This document shows positions 1 through 64,000 of a DNA stretch of 64,000 nucleotides, one piece after another (positions within the stretch are counted from its first letter, which is position 1; each line of letters begins with the position of its first letter). The position numbers were made by a program, and so were the translations under genes. The notes beneath the pieces are model-generated. The model did not search any database. It saw only the letters and a list, made by a program, of their open reading frames with translations, and was not told the DNA's origin. This DNA comes from Eremomyces bilateralis CBS 781.70 (Eukaryota): assembly GCA_010015585.1 (NCBI GenBank), contig ML975183.1. One strand, given 5' to 3'.

Positions 1-944
1 TCCTCAGGCTATCTATCAGAGGAGTAGTTTAAGTAACGTGACTGTCCAAAAAAGGCTAGACTCCTCTGAGAGATAGCCTGAGCTAGCTGAGGTAACACCA
101 GGACGGCAGGACAGCTGAGCCGTGTCAGGTTTAGACCTGAACCCATAATGTGTACTCTCCGGACGAAGTATGACAAACTTCTGTTTCCCCGGCCCGAACC
201 AGCTAGGGGACATCAGACATAACGGCGAAAAGGCCCGCACCGGGTGATCCAGGATGAATATCGGGCGAAATGGAGGGAGAGATGGCAAGCCGAAGCGGCC
301 AAACCAGGAAGGAGAGCAAGGACATGGAAGGACCCGTAGGAAACCCAGTGCCTTAACCGATTTGATGGCCTTCAGAAACACGAGGCCTCGGCGTTTATGG
401 CACTACGGACTAAGGTAGTTGGAGTTAAAGGATGGCTCGCGAAAATTGGTGTCCCTGGAATCCACCCTGCGTGTGAATGCGACGCCCCCCGACAGTCTCT
501 CTACCATCTCCTTGCATTTTGCCCGCAGCGGCCCGACCAGAGAATCGCGCTCCTCCAACGAGCTGGAACAACGGACTTCAAGAGGATATTGCATGACAGG
601 GACAAGGTGCGTCACGCAGCAAGGTGGCTGATCGATGCGGGAGGTCTAGAGCAATACCGGGTGGCCAAGGAAGTTGAGAAGGAGGTAATAGAGGACTGGA
701 AACCGTTCCAGCTCCTCCACGATGTGCCAGAATAAGCTCTCCGCCTACGGCGGAAACACCGACTTGTATGGAAAGATGATAAACGTTTGAGATAGTCTAC
801 TAAAGGGAGGAGGCGGGATTTTATGTACCCGCAGCCTCAGGGCTAGGGGGAAACTTTTGCCCGCGACAGACCAGATAGAATACCGTGCTCATAGACCCGA
901 AAGGTATCTAGATAGTACGTTAAATTGATTCTTATTATTATTAA
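1..944 (+). mobile_element. 3' end of a degenerate Tad1-like non-LTR retrotransposon (ORF2 C-terminus, 3' UTR, (TTA)n tail)
   Basis: Frame ending at 735 reads WRERW...GLQKHEASAFMALRT...G...WL...ACEC...QSLYHLLAFCP, the Cys/His knuckle typical of the LINE ORF2 C-terminus. In-frame TAG at ~337 sits where TGG is plausible (RIP-like). TTATTATTATTA tail at ~931-942. Confidence 0.8.
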
Positions 945-981
945 TATGCAAGGTCTCGGATTATTTTTTTCAAATGCGTGC

Positions 982-1013
982 CCCCCAAGGGTCGTTTGAT
1001 CCATATCAATTGT
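982..1013. repeat. 32-bp inverted repeat, left copy (partner at 3149-3180); probable DNA-transposon TIR
   Basis: cccccaagggtcgtttgatccatatcaattgt matches the reverse complement of 3149-3180 at 30/32 positions. Confidence 0.85.
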
Positions 1014-1109
1014 CAGGATAGATATCGTCAAGAGGATGCCGTGTAAAATTTCCGCAGGGTTGTATTTGATCACGAGCGTAGCGAGTTACTAAATTTGTAC
1101 ATTTTCAGA

Positions 1110-2602
1110 TCATATATTTGCTTTTGTAGGTCCTTTATCACTAGGACTCCCAGGCACCAACCACGTGACCCTCATCGTTGTCGGAATTGAAATCGCAAAG
1201 ACCACAAAAGATATGATCAAGTTGGTCATTGGCGTGATTCTCGCGGAGCCAACAGCGAACGACAGCGTTGACCCCAGACTCTCGAAGGTCCTCATGAGAC
1301 CAACGGCCAGAGTGATATTTTCGAAATCCATCTCAAATGTGCCCAGAAGCCAGTACACGAAAATGTTATGGCTCTCGTTCATCAAACTGAATAGCAGGTT
1401 AACAGTATAGGCGCGGCCGAATCCAGGTGAATTCCAGTCGAAGGTAGCTGCAAGGCTGGCTCGCTCATACAGATATTCGTTCGATATTTGCCATCCAAAG
1501 AGGCCGACCATGATGACCGAAAACAGCATCCACGTAAATTTTGCGGTATTGCGACGGCCAAATAGACTCAAGTCGAGCCACTTGCCCCATAGCAAGTCAC
1601 CAATTATCATGCCAATAGCAGACGTCAAGGACGAAAGAGTTCGGGCACGGACCGAGAAGTATTTTGTCAGATAAATGCCCTGATAAGAGCTATTCCACAT
1701 AAAAGTCACCAGAACCGGAATCAGAAAGTAGATCTGTGGCTGCTTAAGCAGATGCCAGAGCCTTTTGAACTCCAAACGAACGTTACTCTTCTGGATCGAA
1801 GCGAGTACCAAAGTTCCATCGGACCGGATTGCCTTGTTGGGAGGCGAGATCAGCAAGGCCAGCGGTAGACCGACGCACTGAATAGCAATCAGAGCGACAT
1901 AGGTGCTGATATTTACTGCTCCTTTGCTGCTCTCATTTCGATTGATGGAAAGCTGAATTGCAGCACCGATAAGCTGGCCGAATTGACGCAGGCCAAGCCA
2001 AATGCCGGTATACAACCCACGTTCCTTGACGGTGGGGTAGCCAACTGCAATAGCACCTTCAGCCGCCCACAAGGCAGACGCAGCGATACCGCAAGTGGTA
2101 GCTCCCAGGAATATGGCCCACTGAGTTCCGTATTTGGTATTGCAATAGAGAGCCGCCGAATACGGTGCGTATCCTAGCGTGCCCATGATGAGGATGGGTT
2201 TCAGCCCAATTTTGTTGGTGAGAGCACCGAAGATCGAGCAACCGAAAACCATGAGTCCGAAAGTAAGAGCGCTAGCGCCATTCACAACGTATGGCTCCTG
2301 TTGCCCGCCAGCACCAACACCTGAGCTTGAATTAGCTAGATCTCCTCAACAACGCGGTAAGCGGTTTGACACCCACTGTATAATGCATTCCAAATCCCAG
2401 GTTGAGTGAATGAGATCAGACCGACAATAATGACGTTGAACAAAGTGCTCCTGTACCACCGCGCAAATCTAGACTTAGGTAAGACGCTGGTCGGCGCGCT
2501 GTTCGTAGCGTATTCCGCGTCATCATTGCTCGTAGAGACTGTTGTGGTGACCTTGTCGTCGACAGGAGTGAGAGAACCACGGTTTGCATTTGTCGAACTC
2601 AT
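1110..2602 (-). CDS. UNC-93-like MFS transporter (2 exons; intron ~2321-2376)
   Basis: ATG at 2602 (MSSTNANRG). Splicing GTGGGT..CTAAT..CAG joins 'FTQPGIWNALY' to 'VGAGGQQEPYVVNGASALTF'. Many hydrophobic helices; GYAPYSAALY and ALWAAEGAI motifs of fungal UNC-93-like proteins. Confidence 0.88.
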
Positions 2603-2994
2603 GATGTTCGTATTCTTCAACAATCAGGAACACGACGAGTAGTTGGTTGCAAGAATGGCCATCCAACGTCAAACAGCAATACTTCTTTATATACGCACCT
2701 TCAGGGCAGTGATGCCGTACCTCCAGGAAAACTTCGGTGTGCCCTCATAGTTGGTGTCATTTGCTCTAAGATGGCGAATATCGAAAGCACAACCTGAGAA
2801 TGAACGTAGCGTGCAAAGTCTTTCGCTAGTCAGACGCTTGTTTCTACTAACAATTATAGATACTTGATTGTTCATCCACAGAGATACAGCTATTCAATCA
2901 TCTAGTTAGCTAAGCTATCAATTAAGTTAGCGTTGTTAAGTCAACGGTAGGAAGGTACATAATTACTAGAGTTAGGACAAGGGTCTTTCTGTCA

Positions 2995-3049
2995 TAGGGT
3001 GGGTGTAAGAAATAAATGAATGTTTATTTCATAAGTTTTACCCACCCTA
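2995..3049. repeat. Small imperfect hairpin / fold-back
   Basis: tagggtgggt..taa pairs with tttacccacccta; inner gaaataaa pairs with tttatttc. Confidence 0.7.
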
Positions 3050-3148
3050 CTGTCACATAATAAACACGTCTATTTTGTAGGGAATAGGTGCCTATAGCAA
3101 AACAGTGTGAGACCTTATCTCTGAGTGTGAAAAGGGTAGAATTTGAGT

Positions 3149-3180
3149 ACAGTTGATATGGATCAAATGACCCTTGGGGG
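3149..3180. repeat. 32-bp inverted repeat, right copy; begins TA|CAGT like a Tc1/mariner end
   Basis: (t)acagttgatatggatcaaatgacccttggggg is the reverse complement of 982-1013 with 2 mismatches. Confidence 0.85.
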
Positions 3181-3289
3181 AGATCCTCGTTGACAGTGAG
3201 TCACGTGGTCTCCGAGGTCCATCATGTACTATGTAGTAGCACCCCGGCCCTTCTGGCATTATAGAGGGCATTCTACATTCTCATAACAT

Positions 3290-3970
3290 CACCGTATACT
3301 TATCTCAGCAAGCTCAGACGGTATCTTCAGATGCTGCACGTGACTACGGTGTGGCGGTGCAGCCAAGGTATCTTCAGATACCGTCTGAGGTCCTTTTGTA
3401 AGGTTTGTGTGGTGGTGTAGTTGAAGTTTTCAGAGTTCCCAGTCGTTTCAGTCAACCATTTAACTTTCAGTACTCGAAATTAGCTTAAAGTTTATGTAAG
3501 GACATAAGCCTCCTGTAGTCATGTGACGGGGTCATATGACTAGAACATAGAGAATTAGTATATATGGTTTCCAACCCCAATGACCCCTGTTTGGGATCAT
3601 TGTGATCTTTTATGGTCCAATGGTATTAGCGCGGAGGGTTGGTCACGTGTCATTACAGTTTACGCGGGGCTAGGTAAAGGGCAAAAGAACCCGCTCTTTT
3701 ATAGTATATTAAAAAATATATCAAAATAATTCTATAATAAAGGATTAGCATCAGCGGTTTCGAAGGGCTGGTGTAGTTGGACTTTTGGGGCGACCCCGGT
3801 CGCTAATTTTGGTGGAGTTTAGTACGCCGTAGGGGCCAAATCCGCTCTTTTTACCTACGCGCCCACCAAAATGCTGCAGATGGTCCTCAGACGGCATCTG
3901 AAGATGCCTGCACCGCCACAACCATCTTCCAGATCCCGTCTGAGTCCCAACTGAGATAACCGTATACTCG
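3290..3970. mobile_element. MITE-like non-autonomous element with long, diverged, internally palindromic terminal inverted repeats
   Basis: ~3290-3420 and ~3855-3970 are inverted copies sharing gtatac..ttatctcag..ctcagacgg..gtggcggtgcag..atcttcagat.ccgtctgagg. The interior is AT-rich and non-coding. Confidence 0.65.
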
Positions 3971-4134
3971 TGAATCGTGGGGTTGAAGCTTATCAAAGCC
4001 GCAAGGGGATGGGAGATTGGACCACCTAAAACACTGGTATTTTCGGTGACACTTTCGATCACGTTTTTCAGCACAACTTGACACGGTCTGGATGCGCAAG
4101 GTCTGCGATTACCAAGTTCCATTAATCTAAACTG

Positions 4135-4153
4135 AAGAGAGAGAGAGAGAGAA
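4135..4153. repeat. (GA)n microsatellite
   Basis: gaagagagagagagagaga run. Confidence 0.85.
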
Positions 4154-4320
4154 GAAATCCCCCGGCACCTTTGTGCGCGAGATAGCGACTCTCCTCTCCA
4201 ATGCCCTACTGCTGTGTTACCATGTTTGTTTGCTTCTCTGATATAGCTCTAATCCACCAGCCACGTCTTCAGCCACAACCAAGGGAACAGGCCGCAGGCC
4301 TGGGACCATAACACAACTCC

Positions 4321-4714
4321 ACCAATGAGCGGGACATATCGGCACAACCCCACTAATGAGCGGGGTATATCGGTACAACTGGGTTGGTTTTCCTGCCACG
4401 GAACCACTAGCGAGTAGCGAGACTTGCTTCGGCCGAAGAACAATGGCCCAAACGGTTTCCTGTGCCCACATCAATACAGTTAATGAGCCGAGAGTGACTC
4501 TCGGCCCTTTCATACACATTGAGCTGTAAGTGGCTTTTGTTTTGGTTATGCGGGATGTGAGCAGTTCACAGAGGATCCATATCTCGCATTCACTCTGTTA
4601 AATTGGAGTAAGACGTACTGCCCATGCCAGAGCAAGGGGACCAAGGCGTGAATTTTGTGTGGAGTAGCCATGCGGAGCATTTGGATGCCATACTGACGCT
4701 TCGGCCGAAGTCAG
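4321..4714. promoter_or_regulatory. Cluster of CGG-based repeats/palindromes upstream of the dioxygenase (candidate Zn2Cys6 sites)
   Basis: ~32-bp tandem repeat aatgagcggg..atatcgg.acaac x2 (4321-4380); GCTTCGGCCGAAG at 4426-4438 and 4698-4710; gccgagag-tga-ctctcggc at ~4487-4505. Confidence 0.45.
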
Positions 4715-4891
4715 ACACGCGATCATAGCAAAAGCTGCCAAACTTCTTGAAGTGGTTAAGCCTTAATTCTGTGACAAATGACGTGATAGTATCAGAGCTC
4801 GCAATTCAGCCGTTGACCCTTTAAATATTGAGATCCTGCCTTGCAGTAGTCGATGCCACGGGAGACATCGTCTTCAACTGATCTGCGCAAA

Positions 4892-6284
4892 ATGAGTTCT
4901 CAATCGTCCTCTGCAGTAGAAGTTACACCTCTGCCACGCGAAGCAGGGTCGAAGGTCAACGTGAGGAGCCCAACACCAATACAAATTTGCTACACGTATT
5001 CTTACTAAGCGACAGTCACTAGTTCGGAGCCAGTATCACGGGCGTTAATTTAAATGATTTGGATGATGGCTCTTTCGAGAAGATTCGAGAAGCCATCTAC
5101 GTCCACAACGTTGTGGTGGTGAAGGGGCAACATGATTTACTTCCAACCAAGCAGTTTGAGCTTGTGCATCGACTAGACCCTGACGCTCCTGCTGAACACG
5201 GTTTTCGGACCACCGAGCAAGGCAAAAAGTCAACGGGCATTCTGGCCGTAAGCACGGAATCAAATTCCCCCATGTGTAGTTACCGCTGACACCGGCGACA
5301 GAAACTGAAATGGTATACGATTCCCGGCACTGCTGGCGTTCAATTAATTGGCCAAGGATACCAAGGGGATGACCATTTCGGGCTCAAAGGTATCACGATG
5401 AACGGTGTCGGACACGCTAGCTTCCATGCGGACCTCTTGAGCGAAGAGGACCTGGCAAAGGGCGATACACGTTTCGGTATCTTCCACTTTGATGGGATCA
5501 TCTATGGCAGCTATCCTTCTCGAGTCACCACGCTACGGTCGATTAGGGTACCAAAAGGTCCCCTGCTCACGGTCAGGTGGGATGATGGAAGTGGCCGGAC
5601 AATGAAGGCTCAACCAGGAGCCACTGCCTTCATCAGCAACTCTCAATTATATGGTTTGCTTACTGACGAAGAAAAGAAGTTGGTCGAGAACAGCTACTGG
5701 GAGCCGGCGCCACATCCTTTCTCGTGGACCGAAGGTCGAAAGGCCCGGTCGACCGGATTGGGCATCGCACCAGGAGGTCAGGTCCTCGATCTCGACAAGC
5801 TACCTCCGTGGACACCAGAAAAAGTCTTTTGCTTTCCTATGGTCTGGATGAATCCGGTGACCGGGGAGCGAGGATTTCAAGTCCGTTCCGAGGTCGTGCG
5901 CAAAATTTATTTGAGGCATTCGCCGTTTGAAGAGCCACATGTGATTGACGACCTGGAATACATTCGAAATTGGTTGAACAACATCCTGGATCGCATCATG
6001 GCCCCTGAGTATGTCAGCATTCCCGCTGTCGAGGAGGGTGATGTCGTTATGTTCAACAACTGGGTACGAGTGTAATGCCCTTCGATTCCGTGATATTTGC
6101 TGAGAAGTCCTCAGGGCGTCATACACAGTGCGATTGAATGTCCTGCCAGCTATGGAGTGAGGACTGGTGAGTATGGGCGTCTGTTTGGAGAGTACAGCGC
6201 TGACAACAGCTAGTGCACCAATGCCACATCGCTTCAAGCACACCACCACTCGGTCCGTACAACACCACTATAGTTCCGTCATAG
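4892..6284 (+). CDS. TauD/TfdA-family Fe(II)/2-oxoglutarate dioxygenase, XanA (xanthine dioxygenase)-like; 5 exons
   Basis: Introns ~4961-5022, ~5248-5301, 6064-6114, ~6167-6213. Motifs FGASITGVNLNDL, QHDLLPTKQFEL, HxD (FHFDG), RWDDGSG, GDVVMFNNW-GVIHS, R..HQCHIAS. Confidence 0.88.
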
Positions 6285-6572
6285 CTTGAGTTTGACAACA
6301 TCATGCAAAACGTGTTATGTGCAAACGGGGTGCGGTCGAGATGTCAGCAGTAAGTGCTGGGGCGGGGTTAGACGGTTCAAGGTCGTCGCATGCTCAACCT
6401 CAGCCGCTGAAAGGCACGTGACAAAGAAGATCCGAAGATTTGGCGCCACTACCAACAGCGTTTGAGCGAAAATATCGGGGGCTCAGGGTTTGGTGAGGCT
6501 TTCCCGACCAAAATCACGATAGCGAACATTTTGAAGGCCATTCTACTGCTTTCAACAACCAATTGGCCTTTG

Positions 6573-6875
6573 AAAACATATAGATACTATACTTTTGATT
6601 ATTCTCTTTCAGAATATCTACTTTTAAACGGTCCCTACATCCTAGGGACTGAGATCAATCGCTGTCTAGTTGCACTATTCCATGTTAAGGATTCTCAACA
6701 CATTTCCATCCATCTCGACTCCAGGTGCACAATATACACCATTAAGATCCATATATCCATCCAAAACATATAGAAAGTATACTTTCAATCATTCTCTGTA
6801 AGGATATCTACGTATAAAACAATTCCCCTTTTTGGATATTGAGGTTAATTCGGGTTTAGTTGAACTATCCCTATT
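6573..6875. repeat. Diverged ~110-bp direct repeat with 190-bp period in AT-rich DNA
   Basis: aaaacatataga...tatacttt..at.attctct...a.atatctac...tgag.t.aat....tagttg.actat starts at 6573 and again at 6763. Confidence 0.7.
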
Positions 6876-7655
6876 CTATTTCTTCAAACGCTGGGAAACT
6901 TGCTCAAATATTCCTTAAATTATAATACTTATTCCATCAAAGTCAATCCTCCTATCATCCAGAGTCCTTATACAGTATACATATGACAATCCGTTACTTT
7001 GGTTCGGGTTTCTCTCCTATCTAAGCTAATTAAGTTTAACTAGCGCTTCTCCACCGCGTTTCAATTATCGTACTAACTATATGTTGCGGTAGACATCGCC
7101 ATGAATGCGAGAGCAGCCATTTTCCTGGAATCTAGATCGCTGGGACCAACTTTCACATCCAAACAGAATCAAACAAGATTCACAGAGGGTCCACCATCAC
7201 TGAGGGCTTACCCCGCTTTAGTTTGATTCGTATCGGCTTCCCTCCCGACCTACTCCTCATTGAACAGTACTTATCTGATATTAGGAGCAGAACCTTGATC
7301 AATACTGTTTGACGACGTGCGTGTTGTGATCTTTCCTCGATTACACATCAATTGACCCAATTGTATACCAGATTTGGTGCAAATGCAAGCTGTTGAGAAC
7401 CTGTCTTTGGGCCTTCCTTCTTCTTGCCCCCCAAATCGGTGCACGATGGCCTTCCTCTTTGGACCACTTGTCGTATCCTCTGGCTGCCTCCCGATCCTAC
7501 TGGATTCAGTGTTTCACTTCGAACCATTTGGCGTCTCGGTATTATGTATGTGTATGTACATTGGATAATGGGTTATGAAGCATTTCGCACCCAGAACAAA
7601 ATACGAATACCAATAGGATCTTACTAATTGCCTTAAACCTTCCCTTCCTGCACTT

Positions 7656-9809
7656 TTAGACGACACGAATGTCCGTCACGGCCATATCTTCCCACCAGTC
7701 CGCGCGGTATAGCTTCGCCACCCCCAGGCGCTGGAACGTCACATACTCATGACCGACGTCAGCCTCCATGATCTTCCTCAGCACAAGCACCCAATCCTGC
7801 CTCTTCGGCCCCTTCCCGCTGGACCCCCGAGTGCGAGCATGTTGCTCCTCCCGCGACCGGCAATTCGACATGAGCGATAGAAAGTGGATGTTCTCGTGTT
7901 CGTTATAGTCTAGTAACGCCCATCCATATACGGTGTTGTCCGCTCGTGCAAGATAATATCCGAGCTTGGGGCTAAGCGGACTTGCCTCAATTCGACGCAG
8001 GTCCTCGTGAATCTCCTCATCGATGATCCGTGGGTGATCTCCAGAGGGCAGCAACACAGTGCCTTGCAACGGAGCACAGCGCGATTTGATCAGCAAAGAC
8101 CCGTCCCCGGCAAGGCGGACATATTCGCATGTAGATTTTGCTTTAACAAGGGGGCCATAGCGGACAGCGTACGGGAACGACACCCAGCTCCACGTTGGGG
8201 CGCCAAGGGGATTATACCTTACTCGGGGCTGAGCAGGCGTGGTGGATGGTTTCGCATACCAGAAGAGCTGGTCGGGGCATCCGTTTTCCCAAATTCCCCA
8301 TCGATATACGCCGCGGATGAGAGGTTGTAATTCTGCTGCCAGTCCTTCGAGGGCTACCATTCGGTCAGTCCAATGGCTTAGCTTTCTAATGCTGTAGTGC
8401 TCAATAATATGTTTCCATTTAGGGTTTCGTGCCGTGTTGTGGCACTTCTCGCCAGTCTCCCGCTGCGTATACGTCTTACATGACCAGGTCAGTGACCCTT
8501 CGGTAAAGAAGACCATGCGTCTGGAGAGCAGCCATTCTTGAGTTGCCCAGGCGCGAACAGCCAGGGGCGAGGATTCCGGAGAAAGGCTGCGATATGACTG
8601 GTGAGGCAAAGCAAGGAAGACGGATGCCTCATTCTCCTCTCCGGAGCACCTTAAAGTACCAGCATTACATGATGATTCCATGAAGTTGGGAAGTCCTGCT
8701 GAAGGAGGCATAGGAGGACGTGGAAGGTAACATCCAGTATGTGCATCGGGAGAGTGGCATGAAGCCAGTGTTAGCACCGCATTCTGATACACAGAATTCA
8801 TTCTCTTGGACTCGCGCAGCCACTCATCGCTATCATCTTGGACGATGCATAAACTGTCAATCCAGATATACCGCAAACCGAGGCCGCGTACGGTAGATAT
8901 GGCATCCTGGAACGTCTTTGGGATGGCCACCCACGGGATTTCCGACTGATGAGAGTGTAGGTTCGACCATGTTGTCTTCAGCGGATGACTTTCAGGCGGA
9001 CCCCAACAATGAGATAGAGCGACATATTCGGCGCGAAGTTCACGAGTCTCAAGCAGCTTGGGATTTTCCGATCCATCGCCCGCGCCGACATCCACAATGC
9101 GGGTCGGTAGCCTCGACTCGGCCTCCGGGGCGAGGATAGAGCCAGAAAGCGTTCTGCGGCACTTCGGGTGTTCGGTCTTGCACGACGCAAGCCATCTTTT
9201 CAGTAGGGCGTGAGCGCCATGGTCGTCGGTGGCAGTCAGAGCCGGTCTCCCAACGATATCTCCACGAACAGATGCCAAACTCCCTCGTAACTGTCAGCAA
9301 TCGTACCAGTAGGAAACCGGACCAACCTGCAGCCGAAAATTACCAGGTAGTGCGTACAGACGCAACTCCGCGACGACTACAGTGTCGCTCCCGTTGCTTC
9401 CTTTACCGATAGGAACGACAAATGCCAACCCCGTAAGCGACTCGGCGTCAGGCGCACTCGAATCAGGAAATGTTCGCCGTTGCGTGTCTAGCTTGGGTAG
9501 AATGTAGGTCGCGCTCGAGCCGATGCTCCCGTCAAGATCGCCTGTACGATTCCAGAGTGGGATGCGGTGGCCATGGTAATTGATGGTCTCCTTGAATGGG
9601 GTTTTGTAGACCAGGCGTTCCAATTCGCGCCATATCAGTTCACAAGATGTGCAGCAGCGCCGCGAATGGAGAATCTCTCGTGCATTCTCATGAAGGATCA
9701 TCCCCCGGACCGGACCGTTCCCAAGTGTCGGCCACCAAGCTGGTAGTTCAAGTAGATCGTTGGATACATTTCGGAGGGATATTTTTTGGCAATTCTCACA
9801 CAGCGTCAT
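7656..9809 (-). CDS. HET-domain (heterokaryon incompatibility) protein; intron 9291-9343
   Basis: Starts MTLCENCQ. HET blocks RLPTRIVDVG, YVALSHCWG, PKTFQDAI, YIWIDSLCIVQDD, MNSVYQNAVLTLAS, RAWATQEWLLSRR. Confidence 0.92.
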
Positions 9810-11244
9810 GGGTGGGAGTGATAGGATAGATTGGGCTTCATAGCATTCCGTTTTCGAACGATCCAGGGACAAATGCGGGGACTTTCCTGACGCGCTCCGG
9901 ATGGTAAGTTTCAACTTGAACGATGAAGAAAGTCGGAGGAGAGGAGCGTCCACCAGCAACCTTCAGTGGCAGTATTGTCCCTTAGTAAGATCGTCACACG
10001 TGAAGCAGTGCAGGGGATCCTGTCCTAAAATCCATTCTCATGCCCTCACACTGAAATATGCATCTTCCGATTTTAGACCTGTAGCCACCATATATTCTCT
10101 AGCAATTACAAGCCGACAGAGCAATGAGGATGGTCTTCTTTGCGCAGTGGCACCAATCGACATTCGCGTAGGTGCTCGCAGGGCGCGATCTCAGATCTCC
10201 ATCGCCGACCTGGCCATCAGGCAGCAGGCAACAACCGGAGCCCCAAACTTCCAGAACTTCTAGCGTACCCGTACAAGTGGGAATAGGGAATATGGCCGGG
10301 TATACGGGAAATTTGCCCTAGCCATGGAATCCAGGGTGACGGACGGTCGAATGCGCGCGGCGTCACGGAGTGGTGGCGACTGGAGACAAGAGGATTGACG
10401 GTTTCGCTGGGCCGGATTGGCATGACGGCATGAACTGAGGGGAACATTCCAGGCCGATGTGAATTTAGATTTTAAGAGGACACTTGGGATGTTCCTGTTT
10501 AGACTCTGCAGGTGGAAGATTTGATGAAGCGACGGATGATTGATGAGGGTGTGACAGTGCGGCGTATTCGGAATTGAGGCTACATACCGACGCTATAATA
10601 TCCGAGATATCGCCACATTTTGACATCGGATCCAGACTTTCAAAACCTGAATTCCCCTCCACAGCATCGTGTCCTTTTTACATTCGATTGGAAGATCGGT
10701 TTTGACGGGCGTCGGCGCGTCGCCTGCAAGCCGCCGCGTTTTCTTTTCTTTTCCTCCCTTTATCTCCCTGCGCACGTCTGCAAGTCTACCCGATCTCAAC
10801 AATCCTGACCGGACTCCCGCGACGTGTGTGTAATATGTATAAGTATGACCCCGAGTGATGACCTCAATAGAGCCCGGCGATCAGATCTTCTCCGTCTAGG
10901 TACCTGCTAGTGTCGATACCCGCTGAACAAAGCGACCAATTGCGCACGCTGGTATCTGCAAATTGGGTCCGATTCTCAGCGGCGGCCCGTCATTAAATCT
11001 CGCCCCCCTTGCGGCTTTAAGACCAGCGCTCGCCCTCATTGTGTGGCGGTTCAGCATTAATCCCGTTGTCTTCATCATCACTTACCACATCTAGCAGTTA
11101 ACACCATTCTTTCCTTCCTTTGCTCTTTTGGGGCTCGATCGACGCGCATCCTTCGCATGTCTGTCCAGTCTAGACTTACCCCTCACTGATATCATCGACC
11201 CTCCACCTTTTCTATACTTCGCAACTATAGACATCGTCAACAAA

Positions 11245-11892
11245 ATGTTCGACAACTACTCCCTCCGAACCGCCTCTCGACACCCTTCGCAACCTACCGG
11301 CCCTTACCCATCCGTTTCTCCCACCTCGACACCAGAGTCATACGGCGCCCAGCACCGTGCAATAAATGACCTCACCCACCAACTGGACACCTCTCACCTC
11401 GCCGACCAATCCCCCACCACGAGCTACTTCGACTTCGACACCCCTCCCCCCTACAACTACCCCACCAACCCGTCCCCAACATCCTCCCACGCACCCGACG
11501 ATCCCGCCCCCTCCCAGCTAGCAAACTACTTCGAGACCGACTACCGCGCCCTCCGCGCCCAGCGCCAGGCCGCGTCGCGCCTCCAATGCAGTACGCGCCA
11601 CCTCCGCGAAATATCCGCGCTCGTCACCCGCATGGTTGAGTCCGGCGAGCAATGCTGCCTGTTCTCGCCGTCGTCCTCATGCGCGGCGGCTGATCCAGCG
11701 GAGCCGATCGACGAGGGCTCGGAAGTCCTCTCCGGCCGGGATGATGGCGTGGGGGCGCCGACGAGGGGCGGGAGCCGGAAGTTGAGAGATCGGAAGAGTT
11801 GCGATCTGGGGAGTGCGGATGGGGGCGTGGCACGGAGTATCCGAGGAAAGAAAAGAAGACCAAAAAGCGGAAGTGGGGTTAGCAAGCCGTAG
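11245..11892 (+). CDS. Hypothetical protein (Pro/Ser-rich N-terminus, helical QRQ..RLQC..HL..I..LV..MVE..EQC core, basic C-terminus)
   Basis: ATG in caaaATG context, coding-like codon bias, 215-aa ORF. Confidence 0.7.
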   Translation: MFDNYSLRTASRHPSQPTGPYPSVSPTSTPESYGAQHRAINDLTHQLDTSHLADQSPTTSYFDFDTPPPYNYPTNPSPTSSHAPDDPAPSQLANYFETDYRALRAQRQAASRLQCSTRHLREISALVTRMVESGEQCCLFSPSSSCAAADPAEPIDEGSEVLSGRDDGVGAPTRGGSRKLRDRKSCDLGSADGGVARSIRGKKRRPKSGSGVSKP

Positions 11893-12344
11893 AGTGAGAA
11901 GGTTTAGGTTGTGTCCTTGCGTGGCGAAACGGGACGAAGAACATTGTCGATTATAGCGAGGCGTCTGGTTCGGTGGGTACGGTATGGCATATATCATGAG
12001 GCCTCCATGAGGAGCATTTCATGGATTGGGAGTATTGTATGATAGGATGGAGAAATGATCCGGTTCAAGAGCTAAACAGCTTCCTTAAGAATTTGTGTCG
12101 CGATCGATTTCTCAAATGTATCAGATTGTGTGTTGAAAAGCGCATGAGAGAGGGGATAATAAATCAGAGGAACATTACCAACATCCAGAGACAAATGTAC
12201 CCGGAACCCTGATTTTACCATCTCATATCGGACAATGAAGAAACCAATCACAATGCTCAATTCTCATAACGCTATCTATGCTATTGTACCGAGATGATCG
12301 TGCTCAAACCCCAACGCGCCATCCCAAAGCCGTAATCCATAGCA

Positions 12345-15300
12345 CTACACATCCATCTCTCTCAACGGTACATATGTCCCTTGACTCTCATCCAGACGTT
12401 TCCTCTCCTTGGTCTCCACCAGCCTCATCATCCACCGTTTCACATTGCCCAAAACCTTGCTCACCATCCATCGCCCCTTTCGCACCTCCCCGCCGTCCAA
12501 CCCTGCGAACCCCGCCCCTTCCGGATCCAACACCTCCACACACATCCAGCGCGGCCGCCTCCACCATCGCAACGCCAACGAACTCGCCACCACGCTCACC
12601 GAACTCGCCGCCATCGCTGCCCCCGCTGCCATGGGATGCACATGCAGGCCCCACGGCAGGAAGAGCCCCATCGCGAACGGCAGGCCGACCGCGTTGTACA
12701 TCGTCGCCCAGAGGAGGTTCAGCTTAATGCGCCGGAAGATGGCGCGCGACAGGTGGAGCGACGCCGGGATGGCCAGCAGGTCCACCGTGCGGCTGGCCGA
12801 GGTGTCGCCTTCGAGGTCCAGGCCGTAGAGCGATGATTCGCCGAGGGACGACGAGGAGGCCATGAGGACGATGGATGCTGCCTCCATGGCGATGTCCGCG
12901 CCCTCCGCGAGGGCGATGCCGATGTCGGCGGTCGCGAGGGCGGGCGAGTCGTTGATCCCGTCGCCGACCATGGCGATGACCTGGCGCCGCCCCCGCGCGT
13001 CGCGCTGCTTCTTCATCTCTTGGAGCAGGGCCTGTTTCTTGCTGGGGCTGGCGCTCGCGTGGACGTTGCTGTCGGGGATGCCGACGGCGCGGGCGACGAC
13101 GAGGGCGGGGGCTAGGGTGTCGCCCGTCACGATGGAGCAGGTGACGCCCAATCGCCGGAGTGCGGCAATGGCGGCGCGCGCGGTAGGCTTGAGGGTGTCG
13201 GCGAGGGAAAGGCTGCCGGTGTAGGTGACGTCGAGGGCGGTGTGGATGGTCGAGGTGCCGGCAGATAGGGAACGGGAAAATGCTGGGGTGGTTGGGGTAT
13301 TCGGGACGGTAGAAGTTAGGTCGGCCACGTCCGAGTAGGGGGAATTGGGGCGGGGCGGGAGCGGTTTGTCAGGGAGCGGTTTGTCTCTAGAGGACGCCCA
13401 TACCGGGATGACGACCCCTTGACTTCGGAGGTATGATGCATTGCCGAGATGAACCCGGTGAGAGACCCGACGCCCGTCAATGACCGCTTCGCAGGTTGCG
13501 GAAAGGCCTTTGCCGACGGCGGCTTTGAAGTCGGTGATAGAGCCATCAAAGGCGCTCTCCGGGGACATCCTCAGTCGCTGACGTGCGGCATTCACGATCG
13601 CGCGGGCGATGGGATGCTCGGACCCCGTTTCCGCCAGCCCGACCAAAGTCCACCATTTCTTGGCCGCCGCTTCATCGTGCAGATACTCGTGGATCAAGTC
13701 GTCAGAGCTGACGCTCATCTTGCCGATCGTGAGAGTGCCGGTTTTGTCGAGGACCACATGGGTGATCGCGGTGGCCTTTTCAAGCGCCGCACCACCTTTG
13801 ACCAGAATGCCCTGACTTGCGCCAACTCCGGTCCCAACCATCACGGCGGTCGGCGTTGAAAGGCCAAGGGCACAAGGGCAGGCGATCACAATGACGGAAA
13901 TACAAAGCTTGGCGCACACCATCGTGCGTCCTCCGCTTTGTTCGCTTAAGAAGATATCTGGGGGACTCGATAGGAGGTGGGATAGGACCATCCAAGCCAC
14001 AAAGGTGGCCAGACCCAGGGTTATGATAATCGGTACGAAGTATCCTGCAACCTTGTCCGCGAGCCTTTGAATGGGTGCTCTCGTCGTCTGTGCATCTTGT
14101 ACCAAGCGAACGATCTGGGAGAGCTGGGTATCGCGTCCGGCCCTCGTGACCACAAGGTCCAATCGTCCGGCTCCATTGACGGTACCCGCCATAAGAGCGT
14201 GTCTTCGCCTTTTAAGGATTGGCATCGCTTCGCCGGTGACCATACTCTCATCCACATATGATTCGCCGCGCAGAACAATGCCATCCGCAGGGATTTTATC
14301 CCCCGGACGTAGCACGACGACATCGCCCGACTCTAGAAGCTCGGTCGGGACCATTTGTTCTTCCGCGGAGGATACCGTGGTGGAATTGTCGGTCGCGGCA
14401 TTCATCAGCTTTTCAACGGGAGACATCTTTTCCAGTCCTGAATCGTCTTCCGCGGTTTTGATGGCTGCAATGGGATCGACGTAGATAGTGGCCATACTCG
14501 GAGCCAGGCTCATCAGTCTGCTCAAGGCCTTGCTCGTTTGCCCCTTGGCGCTATTCTCCATGTATCGTCCAAGGGTGATGAAAGTGATGAGCATCGTGCT
14601 CGTGTCGAACACGGTGCTCGGTTTCGTATGGGGAGGGGTGAGGAAACTGACAAGCATCGCTGCAACGCTGAAGAAGAATGCTGCACTGGTCCCAAGGACC
14701 ACCAGAACGTCCATAGTCGGTGCCCGGTGGATCAGGCTCTTATATGCACTCCGGTAAAACCGCCGGCCGATACCAAACTGAACTGGGATCGTAAGAATGA
14801 GGCATACAATATCCCCAAGGTAAATTCCAGGGACAATGCGCACGGAACCAATGTCTAAGAAGGGTATCCACATGGGGAAAATCATCGAGATGAGGAAAAC
14901 AGGAACAGCGAAGCAAAGGGATATACGGAACGCTCTTCGCCATCCTTGGATTTCTTTCGTTTTCGCCAATGACTCCAACTGGGCATTATTGTCTTCACTG
15001 TCGGCCAGTAAAGCATTGAATCCGGTCTTTTCGATCGCCTCAACGATAGCCCTCAAGCCCGTGATGTTGGGAGTATGGTTCACCGTCGCTCGATTCGTGG
15101 CGTAGCTAACGGAGACTGAGTCAACTCCTTTCAGGTCGCCGACGGCCTTTTCTACAACGGAAGCATCATCTTCGCCACTCAATCCAAAGATCTTCAGGCT
15201 AACTGCGGATGATCCGGACCCTGCTGGCCGAGACCATGCCACGGAAGAGACGATCTTGGCATCAAAGCCACAGTCCTCGATGATCGTGGCTATCCGCTCC

Positions 15301-16019
15301 GGTGAAAGTTTTGTATTGTCGTGGACGATGACGGCACGCTCTGCGAGGAGAGAAATGTTGAACTGAAGCATTCCATCCACAGTTTTGAAGCCGCCTTCTA
15401 CAGCCGACGTACAAGCTCCGCAAGTCATGCCTTCGATTGCCACAGTAGTCGATAGAATGCTGTCGCTTTGCTCAGTCCTTCGTGTCCCTTCGACATTGTT
15501 TGTGGGGATAATCGGTTTCGTTCCGATGACTTTCGCTTCGAAGCCCGCATCTTCAATGATCTCGGCGATCTTTTCCGGTGCGAGGAGTTTGGGGTCGTGT
15601 TCCAGCACTGCCCTCTCTGATAATAAGGATATACTGAAGTTCTTCACACCCTCCACGTCCTTGAAAGCACCCTCGATCGCGCTTGTGCATGCACCACAGG
15701 TCATTCCGCCAACTTGAACCGTCGTAATCGCTTCGGGAGGCCCCTGGCTTTCTGTTTTGGATGCCATGGTCGAAATGACCGCAGCGCCAAATCCGCGATC
15801 TTCAATCATGTCCTTTATTGTCTCTGGAGCGATGCGAGCGACGTCATGGACGAGGACAGCTCGCTCCATGACCAAGGAGATGTCGACACTTTGGACGGCG
15901 GGCTCGTTTGCAAAAGCGGACTCCACGGCGGATGTACAGGCACCGCAGGTCATGCCTTGTACTTGCAATGTCGTGGTGGCCATGCGTCTCGAGGGGGAGG
16001 GTGTAGCTGAGGACGCCAT
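12345..16019 (-). CDS. CCC2: Copper-transporting P1B-type ATPase (Ccc2/ATP7-like), intronless
   Basis: Three GMTCGAC HMA domains plus one degenerate; TGEA, CPC, DKTGT, SEHP, GDGINDSP, YN and MAASS motifs. Confidence 0.95.
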   Translation of the reverse strand: MASSATPSPSRRMATTTLQVQGMTCGACTSAVESAFANEPAVQSVDISLVMERAVLVHDVARIAPETIKDMIEDRGFGAAVISTMASKTESQGPPEAITTVQVGGMTCGACTSAIEGAFKDVEGVKNFSISLLSERAVLEHDPKLLAPEKIAEIIEDAGFEAKVIGTKPIIPTNNVEGTRRTEQSDSILSTTVAIEGMTCGACTSAVEGGFKTVDGMLQFNISLLAERAVIVHDNTKLSPERIATIIEDCGFDAKIVSSVAWSRPAGSGSSAVSLKIFGLSGEDDASVVEKAVGDLKGVDSVSVSYATNRATVNHTPNITGLRAIVEAIEKTGFNALLADSEDNNAQLESLAKTKEIQGWRRAFRISLCFAVPVFLISMIFPMWIPFLDIGSVRIVPGIYLGDIVCLILTIPVQFGIGRRFYRSAYKSLIHRAPTMDVLVVLGTSAAFFFSVAAMLVSFLTPPHTKPSTVFDTSTMLITFITLGRYMENSAKGQTSKALSRLMSLAPSMATIYVDPIAAIKTAEDDSGLEKMSPVEKLMNAATDNSTTVSSAEEQMVPTELLESGDVVVLRPGDKIPADGIVLRGESYVDESMVTGEAMPILKRRRHALMAGTVNGAGRLDLVVTRAGRDTQLSQIVRLVQDAQTTRAPIQRLADKVAGYFVPIIITLGLATFVAWMVLSHLLSSPPDIFLSEQSGGRTMVCAKLCISVIVIACPCALGLSTPTAVMVGTGVGASQGILVKGGAALEKATAITHVVLDKTGTLTIGKMSVSSDDLIHEYLHDEAAAKKWWTLVGLAETGSEHPIARAIVNAARQRLRMSPESAFDGSITDFKAAVGKGLSATCEAVIDGRRVSHRVHLGNASYLRSQGVVIPVWASSRDKPLPDKPLPPRPNSPYSDVADLTSTVPNTPTTPAFSRSLSAGTSTIHTALDVTYTGSLSLADTLKPTARAAIAALRRLGVTCSIVTGDTLAPALVVARAVGIPDSNVHASASPSKKQALLQEMKKQRDARGRRQVIAMVGDGINDSPALATADIGIALAEGADIAMEAASIVLMASSSSLGESSLYGLDLEGDTSASRTVDLLAIPASLHLSRAIFRRIKLNLLWATMYNAVGLPFAMGLFLPWGLHVHPMAAGAAMAASSVSVVASSLALRWWRRPRWMCVEVLDPEGAGFAGLDGGEVRKGRWMVSKVLGNVKRWMMRLVETKERKRLDESQGTYVPLREMDV

Positions 16020-17852
16020 GGCTTATCGCAAAGGGAGTGGGAGAACGGGGATGGCGGCGAGCCCGCGCTGGTTATTGAAGGTGGGCCGCCACAGTGAGCT
16101 CGATCGCAAGATCCTAGATATGTACAGGTTCGGAAGGTCTAACAATCGGCGAGACGGGCATTGCTTGCACCAGTTTCTAGGCTTCTAGCAGATAGCCAGA
16201 AGGGATTCAGAGGTACGGAATAGGGTGCGTGGGGTACGGTAGTAAAGTCCGACAGGCTGCCGTTTGATGATTTCGAAGCGGATAGGCTGGAGAAGGGTGG
16301 AAAGGACAAAGAAAGGAGTGATACGGAGGAGACGGAATATGAAAGCACCAAAGAATTCAAGGCCAGCTGGTCAAAGGAAGCAGGCGGGTAAATGTATGTA
16401 TGTACAGGTTTATTAATTGACAGGGACAGGCAATGCTCTGACGATGTAGATACAGGCACTCTATCTCACACCCTACTGAGTCTAACCCGATAGAAGTGAA
16501 GGGCAGCTTTAATTAGGGCGGACAGCGAGCACGTCAGCTGCGACATTTGTGATGGGGAAGTCCTGGTGTTTTTCTTTAATTAGCTCCGATACAGTAATAC
16601 TGGAGTCAGGTGATTTGTCTAGTGAGATTCCTTGACGGATACGGAGGAAACATTGCCAATAACTACCCTGGCTTACGAGTAACTAGAGGGAGAGCCCGGT
16701 ATTAAACTACTATCTTGGTAGTTATACCTAACACACTAAGGATTATGTAATCCTGCTCTCCCTCTTCCTGTCAATTGGCAATGGTGTTCACTGCAGCAAA
16801 CAAATTACAAAATTGCAGAAATCAAGATCCGTTCACCTTATCCTTCTTGCGAAAAACAGGAAGTTGGTTGACGGGTTCCACAAAGCGAAAATTGCTTCCT
16901 GCATGCGCCGGACAGCATTCCGCATTTCCGCCGAAGGTCGCTTCGCCGGCCGACCCTCCCGAAACGCCCGCAACACATCTGCAACACGTATCATCGGACG
17001 CAATGTTATATTACCATGCATACGTAGAACGTTTCTCGCCCTGATGGTATCCTGGGCCTTGGGCCGTCGCTCCGGCCGTCACTGTGCTGACGAGCTGCGT
17101 ATTCACCTCCAAGGAGCATTTCCCACCTATCAGTCACCTTGGTCCATGTCCTACTGGCTTAGGAACCAAATAAGCGTTAGACGGACAGCGATGGAAGGTC
17201 TTCTTCCCTATGAAACCTCCCCACCCGAGATGGACACGGGGTGAGGAGTACACTCAGTACACGAGGCTTGGATGCTTAAGGAACCCCGTGCTCTCGACGT
17301 CCGTTCTAGCCTCCACCGCGCTCGTATTACGTTTCAGGGACGTTTCGAGAGCAAACCCGTCTCAAAGCGAAGAGTTTTTTGTGTGCTTCGGTTTGACATC
17401 ATGCCCGTCTCGAAATGCTCGAAATGCTGGAAATGCAGTTTATACAAAAGTTAGACATATCCCCACATCAGATTCGTTAGATGTTGCCCGAATAATTGTG
17501 GAGGTAGAGCATATCGGACATGTATTGATGATCTTGTTGAATTGCGTCAGAGGATGTATAATCAACATTCAATCTATTAAATAGGCTATATGCAAAGCAA
17601 GAGCAAGGCAAGCACAATTCAAGAACAAGAATAAGCACTTCGATTAGATTCGACGATGTTGGTATGATATAGAGGCGACGCTCCTGTAGTATCTTGCACA
17701 AATATAAGGGGTATATGCCGCGACCACTCAGGGCTACCGAATATGCAACACTTCACCAAACGCTTCGGGCCATGGCGCGAAATCGAGCAACATGGTACCG
17801 TTCCCCTAGATCACCGTGTGGTCATGCATGAACAATTCAGCGCGAGAATGAA

Positions 17853-20786
17853 TCACATCACCGTCTGTTTGGCTAATGTTAGCGCAGAAACTTCACTGAA
17901 CGACAAAAAGATGCAAACGAAAGGCTTCAATGGGAAACTTACGCAGTCACCGTCCTTTTTTCCTTGTGGGATTTTCATCTCTTCAAAGGTCTTCGGCCCT
18001 TTCCCAGGTCTCTTTGGCGGGTTCATAGCACCGCTTGGTGGTTGCGGCCCCGATGGCTTCTCCTTGGACGGAGTATTTTTCCGCGGCGGAACATGCTGTG
18101 ACGGGCCATGTTGTGACGGAGCATTCTGGGATAGCGATGCGGTGCGGGGTGGTCGAGCTCCGGCTCCCTGGCCTTGCATTCCTTGGGGCGGGTGAGGGCT
18201 CTGCTGGGGGTGATGCTGGTTCCCATGCTGGTATGACTGGTACTGCGGCTGGGCCCCTGGGCCGGTTGGATGGGGGCGGTGGTCCTTCGGTGGGACGTTC
18301 GGGTTATGGGAGGGTTGATGGGGCGATGGGGTGGGCTTTTTGCGGACCTCGAGAGGCGCGACGAATCCAAGATTGTCAGGACGTCGCTGTGGCATCGAAT
18401 TATCGGCGGCGGGTCGACCTCGTCCGTCGCCCGGCGGTGCAGCATAGCCAATGTCGGGATGAGGGGCCAAATTAGGATTGTGTACGGGCCTACCATGTTC
18501 AGGGGGTGGCCGGTCATCGTACGGGCGTTGATGGGGCGAAGCCTGTCTACCATCGTATGGACGCTCATGGGGAGACGGTTGCCTGCCATAATTGCCAGGT
18601 CCGGGAGGGCCGGAGCTAATTCGTGACCCGGGTGGTGGTCGTGGTCGTCCCCCTGAACCGCCACTGTAATCTGCAACACTGGAATAAGGACGGGACGGGG
18701 CCCCAGCACCAGCGCCAGTATTCGGGCGGCCATTGCCGTACACATTCGGGTTGATGCCGAATGCTCCACCAGATAGCGGTCGTAGATCGGGTGGTGCGGC
18801 GGATTGAGCGCGAATCTCAGGAACAAAATAGGCGCCACCCAATTGACCGCCCTGGTGAGGAGGCGCGTCGTCGACTGGATACGGCGCAGCTGTTGCTGGC
18901 CGCTCGGGAATATTGAGTTTCGGAGGGCCATCGTTGTCGGGGTATGGCATATAGGAGGACGTTCGAGGAGGGCGGACAACATTAGGTTGGGTCTGGGATT
19001 GGGATGGAGGCTGTGGAGGCTGATCGGCTTCCGGGCCATCGTCATCTAGAACCGTGGGTAGAGGAGGTGCTTGTGCCTTAAATCGGTCCGGTCGCGCACC
19101 ACGTTTCGAGCCGTATTGGGACTTGATACGTGAGATTGCGACTTGTTCGTGATCCTTTTTGGACAAGGTTTGCGACTTCTTGATGCTTTCAATACGACTA
19201 ACGGCATCTTGATTGTCATTTTGAGCGGCTTTCTCGTACCACTCGAGGGCTTTGTCGATGCTGACTGGGGTCTGCATGCCGATTTCGTGGAAGTAGCCCA
19301 TGGCAAATTCGGCCGTGGAAAGCTGAGCCTGGGCAGCTCGTTGAGCATATTGAAATGCAAGCTCTTCATTTTTCGCAAACACCCCTTCGTAGCCGCAGAG
19401 GAACCATTTGCTGATCGCCATCTCCGCCTCCGGTTCGCCTTGACGAGCAGCCAGGGCGTTATAATGCAACGACAGGGCGGGACTGAATTCGCAACCGAGC
19501 AGGCACAGCTCGTATGCAGCTCCCATCTTCACCTGTGCCTTGGCAAATCCGAGGTATGCTGCCTTTTCGATATTCTGCCTAGCCAACCGGTCGTCATGAG
19601 GAAGATAGATTTCTGGCACAGCGATCTGGGGCAGCTCTCTCGCTTGCAGCATTCCCAAGACAAATGCGCCCTGAGGTGCATTCTCATCCGCAGTCGACGC
19701 GGCTTGTCTTAACAAGTTGATGCCTTTAGCAAAGTCTTGATGTTGTCCCGCTTGACCAAGGAGCGTCATCATGCCCAGTCGGTAGTTGGACGCGGAATCC
19801 CCGGCTTCAGCACCACGTTTGTAATGGATTAGTGCTTTCACCGGATCGTTCGATGATTCGTACTGCATTCCGATCCTATACTCTGCTCTCGAATATCCCT
19901 TTTCCGCGGCCCGGGAGTAGCTTCGGAAGGCTTCTCGTTTGTCGACCCGTTGCTCGAATTTACCGAATTCCAACCACATCCCTCGCATGAATTCCGCCTT
20001 CGGATGATGTTGATTAGCCAAAAACTGCACTATTTCCATGGCGTCGACACGGAGCTGATGCTCCACCTGAGGAGTTGCAGGCCGCGCCGGCTGATTCATT
20101 GACAAGCGTTCTTCATGCGACTGCGCCGCATCAACGAAGATAAGACAATCTTGCGCCCATACTAACTGCATTTCGGGGTCATTCGAGTTCAACACGGGTA
20201 TTCGGGCGTTTTCCAGTATGGCTTCCTTTTGATCATCCGAAGGAGGAACGTTAGCAGCCGGATTAACCAGCTTTGGGAAAGGAGAGAAGTTTGGAAGGTC
20301 TGGAGGCAGGGTGAGGGTATGGTAATCATGATTCTGTGGCCAGATTAGGAGCTATTCTATTGGAACTGAAGGGTATTGACTTGGGCATACATTCTGCTGC
20401 TCGTGCGGCGGACCGTTATCCATAGGATGGCTCACGGTCGGCGCTTGATGGTAAGCCCGCGAAACATAGTCCATATCCTGGCCTTGGGGATTATTTGCAG
20501 GAGATGCCTGGCTGTAGTTCGAACTCGGACTATCGACTTGATTTCCGGCGTTGCGGGGTGGTATCGCTTCGAGTTCCAGATGCGCCAAATTCTCCTGGAT
20601 GTTTTCGGGGACTTCAGGCATGATTCTAAGGGGTGGATTTTCTCGTCAGCGTCGCCTTGTGATCAGCAGGGGGTGGCCCAACCTCTGCGGTGCCGGTGAG
20701 ACCAATTCCGGCATATAATAGTCGTCATCGGTGCCCGGGACAAAAGTTGCACCCAGTACGGGTCGGGGCGGCTGGTAGTAACTCAT
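17853..20786 (-). CDS. Sel1-repeat chitin synthase activator (Chs4/Skt5-like) with C-terminal CaaX; introns 20626-20682, 20334-20390, 17865-17942
   Basis: Start MSYYQPPRP. Multiple Sel1 repeats (AEYRIG, AEFAMGYFHEIG), Pro-rich tail, GPKTFEEM motif. The spliced end is GDC-TVM*. Confidence 0.9.
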
Positions 20787-21909
20787 AGTGAACGGAAAGA
20801 TGCGCTGCTCGCGAGCCGCAGGATACAATATATGATAAAGCGGAACTCAGGGTTTCATCCACAAGGACGACGGGTAATATACCGCCGCAGAAGCTGGGGA
20901 TATCCAGCGACGGTGCGGTGTTAGGATTAGGGAACCATAAGCAGGGAACAATGAATTGGTCATAAGGTGAGGAGACAAAAGTGGGATTCAGGCATGGAAT
21001 AAACACGTCCTCTTGGAGGATTCGGCAGAGACAAGCGATGCAAGCGATCCTTCCATGTCGTGGTTCTCCAAGTTTAAGTTTGCTGTCTGCGGGTGTCTGC
21101 GGTTCGTTGTCTGTAGATGTCTCCGCTTGTTGTCTGTGTCGTGAGTCGTGAGTGGGATAATACAGAGAACAGGGAAGACAGACGTTCACGGTACGTCTAA
21201 GCCTCAAGCCATAATGGCCCTAAACCTCGTGCTGTCACACTGATCCGCCGCCAGAGGCCCCAATCCCTGATGGAGCTCGTGTCCGTTACCATTTGCGGCC
21301 TTGTGGACGTGCAGCACCTATTAGGTATTAAATGTGGCGCTCAGGCGCTGTGCAGACCTGTGTGTCGTGCTCTTTGTTGTGCAGTGCTGGACTGACTCCA
21401 GTTTGCCAGATGGCTGCAGTCTGCGGTGTTGGTTGCACCTGAGGTTGCGCATCTGAAACCATAGCCTCATACGGAGTGCAGAACATAAGTGCAGACTGCG
21501 GACGCCCTATGTTAGCTTGGATGGTTGTCTGTGGCTTGGTTCTCTCCAAGACTCATCATGTCCCAAATATAGCCCGCTCGGTAAGATGAAATTGATGGTA
21601 ATACGATGCCATCAGCTTGAGCTCTTTCGGGTCGCCACTACTGCCCGACAGCTCAAGTCTCCGAGATCGCGGTTAAAGTCCGAGAGAAAGAGAGACACGG
21701 GCGTTGAATCGATCAAGAAAGGTTTCTAAGTCGATTTCTTGGAATCCGATCGAGGTAAGCAGCCAAGTGCTACATACTCTGTAAGTTGCTACTAAGACGA
21801 ACTATCATGTCATCAGAGATGCTGAACCAGACCTATCCATCCATACACCAATTCCCAGCATTTCTATTCTCTAACCTAGCTTCGGAGGAGGTGGCTTCTT
21901 CTCTTTCGA

Positions 21910-23618
21910 TCAACCTCGCATTTCCTTCATTCTCAACCTGACCCCGTCCCCAGGGGCATCCGACAGTGCCAGTCCATGCCTAACCAACCCCATCCCTTCT
22001 ATCCTCCCTACATCCTCCTGAGCATCGCCCACTTGATCCGCCATCCAGGCGCCGTGTCCCTCGAGCTCACCGAACCGCTGCAGCAGCCGGACGACGACAT
22101 ATCCGGCCTCAGTCAAGGCGAACTGCTGCCCGAGACATGTCCTCGGGCCGCCGTTGAACGGAAGATAATTCCAGCCCATCTTTCTGGCCTCCCACCGTTC
22201 CGGTCGGAACTCGTTCGCATCTGGTCCCCAGAAATCCTTCCTCCGATGCATCGTGGTGAGGGAGAACTCTACCACCTCGCCTTTGCCGACGAACACCGGC
22301 CTGGTGCCATCCGGTCCGCCCCCGACAGGCAATGTGGTATCCCTCTGTGCCTCGCGGTTGTTGACCGGAACCAGGGGGAACAATCGGAGAGTTTCGTTCA
22401 TCGTCCACTGCAAGTACCGGCAGTTCTTGAGGCTGGCGAAATCGAGGTTGCGGGGCGCGTCATACGTGCCGAATTCCTTCAGAATCCTCGACCGCAGCTG
22501 TTGGAAGACCCGAGGATGCGCTGCGAGGAGTAGGAAGATCCAGGAGAGCAGCTGAGCCGTAGTATCGCGTCCGGCGATCAGAATGTTCAATGCAGCGGAC
22601 CGTAAGGCGCTCGGATCCCGTGTCTGCGCTGCGATGGCATACAGGAAGATGTATTTTCCGTTCTTTGGCTCGGATCCCTTTTCAATCTCCTCTTGTGGCA
22701 GGCTGAGGGCACGCTGCACGAAGTGGTCCACGAAGGCATGGATTTTCCGCCTGTCCTCACGAAAGGCCGTGTTATGTGCCCATTTCCACTGAGTCCCCAG
22801 CCGCGTTCCACGAGAGAGCGCTCGCAGTGCGCTCTCCCAATGATGTGCGAAAGCTACCTCGCCGCGACCATATGAGGTTGCCTTGTGGTTTCTGCCTGGC
22901 AAAGCGGAAAGTTGAGCTTCGAGACTCTCACCGAATAAAAACTCCGTCGATGTATCAAGCGTCAGACGGTGAAAGAGCGGGAGGAGGTCGGTTTCAGCAG
23001 TCCACGCGCTGTGGTCGACGGGGAGAGCCTTCATAAGGTTCTGTACATGATTTTCCTCCAGGTCTAGATCGGATATCTGCGAACGTATGAATTGAGGTCG
23101 CAGCATGGCCCTGTTGTGCTCCCATTCTTTGCCATCGGTGGTGATCTGGGACGCGACATGTCAGTCTACCATTCTGCGGCTGGGGTACCAGTAATCGAAC
23201 TTACAATGCCTTTGCCTAACAGTTCTTTGAGGTTACCACAGCGATCAGGGCCGTGGTAGAAATCCTTGAACTGGATGGCGAGGATCGCCTGTATATTCGC
23301 CGGTTCGGATGTAACGATGTGATCCGTGCCAGCCAATTTATAGACGATGGTCGACACATAACGACCTTCTTTTTGGGACACCACTTGGAACCTGTCCTCA
23401 TAATGAGTCGGGAACCGCTTCTTCTTGTCCGCTCGGAGCAAGTCGCGGATAGCCTCGATCCCTAGGTAATCAAGGACATGGCCAACTCTTGGAGCCTTCT
23501 CTGCGCCTAGTTCTTGCGCTCTTCGTCTTCTGTCGAATGCCAATCGAACGAAATTAAGGAATTTGAAGACTACATATGCTGCAATAGCATATGCAAGAAA
23601 GCCAAGCTTGCTGGACAT
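21910..23618 (-). CDS. Cytochrome P450, CYP52 clan (alkane/fatty-acid hydroxylase-like); intron 23146-23204
   Basis: N-terminal anchor; AMLRPQF, AGRDTT, ETLR, DTTLPVGGGPDG, PERW and the heme motif FNGGPRTCLG. Confidence 0.93.
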
Positions 23619-24011
23619 CTTGAATCTTGACAGGTGGAGCGATGAGGTAGAAAAGAGAAGTGCGTGTGTAGTAGGGCTATGCCGTAGTAAGAGAATTGAT
23701 CAGTGCAATATGTCTATAGGAAGTCATAGAAACACCTTGATATCAATAATCTCAAGCAGTACTATGAAGCCATGAAAACCAATCTGATAACTTTTGGCGC
23801 CATTCAAGTCGCCTTACGCGGACCGCAGATTCCTTATATCTGTTCTGGTTCCGACTTACCTTTCTCCCAGGCATTCATGTTGGATAAGTATAGGAAACCC
23901 CACATAAGCACCTACACGCCAATGCCGATATGGGTGCGCCGAGCGTCATATTTTAGCACATCAGCTTACGGTAGGGTCTCTGAACGATCTCACCGCACCT
24001 GTTTGGGTAAA

Positions 24012-24035
24012 AGGTAAGTACTTAAGTACTTACCT
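24012..24035. repeat. Perfect 24-bp palindrome
   Basis: aggtaagtacttaagtacttacct is its own reverse complement. Confidence 0.9.
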
Positions 24036-24914
24036 AAGTAGGTAATAGGTACTTGCGTATCTGTAGTCAACACTCAACAGTGAGAAGTGCAACGGTGGAT
24101 GGATGAGTTAAGGAGAAGTTCGCCACCCAGTCCAGAGCCCGGACCCTGCTCAGCATGCCTCCGTAAGTAGACAGTCCCTTTATTTAACCTCATGTAGCAA
24201 TAGGAGGCCGGTGACTAGTGAGGAAGCTAAAGACTTTTCGTAGACCAAACTGAGGCGCTACTAGGATGTTTAGGAAAATCCAATGGTGCGGAAGGGATAT
24301 TAATATTTATCAATTCATTCGCGTGTTGCATGGTGATGTTTTTGCAAAAAGACAACACTGGACTCTTGGCCTCACTTGTTGTTGTACATATTCTATGCGC
24401 GATTGATTCCCTGGTAGATATCATGGTGCCGCTTTTTGGACGATTTAGGCGAGTAGACTTAGTAGAGGGTCTTTGTGGTTGGAGCTCGCGGTTCAGGGTG
24501 AACACGAGGGCAAACAGGTGCAGGAATTGATCGTTAGTCCCTTCGATCTACATTTCTAGCGAGGGAGTACAGACGCATAGACTATATAGTATTCGCTGGA
24601 AAAGAGGCATTCAACTGTCTTAAGTTACCCGCTAAATTCAAGGATTCCACGGTGGCTCTGAAGCTCTGAAGGTTCGTATCAGGGCTGTCATTGAGGCTAC
24701 CCCAGATAGGACTGAACAGAAGCCATGCATCTCAATAATGGTCTTCAGCGAGTCCATGACGATTCGTATTGCTCCAGGCTGTTTCTCCAAGTGGTTCAGC
24801 ATGGTGAGATCTTCCAATTCCGTCCATCGTGGCCAACTCAATCGGTCTGTTCTCAATTATATATACGATTGTTACCATTGGAACCTGACCATTCCGGTAC
24901 CGCCTTCAACCATG

Positions 24915-27781
24915 TCACCCCTCTTCATTAGCATCTTCAACCGAAGCCGCTTTGCCTTTGCCTTTCCTCTGCCGTTCATCAGGTTCAATGGGCTCTGGAG
25001 CGTCATTCGTACGGTCTCCCTGGGAGCCGCTGCTCTCCGGAGCTGCTGCTTGTGCAGTAGGACGAACCCTATAGCCCGGCGGCGTTCCAACGCGCCTCAT
25101 CGCGCTGTCGAAATTCCACCGCGAATTACTCTGCGGTCTTGTGGGAATGGCGAATGGATTCATGTTGGATTCCGGTTGCAGGGGCGCCGCGATTGATGTA
25201 GGCTCGGGTTGCACAGTCTCGCTGGTTGATTCGGGTGGATGTGTTAAAGTCGGAGTCGGCGTGGGGTTCAAGTGCTGGTGGCGAGACTGTTCTTCCGCCT
25301 GACTCGTCAATTGGGTCCGTCTTGCTCCTTGATGAGAGAGAGAGGGATCGGGGATTTCGGGATTCGAATGCGTGGGGTTGCCATCGCCAGTGCTCTCGCT
25401 CGGTCCAACTACCGAAGGAATGGTGGCTGTCGGAGAAGGATTGGGAGGCAGTGCTGACTGGGGCGTCTGTGTTTGAGGCGCTGAAGAAGAATGGGACGAA
25501 TGTAGACTTTGCTGCGGTGCTTGAAACGCTGCAAGAGTGGAAGGGTTATCATGGTGAGAACGGGCCGGACTTGGTCCGCGGAGAGAACCCGGAGGGGTAT
25601 GTCCTGTATGGTTCAGGTGTGATGGGGTTCGAAACGAATTTGATGCCGCTAAATGGTGCGTGACGGGGTTGATGGGTGTAAATGCAGGCGCTGGAGATGG
25701 GGAGCGGAAACCAGTGGGTAAGTTAGGATGGGATGTTGTAGATGGTTGCGGAAGCCGATGAAGTGGAATGATCGACCATCCTTCAGGGATAGCAACGCCA
25801 GGGATCGCGGCACTAGCATTCGCATGGGTATACTCTTGTGCATTCGGGAGGCCAGTAAAGGGATGTTGAACTGGGGAAATACCAGGTGGCGGAGGTGTCG
25901 GGACCGTGTTTGGTACTGGGTGTGTCGGAGGAGGTGGTAGCCCAAGACCTTGTTGCATCCCGGTTTGCCCTGGTTGGTTTGTCTGCCTTAGTCTTTCGAG
26001 TTCATCTTGCAGATGACGAACAGTTGTCAACTGCTGTCGAGTAAGGTTCAGCGCCGCAATTTCCTGATTGATACGATGCTCGAGGTGCCAGAGCTGGGCT
26101 CGAATTAACGTTCGGTTCACCGTCGGAACCGCTCCAGTTGGATTCTGAGTTGCAGGTTGCCCCCCAGCAGCATTGTTGGCTGCGGCGTCCTGGTTGTCTG
26201 GATTCCCTAATTGTTGCATCAAATTTCCCACACCGTTCGCCGGTGCAGTCCCAAGCACAAGCCGGAGAGGTCCGAAACGGTAGGTCCGTACTCGAGGTCG
26301 ATTTTGCTCCTGATTTCCCGCTTGGTTGTTGTGCGCGTTATCTTGTCTCTGGTTCGGAGCGACACCACCGCCAGTGCCTGGAGTTTGTGATGTGCTGGTT
26401 AGCACCGGTCGGCGACAAATGGGACATGCTTGTTGCCGCTCAAGCCAGCTTCGCAAACATCCAAAGTGAAGGATATGCCCACACGGCAGCTTCTTCGCCC
26501 TGAAACGCTGGTCTCGGGGTGGTTGTTCAGCCCGATTTTGCTCTCCGGCAGCTCCCGCTCCTTGGCCTTCGCCTGTCCATGGGCGCATGTCCTCCCGGCA
26601 GATAATGCAAGTATCGGCGCCCGCTAGCTCCTCTGCCGTCGCATCGGGATACCGTGAATTCATGTCCCGGGTCGCTTGGCGGTATTTGATGAAATCGCTG
26701 ATCTTCTTGGCGAAGTTGTTCGCTGTCACTGCCACGTCTCGGATGATGTGAATCGGAATGCCGTGGAAGGCGATAAGGATGATGAAGAAGGCCAGGTAAA
26801 TGATTAACTTGAAAAATTCTGCGCGTGTTAGAGAGTCCGAAAGGCAAAAATAGGGGGTCAAGCTCACCAGTTGCAAGGTCCAGGGCGAAAACCCATCGTC
26901 CCTTTTCTTCCCAAACTGGCTCAAACTCGTCCTCATCCACATCCGCATTAGTAGCATGCGCTTGTGCACTACCATCTGGCTGGCTTGCTCGATCGGTCCT
27001 TTGTTGTGCCTCCCTTAGACGTGCTTCTTGCCGAGCCGTGATTTGTTGTCGAATAACCTGCTGCTCTTTCAACGAGATCATATATCGGAGCATCGTCGAT
27101 GTCGAGCCGATCGTCAAGACGGCGAACTCAAACCCGAACATAACCATCATACCGGGCCTCGCTTCGTCTAGCACGGTATCGATACAATATCGAAGCATCG
27201 CAGCGTCATACAATATCGAGATGGTAAGGGACGTCGCCAGTCGAGCATGGTATAGGCGCGGGTTTGCAGGGGGCTGCTGTTCTAGATATTCGACGCGAGC
27301 CTCGCCCAGCCAGCACCAGATCCGCCCAATGAGGAGCGCTACACACATGAACAGGAACCATCCGCCAATGTCGTCTCGGAATGTTGCCATGGCGAGGCAC
27401 GTCTCGGTGAGAGCCATCCATCCTCGTTCGTACAGCTGCTCGCGTTCGATATGGCGGAGGGGACCAAAGAGGAGCTTCTGCAGGGAGCTCATCACCCCAT
27501 ATATGCAGAGCAGGAGCACATTGGTCAAGATCTGATCCCGAGTTAGGGCGAGGGATCTCCACGACCACGTAGAATACGCACCATTAAACAAGCATTGCTC
27601 TGTGCCAGATACACGGATGCCGAATAGAAGTTCGGTCTTTCATGGAATGCCTTGACAACCACACCCGCCGCCAAAACCGTGGAGACCTGGGCTCACGTCA
27701 GTACCATGGTCGGGACGATAGACAGCGATCCAGAAAGCTTACGGCGGCATAGGTCTTAAGGCTGATGATCGCCATTTTCAT
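24915..27781 (-). CDS. HRD1: ERAD E3 ubiquitin ligase Hrd1/synoviolin (3 introns: ~27686-27742, ~27532-27581, ~26819-26867)
   Basis: [45 protein letters not shown] and RING-H2 [34 protein letters not shown]. Start is 27781 or 27775. Confidence 0.95.
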
Positions 27782-28314
27782 ACAGTGACAGTTCCTCGAA
27801 TTAAAGTGCCTGTAGGAACAAGACCGGATGGAGCTCAGCCTGAAGTTGTTTCTCTTGCGCCATTGGAGAAGCTGTGGGCTCGCACGCGGCGAAGGTTGGA
27901 AGAAGCAGGAAGCGACGTGTTTGTAAGAAGTAGAGAAGCCAAATGTGAGCAAACAATAGGAAGCAAGTATCTGTACAGTTCTTTGTACAGTACCGCCGTA
28001 GAGACGTAACAGGGAGAAGGTACGAGGTGGGAGTGTGGGAGCGTACTGAACCGTAGGTACTTGGAATAATAACACGATGTCATTTCCGGCAGAGGGACTG
28101 GAATTGCGCGGAGAAGAACCATTCAGATTCAGGCATCCAGGCACTCAGGCCAACATCCCTGTTCCCGGATTCTTGCACATGATGCACACATCAACATGGA
28201 TCTGATGAATTCGGTATTGCCGTGGCTAACCATTGTTTTATTCTATTACTCCGTTGTAAACCAGGGAGCAAACTTAGCACAATCATTGCAGCAATTGGTT
28301 TCCCCAAAATCAAC

Positions 28315-29253
28315 ATGGCAAGCCTATTCAGTTCCAAAGCCGCCCTTCCAAGGCTGGTATCATATTCCACTCGAGTCTCTGTCCCCATCTCCCGCTGCAG
28401 ATGCACCGGCAGAGCCTACTCGACCGCCGAACCGCCATTATTGACAACCAGCATTCCGGCTCCGCACAACGGCCGCATCCTCGTCCTCTCCCTCAATCGT
28501 CCCTCCGTTCGAAACGCCCTCTCCGTCGCCCTCGTCTCCTCCCTCAACTCCACCCTCGCCGAAATCCACTCCGAGGGCGCCTCCGGTCCCACACGCGCGG
28601 TCATCGTCGCCTCGAACGTCGATAGCGCCTTCTGCGCCGGCGCAGATCTCAAGGAACGGCAATCGATGAACACCGACCAAGTGCAGGAGTTCCTGGCGAA
28701 CCTCCGCGGCAGTCTGAAGGCGTTGGAGGCGCTGCCCATCCCGACCATTGCGGCGGTGTCGGGAACCGCGCTGGGCGGCGGGTTGGAGGTGGCGCTGTCG
28801 ACGACGATGAGGATATTCGCGTCCACGGCGACGGTGGGGCTTCCGGAGACGCGGCTGGCGATCGTACCCGGCGCGGGCGGAACGTATCGGTTGCCGAATC
28901 TCGTCGGCATGAGCCGCGCGCGAGAGTTGATCTTAACCGGGCGGAGGATCTCTGCTCCGGAAGCGTATTTCCTTGGCCTCTGTAATCGGCTCGTGGAAGT
29001 GCTTCCCGAAGAGGGTGAGAGCATGGAGGATTTGTCACGACGGGCGAGGGAGACGGTGCTCCAGGAAGCCGTCGGGATGGCAAATGAGATCTGCGAAGGG
29101 GCCCCAACGGCGGTACGCTCTGCACTCAAGGCCATTGGCCGAGGCGAGGACGCCGAGAACGCCGCATATAATGAAATCCTGACGACGGAGGATCGAATTG
29201 AGGCGCTGAAAGCGTTCGCGGAGAAAAGAAAACCGGTATATAGAGGCAAATAG
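28315..29253 (+). CDS. Mitochondrial methylglutaconyl-CoA hydratase (AUH-like, crotonase family)
   Basis: Arg/Ser-rich presequence; FCAGADLKER, ALGGGLE, GLPETRLAIVPGAGGT, AFAEKRKPVYRGK. Confidence 0.9.
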   Translation: MASLFSSKAALPRLVSYSTRVSVPISRCRCTGRAYSTAEPPLLTTSIPAPHNGRILVLSLNRPSVRNALSVALVSSLNSTLAEIHSEGASGPTRAVIVASNVDSAFCAGADLKERQSMNTDQVQEFLANLRGSLKALEALPIPTIAAVSGTALGGGLEVALSTTMRIFASTATVGLPETRLAIVPGAGGTYRLPNLVGMSRARELILTGRRISAPEAYFLGLCNRLVEVLPEEGESMEDLSRRARETVLQEAVGMANEICEGAPTAVRSALKAIGRGEDAENAAYNEILTTEDRIEALKAFAEKRKPVYRGK

Positions 29254-30292
29254 GGTATGTTTTGCCGAATTCATAGCGACGCGGTCTTTCGCCGATCAAT
29301 CCGTTCCATGCTTGGTCTAATCGCGATCGACTCGCATGATTCTTGCCTTTTGCTCCGGCGAAAAGATGATGTGACCTTCCTGTAGAGCTTGGATGAGTAT
29401 AGGAAGCGACTTGGCTGAAAAGTCGGTTGCGTTCCGCAACTTGTCGAGGTCGTCCGAAAGTTCGGTCGTTACTTGACGCAGGTAGAATGGAACAAATTCC
29501 TCATCAATCTTCTTCAGTGTGTCCTTTTTTTATAGTCAGAAGATGTAAGACGAGTTCTAGGTTAATGGAAGTCAAACCTTGGAATAGCCACTTTCTAACA
29601 AGACATCCACGGCAGGTTCTGAGACAGCCTCAGGTCTCTTTGTAGTTGTCACCACTGCGTTCGCCCCGTCATGTTCCTTGGACCCTTTCTTGGCTATCTT
29701 TTCCTGGCTCTTGGAAGATTTACCCATTATGACTTATATAGCCCAGCTGGTTTGTTCAAATCAGCGAGGTTAACAGAAAATCTCTTGTTGTGGGGTGAAA
29801 GGAAGGAAGGAGAAACGATCGTGGAGAAAAATATTGGAAAACCATTCTTAAGGCATGGAGACCCTCAGGCACACCCCACTAGCATCCTAGCGGCATCAAA
29901 GATATTGGAAAACGTTGTTCATTGATTTTATAGAGGTCATGAACGCATGTTTACAAGTGGGCTAAAACAACCTTTCCCATATTGAGAGCCCAGTAGCATG
30001 AAGCAGTTCCCCCTCAACGCCTCTCTGAATGAGCCGATGCATAATCGCCACACATGCAATGCTTGAAGCTAACCTGTTCATCAATCCTCCGACCTCTTGG
30101 ATAATCTTCTCTCCCCGCTGAAGGCATACATCACGCCTGAGGTGAAAGATAGACCTCAGCTTGGCGAATACTGCAGCTCCAAGCCTTTAAGTAGGCATGC
30201 CCACGAAACAACGGTCACGAACCATGCAGCGTCCGTAAGCACCACGGATTATTTCTTTGAGTCTATCAACCATCGACAATGGCTCTAGTACC

Positions 30293-31682
30293 TCACTTCG
30301 CCACAGCAGCGGTCAGGACCTGGGTCCGGAAGAAACCGCCCTTGGTTCGCTCAATGACCTGTTGATAGACCGATTGAGGCGGGTGGTTCATGACAACAGT
30401 ACCCTCCCGGAAGTCGATTTTGGCGTCTACCCGGGTGTCCCGAATGAGATTCACAATCCACTTCTCTCCCTCATCTTGTGAGAGACCAAGTCTCGTCGAT
30501 AGATCCCTAGTAGAACGGTCAGAATTTGCGAAACATCGGATATGCTCCATACTCACTTGATATCAATCCGCTGGTGGATCTTGCAATATGACTCGGAAAT
30601 GAGATGTCTCGCCGCGTCAACGAATTCGTTTGATGAAGCACCGAGGAAAAAGTCGTCGCTCAAGATTTCTTCGGCTTCCGCCAGTTTCTTTTGAGCCTCC
30701 TCGAAGTCGAAGTCGACGTAGAGGGCTTTGATGAAGTCCGTGACCGGATCGGTATACTCGTAGCCTTCCTGCTTGACAATGCGCACGAGATCCTTCAACT
30801 GCCTCTGGTACGCGTTCGAGTTTCGACTCCGGCTCCGGTTGGTAACGACGGCGGCGGTCAGGTATCGAAGGATCCACGGGCAAATGGTCTGCACGGTGTT
30901 GATGTAGGGTTGGGAGAAGAAAAGTTCCGTCAGGGTCTCTCGCGCCGGTTCGAAGTTGAAGAACGGGAAGAGGGACCAGTGGATCAGCCATGTCCGTTGC
31001 TGAAGTTGGGCCAGAGGGTTGTTGAATAGCCGCGTGTCTATGCTCTCTTTGACCTTCTGGATCTCCTCCATCGCTGACTCCCATTCTTGGCTGAGAATCT
31101 CGGATGCCAGCTTTCCCCAGCTGGCTGCCGAAACCTTGTCATTGTCGGTCGACTGACGAATCTGTTAGTCTATAACGGTAGCATCGGTAGATATCGTCTT
31201 ACCAAGATACGGAACTGGTACAGCAACTCCGCTGCACTCGGATAGGAGCCACAGTTATACTGGAACTGTCCAAACTCGTAAAGCGCGTTGACCATCTCAA
31301 TGGTGACTCCGTGTTGTTCCTGGAGATAGTTCAAGTTGGCAACTTTATCGCTTCGGAGATTCGCAACCACATCTGCATCTCCCAGAAGTTCGGTGATCTT
31401 GTTGCACTGCTCCTGGAGTTGTGATCGTCGCTGCAGGACCTCGTCCCTCTTCGTGTCATATTCGCTGGGTCGCTCGCTCAGTCCCTTGAGTTCCGCCTCC
31501 AGGTCTCCCACGAAGTCGGTCATATTGGTCTGTTTGAGGAGCTCGAACTTCAAGCGCGTCACCTCGGGGGACGGCTCGAGATCGTTCAGGAGCGGAAATG
31601 CCAAATGTCGGTCGAGATAGGGGATCATTTTCGTCATGAGGTCGTGCTGCGAGGCCGAAACCCCGCCTTCTGATTCCGCCAT
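30293..31682 (-). CDS. int6: Translation initiation factor eIF3 subunit e (2 introns: ~31153-31202, ~30508-30555)
   Basis: [64 protein letters not shown]. Confidence 0.96.
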
Positions 31683-32086
31683 GATTGGGTTCGTGTGGTG
31701 GTGGTTCGTCCTAAACAGGATCCCTGGATGGATGATGAGATTAAATCGCTGAGGTTCTGTTCTCGGAAAGGCGATGTTGGAGTTGGAAGGGGCGTCGAAA
31801 AGGTGCAGACGAATGTGGTTGTGGTGGAAGGTGCGGTGGAAGGTTTGGCGGAAAATCACGTTGTGGGGCTTGCCGAAATTGTTTCTCACCACTCACGCTC
31901 ATCAAACCAACTTTATCACTTCACTCACTACACGAGTACTACTACGTATTAACACATCGCCCAATTCCTCCAACCATCCAGCTTCCAGCTCCCTATTTAA
32001 AAACTCTCGTCATCTACTTCTCTATCTCCACCATTTGTCTGCCGAATTGAATCATTTCATCACCGATCCTACCCCAGATTCCAACC

Positions 32087-32772
32087 ATGGCATCAAAAAG
32101 CGCTCTGCTCCCTTTCCTTCTTCCCCGACCCCTTCCGCGATCATCGACGGTTCGATCCTTCCTTTCCGCACGCCGCGTACCTGTGGCATGTAGGACAATA
32201 AGTAAATACCAGGACCGCAGTGCTGTTCTCTTTCAAACGTTCTAATCGAGCATAGCCACCGTCACAACCTCTGCTACCACCGAGTCCTTTACACCACCAC
32301 CTCAACCATCCACTGACGCGTCGCTGCTGCCTTATCACGTATCCAAGTCGCGCATGAGGCAATTCGCTGTCTACGAGTTGCGAAAAAATGGAGGCAATCT
32401 TCTGAAGACCCGAATCAAACACATTTATGGCGATGTCCATAAGCTTCGAGATGAGATTCAAGCGCTGCTAGAGCTTGAAGCAAAAAACATCAAGGTCAAC
32501 CCTGTGAACGGCCATATCGAAATCAAGGTACGTGACGAAGCACAGCAATCGCTCGTTTGATGCAGCAGCTAACTAGAGTCGCAGGGCTGGTACAAAGACA
32601 AGATCTGTGAATTTCTCCAATCTAAGAAGTTTGAGCAATATTTACCTCAAAAACCATCAACGACGACTGCCACTTAATGCGGTATGGGGTGATTGCGAGT
32701 GGACGGCCTCTGACTGAGCCCAATGCGCAAATCCCATGCAAGGAAGTCAATCCGTCGTTTGATGGTGAGTAG
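32087..32772 (+). CDS. IMG2: Mitochondrial ribosomal protein mL49 (Img2); introns ~32202-32275 and ~32528-32584; C-terminus possibly extended
   Basis: Presequence MASKSALLPFLLPRPL; LPYHVSKS...VY...KNGGNL..TRIKHIYGD...VNPVNGHIEIKG...FLQSKKF. The family-typical end would be ~32635, but the first in-frame stop is 32770-32772. Confidence 0.85.
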
Positions 32773-33183
32773 ATGGCGGGCGTCTCATGCGGAGTTTAAC
32801 TTCTGCGAGGGTGGAAGTATTTCTTACAATGTTCCTTCCAAGGATACAGGCCTTCAAATGAAGCCAATACTTCAACCTGGAAGGGTATTGTCGTGTTGGC
32901 CCGGAGGGTTTCTTGTCGACCACTCCACCTGCCCGGGCTGACTCTCCGCGAGTCCTCCGTGTTTCGAAGAAAGGGAAGTCGAAGTTTTGGGTGTTGGCTG
33001 GCGAGAGGATGATCTCTAACTATGCATCCTCTGCCGTGGATTGAATAACTTTTTACGGGGTCGAGGATCTGGGGAGGGCTACTGTGGTATCATTTCAGAC
33101 ACCTCTCCCCGTGTTTTATAGCACACACTACAGCATGCAATGCAGTCATCTTTGTTAGCGATGGGTGGTCGGAGATGCCCTTT

Positions 33184-33560
33184 TCAACGAAGGGGTTGTT
33201 GGTAATGTACAGGGGCGATATATGCTGTACCTGCGTTGCCTATTGGAGTAGATAGAATTGGATTCGTGCCAACTGGTACCGATATTGTTGATATTATTGA
33301 TATTATTGAATATTGATACCTTACGGAGTACCTATGCTGGTATTGTTGGAACAGTGCTAGGGCCACAGTAGCTGCACCAACGGCTGATCGACAGGCTAAT
33401 TTGCTTGCCCAATAATAATAAAGATCCTAACCGCGAGTGGTACAGCGTAAGGAATATTACCAGGCACTTAATGATATGTACTCCGTGCCATATGTCCGTA
33501 ACCTCCAAAGTTCCAATCGAAGGCCCTAGCCTTGAACGGTTGATTCCTTTAGTGTCGAAA
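33184..33560. other. AT/TpA-enriched degenerate segment with short (gatattatt)n repeats; possible RIP-mutated transposon relic
   Basis: gatattgttgatattattgatattattgaatattgat; TA-rich relative to the flanking genes; no intact ORF. Confidence 0.35.
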
Positions 33561-33878
33561 TAGGGTCTCTCTACAGACGAACTGGATTGTGGTTTGGTTA
33601 TCGGCTCATTGAAGTGAATCTTCAATCTTCTTGCCGCTCGGCGGAACTCGTTTGCCCCCCTCCAGCCTTCACCCTGGCTTGAGCCTCCCTTAGGCTCTTA
33701 GCTGCTCATACCGGTACCAAAGAAGCCCAAGAACTGCTAACATTTCAGTTCCACCCACTCCTACTACTGCCGCGGGTGTCATACACCCTATCCTGCCCTC
33801 ATAGGACTTGGGTGGATATGTAATTGTGGAGAATAGCAGCAGCCGTCAAGCGTTTGTCAAGTCGTCAAATCGTGAAAG

Positions 33879-35736
33879 ATGGATATAACTTCCAAAACGG
33901 GCGCGTTGGCATCGCCGAAACTCACCAAGCCAAAGCCCGCACCCGCTCCAAGTATGGTGGCGTACGCTGCCTTTGGGTGTGGTAAGAATCCGAGCGTCGA
34001 GCAAGACGAAGATCGCTGGTTGCTAACCTCTTGCCACAGAACACATTCATGACCTATTCATGGAGAACCGGAAATTCACCGTCCATCACTACTCCCTCCT
34101 GGTCCAGACCATCAACGAAAAGAACGCCCTGATCCTGCAAACCCACAAGTCTCTCAAAGCCCCCGAACCGAGACCGGCCGTCTGCTTCACGCCGACCTAT
34201 CTGTGCCTGCAATGCCCCAGCGTCCACAGTCCGGAGTTGAGAGATAAGCACTGGGACACTAAGGGCCATGCGTTCTGTAATGCACCATGGAATCGGCTTT
34301 GCCTTTGTCACGACTGACACCACACAGCAATCGAGTCACGGTCAGGCTATGTATACTGCCAGGAATGCCAGGACTTCATATATGACCCCACGCTCGAGGA
34401 AGTGCGTCTACAACGAGGTGAGACAACCATGAACCGCATGCGAAATAAGAACTGACGGGAGATATGCTGGGACTAGGCCGGAAGAGACGGAAGCTCCAGG
34501 ACTACACTCATACCCCCGAAGATGCCCGTTTAATCGCGCAGAACTCAACATTCGCCCCGTGCCGTGCGATTGGATTGCGTGGATTCTACAACATGGGCCA
34601 GACGTGCTTCATGAGCGTTATCATCCAAAGCCTGCTGCACAACCCGTTCATCAAGATGTTCTATCTCGGCGAAGGACATAAGACGGCGGATTGCGAGAAG
34701 TCCCATTGCACGAGTTGCGCGCTGGACGAGATCTTCACGGAGTTTTATTCGGTGGAGAAGACGGAGGGGTTCGGCGCGGTGAACATGCTCATTGGGAGCT
34801 GGATGGGCACGCATGTAAGCAGCGGGAAGTCATTTCATGCCTGAGAAAGTCAACTGACGCGTCCACAGTCACTGGCCGGCGATAAGCAGCAGGATGCCCA
34901 CGAGTATCTCCAATTCATATTTAATTCTCTCCACTTGGAAAACGGTGGAACCACCGATCACAAGGGAGACGATTGCTCGTGCATCATGCATCGCTCCTTT
35001 TCCGGCCGGCTGCAGAGCACCGTCACCTGCGATAAATGCAAGAACATCACCACGGCGTTCGATCCGTTCATGGACCTGAGTCTGGATCTGAAGAGCCAGG
35101 CCAGAAAACGGAAAGCCGACGTGGATAAATTCGCAGATATCGTGCCGGTGGATGTGAGGGAATGCCTAGAGCGGTTTACTGGAAAGGAGAAGCTCCCAAG
35201 CGGAGAATACACCTGCCATAAATGTGGCGGTTCGCAACAAAATGCGACGAAGCAGCTCAGCGTCCAACGTCTTACCCCGGTGTTGACGATCCATCTAAAG
35301 GTAAGGAACTACACCCGCCATACCGCTTGAAACCTATTTGCTTAACCGTTCCCAGCGATTCGAGCATAATAAGACGTCTTCCAAGATCGAGACCAAAGTG
35401 AAGTTCCCCCTGGAACTGGATATGTACCCGTATACGACCCGGGCCAAATCCCATCCCATCAAGCCCGGTTCAATCCAGAACCCGCCACCCAGCTGCGTCT
35501 ACGAGCTGTCGTCCGTGGTCGTGCATAAAGGCAAGATCGATTCCGGCCACTACGTCTCGTACTCGCGCGAGGGGCCCGACTGGTTCCAGTTCGACGACGT
35601 GAAGGTCACTCTGGCTTCGGAAGCGGAGGTGCTGGATGCGAACGCGTATCTGCTCTTCTATGTTCTCCGTGGGCTCGAGGCTATGGGCGACGACCTCACC
35701 CAGAAGGATGCCCTCAATGTGCCCTTTGGTCAGTGA
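33879..35736 (+). CDS. UBP8: SAGA deubiquitinase Ubp8/USP22 (5 introns)
   Basis: ZnF-UBP (CLQCP..H..YCQECQDFIYD), Cys box GFYNMGQTCFMS, QQDAHE, LTIHLKRFEH, His box HKGKIDSGHY. Confidence 0.93.
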
Positions 35737-35948
35737 CGTTGCATTCTTCTCTGCTCTCACTTAGCGGGAATGCATTGGGTGGCGTTTGGAAATGGGAAGG
35801 ATATATTGTAGTTAGACTGCTGCCGTGGTGGCTCGATCCAGGATGGCGTTTCGTGTCTAGATTGCAGGCTATTCAAGCATATTACGTTGCGGCCAGTGCT
35901 CTGCAAAGTGCCTCTATCATCATGATTTTATCTCTCTATCTAGGCACC

Positions 35949-35978
35949 GCGTAGGCTAATCATGCGTAGGCTAATCAT
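35949..35978. repeat. Perfect 15-bp tandem duplication spanning the MOG1 stop codon
   Basis: gcgtaggctaatcat x2. Confidence 0.9.
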
Positions 35979-36656
35979 TAACGAAGAGATTCCAATCTTT
36001 AACGTCAAACGTCGCCATGACTTGTTCCATAACGTCCAACCCATCTTTAACAAATTCATCGAACTGCTCGTTGCCGATGTCGATATTCTCCGGGTGGAAA
36101 CTCGGAACATGAGGAACATTGACCGTGATCACAATATCCGTTCCTTTCTCTGGGAGTCGCACCAGAGCCAGCAAAATTGCCGTCCAATCCGCCTCATTTG
36201 CACGACGAGGTCGAGCGCCCTCTTTTGACCGCAGACTTCCGAGCAAACTTAGGACTTTGGTGTTCCTGGATAGCCCATGAGTGTTAGCCCTTCGGTAGGA
36301 GGGGCTCGGACATACGGCATTTTATCAAGTTTGGGTTCCGTGGATGAAACTTTATGGACCATTGTCTCGTCTCCAGTGTCATCGGTAATGCCACGGAAAT
36401 GGAAATCCAGGGCTTCTAAATCATCCTTCGCCTCGGATGGGCCAATGTGCTCGAGAATGTCGAAGATGACACTTGCGAAGCCATCCTTATCCAAGTAGAC
36501 TTCCTGGCTATCTGGCACTTCTCGGATGGAGCTTCGACCTTCAGTCAAGGCGGCAGAGATATGGGACAGGATTGATACCTACCTCACGTCCTTGAAGCGC
36601 TCTGGCAGATCAACTTCTATTGCCCCTCCATAAAGTTTGATTTGATTAGAGGACAT
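35971..36656 (-). CDS. MOG1: Ran guanine-nucleotide release factor Mog1 (2 introns)
   Basis: LYGGAI..DLP..F.DV, IREVPDSQEVY, S.IFDILE, TDIVITVNVP, TFDVKDWNLF. Confidence 0.92.
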
Positions 36657-37676
36657 GGCGCATGGAACAACGTATATAAATCAATACGAGTGAAAAGTCG
36701 GTAGGATGTACTTTTAACGGTGCCCGATAGAGAACCTAGAGTTGAAGGAAGAAAGTGTTGGCATGGAGTCCTCTACATCTGATGGAGCCATCAATCAGTG
36801 ATCATATAGATCATGAGGCAACTACGAATCCAGGCAGCCAGTCGATGTACAAATCCACAGTATTATGACAGCATATGAACTGAAAGGTGTTGATACGTAC
36901 CTCTGTTAGTGTTCCTTGCCCCCTTCAGACAATTTTGATAGTCTCCCGGAATTGCCAATAGCGAATTGCTAATAGCAGAGCAGTGTGCGAAGTAAATAAT
37001 GTGAAATCCATGTGAATCGGACGTCACTATCCATTGGAAAATACCGTGAATGAGCTCCTTGAAGTCTAGTTGCCCCTCCAATTGGTGGAAGGGACGCGGT
37101 ATCAGGTGACTTCGTGTTCCCTGCCTTTGCTGTTGTCCCAATCTAGTGATTTAAAATAGGACTGGACCTCTTCAGTTCTCACCTTTGAATATTGATTATG
37201 TAATGTGTAACACATGTGACGTGGGACCGGTGGGAGGAACCAGAGTTAAACCGAAGTTCTGCCGGACCACCTTCCCTGTCAACGGTCCCCATTCACTGCA
37301 CCTCACCATTCAGGACTTGCGCTTCGAGGGTCTGTCGCCTGTTGGCTTGTTCAGGTTCACTACCTACCATCATCGCATGGTGTTTCTTCTAAGTACTCTA
37401 CCTTCCTCCTCCGTCGCATGAAGAGTGCTCTGTGGAATCTCCATATCTCATCGGAATTCTCAACTATCCCACATTGAAATCAACCAGGGAGGAGCCCGAG
37501 ACACCCTATCTATCGATTATCGATTAACCACCTTACCTTTGCTTGCGCTCTATCTTCCTCTCTAGCATGGGGGATACCCAGCATCATCGCATCGTTCCCG
37601 GTCTATTAGGCGGCCGTGTGCCTAGACGATAAGGCTCCTGGATACTCTAGATCAGCTGGAACCCTACAAATCCACG

Positions 37677-40600
37677 ATGGATGCCAACGAACGAGAGCCC
37701 GATCGCGGTGCCGCGGACAACGACCAAGACTTTGAGCGCGTGCTTGCTGACCTGAACAATCCCGATGGAGGCGCCTACGAGTTCATGTCTCGGGATCTCG
37801 AGGCAGGCGAAAAGGCCGACGATGCGGTCGACTTCGAGGACATCAGCGACGGCAGTTTAGCTGATGAGGAGGAGCAACCCCGACAGGCCGATCTCGACAA
37901 CGACTTGGATGACCTATTCAACGACGCCCCAACCTCTCCTGCGGACGAAAACATAACAACTGGTGCAACTGGGACCGTCCAGCTTGGGTCCGATAGCGTC
38001 GAGGGTGCCCCCGATGGCGGTGTTCCGTCGTTCATCTCCGATGCTGATCTCTTCGGCGAGGAGCCGATCGAACCCGAGGAGCATGAAACTCCCATCGTCG
38101 AAACCACCGAATCTACCGAAACCCTCGATGCACCGCAATTCCGACCCATCGACTTTAGCGGGGCCAGGGCCGCCTCGGTGGATGATCTGGACGATGTTGA
38201 TGACGCAGTTCGTGAGCAGTATGAACTGTTCAGAGATGCACAGGATCGAATGAAACGAGCCACGAGCGGTACTCGACTGATTGACCGAGTTGGCGAGACT
38301 TTGACCGACAATGAAGCCTTAGAGCTTCTTTGGCCAAACTTTGATCCTGATGAAGTTCCTCGGTTTGCTACACTCATCCCGCAAAAGCGCGCTTTCTACC
38401 CGCAAAAAGTGCCACCGAAGCCGCCAAAAGCGGTTCATCCATCGAAGCTCAGTCTCGAACTGGCTGCGGACTCGGAGCGGCTTTTTAAGCTGCCAGGACC
38501 TGCGAAGGAGACCAATCCGGAGAGACGCCGTGAATATGCGGAAATCATGGGCCTCCACTTGGTGGAGGACGAGATCATAGAAGAAGAAAGCGAGGATGGC
38601 TTGGACTACGAGGACATTGATTGGAATGAGGACGTTGGCGGCGTGAAGATGCGGGACCTGGCAGTCGTATGTCAAGATTGGGACCTGCCCTCACTTGCAG
38701 GTTCGGATCAGGAGACACCCCCAGAGGCGCCATTTGAGGAGAGCTTCGAGGATGAGCTGTGGGGTGACGCGACGGAGCAACCGCCTGCCAAGAAACGCCG
38801 TCTGGATGATATTGCTATCGGCGGGTCGATGGCGGCCTTTGTCGACGAGTACTTGCCCTTCGATGATCCCGAGGAGCTTACTGCTCAGCTCGCGCAGAAG
38901 GTGTTCCTCGCTGGAGACGACCCGAATCTGTTACTGGACCAGCGGAAACCCGACGCCGCAAAGAAAGGCACCGCATCCACGTCATTCCGGATGTCGCAAC
39001 GACCCCCGCACCAGAGTAGGAGAGAATGGATCACCAGCCGCTACTTCATATCCAACGATGCTGCCTATGTGCGGCTGAAAGAAAACCGATCTCACAAAGT
39101 CCGGAGCAACCTGGGAAACTTGTCCGTGGAACACGGTTTGCCAGCCTTGAAGCTTCAATATCCGTTCTACAAGGTGAAACTCACCGCGCGAGAGTCTCGG
39201 TCTTTTCATCGCCATCCCATGCATTTTATTCCGAACTCGATCATCCGGTTCAGCAAGCTGGCGTCGGTCAAGCGAAAGAACATGCGAAACAAACCAGCTT
39301 CTACCGTCTTCGAAAAAGCAAAGGATTTAACGTTTGGCGACAACTCGAACATGGTTCTCCTGGAGTATAGCGAAGAGTATCCGACCATGCTATCAAATCT
39401 CGGAATGGGCAACCGCATTCTGAACTACTACCGAAAGAAAGATAACGACGACACCAATCGGCCGAAGCTGGACATTGGAGAGACGATCGTGCTCCTACCC
39501 GAGGACAAGTCACCTTTCTCGATATTTGGCGGCGTCAACCCAGGCGAGCAGGTGCCCACGATCCACAATCAGATGTTCCGGGCTCCCGTCTTCCGACATG
39601 AAGCCAAAGGAACGGATTTTCTTGTGGGTGTCTCGAGGACCGGGGTTGGAGGCGATGAATGGTTTATGCGCCCCGTCGAGAACCTCTACGTGGTGGGACA
39701 GCAATTCCCATCGGTCGAAGTACCTGGCACGCATTCTCGGAAAGTGACCGATGCGGCGAAGAGGCGATTGCGGATGATCAGCTACCGTATTTTCGGGAAG
39801 ACGGCGAAGGACGATCTTCGGAATAACCAGTTGAATAATGAGGTCGTTCGACAACATCTCCCCGGATCGGATATCACGCAAAACAGGGGGAAGATGCGAG
39901 AGTTTATGCACTACAACAAGGAACTGCAGACATGGGAGCCGAAAGGCGACACAGCCCTCCCTGACGAGCAAACCATGCGAGGTTGGATCAAGCCCGAAGA
40001 TGTGTGCTTACTGGATAGCATGCAAGTCGGCCATCGCCATCTGTTGGATTCCGGTTATAACAAGGAGGGTAATGATGAGTACGAAGAAGACGATGAGAAA
40101 GAAGGGCAAAGCCTGGAAGAACGACTGGCTCCGTGGAACACGACGAAGAATTTCCTGAACGCCTGCCAAGGCAAGGCGATGCTTGCGCTGTATGGGGAAG
40201 GGGATCCATCGGGACGTGGCGAAGCATTCAGCTTTGTCCGCACTAGCATGAAAGGCGGTTTCAAAGCGATCGGAGAGAGCGTCGAGGACAAACTGAATGC
40301 GAAACGCATGAAAGACTTGGGTGGTCATAGCTACAATGTGGCGCAGCAGCAAAAGGCGTACGAGGAGGCAATTCGGGGCATTTGGGCGAAGCAGAATTCG
40401 AGCCTCTCTTCCACGGTTGAGCATGACGAGGTGGAAATGGACATTGACGAGGAACCCGACACGGCTATCCCTGGTCGAACCCCACGGTCGGAGGTCGCCA
40501 CGCCACGGCACAGCAGCTTTTTCCGGCGGGATGACGACTCCGTGAGTCAGTTCAGCAAGTTCAGTACCGGCAGTCAAAGCGGGAAGGTCCTTCGCATTGT

Positions 40601-41518
40601 GAGAGACACGCGTGATCGCCATGGGAACAAACAGACGGAAGAAGAAGTGATCACGGACGAGAAGGTTATTCGGGAGTATATGAAGCGGCGCAAGGCCGAA
40701 GAACTGAGTCAGTTGAAGTATGTGCCTTCTATCCTTTGGACCGTGACCCGAGAAGCTAACTGTTTGGCAGACTGGGCGATCTCCGGCCCACGGGGGATGC
40801 GGACTTCGACGCGAAGCAGAAGAAAATGTTTGCCAAACCTCACACATGCTCCTTCCGGATTCGGTTGGTGTATACTGACATTCTCCAGGCTTCAACTCGA
40901 GCTCGAGCGATTACAAAAGAATATCGAGCGGCGTCATGTGCGGGAGAAGGCCAAAGGGGTGCGGGTTACGGATGGATCAACACCAGGAACGCCGGGGTCT
41001 CCCCTCGCGGCGCCAGCGAAGAACGTTGGCACCCAGCGGAAATGCGCGAACTGCGGGCAAATTGGCCACATCAAGACCAACAAAAAGTCAGTGAGATGCA
41101 CATTCTGTCCCGTCATGAGCGAGCGGGGGGATGAGGCCGTCTCCATTCCCGCGGCTTTCTTGTCCACCGCGTTCTCTTCGGCATTTCCTTGAGTACATCT
41201 CCTTGATTACACTCGGATTTACATTTCTTATTCACTCGGACTGAGAAGCAGGGTCGATGGGTGGCATTCGTTATTTCTTATTTCCTTTCACGTCAGAGTC
41301 TTCTCGCGCGTTGCGCCACCGCCTTCCCTTTTCTATGTTCAGCACAGCCATACCATTTCGCATGCTATGACATGGGCCGTCCAGCGCTGACCGCTTTCTT
41401 CGACAGACTCTGCCCGCTCCTGAACGGCAAGCAGAAGCAGGAGGATGGATTTGACAACGCGGCGTTCGCACAGGCGCAGTCCGGATTTGGGATGGGGATG
41501 TCAGGGAGTCCGAGTTAA
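37677..41518 (+). CDS. TAF1: TFIID subunit TAF1 (introns 40718-40770, 40828-40888, 41087-41406)
   Basis: DDAVDFEDI, LEYSEEYP...GM..RI.NYYRK, LAPWNTTKNF, GEGDPSGRGEAFSF, zinc knuckle RKCANCGQIGHIKTNKK-LCP. Confidence 0.96.
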
Positions 41519-42565
41519 GGGAGAGGAATCAATGTTGTCTGGGTGACAGACAGAGCAGACAGTCATTAGCGGAAAGCTACACGCGTGGGACTATGGTGCA
41601 TGATGGATGCAATTGTTCACGCTACCTATGGTTCGCATCACCGATGTAGAGTCTCTTCCTTTGCTTCACCGTGCGAATCGACATTTCGCAGGTCAAGTCA
41701 AGTCGAGAGAGAGATGGGTCACATCGCAATGGTTCCTTGTCTAGGTATGGCCTAGTTAAAAACAACCAACAAAACAGAATAATATATAATAGCAAGACTA
41801 CAGATATTGAATGTGGATGAACGACTCACTTGACTTCATTAGGTACACATCATACTACCGACTGAAGCAGAGGTATCAAGTACGATCTGGTATCAACAAA
41901 CAGAGTCCACGGTACAGATGCGCCCACATGCCAGCATCGTAATATCGGCGTCCTCATGTCTATCCCTTGATGATTGCAGTACTGCAAGGCGAAGTCCGGG
42001 CAATAATACCGGCAATTATCAGCTAGTGTAAGAATGTTGATGGAATCATGGAAACGAGGAAGTCGCACCCATCCCGAAAGGGAATCCGGTTGATGGAAAG
42101 TGTGGTGGCACTTGCTGGTTGAATGCCGTGTTGATGGAGTTTCGGACTGATGCTCCTTCCCCGAATTGATGATGCTGTGAGGAAAGTTGGGAAAGCTAAC
42201 GGCGCTAAACCCTACAGGGCATGCAAGTGTTGCAGCGTGTGGGAAGCAGCGATGGGGCCACCCAGCGGGCGGGGGGAGCAACTCAGCAACCACCACGACA
42301 GACGGCGCCTGGGCGATTGATGCGCTGATGCGCGTTCCTTCCCCGTCCGACCATTCGCGCACTTCTTCCCCCTCCCCCCCTTCGCGTGCACGCCGCCCGC
42401 TCAGCTGTCCCCCTCCTTCTCTCATCATCTATCAACATCTCCAGCTTCTTCCTTTCGACCATTCCAATACCATCCCAATTCTTAGCTACGATCTCTTGTC
42501 GCTTGATCGCATCGACTTCTCTTCCACGTATTCCATCCATCCAGAACCCCCTAATTCTTTTCCAA

Positions 42566-43833
42566 ATGGCTCCCAAGAAAGCTACGGCCGCCGCGCCCAA
42601 GAAGTCGAGCGCTGCCGCTTCGTCGCATGCCTCCTACCAAGGTGAGTCGCATTCTGCGTATCTCTCCGCCAACGCGTCGAGAGCTCTGCTATTTGATTTC
42701 GCTGTGATCGCCTATTGAAACTGACCGTCTCGTGCAGATATGATTAAGGATGCGATCCTGAATGTGAGTCTACTGCCCATGGCGCACAGCGACTGCCCGC
42801 CCACTGCCACGAGCTGCCCGACCGACCGTGCCAGTGCATGCATCCCGACTTGCCTGTTCGGGCAGCCTCCGTCGCAACGATTATGTTTTGGAATGATGTA
42901 CTGACGCGCTTTATCTCGCCCCGTAGCTTAAGGAACGGAATGGTAGCAGGTGAGTAAATTCGCGCTTCTCCTCGTCTCCCTGCTTCGTAGGCGCCACGTC
43001 ACAAACGGGCGCTTCGCATCTCCAAACCCAACCCCGCTCATGAGCCTCTTCGAAACCATGGCGAATGCTGACCATCGATTCTTCGTGCTATTACAGTCGC
43101 CAGGCCATCAAGAAGTATATCCAGGCCAACAATGACCTCGGTGGAACCACCGACGCGGCTTTCAACAGCCACATCAACCGTGCTCTGACCGCTGGGAACG
43201 AGAAGGTTTTCACCCGACCGAAGGGTACGTGTCTTAGCTTCCGTCTCAAACCGCACCGCGCAATCCGCGGTGTTATTACTGCAGCTATGCGGTGTTCAAG
43301 CTCGTCTCTACCCCATCCACGCATTTGTTTCCTGGATTCTCGATCAACATCGCTGTCCCTGAGCCATAGCTAACGTTTTTCCGACCAGGCCCTTCCGGAC
43401 CTGTGAAGCTTGCGAAGCCAACCACCAAGGCCCCAGCAAAGAAGGAGTCCGCCGCCGCCACGAAGACTGCCAAGAAGCCTGCTGCGAAGCCCGCCGCCGA
43501 GAAGAAGGCGGCTACCACGAAGGCCACCACCAAGAAGCCTGCTGCGAAGAAGGCCGCTGCTCCTAAGAAGACTACCACCAAGAAGGCTAAGGCTACCCCA
43601 GCATCGGTACGTTTTCAATCCAAACATACCCCGTCCTAATCCCGTCGTATCCGCTGACCATCTTCTAGGCCCCTGCGGTTGAGGAAAAGCCAGTCGTCCT
43701 CGGCAAAACTAAGTCCGGACGTGTCACCAAGTCTAAAGCCCCTGCTGCCACCGTAACGAAGAAGGCGAAGACGACAACCAAGAAAGCCCCAGCGAAGAAG
43801 GCCACTCCCAAGAAGAAAGAAGAGAATGCATAG
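42566..43833 (+). CDS. HHO1: Linker histone H1 (6 exons, including 26- and 23-nt micro-exons)
   Basis: Spliced MAPKK..[42 protein letters not shown] plus Lys/Ala-rich tail. Introns 42642-42737, 42764-42926, 42950-43096, 43225-43388, 43607-43668. Confidence 0.96.
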
Positions 43834-44524
43834 GCGTTTCTTCTTCTCGATGTTTCTCTCTCCATATTTCTGTCGGCGCCTATGATTCTGCCGAGAGCGC
43901 ACGGCCATGACTCTGTATCTCGTCTTATTACATACCTCGAGCTGTGTATGCGGTTCCGGCGTCGTTGGCGCACTGATCCATGGACGGAAAACCGACGGGG
44001 TGTGCTGGATGGGACTTCCGTCATCCGTGACGTGGGAGTCTCTTATGTTATGACATGGTCTTTGCTCGCGGTCTGTTTTTTTTATGTCTTTTGGGGTTCG
44101 GGTTCATGTGCGGTCGGGTCAAATGCGGGTGGGGCTGTATTACATAGGGACTCGATATTGATGGTTTCCTTTTTTCCGGTGCAGTGGGCATGGTTATGGC
44201 TGACTATGGGGATAATTCATTACCCGTTCAACATACTCAGGAATGACATGCTGCACTCTTTTCATGACTCCTTCCTCTCGATGCTCAAATCGCGGTGATG
44301 TGAATGCCTCGCCAAGTATCCGGCGTCGACTTAGAGTACCGAGATCGGCTGTTTGTGCTTTGCGTCCGTCCATCCCATGCTCCATGCTCCATGCTTCCGA
44401 GATGCAGGTATAAATGAGTACATGTTCACCTGCCTCAACGCCTGGCAGTACAATGAGTGACCAGACATCCCTGTCTGGAGCGGAATTCCATACTCAAGTA
44501 AGAATATCCCCCCTCCATCTCCCG

Positions 44525-46018
44525 TTACAGATTCTCCCCAAACCCTCCATACACGCCTATCCACCCTTCCTCCTCCCCGTCCTTTTCCTCCGCTGACTCC
44601 GATATCGATGCCCTTTGGTTATCATCGACGCCAGACCCACCCGGTCCGCACTCCATAAATCGCCGTGCCACGCCCCACCCGGCCTCCGTCAGCGGACTGA
44701 ACGCGACCCTCTCCCTCGGCACTGCCATGCCGTACAGGAAGTTCTCGCGCGCCGTCCGTAGCAGCGTCGCGGCGACGGCGCGGTGCCGGAACTGGGGGGA
44801 GGTGTAGAGCAGGAGGACGCCGAGATGGGCGCTGTGGCGTGGTCGGCGGGGATTATGTGCGGGTGACGGCGGCGCGGTTTCGTGGGGGGTTGGGAGGGCG
44901 GCGCGCCGTCGAGGGGGGGGGAGGGACGAGGGGAGGGTCTTGGTCACTGGGAGGTGGATGCAGGAGGTGATGCGTTCGGCGAGGAGGAAGCCGACGATGC
45001 GGCTGGAGGGTAAGTGAAGATACAGGTAGGCTTTGTAGCGGTCTACTTTACTAGGGCCGGCGATTTTCCGCGCGGAATCGCCGTTCAAGTCGAGCTTTTC
45101 TGATCGGTGCGCCACCGGCCGCGGTTCCTTGGGTTGCGTCTTGAGAGGTGGCATACAGGGCCGTTCGAACGTTCCCCACAACCGCTCGTCGTCGATGTGG
45201 ACGGTGCCTAGTTCTCGAGACACGACGTCGAGGACGCGACGGACCGTCCGTCGCATCGTCAGCGTGTCGTTCCTTCGCACGGCGACAATGACGGTCTCTC
45301 CGCCATCCTTGGTCTTGCCATGTGATGTGGCTCCCGGGACAACCCTCCCTCGCCATAAGACCTTTCCATCCGGGTGAGAAGCAATCTCGTCGACGAACGC
45401 CTTGCTGGCTTCCACCCCCACCGTCTCCTCTTGCTGGCCATGTTTTCGGCAGTAACGCTTGTGCAGCGCACTGTCTTCATTCGACGTGTGCACATATTCC
45501 ATCCCACAGAGTTTGCAGAGTCGCGTCACATCTTCTGTGCTCAGCGACAGGGTAAGTTGGGTGAGTTTGTTTCCGGACGTCCTAGACTTCGTCCTTCCTC
45601 GGGCGGGGATTGGATCGTTGGACGACGTTGCCTCATTGGAAACGAACGCGGTGGGAGAAGGTATCGCATTTCGTATTGCGGCCAGCTCGCCCATTTCTTG
45701 CGGGGCGTTTGCGGGCGCGAGGGTCGCAGCTCGGGGCGGAGGACTTGATGGGGGGGACGAGGCGAACTTTCTCCCTGGTGATGACGAGCGACCTAATCCA
45801 GACAATCGAGCTGGCGAGGAACTTCGCGCACCGCTCTCCAAGGTCACCGTTTGGCTGGACACCGACTGTGTGCTGGTTTTCGCAAAGAAGTCATCGATGC
45901 GGCGCCGTTTCGGGGGTGGTACGGGTGGTGAAGGAGACGGGGGTTCGGCAGGGCGAAGAGAGCGGCGATCCTGCCGGCTGTAGGTTCGCAGCGGAGGTTT
46001 GCGTGATTGACTGAACAT
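44525..46018 (-). CDS. ECO1: Cohesin acetyltransferase Eco1/Eso1-like
   Basis: LTQLTLSL (PIP-like), zinc finger CKLCGMEY....ED..LH.RY, VV..ELG, G.LLAERI, F.YG....VAFS..T..G. Confidence 0.88.
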   Translation of the reverse strand: MFSQSRKPPLRTYSRQDRRSLRPAEPPSPSPPVPPPKRRRIDDFFAKTSTQSVSSQTVTLESGARSSSPARLSGLGRSSSPGRKFASSPPSSPPPRAATLAPANAPQEMGELAAIRNAIPSPTAFVSNEATSSNDPIPARGRTKSRTSGNKLTQLTLSLSTEDVTRLCKLCGMEYVHTSNEDSALHKRYCRKHGQQEETVGVEASKAFVDEIASHPDGKVLWRGRVVPGATSHGKTKDGGETVIVAVRRNDTLTMRRTVRRVLDVVSRELGTVHIDDERLWGTFERPCMPPLKTQPKEPRPVAHRSEKLDLNGDSARKIAGPSKVDRYKAYLYLHLPSSRIVGFLLAERITSCIHLPVTKTLPSSLPPPRRRAALPTPHETAPPSPAHNPRRPRHSAHLGVLLLYTSPQFRHRAVAATLLRTARENFLYGMAVPRERVAFSPLTEAGWGVARRFMECGPGGSGVDDNQRASISESAEEKDGEEEGWIGVYGGFGENL

Positions 46019-46151
46019 TGACGATGTGGTTAAGATGAGAGCCGTGGTGCATGTCTGGTATAGAATCACAGCATCAATGTCCGCGTTGGTGGGGGCCAAG
46101 TACTGTGACGAAGACAGGATGTGCCAACATTGACGTCCAAGGAGCAGGAAG

Positions 46152-46171
46152 ACGCGTTTAGACCGACGCGT
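46152..46171. promoter_or_regulatory. Two MCB elements (ACGCGT) upstream of ECO1
   Basis: ACGCGT at 46152-46157 and 46166-46171, ~140 bp upstream of the ATG of an S-phase gene. Confidence 0.65.
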
Positions 46172-46564
46172 TGGAGCAGTTCGGCAGGTCAGGGGTTTAT
46201 TGGCACGTGACTATGCGTCAATAATTATTTGAATACCACGTGATCAGGACTCTGAACCATCATCGACTCATAGTCATTATCTCGTTATACCAGACGTGCC
46301 AAGCCCTCGATGATTACTAAGGAATAAATTCGCAGTAAGGTTTCAGGGCTTCAGCCCGTCTGGCTACTTTTTGTACAAAAGGTGCAACGATTTGTATGCA
46401 ACAATAAATAAGTAAAAGAGACGACGGCAGGTGGACCGCCAGCATGGCAGGCTTGCCCTTGTGCTATGTCCTCACGATATTTACTTGTCCTATCACTCTC
46501 ACACCTTCGTGGACTCTATGTACACTCAGTCCAATTCCGCACCCACGCTCGAGCCTCTTCACTC

Positions 46565-46810
46565 TTAAGGTGGCACGCGCCCAGTCCCGTAGAGTCGGGT
46601 ACCTGCCACTCCAAGCACCTGTCGTGCGTCGGCGGCATCGATAATGTCTTTGTATGCTCCGAGGGGTGATGCGCCCTTTTCGGGATTCAGAACCGCGTTG
46701 TAGGCTTTGATGGCCTCTTCCAAATCCACATCCTTCTTATCGAGCACGGGTTGAGCACTGGCGCTGGCGCGCAGAGAAGCCAAAAGAGTGAGGATAAGGA
46801 AACACTTCAT
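46565..46810 (-). CDS. Small secreted peptide, 81 aa (signal peptide + KK site); candidate RiPP precursor
   Basis: MKCFLILTLLASLRASASA-QPVLDKK-: hydrophobic leader with AxA cleavage motif and a dibasic site; gtcATG context; divergent from the DUF3328 gene. Confidence 0.72.
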   Translation of the reverse strand: MKCFLILTLLASLRASASAQPVLDKKDVDLEEAIKAYNAVLNPEKGASPLGAYKDIIDAADARQVLGVAGTRLYGTGRVPP

Positions 46811-47321
46811 GACTGTCTGGTCCTTGGGGCAGGTACCGGGGAGTTGACTAGCAAAGCTTATAGGATAGAACTAGAGATCATCGTCAGTATCACCGTCACT
46901 TCCAAAGCATTCATCACTCACGGTTCTGCAACCATTCGACCAGCGCTGCGAGCCACGGAGTCGACCTTCCTATCGTACTATTTCTCTTGAGGCTGTAAAA
47001 AACCTAAATGATTTATAGTCTTCTAATATAATGGACGGCTCAGGCACGTGATTCTAGTTTCAGCTTTATTAGGGACTCACTTAAACTACTGAAAGACGCT
47101 CTTAAAACAGGAACGCTCCCGAATACGGACCTGAAACTCGAGGATTTAATTGGTCCCCTTTGTCTTGTGCGCAATAGTACGTAAAGTATGGCCATCTACT
47201 CTGCGCACGAACCACTGGTGAAAGTCTCTTATAGATTGAGGAACTTCCAGAAGCTTCAAGGCTGTCTTTGGCTTCACTCTAAGGTCACACAGAGAGAAAC
47301 TCACGCTGAATGATTTAACGG

Positions 47322-48374
47322 ATGCCTTCCTACAGGCCGCTCCCCTCTACTGAAGAGGAGAGCAACCATGAAGTGGAGAGCAACCATGAAGTGGAGAAAG
47401 AGGTGGTATTATCGCCGTCTCTGCGAGGGGCGCGATGGAGCGTTCCCTGCAATACCATTCCTCTTGTCGTCTCAGCGTTTATGCTCCTTCTCTCCGTCAT
47501 CAACGTCTTCGTAGCCAAACAACACCACAGAACTGGCAAAGAATGCGCCACAGAGACATCCATCTGGTGTATGCCACTGCCTTCCCTATACCTGAATGCC
47601 CTGGGCGCGCTGACAGTTTCAGCCCCTGTATTGGAAGCAGTCAAATATGAAGATTTTGATTTCCAGAATGACTTTGGACAACCGAGCATTTACCGCGGGC
47701 CGCCAACGAAGGAGCTAGAAGATGAATGGCACAACCTGACATTCAGTGAGTGTTACTGCACGCTGCTCTCCACGTCTCTAGCTTGTCCTAACGAGCCACG
47801 CGCTCAGAACACGCGGTCAAAATCCCCGACTCAAAAGTCCACCTTACAAACCGTCATCCAGTCCGCGACCAGCTCGTCCGCGTGACGCCGGATAATGGGG
47901 GTCCCGGAGCAAAAGGAGAGCTGGGGTATTCGGCGCTGATTGACGTTTTCCACCAGCTGCACTGCCTCGTCTGTCCTCCTCTGCCCTCCGGCATGCACGC
48001 GCTTACCTGAGTCACAGAACCGGATCCGTCAGTACACCTGGCTGCTCACGGGCAACTACCGCAACACCTCTGATCCACTCGACGTGGTCCCTCATGGAAA
48101 TGTCCCCGGGTCGCCGAACTCGCCGGGAGAGGACCCTCGCCCGCCTATTCCGAACGATTTTATGACCACGCCCTTGGCTAACAGGATTCACATAGATCAC
48201 TGCATCGAGACGGTTCGGAAGACGCTCATGTGCCATGCAGATGTGACGCCAATCATGATTATGAAGGATAAAAAGGCGCCACTAAAGAAGCGTGCGGACT
48301 TCAGTGCGAGGCATAGGTGTAGGAACTGGAACAAGATATCGGAGTGGATGGATGAGCAGTGGGCTGTAAGATGA
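47322..48374 (+). CDS. DUF3328 / UstYa-like oxidase (introns ~47569-47622, 47746-47807, 47969-48018)
   Basis: N-terminal TM helix; YRGPPT.EL...W; both HxxHC motifs intact after splicing (VFHQLHCL and HIDHCIE.VR..LMC.AD.TP); H.CRNW..I.EW. Confidence 0.93.
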
Positions 48375-48599
48375 CAGTGGTGAAAGTTTTAGAATGAAAC
48401 AAGAGAAAACTGTGAGCTAAGAGAGCAATTTTCTTTTTCAATTTTAGATTCCTTCTACTGCCGTAGTGTGTGGTGCAGGTTGGCGTGAGAAGTCGCCGCA
48501 TGATTACAGCAACGTCCACTGTTACTCGTCGATGGAGGTAGTGTCTCAAGAACGTCCGCGCATCACCGTACTGTATCATCAAGTTCTACAGCGCCTCGT

Positions 48600-49510
48600 T
48601 GACGTTGCCTACACCACTCGGATTAGTTCCTTTCCTAAAGATCGGTATCATCTGAGAGTAGACCATGTACCGTTTTCATTGAAAGCCTTTCCAGCGCGGT
48701 ATCGGAGCGCATATAAACGTAGAGGTAGCTTAAACCTAGTAAGCTCGCCAACCTTTTTCATTGCATACCGAACGGTCGAGTACTCCACGGCTTATCCGGG
48801 GATATCTCCCATCCCTTTAATATTTTAATAGCTTTGCGAAAAACAGGAACATCGTCTAGGTCAGGTTGTAGCGGTAGTAGGAGTTAGTTCACAACAGAGC
48901 GAACAGAGAGGCCGCTACTACTCACTGGTACCACCGAGCGTATCTCCACCAAATACTATTCGTACGGTACGCCGGAAACAACAGAAGATCATAAATACGC
49001 CTGAGGCCCAACTTTCTAGCCGGAAATACCAACGTCGCGTTCGCCAAGCTACAAACTCATTAATCAAGGCGGTCGAAGAGATCGAGGCGTATAAGGGGTC
49101 CGTTTCAGCCACACAACGCCAGCAAACCAAAAAGAGTCGCTGCCAGGTTAAAACAGGACTTAGCCAGACCGGTGCTTCGTACGTTAGTGAGGCGAACCGC
49201 CATATCGAGGCGCGTGGTCAGAAGGAGCGGGAGGCGGTAATTAGGAAGGCACAGCGGGACTGGCAGCGGGAAAATCAACAGGAAAAACAGCAGAAACCAT
49301 CTCCTATACTCGATCAACCTACTAGTACGGAGGATCTCGGTTTTTATATCGATTTACATCCCGAGTTCTGATATATAGATGATGGTAGTCAAATTGAGGT
49401 TTTGGTGTGGGTTGAGCGTTTGGTGTGGGAGCACCCACAACCGGGGGTTGTGGGGCGGTCATGGGGCACGGATAAGTTATCGTTTAGACGACATTATCGT
49501 TTAGAGTGTA
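48600..49510 (+). mobile_element. pogo/Fot1-like DNA transposon remnant (transposase C-terminus + right TIR + TA)
   Basis: ATG-less frame ~48930-49370 reads PPNTIRTVRRK...KSRCQV...SQTGASYVSEANRHIEAR...GFYID..*, like fungal pogo C-termini. The end has ttatcgtttaga x2 followed by gtg|TA. Left boundary uncertain. Confidence 0.68.
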
Positions 49511-49691
49511 GATTAAGGATCTAGCGTCCACAGTGTGGATGAGGTAAGCTTCAGCTGACGAACCAGGGGCGCGGATAACTGGGCTTAAGCAGTGAACGTG
49601 CTTAATCATCACCCCCGCGAAATGCGACATGTCTTTATATCCCAGCTATTTACTGATATACCGTATCTTGAGGGACGCCGATAGACACAAA

Positions 49692-51267
49692 TCACACGTG
49701 GAATCCGGGTAAAGGGCTGATGCCGTGATAGAGACACGACGCCATCACCACGGTCCCAGCCGCTCCCGCAATTCCAAAAAGAACACTCTTCGACATCGTC
49801 CTGCCCTGCAACTGTTTCTTCTCGTCCATTGTCAGTTCATCTTCCCACTTCATCGTTCCCCTTCTGCGGACGCGTTCATCCAAAAAGTCCAGCTTCCTCC
49901 CCGGGCGAACCAGTTCGACAAATAAATTGATCATGTACTCTTTTCCGGTAATCCTCGGCATCAACCACTGCAAAGTCGGGTACATGAAGCCGTCATATGC
50001 GTCGAATCGGGTGATATATCCGGTGAGGTCGTGGTGTTTTTTGGCTCGAGGGTAGCGGATTTCCTTGTATTCGTCAAACACCGCTGAAAGTTCTTCCGTG
50101 CTCGGTCTTCTGCCGACCGTTTCGCATCGTTTGATCAACCGATTCAGTCCGTTAGCCAAGACGACGACCGATTCGATTCCCTGGTTCCCACCGTACCCTA
50201 GGTTGGGTGTCATTTTGTGTGCTGAATCCCCTGCAAGAACAATACGACCGAAGTGCCACTGATTGAGAACCCCCTCTTCTATCGGGCCAAGATGGTACTG
50301 GATGCGATTCTCCCAGATATCCCTCCACATAACGGTGCCATTGATGGGATGACTCAGGTACTTCTCTCCGACGGCCACTGCGTCGGACTCGCTGTATCGA
50401 TGGCAATTCTGACAGTTGAAAGACTTCCCCAGCTTTTCGAAGAACAACCAGAAGATACGGTCTTCGCAAGAGAACAATAACCAGTTGCAATGCTTGTCGT
50501 TGCAGTCGATTAGCGATGATTTTTGGAGGCCGGGAACCATTTTGCTGACGCCATACAGACATCGATATTCGCTCGTGAACGCTAGGGGTTGTCAGACAAT
50601 TAAGGAGAAGTTAGATGAACGAGATGCCAACGTACACATCTTCTCTTGGGCTGGAATCGCCCCAGGCCGTACCCCGTTGGCATGCTTCCACATAAATTCC
50701 CTCACCTGGCTATGGACTCCATCGGTCCCAATAACGATATCTCCTGCTTCCATACTTCCATCCTTAAGAAATACCTTCACACCCTTGTCGTCTTGTTCTA
50801 TCCGTTCAAGTGCCATTCCTGTCACAAACTTCGATTTATTTGGGAGCTTGTCATAGACACCCCGCAAGAATTCCGATCGCCTAAATATCGTGAACCCGTA
50901 CCCAGCTCTAACGGCAATCAGCAGTGTCCAAGTAAAGCAGACCGTACACTAACCGCTGAGTCAATTTCTCAAAATTATTCGATGCATTAGCCACGGGAGA
51001 GCCATCGGGATTGAAATTGTAAGTCCATTTGAACTCAGACCCGAGCTTCTCGATGTCTTCGAGCATCCCAAGTTGGTCCACGACGCGAAAGTTCTGTGGC
51101 CAGAGCCCGAAACCCGCTCCTCGTTCCTCAACTGGCTCCAGCGCCCTTTCAAGCAGGACATAGTCAATACCAGCGGCTTCCAACGCGTGCGCCATGAACA
51201 GGCCTGCGATACCCCCGCCAACGATGATCGCACGGAATGGTCTGCTATCTTTCTCTGAAGCAGCCAT
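49692..51267 (-). CDS. FAD-dependent monooxygenase (group A, FAD_binding_3) with C-terminal hydrophobic anchor; introns 50908-50953, 50582-50635
   Basis: IIVGGGIAGL, IGTDGVHSQVR, RIVLAGDSAHKMTPNLGYGGNQGIES. Confidence 0.92.
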
Positions 51268-53774
51268 GACTGGAACCACGCGCGCGGATATCAACACTCT
51301 AAAGCAAAGAGGTAAAACCAGGGGAAATGCCCTCCACCGTTCCGTGATACAAAAGCCTTCGAACCCTCCTGCAACAGTCGCCGTTTGCTCATATCTGTTT
51401 TTGCGGACAAGGTGCCACAGTGGCATCGAATAGCCTCGCTGTGGTAATGGGAGGGGCCTTAATACAGATAATGGTAATGGTACGAATAATAGTGTCTAGA
51501 ATCGCCTCTTCTGCCGGTGAGAATCCCTTTAGCCCTTCTTGCTGCAACTGAAACCTTTCGAATTTATGGACTTCCTGTTGAATATGAAGGTTTCTTAGTA
51601 TGCCTTGCACTACATCGGCTATTCTTCGTTCACCGACATCGTGTCTCCATTTGGCTGGTAGCTGGATCCCGGAGGCGCAGGTTTGGGGACGATCTGCATT
51701 AATCTAACAGGGTAAGAATCCATCAGAGATGGTATTTATTGGGCGACAAGCATCCCCTGGGTCCTTTTAATATTTGCTAGAAAGCAACGAGAGCAATATC
51801 GTGGAGAAGGCGACACTGGTAGCGACCTATATTCCTCTCACACGAAAGCCTGTATCAATCATCGATTAGATAGCTACATCGCGTCGCGTTCCCCTAACTA
51901 CGTACTATTCTTTCTGTGCAACCTGGTACAGCTGTTCTGGATACACGCATTATGCATGTAAAATTATCAAATCGAAGCTGGACAGTCTTCAGAGCAACAG
52001 TGCGAGTGCAGCTTGGGGGGCCCGGCCAGTATCCGCTCTCGTGATCAGCTGCATATATGCCAACTTAGGAAACACTGAGGGGGTAAGGATTGCGCACTTG
52101 ACTTTGTGAGAGACTCCTGCATACAGCATAATGTTGGGTACCTAGGTTGAATGGAGGAATTGGTGGACCGGGCGTCAGGCGTCAACGGTCAAGAAGAGGA
52201 GTGAAAATTGTCTTTCATTCTTTTCGACGTCTTGGCTCCTGAGCTCGCCGCGCTTCGTGCTTCGTATTGATGTCCTGTCCTAAAAGTAATTGAATCCGTT
52301 CAATGAGGCAGATCTTAGGCATTGACATCTACGGGCTTAAGAACGAAGCAGCAGTCGTGTGCACAATCGGCTTGCCAGTGCGCAATATAGCCGTATTCCG
52401 TATTGCTGCTTATACTTTCACGACCAGCAGCTTCGGCTTCACACCTTATCCATCCTTGTCGGCGATGTTACTGTCCCAGCCGTCACCGCCAGCCAGAAGA
52501 TAGTCGAGGGAGATCCGCTCGTTGGCTATATCTGAGCTCTGTGGCGACGGGATTCATTCCGCACCGTGCTCGTTTCCATCGTTCAACTCCAATATTGGAG
52601 TAGAATCACGCGACTCTGCCCTGTTGGTAAGGGCCTCGGACGGTCATCGCCTTTGCCTGGCATTCGGTCAATCCGCGGATGAGTCTCTTCTTATTGTATT
52701 GAAAGCGCTAGTACTTCGGACTCGGGCACTGCCAACAGCTAGAAAATCGCCTTCTATTTCACGCAACCGGAAAGCCCAGCATTTGACGGAAGCACAACAA
52801 CAAAACCAAGTAGTATCTCCGTGTCAGCTATATGCAGTGGAGAACCTTCTAAAATCGGGTTGTTGCAAGGTGGGTGTGACGGCGAGTACGCATTGGATAT
52901 TCCGTATAGGCAGTATTGCATCTATTCGTACAACCGTAACAGATGGACATAGAAATGTAAATGTACTTGGTCTAGTCCTTCAAAAGCTATCGAGTATGGA
53001 AGCTGGACTCAGTATTTGATCGTTGGAGACTTGTATGGTTGGTTGGCTTGCGATCTTCTCATGAAATGACAGTTCCCTCCAGGGAGCTGTTGTACAAGCG
53101 AGGCACCTGCTGACTCCGAAAGGACGATTTAATGCATGAAAGTAATCCATAAGATACATCATACACTTTCTAGTCAAGCGAAGAAGTATATATGTCGACC
53201 AGCGCTCCAGATCAGTGATGGGATTTTATTACCGAGAGCCGGAATTCGGCCTTGCTGCATATCCATATGGCCCGCCGAAATACGGTAGATGTCAGCGTCG
53301 ATTGTCCAATTCAAAGCAAGAGAAAACACTCCGTAAGTTAACCATTAATTAATTACCGGCTTATATAAGTTAGTGTCTCTTCCGATAACGGAACCAATAC
53401 TGGATGATGCTGTTGGCTAAGTTGGAGACATTTGGGTAATACCACAAGTCATATCTTATTTTACCATGTTTCACGTGTACGCCTCCCCGGCCTCTCTCCT
53501 TAGATAGGCCCAATACGGTATTGGTGCGTCATAAGCTAGCAGACGATTGTCCTTTTGTCCAAGGCTCCCACCATGGTGAAATACAGGTTATTACCGTGAA
53601 CAATTGGACTCATACCGACGGGCTCTCCTGCACAGCCTCTTTCTTGTGCTCTTGGACAATGGGGAATGAACGACATTTGCGCGTCTACACCTGCATGAAA
53701 CTCCATCATGGCATGAAGCAGTGTTGATAGAGTCCTGCCTGGTACTTCAAGTTACCTGCATCGTAAGTACCAAC

Positions 53775-56700
53775 ATGACGTCTCAGCAGCCCCATGAAGA
53801 CCCTCCGCAAGAGGGAGGCCAGGGCACAAATCACGCAAGGGAAACATTAGCTTCCTCTGGACCGGAGTCTACACAAGATCATCCTAGGACCACAATCGAT
53901 TCGCTATCACAGCCTCAACCAGAGCACGAGGACAATCAACAACAAGCTCGAGAAGGCGCGCAACCATGGGCCGGCAGAAGAAGCATCTCCTCGATAGACC
54001 GCGTATCGACTGTAGACAGCTTCTATCGGTCCTCAACCAGAGAATCCCAAAGCACACTCGACGCGGATGTTCCACCCTCCACTTATAGCGACACCTACGG
54101 ACAGATCCGAAACGAAAATGAAGGATTACGGACCGACGCGACCGTCGGTGCTGATGGGCGAGTCGACATTCACATCGATCAGCGCCCCAGCAGACTCTCT
54201 GCGCTCGTTGTCCCAGCACTTCGAAAGCAACTCGATCTCGTTGCCCAAGGACCGACTCCGCCTGCGCCATTTGTCCCTCCCGAGCTTGGAGGGGCGCCTG
54301 GCCAAGTTCCTCCACCTTCGTTGAATGTGGTCATACACGTCGTTGGATCTCGGGGAGATGTTCAGCCTTTTGTGGCCCTAGGGAAGGTCTTGAAAGAGAC
54401 CTACGGTCATCGAGTCCGGCTCGCTACACATCCGGTGTTCCAGGAGTTCGTGACCGAAAATGGTCTCGAATTTTTCAGCATCGGAGGGGACCCAGCGGAG
54501 CTCATGGCGTTCATGGTCAAGAATCCGGGTCTCATGCCTGGGTTTGACACTCTTCGAAGCGGGGACATCGGGAAGCGAAGGAAAGGCATCGTCGAAATGC
54601 TCAATGGCTGCTGGCGTTCATGCTATGAGGTCGGAGACGGCCTCGGCCCAGAAGCGACAGATGAATCTTTCGAAGAGTGGATGAGCGAAGATGCACACAC
54701 GAATCCGGGTGTTGATCCGGTTCAAGTGCCATTCGTGGCGGATGCAATCATTGCGAACCCACCGAGTTTTGCTCATGTCCACTGTGCCGAGAGATTAGGG
54801 GTACCTTTGCATATGATGTTCACGTAGGTACTCCCGAAAACCCGATGTGCTCTATCTAACGTTTTAGGATGCCATGGTCTCCCACGCAAAGTTTCCCCCA
54901 CCCCCTCGCCAATATCCAGTCTTCCAACGCGGACCCTGGATTCACAAATTCTGTCTCTTATTCCATGGTTGACATGCTCACATGGCAGGGCTTAGGGGAT
55001 GTGATCAATCGGTTTCGTGTCCACCGACTGGGGCTTGACCCAATCAGTCTCATGTGGGCTCCAGGTCTCCTGTCCCGGCTAAAGGTCCCTTATACCTATT
55101 GCTGGTCTCCTGCACTGATACCCAAACCCAAGGATTGGGGTCCGCATATTTCTATCGCCGGTTTTTACTTTCTTTCTCTTGCTTCCAATTACACCCCCGT
55201 TCCGGATCTCAAGGAGTTCCTGGATGCCGGACCCCCACCTGTCTATATTGGGTTTGGATCTATCGTCGTGGATGACCCGAATGGCATGACCCGGCTGATC
55301 TTCGACGCCATTGCTAAAACAGGCCAGCGAGCGCTTGTATCCAAAGGCTGGGGGGGACTTGGAGCAGATTCTGTTGGACTGCCTGATGGGGTGTTCATGT
55401 TGGGCAACGTTCCGCACGATTGGTTATTCCAGCACGTCTCCTGTGTTGTTCATCACGGAGGAGCTGGCACAACTGCTGCTGGTATCGCCGCAGGCCGACC
55501 TACCGTCGTCGTTCCATTCTTTGGTGACCAGCCATTCTGGGGTGCTATGGTCAACAAAGCTGGCGCTGGGCCTGAGCCGATACCGTACAAGGAACTGACA
55601 GCAGATAAACTCGCAGATGCACTGCTAGATGCCCTGAAACCATCGAGTCTTGAGAGAGCGCGGGATCTAGCCGATATGATTAAAGAAGAGCAAGGTTGCC
55701 AAGTTGGGGCCCAGAAATTTCACCAGATGTTGGATTTGGACACGATGCGCTGTCAACTTATGCCCGAGAAGATTGCCGTATGGAAAGTAAGGAGAGCACA
55801 CATTCGACTAAGTGCGGCTGCTGCTACAGCACTGGTGATGGAAGGTGTCATAATGGAGAATGACCTGAAACCGTAGGTCTACTTCGTACATTTTCTGGAC
55901 CCACTGACCTTTCAAGGTTTCGCGCGAAAGAGTATGACGCTGATGACGGCCCGTGGGATCCAATCTCTGGCGGAGCAGCGGCGATTATGGGCACTATGAG
56001 CAGCATGATGATGGGAGTTGCGGATTTGCCCATCGCGACGCTAAAGGCGCTCAGAGTTCATCCCGATGCTGCCAAAAAGAAGCAAAAGGCTGATAAAGCT
56101 GGGGAAGGCGGTAGTGCCGTCACAGGAACATCAACCCGTGGCGATTTGGACCGCACATCCACACATTCCTCGATCGAAGCGCAGTGTGTGACTTCACCCA
56201 CAGCGGCAGCGCCTACCGAAGCCTCGGACACCCTCTCACTAGCACCTGTCCCTGGAAATGATGCCATAGACAGCCATCTCAGTCCTGCCGTATTGACCCC
56301 AACTGGGTCTTCGGCAAAGAGGTCTCATGTGGATTCAGCCAACTTGGGTGGTGACAGCGCTCCTTTGGCTGCCCAAGCCACGATAACCCAAAACCAGAGC
56401 AATTCGATTATCCCCCAAATCTCCCATCCCGAGTCACTCCACGAATCTCGATCTGATACCGATACACCAGCTGAAAGCACCCATTCAAGCCAGATAGGTC
56501 GCTCAAGAAGTGCAGGGTCGGAGAGCACACCGACTGAGACCTCAACACATCCGCGAACGAGATCAGTCGGTCCTAACCCCGCCGAACCAGAAGACGGTTC
56601 CAGCCATTCCCCTAGCCCTTTCACGCTCGACACTGCGTATGGGACTGGGAAGGGCTTTACAAGAATCGCCGGCGCTGGCCTAAAGGCGCCGATGGACTTT

Positions 56701-58016
56701 ACCATGGCTGTGGCGAAAGGATTCCACAACGTACCGAGAATGTATGGAGAAGAAGTTCGCCCCGCTGGCCGCGTGACGGGTATCAAGAGCGGGCTAAAAA
56801 CCGCCGGAAAGGTAAGCCTCTCAGTGGATTCACCTAAACACTCTAATGCCTCCCCAGGAATTCGGACTAGATCTGTTCGAGGGTATAACTGGAGTTGTGA
56901 CTCAGCCAATAGAGGGCGCCAAAAAAGACGGTGCTGCAGGGTTGGCCAAGGGGTTCGGTAAGGGACTTGCCGGCCTATTCCTCAAGCCAACTGCTGGTGA
57001 GTTGTCGTCGCATGCTATATTTTCTAAACTGATAGTTGCTAGCTGGTTATGCTCTTCCGGCGTATGCGTTCAAAGGAATATATAAGGAAATCCAGAAGCG
57101 GTATGGCTCCGCAGTAAGAACTTACATTATTACTGCGCGATCTGTCCAGGGCTTTCAGGAATATATCCATATGACCCCTGAGCAACGCAGAAACCTTGTT
57201 CATGGCTATCTCCACCTTCTTAAAGAAACACGCAAAAAGAAGCCATACCGGGAGCAGCAGCTAGATGCTATCCATGCGAAAAATAAGGCTCGAAAGGAAA
57301 AGAAGAAGGCCACGCAGAATAAGAAAAACGGGACTAACGAATCGCTGCGATCGTCGTCAACCGCTGGCGTTTCGGACATGACGCCTATAGCTTCGTCCTC
57401 TGTCAGTCAAATATCTCAAGCCTACTCTAACACGGACCAACAACTACCGCCTGACTCCGACCGTGCGCGACGTATGTCTGACCCGGATTTGGAAGCTGCC
57501 ATCTTGCGATCCATCGAGGAAACGACTGCTGGCGATCCATCGGAGGATGAGCTGATCGCTCGCGCGATACGAGCTAGTATGGCAGAGCTGCAGGGAGGGA
57601 CAACCCGCCGCCCAGAAGCAACATCGGGTATGTCCGAAGCGGATATGGAGGCGCAAGAGGAGGAAGCATTGCAACGAGCTTTAAAAGCTAGTGTTGCCGA
57701 GGCGACAAAAGCTGGCGCGAGTGACGAAGAGGCTAGGCAGCTCGAGGAAGTCATTCGACTCAGTCTCCAGGAACAGAGTGCCAAACATGTCAGCCCAAGC
57801 CCCGAAGGAGCCGGTCCATCAGTGAGGACAGGGGCAGAAGATGAATGCGAAGATCCCGATGAACATGAAGAGGAGCAACTTAGGCTCGCAATTGAGGAAT
57901 CACGACGAGAGATGGAGAAACTGCGAGCAACTGAAGAGCCGCGGGATTTGGAGGATTCGATCGTCATGGAGTATGTCAACCAGAAAAGCATGGCTGAGGA
58001 GACGCAAGATCGATGA
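53775..58016 (+). CDS. GT1-family (sterol glucosyltransferase-like) UDP-glycosyltransferase with C-terminal UIM-like repeats; 4 introns
   Basis: VGSRGDVQPF, HRVRLATH, IIANPPSFAH.HCAE, PPVYIGFGS, PHDWLF..VVHHGGAGTT..PFFGDQPFWG. Introns ~54824-54868, 55873-55916, 56812-56857, 56997-57041. Confidence 0.92.
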
Positions 58017-58538
58017 TTGCGAAAGTGGAGATGGGTCGGAACTGGAGCTTGCTTAGGGAACGTCAAAGGCAAAGGACTATCAATTTCTTCAGTCCAAGAT
58101 GCGGTTAAGGAAAGAGAGAAGCAACGTCACGAAGATTTACGGCTAGGTTGTGTCAACGCGTTAATTGAGACGTGCATCTTTGAATACAGCCTGATGATCC
58201 CTAGTAAGCGTTCTTTCAAACTCGGTGGTGGCAGGATTTACCCGTAGTTGTTTAATTCATTCACGAATGCTTACGACCTGAGAGAATCCTCGGTAAATCA
58301 GAACAATGTGAATGGTGTAATGTTTTAAGTCTTTCTACTTCGTTGTAACAACGGGCTGCAAGGACCATAATCTTCAACGAGCTTCAGACGATTTCAGTGA
58401 ATCTATTAGCGAGGACGTTGCGTATCATATAACAACAACCCACAACCCATCTCTACAGTATCGTGGTGCCATCAAGGCAACCGTTCCATGCATCGAATCG
58501 AATGTATCCGCTGTGGGCAGTGGACAATCAATGCATCA

Positions 58539-60492
58539 CTAGAAGTTCTCTTTTCCCCATACAAAACTGAAACCGCGCTCAGAGTACATGTTGCACTTGA
58601 TATGCAGCGTTGAGCCAAGTGGTTTGGGCCCGCAGAAGAATACCCCAGCTTCTGCGGGCGCATGGATTTTCCTGATCGATTTGAAGACTGTATCCCAGTT
58701 GGGTCGTCCGAAGTTGGTCGGGGCTCGGAGGCCAGTGATGGCGTCTTGCTCAGCATTTGCATCGTTGATCATGATGTTGGTGGCATCGTCTGACTTAATT
58801 TTGGCGGTGAGGTACTAACAGGGCGCTTAGAAGAGTGAAACAACCCCCCAATTGGACGTACTTACGGTATGGATCTCGATCTGGTCATCCATGTCTTGAG
58901 CTTCGATGGCTAAGAGAAGACTTCGGAACCACTCGAAAGAGCCGAAGTCTCTACAAATCCAAAAGAAGTAGACCTTCCTCAAGCGCGTCTTACCTTGTGG
59001 ATAGTTCATCTTGTACCATATGGACTTTAAGATGCTAGCGAAAGGCGTCACACCAATACCGGCGCCGACAAGTATAGCGACTTCGAACTTGAAGACGTCT
59101 TCCGATGCGGATCCGAATGGACCATCGATGTATACCCGGGGTAAGACTCGGCGTAGAGATGGGTCAACTCCATTTTCGTCCGCTGACTTGACAACCGGTC
59201 CTTCTTTTTCGCCTTTTGCGCGGTCGAACTCACAACCAAGAGCTTTAGCAAGCGATTTGGTGAAGTTTCCAACGCATCGGACATGGACAGAGATGTAATC
59301 CTCCTCCGGGGCACTCGTCAAGGTAAAAGGATGGTACTGCCACACCGATACCTCTGGACAACAGAGGAAGATATACTGCTGTGTGTGAGTAAAGGGTCAA
59401 ATCGAGAAGAATAAAGAGTCTCACCTGCCCAGCTCTCGTCATTGTTTTTTCTTTCTTGATCTGGATTTCACAGACATTGCTAGGATGTTGGATGACCTTG
59501 GAGACGTAGGTCCGATGCCGTCCACGAACTTCTCGTGCAATCCTTTCTGCCAAGTAGATGAAGCCGCCGAGCATCCAAAACTGCCAGAACACGCCAATAC
59601 CGGCGCAGAATGGCGGAATGTCCGGAGTGATCATGCAGAATGCGCCGTGGATGGACCAGAACACAAAGAAGAGAATGAATAAGTGATGTGTGTACCAGAA
59701 CCGTTCGTAGTTTGCTCGCCGCGGCTTTTCCCTAGAGGTTGCGACTATGGCGGTGAGCACAATTATCAAGATATATCCACTCCAACCGGGCCCGGTCTTG
59801 AAATTCCCCAACAAGAAACCCTTAAACCCTATTTTGTTCTTCGCTGCCAGCTGGGCAACATTGTTCAGGTGAGCGATGGTATGGACCCAGGAAAAGAAGA
59901 ATATTGACCATGCTACGAGCTTGTGAAATGCAATGTTCTTATCGAACTGGATGATGCCATTCAATGGAGTCTGTCGCATAAGCGAGATGAGCGTTCGGCA
60001 GACGGGAAAAAGTATCAAGGCGATGTCGACATGGAGAACCAAAGCCGCAGCTCGAGCGATCGGGTAACCAAAGCCGAACGTGGAGTTGGCGGTCATAAGG
60101 GAATCCTGTTTATCATAAGCGTAGTCGAAGTTTGGGCAGTCTTTTCAGCCTGACCTTTATCCGGTAGTTCAAGAACCCAAACGTGAAGACCATAAGATGC
60201 AATAAGACGAAAACCAAAAGAAATCTGAAGTCTGTCAGCCTTGATAGGATCGCTCAAGCCGGAGCTGTGCATACAATTTTCGCGATCCCTCATTAACCAT
60301 CCTAACTCAGGCATCAGTAGTGTCGAAGCAAGCCTGATAGTGGTAAACCACTAACCATATGTCCAATCTTTCTTTCCAGAACAGCGCTCTTTCTGGCTCA
60401 CTCGATACCTCTCCAGACATCAGCATCCGTGTGAGGGGTGGCCATCTCGACCGCTCTTTTCCGCTTAGGGTGCTTGGCGGTCTGAGATCCAT
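58539..60492 (-). CDS. noxB: NADPH oxidase, NoxB/Nox2 type (multi-exon)
   Basis: N-terminal extension ERSRWPPLTRML...W-MVNEG; heme His pairs (FHK..HTIAH, WYTHH..IHG); HPFTLTS; GAGIGVTPF; C-terminus FVWGKENF. Confidence 0.92.
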
Positions 60493-61489
60493 CTTCAATC
60501 TCAAGCAAGTCCGTCACTCAGATGCTCCTCGACGTATTAGTGATTGATTAAGTCGTCAAGACCTTTCGTAATGAATCGAATGCTTCAGAGCCTGCCGAAG
60601 TCTGGTGTTGAGAAAAGAGTGATAGGTATCTGTATCAACTTGCGATCAGTCTAACTCGACAGACAACTCGACATGTACATACCAATACATGGGTAAATAA
60701 GAGATCAAGCAATCAATTTCTCGGCCTGGAAAGTCCGCCACAGAGAGAACAGATGAAATTCGCGGGCGCAGGACAATAGAGATTTAAACACAGAAGCAAT
60801 GCGAAATAGGAATTGAAGCACTGCAAATGTGCCACTCAGACTGCAGGCACTGCCTACTTGGTATAAAAGACTTTGCGATTGCGGCAAGGGAACTTCGGCA
60901 CGGAGGGCGAGGAGACCCTGATAGCTGTTGGGTTTAATGGGTACATCAAACGAAGGATACAGCCAACGCTAGGTAGATACGAGAAAAATCAGGCCACTGG
61001 ATACTCCCTGCAGCAGAGAATGATTCAATCTTGTAACATCATGTTGTACCATCTTGGTCAAGAAAATTAGCCAAGGTGAAGATGTCCCCTGCCGTAAAGC
61101 GTGAGAGCCTGGTGGGCACAGAACTTCGGACGGTAGTGGATGTTGAAGGCGCTTTGCCTGCATTACGTGCCTCCTTTAGTGACAGAGGCGAGTCGCACCA
61201 GACAACATGAAACAGAAGTGTTGATACTTTTGCTAGGCCATTAGCAATCTGAGAGATGGTGGGTATGAAAGGAAGTTGATGTTGATACAAGAAGTGTCGG
61301 AGACCCGTCGCAAGGAGCTTGGCGGATTTGGCGTAGCGCCTCAGCCACACATGATACGGGCATAATACGGCACATGTCCCAATTCCCACCAGTTGCTGGA
61401 GTTGCACGGAACGCCCGCTATTATACGCTTTAATAATAGTCTATTCCCAAGAGATAGCCGCCAGATACCCGCATGATTAAAAACCACGA

Positions 61490-62355
61490 TCAGTACATGT
61501 TCAACCCTCCACTAGCAGAAATGGTTTGACCACTTATCCATCTGCTTTGCTCCTCTGCCACCCACGCAACCGTCAAGGCGATATCATCGACGGTTCCTAC
61601 GCGGTTCTCCACGGGTGTCTGCTGCTTTTGACGCTCAATCAAGTCAGCGGGAAGATTATCCATCATGTCAGATTGAACTGGTCCGGGTGCCACCGCGTTC
61701 ACCGTATGCCCGGCAGGACCGATTTCGCCAGCTAAGGCTCGTGTCATCCCTTCGATAGCCCCCTTTGATGCACAGTACGCTGTGAATTTGGCGAGTCCCA
61801 ATCGGCCGCCGACAGACGAGATGTTGATGATTCGACCCGGTTTCCGCAGGCGTGGGATGACAGCCTTCGACAGGAAATAGGGTCCTCGCACGTTAAGATC
61901 GAAGACGGAAGCGAAATCCTCGGGCGTCATGTCTACCATCTCTTTCACCATTTCCGTTCCAGCGCAGTTGACCAGGATATCGATCGAGGGACCGAATGCA
62001 GCAACGCATGCTGACACTATCTGGTCCGGGGCGTCTAATTGTCGTAGGTCTGCCCGAACCTTGGCTGCCTCAGACCCGTTCTTGATGGATGCAATATCCG
62101 ATATCAATTTGTCGACCTGCCTATTGCTTGTCTCGGAGGTATATGTGATTAGAACCTAAGCTACTCGTCAGCTCTGCGAAGTCGAAATAGCCGACCACTA
62201 GTGGTTCGCGGTCATCATTGGTGTGTCACAATATACTGCTATGAACACGAATTGGAACCTACCTTCGCGCCTCTGTGGGCGAACTCCAAAGCTATTCCTG
62301 CACCTATACCCCGAGATGCTCCCGTCACGATGGCAACCTTCCCTTGTAGAGACAT
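61490..62355 (-). CDS. Short-chain dehydrogenase/reductase (FabG-like); intron ~62156-62262
   Basis: [39 protein letters not shown]. Confidence 0.93.
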
Positions 62356-63307
62356 GTTCGAAGGCTAGATTCTTGTTGAAGTAGACGAAGGAATCTGTTT
62401 GGGAAACAAATATACTGTGGGCAGTTCCAGACCTCTTTTATACATCGATCACCTTCTCTGCTGATTCATTATGAATGAGGGTCATTGCCCGGAGTTAAAG
62501 ATTAAGACCGCGGCGATAACGGGCATAGAACCATGAATTCCAACCATGAATAAATCGGCTGAATCGAGGCTTTTCATGTCCCTATTGCAAAATTTTGCAG
62601 CCAGGAGAGGAGATACATAGTGGTAACGATCTGCATGAGTAACGGAATATTTTTACGTTACCCCAGGGGCGCTGCTTACTACCAACAGGTACCTACAGGC
62701 TACAGTATCTACCGACCGCTAAACATGCATCTAGGTATCCCTCCTATTCACTTCTCCTCCCGACCGTCAAGCGTCGGGAACATGACGTCGAGCTTCGAAG
62801 GTTCCGGGCCTCACAGGCCGCCCCGGGCCATTTCGTAGAGTGACAGAGTCCCGATCCCTGACATGTCGCCCTTAATAGTCGGGATCATGATGAACTTGGT
62901 GCATTCGTAGGTATTGAAGAAAAATTTGTTCCCGACATTACGCGCAGTCGAGATTCTGCAACAATCCAACAAAAGACTTGACTCCTGTTCTTGTGTGTGT
63001 ATCATGTCGGTGGTGAGTCCAGACTGCAGAGGCGTTAAAGATTGAAAGCTAAGGCAAGGCACGTGATCGGACTCCGCACTAAAACGAGGCATCCACGACT
63101 CGGCGATCAAAAAAGCGTTTCGTCTTCCGTGTCATTTCTTTTGGCCCCCACTAACATCGGATTTCGGTTTCCTACACCTCGATTGAAGTGTATAAGTAGA
63201 CTGAGTGGTAAGGTATTTAAGCATATCTTGATATTGACCCGGTCCGAGTCGTACAAGCCGACTTTCCCGACTATTCTCAGTGTGACCCCTCCCAATCCTC
63301 CTACATC

Positions 63308-64000
63308 ATGTCGTCCACGGAATTGCCAGAAGCCTCCATGACGGTATCTCAGTTGGCAGAAGAAGCGACGAGTGTCCGCAGACCAATGGAGGTTGATCCT
63401 AGCCGGGCAAAGAAGCGGAAGAGTGAGTGGCCTATTCAACTAGAGTCACGTTTCGAAACTCGAGACTGAACGCATGTATTGGTCTTGATTCTTGAAGCTG
63501 TCGAACTCCGACTCTGTTTGTTTTCAACAACGAACAATGATGGCTGACATGATCCCCCGTTGCATCGGAACAGGAATCACGCAGTCCCTCCCCCCTCCGG
63601 AACTTCCACAGCTTGTGGCAGAGCAGCATTATCCAATCCCAACCCATGATAAGGACTCTCAGCGCCTCATCGTTGTCCTGTCCAATGCGAGCCTCGAAAC
63701 GTTCAAAGCCTCGCATGGCTCCAGTCGCTACCCTGGAGGCAAGGACGAGAAGTACAGCCTGTTAAACAGCGACGAACATATCGGCATCATGCGCAAGATG
63801 AAGCGAGACATCAGCGATGCGCGTCCGGACATCACACACCAGGTGCGACTCAACTTGTTTTGACGCATTCCTTCACTATGCATCGAGGCTAACTTTCCGT
63901 CCAATCGGTGGCTGTCCCCCGTTGGGCATCACCGAGGACTGCAAACAGTGTCTACTCACTCTTCTTGATTCTCCGGTGAACAAGGCCGGGAAGTTACAGA
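63308..64000 (+). CDS. EMG1: 18S rRNA pseudouridine methyltransferase Emg1/Nep1 (runs off the window); introns ~63423-63573, ~63843-63947
   Basis: [46 protein letters not shown]. Confidence 0.94.

Follow-up and report, generated by a model that had tools for sequence, protein, structure and literature searches.

A candidate minimal peptide-oxidase pair in Eremomyces bilateralis: an expressed, repeat-free peptide gene head to head with a UstYa/DUF3328 gene

The locus described here lies in a window of 64,000 nucleotides on contig ML975183.1 of Eremomyces bilateralis CBS 781.70 (assembly GCA_010015585.1). Two genes, one for a small peptide (P0001) and one for a UstYa/DUF3328 oxidase, are arranged head to head across a divergent intergenic region, which the original prediction had put at about 510 bp and which measures 511 bp. 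The coordinates of all features are collected in Table 1. The flanks turned out as predicted. On the peptide side, the Pfam domains Acetyltransf_13 and zf-C2H2_3 agree with an ECO1 gene; on the oxidase side lies a transposon remnant, a minus-strand DUF3435 fragment with two matches (48648-48791, E = 8.2e-8; the first 32 residues of an ORF at 48301-48585, E = 7.3e-4).

Table 1. Genes and features at the locus, with positions given in the window.
Feature	Position	Strand	Details
ECO1/ESCO-type acetyltransferase gene (housekeeping)	44525..46018	-	Acetyltransf_13 6e-15, zf-C2H2_3 1.9e-10
P0001 coding sequence	46565..46810	-	ATG-to-stop ORF, 81 aa; positions include the stop codon
Conserved unit of P0001	46610..46741	-	Residues 24-67, D-K-K-D to V-L-G
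Predicted signal peptide of P0001	46754..46810	-	Residues 1-19; inspection of n, h, and c regions
Divergent spacer	46811..47321	.	511 bp; X3 contig covers all except the 51-nt leader intron
Intron in 5' leader of peptide mRNA	46871..46921	-	51 nt; CT..AC on plus = GT..AG on minus
UstYa/DUF3328 gene	47322..48374	+	Four exons, 295 aa; Pfam PF11807, RNA-confirmed introns
UstYa exons	47322-47568, 47623-47745, 47808-47968, 48018-48374	+	
Predicted single membrane helix of UstYa	47457..47513	+	Residues 46-64
First HxxHC motif, HQLHC	47951..47965	+	UstYa residues 172-176
Second HxxHC motif, HIDHC	48189..48203	+	UstYa residues 235-239
DUF3435 (Crypton-like recombinase) gene fragment	48490..48791	-	Pfam PF11917, about 80 of 418 profile positions
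FAD-dependent monooxygenase gene	49692-51495	-	FAD_binding_3 on both halves; 1.3 kb downstream of UstYa

We scanned 38 ORFs of the window, comprising 29 of its 60 ORFs of at least 150 aa and nine translated stretches; these nine are pieces of exons and ORFs near the pair, and a few fall short of 150 aa. No NRPS, PKS, or terpene synthase domains were found among these 38 ORFs, in keeping with the earlier claim that the window holds neither NRPS nor PKS. The ORFs that we scanned from 41850 to 62155 included no tyrosinase, methyltransferase, transporter, peptidase, regulator, or second UstYa; the sole MFS gene found in the window (1110-2345) is 44 kb from the pair.

Inspection of the N-terminus of P0001 revealed MK, a hydrophobic core of 11 residues, and A-S-A before Q20, and cleavage is predicted after A-S-A. 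In the peptide, KK occupies residues 25-26, Tyr is found at 37, 53, and 74, and Cys is absent; an 81-aa ORF with a signal peptide (by inspection), a KK site, and three Tyr had been predicted, and the sequence check bore this out. An AAD motif and Tyr53, itself conserved, fall within the conserved unit, which spans about 44 residues. P0001 consists of this one unit. There is no tandem repeat, KR and RR are absent, and KK is the sole dibasic site; the statement that the peptide lacks KR-delimited core repeats was therefore correct. A Pfam scan of P0001 with E values up to 0.1 returned zero matches. The AlphaFold2 model has a mean pLDDT of 50 and two helices, one of them at residues 4-15, and the fold confidence in ESM Atlas is 0.47. 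Going by these models, the low fold confidence is more in line with a flexible peptide than with a mini-protein that folds. The variant of the original prediction in which P0001 is a cross-linked mini-protein drew no support from the folding results or from the Cys count of zero.

The oxidase gene was expected to be intact, with four exons and both HxxHC motifs, and so it proved: the translation passed the Pfam UstYa profile (PF11807), and the three introns are spliced exactly in the RNA contig described below. Exons 2, 3, and 4 scored 27.6, 26.7, and 67.6 bits, respectively, with a cut-off of 25 bits, and they span positions 52-90, 95-137, and 157-219 of the 220 positions of the profile. The membrane helix is the best 19-residue Kyte-Doolittle window (mean 2.5) and is preceded by a polar N-terminus of 45 residues. 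DUF3328 enzymes are described as lumen-facing copper oxidases with the defining motif HxxHC(x)nHxxHC (PMC12435403). The cyclochlorotine hydroxylase CctR resembles the window enzyme in its disordered N-terminus, one membrane helix, and this double motif, and the lone helix that CctR is reported to have corresponds in position to that of the window UstYa at residues 46-64 (PMC12435403). By analogy with CctR, we infer that the catalytic domain of the window UstYa faces the lumen. Cys249 and Cys278 come after the second HxxHC motif and could be counterparts of C190 and C213 of CctR, C-terminal cysteines of the kind that forms the disulfides of the dimer. The two enzymes differ in their surroundings: CctR belongs to an NRPS cluster, whereas the scan of 38 window ORFs detected no NRPS domain. 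A search with exon 4 matched one protein, from Sticta canariensis, with 46% identity. Judged by its domain content, the oxidase is an ordinary PF11807 member, intact and expressed, for which copper- and oxygen-dependent oxidation is predicted.

Three public runs contain the locus, and their contigs were compared over 46200-48600. X1 and X2 are DNA runs; X3 was labelled RNA by guess, and we treat it as RNA (cDNA) because of four exact intron skips, none of which is seen in X1 or X2. One X3 contig of 2617 nt spans the peptide gene and the UstYa gene. It skips exactly 47569-47622, 47746-47807, and 47969-48017, the three predicted UstYa introns, all of them GT..AG. On the peptide side, the contig is collinear with 46444-46870, including all 81 codons of P0001, and then skips 46871-46921. 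It follows that one sample expresses both genes and that the gene model of UstYa is right; the ORF of P0001 is transcribed and intronless, and the peptide mRNA has a spliced 5' leader. Since the contig is unstranded and has a single mean depth, neither start sites nor relative expression levels are readable from it; run depths are contig means and were left out of any expression ranking. That one contig crosses two genes shows neither a single transcript, nor a shared regulator, nor similar levels.

Within the spacer, a TATAAA-like box near 47010 is oriented toward the peptide gene. An upstream ORF of eight codons starts at 46935 on the minus strand, out of frame with P0001, and lies in the leader if transcription begins upstream of it. 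An in-frame N-terminal extension of P0001 from the ATG at 46935 was considered and rejected, as it is out of frame after splicing. The runs and the window differ at a single position inside the P0001 ORF (46733, synonymous), at three positions in UstYa (two synonymous and one Val-to-Ile), and at nine in non-coding sequence.

An exhaustive phmmer search over 1.84 billion protein representatives returned a single relative of P0001 (E = 7.9e-4, 44% identity). This relative, P0003, is 100 aa long, is encoded on a Logan contig of 1164 nt, and is composed of a signal peptide and two copies of a 38-residue unit (35 of 38 residues identical) with RR between them. P0001 aligns with each of the copies; with the second copy alone, without the signal peptide, the identity is 38% over 52 residues. 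P0001 is thus conserved as a protein, at 38-44% identity. Its KK is opposite a single K in P0003. The original prediction had listed KK as a site; because it is not conserved, it is a poor candidate for Kex2 cleavage. The family did not extend further in the other searches. A word-indexed protein search with P0001 returned the self-match only, a profile search with P0001 and P0003 returned nothing beyond these two, and ESM Atlas gave zero matches to P0001 at or above 0.8. Run over metagenomes, the peptide profile gave 186 pattern stretches, of which zero were confirmed, and the only matches in a Pfam scan of P0003 were under the curated cut-offs. Judged by the alignments, P0001 is a single-unit member of a two-member family, and P0003 is laid out like a Kex2-processed repeat protein. 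P0001 is a real, conserved, and expressed gene.

A metagenome scan with the C-terminal exon of UstYa yielded two loci out of 103 pattern matches. The first of these, L001, is on a fungal contig and comprises a KR-repeat precursor, a UstYa gene, a Zn2Cys6 regulator, and a second UstYa gene; by its gene content, it is a textbook dikaritin-type cluster. The precursor gene lies on the minus strand and has one intron and an exon for the signal peptide; the precursor itself continues with a divergent first unit and then five 20-residue units, four KR-ended and one QR-ended, all without Tyr. As in the window, the precursor and the first UstYa gene are head to head, with 744 bp between them (511 bp in the window). 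The last KR-flanked segment of the precursor (the tail) has two Tyr and matches the unit of P0001 and P0003; in P0001, the matching part is the C-terminal 19 residues of the unit. In a tblastn search with P0003, 11 of 19 residues of the tail were identical (E = 0.003); a profile of the three units from P0001 and P0003 matched it with 14.4 bits (E = 0.0042). The tail was the top non-self match among 2430 six-frame ORFs from the window and the two metagenome loci, with the runner-up at 8.0 bits. In a shuffle test, the P0003 score was reached in 2 of 2000 shuffles and the P0001 score, weak when taken alone, in 32 of 2000. The common pattern is A-Y, four residues, (D/A)-A-A-D, three residues, and V-L-G; the Tyr53 position is kept in all four copies (P0001, both P0003 repeats, and the L001 tail). 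The similarity covers 19 residues, with V-L-G before a dibasic site, and part of it may be convergent Kex2-site context.

The likeness between L001 and the window thus consists of the head-to-head layout and the shared A-Y...A-A-D...V-L-G motif. In contrast to the window pair, which has one oxidase, no repeats, and no regulator among the ORFs scanned nearby, L001 has KR/QR repeats, two oxidases, and a regulator. The window UstYa is 35-38% identical to either L001 UstYa enzyme and is therefore not an orthologue of them. The second locus, L002, is cut upstream of the UstYa gene and has a stop inside the first HxxHC motif; it is therefore uninformative on the linkage between peptide and UstYa.

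In AprA, the precursor of asperipin-2a, the cores are short, delimited by KR, and repeated many times, and a regulator and a transporter also belong to the asperipin cluster. In contrast, the window peptide has a single long unit (about 44 residues) with neither KR nor RR, and accessory genes are absent among the ORFs scanned around it. The asperipin-2a system of Aspergillus flavus (AprA and AprY) nevertheless resembles the window pair in that the precursor is secreted and contains Tyr. It is likewise a very small system with a lone DUF3328 enzyme (PMC7329392), and AprY is a cyclase that depends on copper and oxygen (PMC12435403). The ustiloxin (UstA/UstYa/UstYb) and phomopsin (PhomA, five DUF3328 genes) systems share with the window a signal-peptide precursor beside HxxHC UstYa genes, and the partner in the cross-links of those clusters is the side chain of Tyr (PMC7329392). 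Dikaritin clusters are described as having multi-copy cores of 4-6 residues, a tyrosinase, a methyltransferase, and several DUF3328 genes (PMC12048977), whereas none of those accessories was found within 10 kb of the window pair among the ORFs scanned. The window locus falls outside the five-gene definition of a dikaritin cluster given in PMC12048977. Unmodified Kex2-processed repeat proteins of the pheromone and alpha-factor type also combine a signal peptide with units that are set free in the secretory pathway, a layout that P0003 has as well. In the survey in PMC7329392, 100% of the 227 precursors resembling alpha-factor and 98.6% of the 216 resembling pheromones lacked a DUF3328 neighbour; in contrast, P0001 adjoins a DUF3328 gene and has one unit only.

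For one precursor encoded beside a DUF3328 gene, Kex2 fragments that bear Tyr and are not repeated are pointed out in PMC7329392, and the text of PMC12048977 on lichen clusters lacking repeats suggests, rather than shows, a single-core precursor. No report of a repeat-free UstYa substrate was found in the DUF3328, UstYa, and dikaritin papers searched.

The explanation we favor, while giving it somewhat less than an even chance, is a minimal, divergent, repeat-free peptide-plus-oxidase pair of dikaritin type. A minimal pair was also what had been proposed originally; the parts of that proposal that stood are the expression of both genes, the conservation of the peptide, and the intact oxidase, and those that did not are the KK, which is unconserved, and the mini-protein fold, which is unsupported. 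P0001 would enter the ER via its signal peptide and shed residues 1-19. In the secretory pathway, it would meet the lumen-facing domain of the membrane-anchored, copper-dependent UstYa, which would oxidize it, likeliest at or near Tyr53 of the A-Y...A-A-D...V-L-G motif. The product of this oxidation would carry an ether cross-link or a C-H hydroxylation, and the secreted end product would be acidic, Cys-free, and 40-60 residues long.

The evidence for such a pair comprises the head-to-head arrangement of the neighbours, the one RNA contig with four introns removed, the repeat-plus-RR layout of P0003, and the recurrence of the unit motif in the precursor tail of the L001 UstYa cluster. Also in its favor are the oxidase with both motifs and a membrane helix, the Tyr kept in all four copies, the synonymous strain difference in the ORF, and the strong enrichment of DUF3328 genes beside genes for repeat precursors (PMC7329392). 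Against it are the missing repeats and KR/RR sites, the lack of accessory genes among the ORFs scanned, the flanks formed by a housekeeping gene and a transposon fragment, the two-member family, the shortness of the L001 similarity (19 residues), the low identity to the L001 enzymes, and the frequency of orphan UstYa genes. As P0001 has one long unit and neither KR nor RR, repeat-based mining would miss it. For the same reason, it is not filed as a dikaritin precursor, although it may still work like one.

About as likely is that the two genes are neighbours by chance, with P0001 an ordinary, unmodified secreted peptide and UstYa an orphan whose substrate is encoded elsewhere or which has none. 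In the survey in PMC7329392, 31.8% of 9399 DUF3328 genes were located at most 15 genes from a gene for a Kex2-processed repeat protein; 68% were farther away, and 78% of the Kex2-processed repeat proteins were without a DUF3328 neighbour. Since about two thirds of the DUF3328 genes in that survey lack a repeat precursor, and some DUF3328 enzymes act on non-ribosomal peptides (PMC12435403), orphan UstYa genes are common. The same survey stands against chance in one respect, as the DUF3328 counts peak at the gene adjoining the precursor (PMC7329392). The pair was picked while scanning for oddities, and by a rough estimate, a small secreted neighbour beside one of the several UstYa genes of a genome is not improbable. 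P0001 has no KR/RR and no repeat, other cluster genes are absent among the ORFs scanned, and the flanks are housekeeping or transposon-derived. Chance adjacency is harder to reconcile with the head-to-head layout, with a 511-bp spacer that is fully transcribed, and with the unit motif in a precursor tail within the two-UstYa cluster L001. Given the missing repeats and KR, the lack of accessory genes, the two-member family, and the frequency of orphans, chance adjacency retains a probability not far below one half.

It is improbable that UstYa and the FAD monooxygenase downstream of it share a small molecule or non-ribosomal product as substrate and that the peptide is uninvolved. For non-ribosomal peptides, cyclochlorotine among them, hydroxylation and halogenation by DUF3328 enzymes are described (PMC12435403), and FAD_binding_3 matches on both halves of the monooxygenase gene identify a possible partner. 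However, backbone enzymes of the NRPS, PKS, or terpene synthase type were missing from the 38 ORFs scanned, and the monooxygenase and UstYa genes are tail to tail, with the DUF3435 transposon fragment in between. That the 81-codon ORF is a chance ORF in a non-coding or antisense transcript is very improbable. In its favor, the ORF is short, the RNA contig is unstranded, and GC3 did not separate coding from non-coding frames; against it, a minus-strand GT..AG intron lies 60 nt upstream of the ATG, the search of 1.84 billion proteins found a protein homologue to which the mature part also aligns, and the sole strain difference in the ORF leaves the protein unchanged.

Searches that mine fungal genomes for ribosomal peptides rely on KR-delimited repeats. 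The locus is a compact, expressed test case of two genes, and it supplies a motif with which more can be sought. If the oxidase modifies P0001, the known substrate range of this family of copper enzymes would extend to long, non-repeated peptides. A bolder reading of the favored peptide-oxidase pair, which we consider rather unlikely, is that it stands for a class of ribosomal peptides that depend on UstYa and lack repeats, with one unit of about 40 residues in which A-Y...A-A-D...V-L-G is the site of recognition or cross-linking. If this were true, non-repeated, Tyr-bearing tails as in the L001 precursor would also be UstYa substrates, and this would provide a first handle on those DUF3328 genes, roughly two thirds, for which no repeat precursor is detectable.

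Within the UstYa gene, a duplication in the N-terminal tail, which is predicted to be cytosolic, doubles a six-residue segment. On the other side of the divergent pair, the leader of the peptide mRNA contains a short upstream ORF; this ORF would precede the main peptide ORF if transcription starts upstream of position 46935. The features are listed in the table below.

Features in the window and in the two metagenome loci (L001 and L002)
Feature	Position	Strand	Remarks
Copper-transporting P-type ATPase gene	12345-16022	minus	four HMA domains and an E1-E2 ATPase domain
8-codon upstream ORF	46935-46909 region	minus	first exon of the peptide mRNA; crosses the leader intron junction
Perfect 18-nt tandem duplication	47358-47393		UstYa N-terminal cytosolic tail
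DUF3435 (Crypton-like recombinase) gene fragment	48490-48791	minus	shortly past the UstYa stop codon
KR-repeat precursor of the two-UstYa cluster	L001 2770-3325	minus	
UstYa homologue	L002 about 250-640		50% identity to the window UstYa C-terminal exon

The loose end at 48598 of the contig from X3, the run treated as RNA, suggests that the DUF3435 fragment gives rise to spliced minus-strand transcripts that converge with those of UstYa. The putative intron would be a skip near 48609-48670, read from 30 loose letters of the contig. On the 3' side of the peptide gene, the depth across the short segment 46276-46412 in the two DNA runs (X1 and X2) is about 7x that of the surroundings; contigs from each of X1, X2, and X3 break off in this segment, and their loose ends are unrelated. 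The segment looks like a multi-copy dispersed repeat. The copper-transporting ATPase gene is located 31 kb from the gene for the copper-dependent UstYa, and their presence in the same window is probably a coincidence.

In locus L002, the UstYa homologue contains an in-frame stop within the first HxxHC motif, and the second His is replaced by N; this homologue is therefore a pseudogene or a sequencing error. In the precursor from L001, the 20-residue repeats contain no aromatic residue, and the Tyr residues are confined to a non-repeated, KR-flanked tail. This distribution raises the question of which part of the precursor the L001 oxidases act on.
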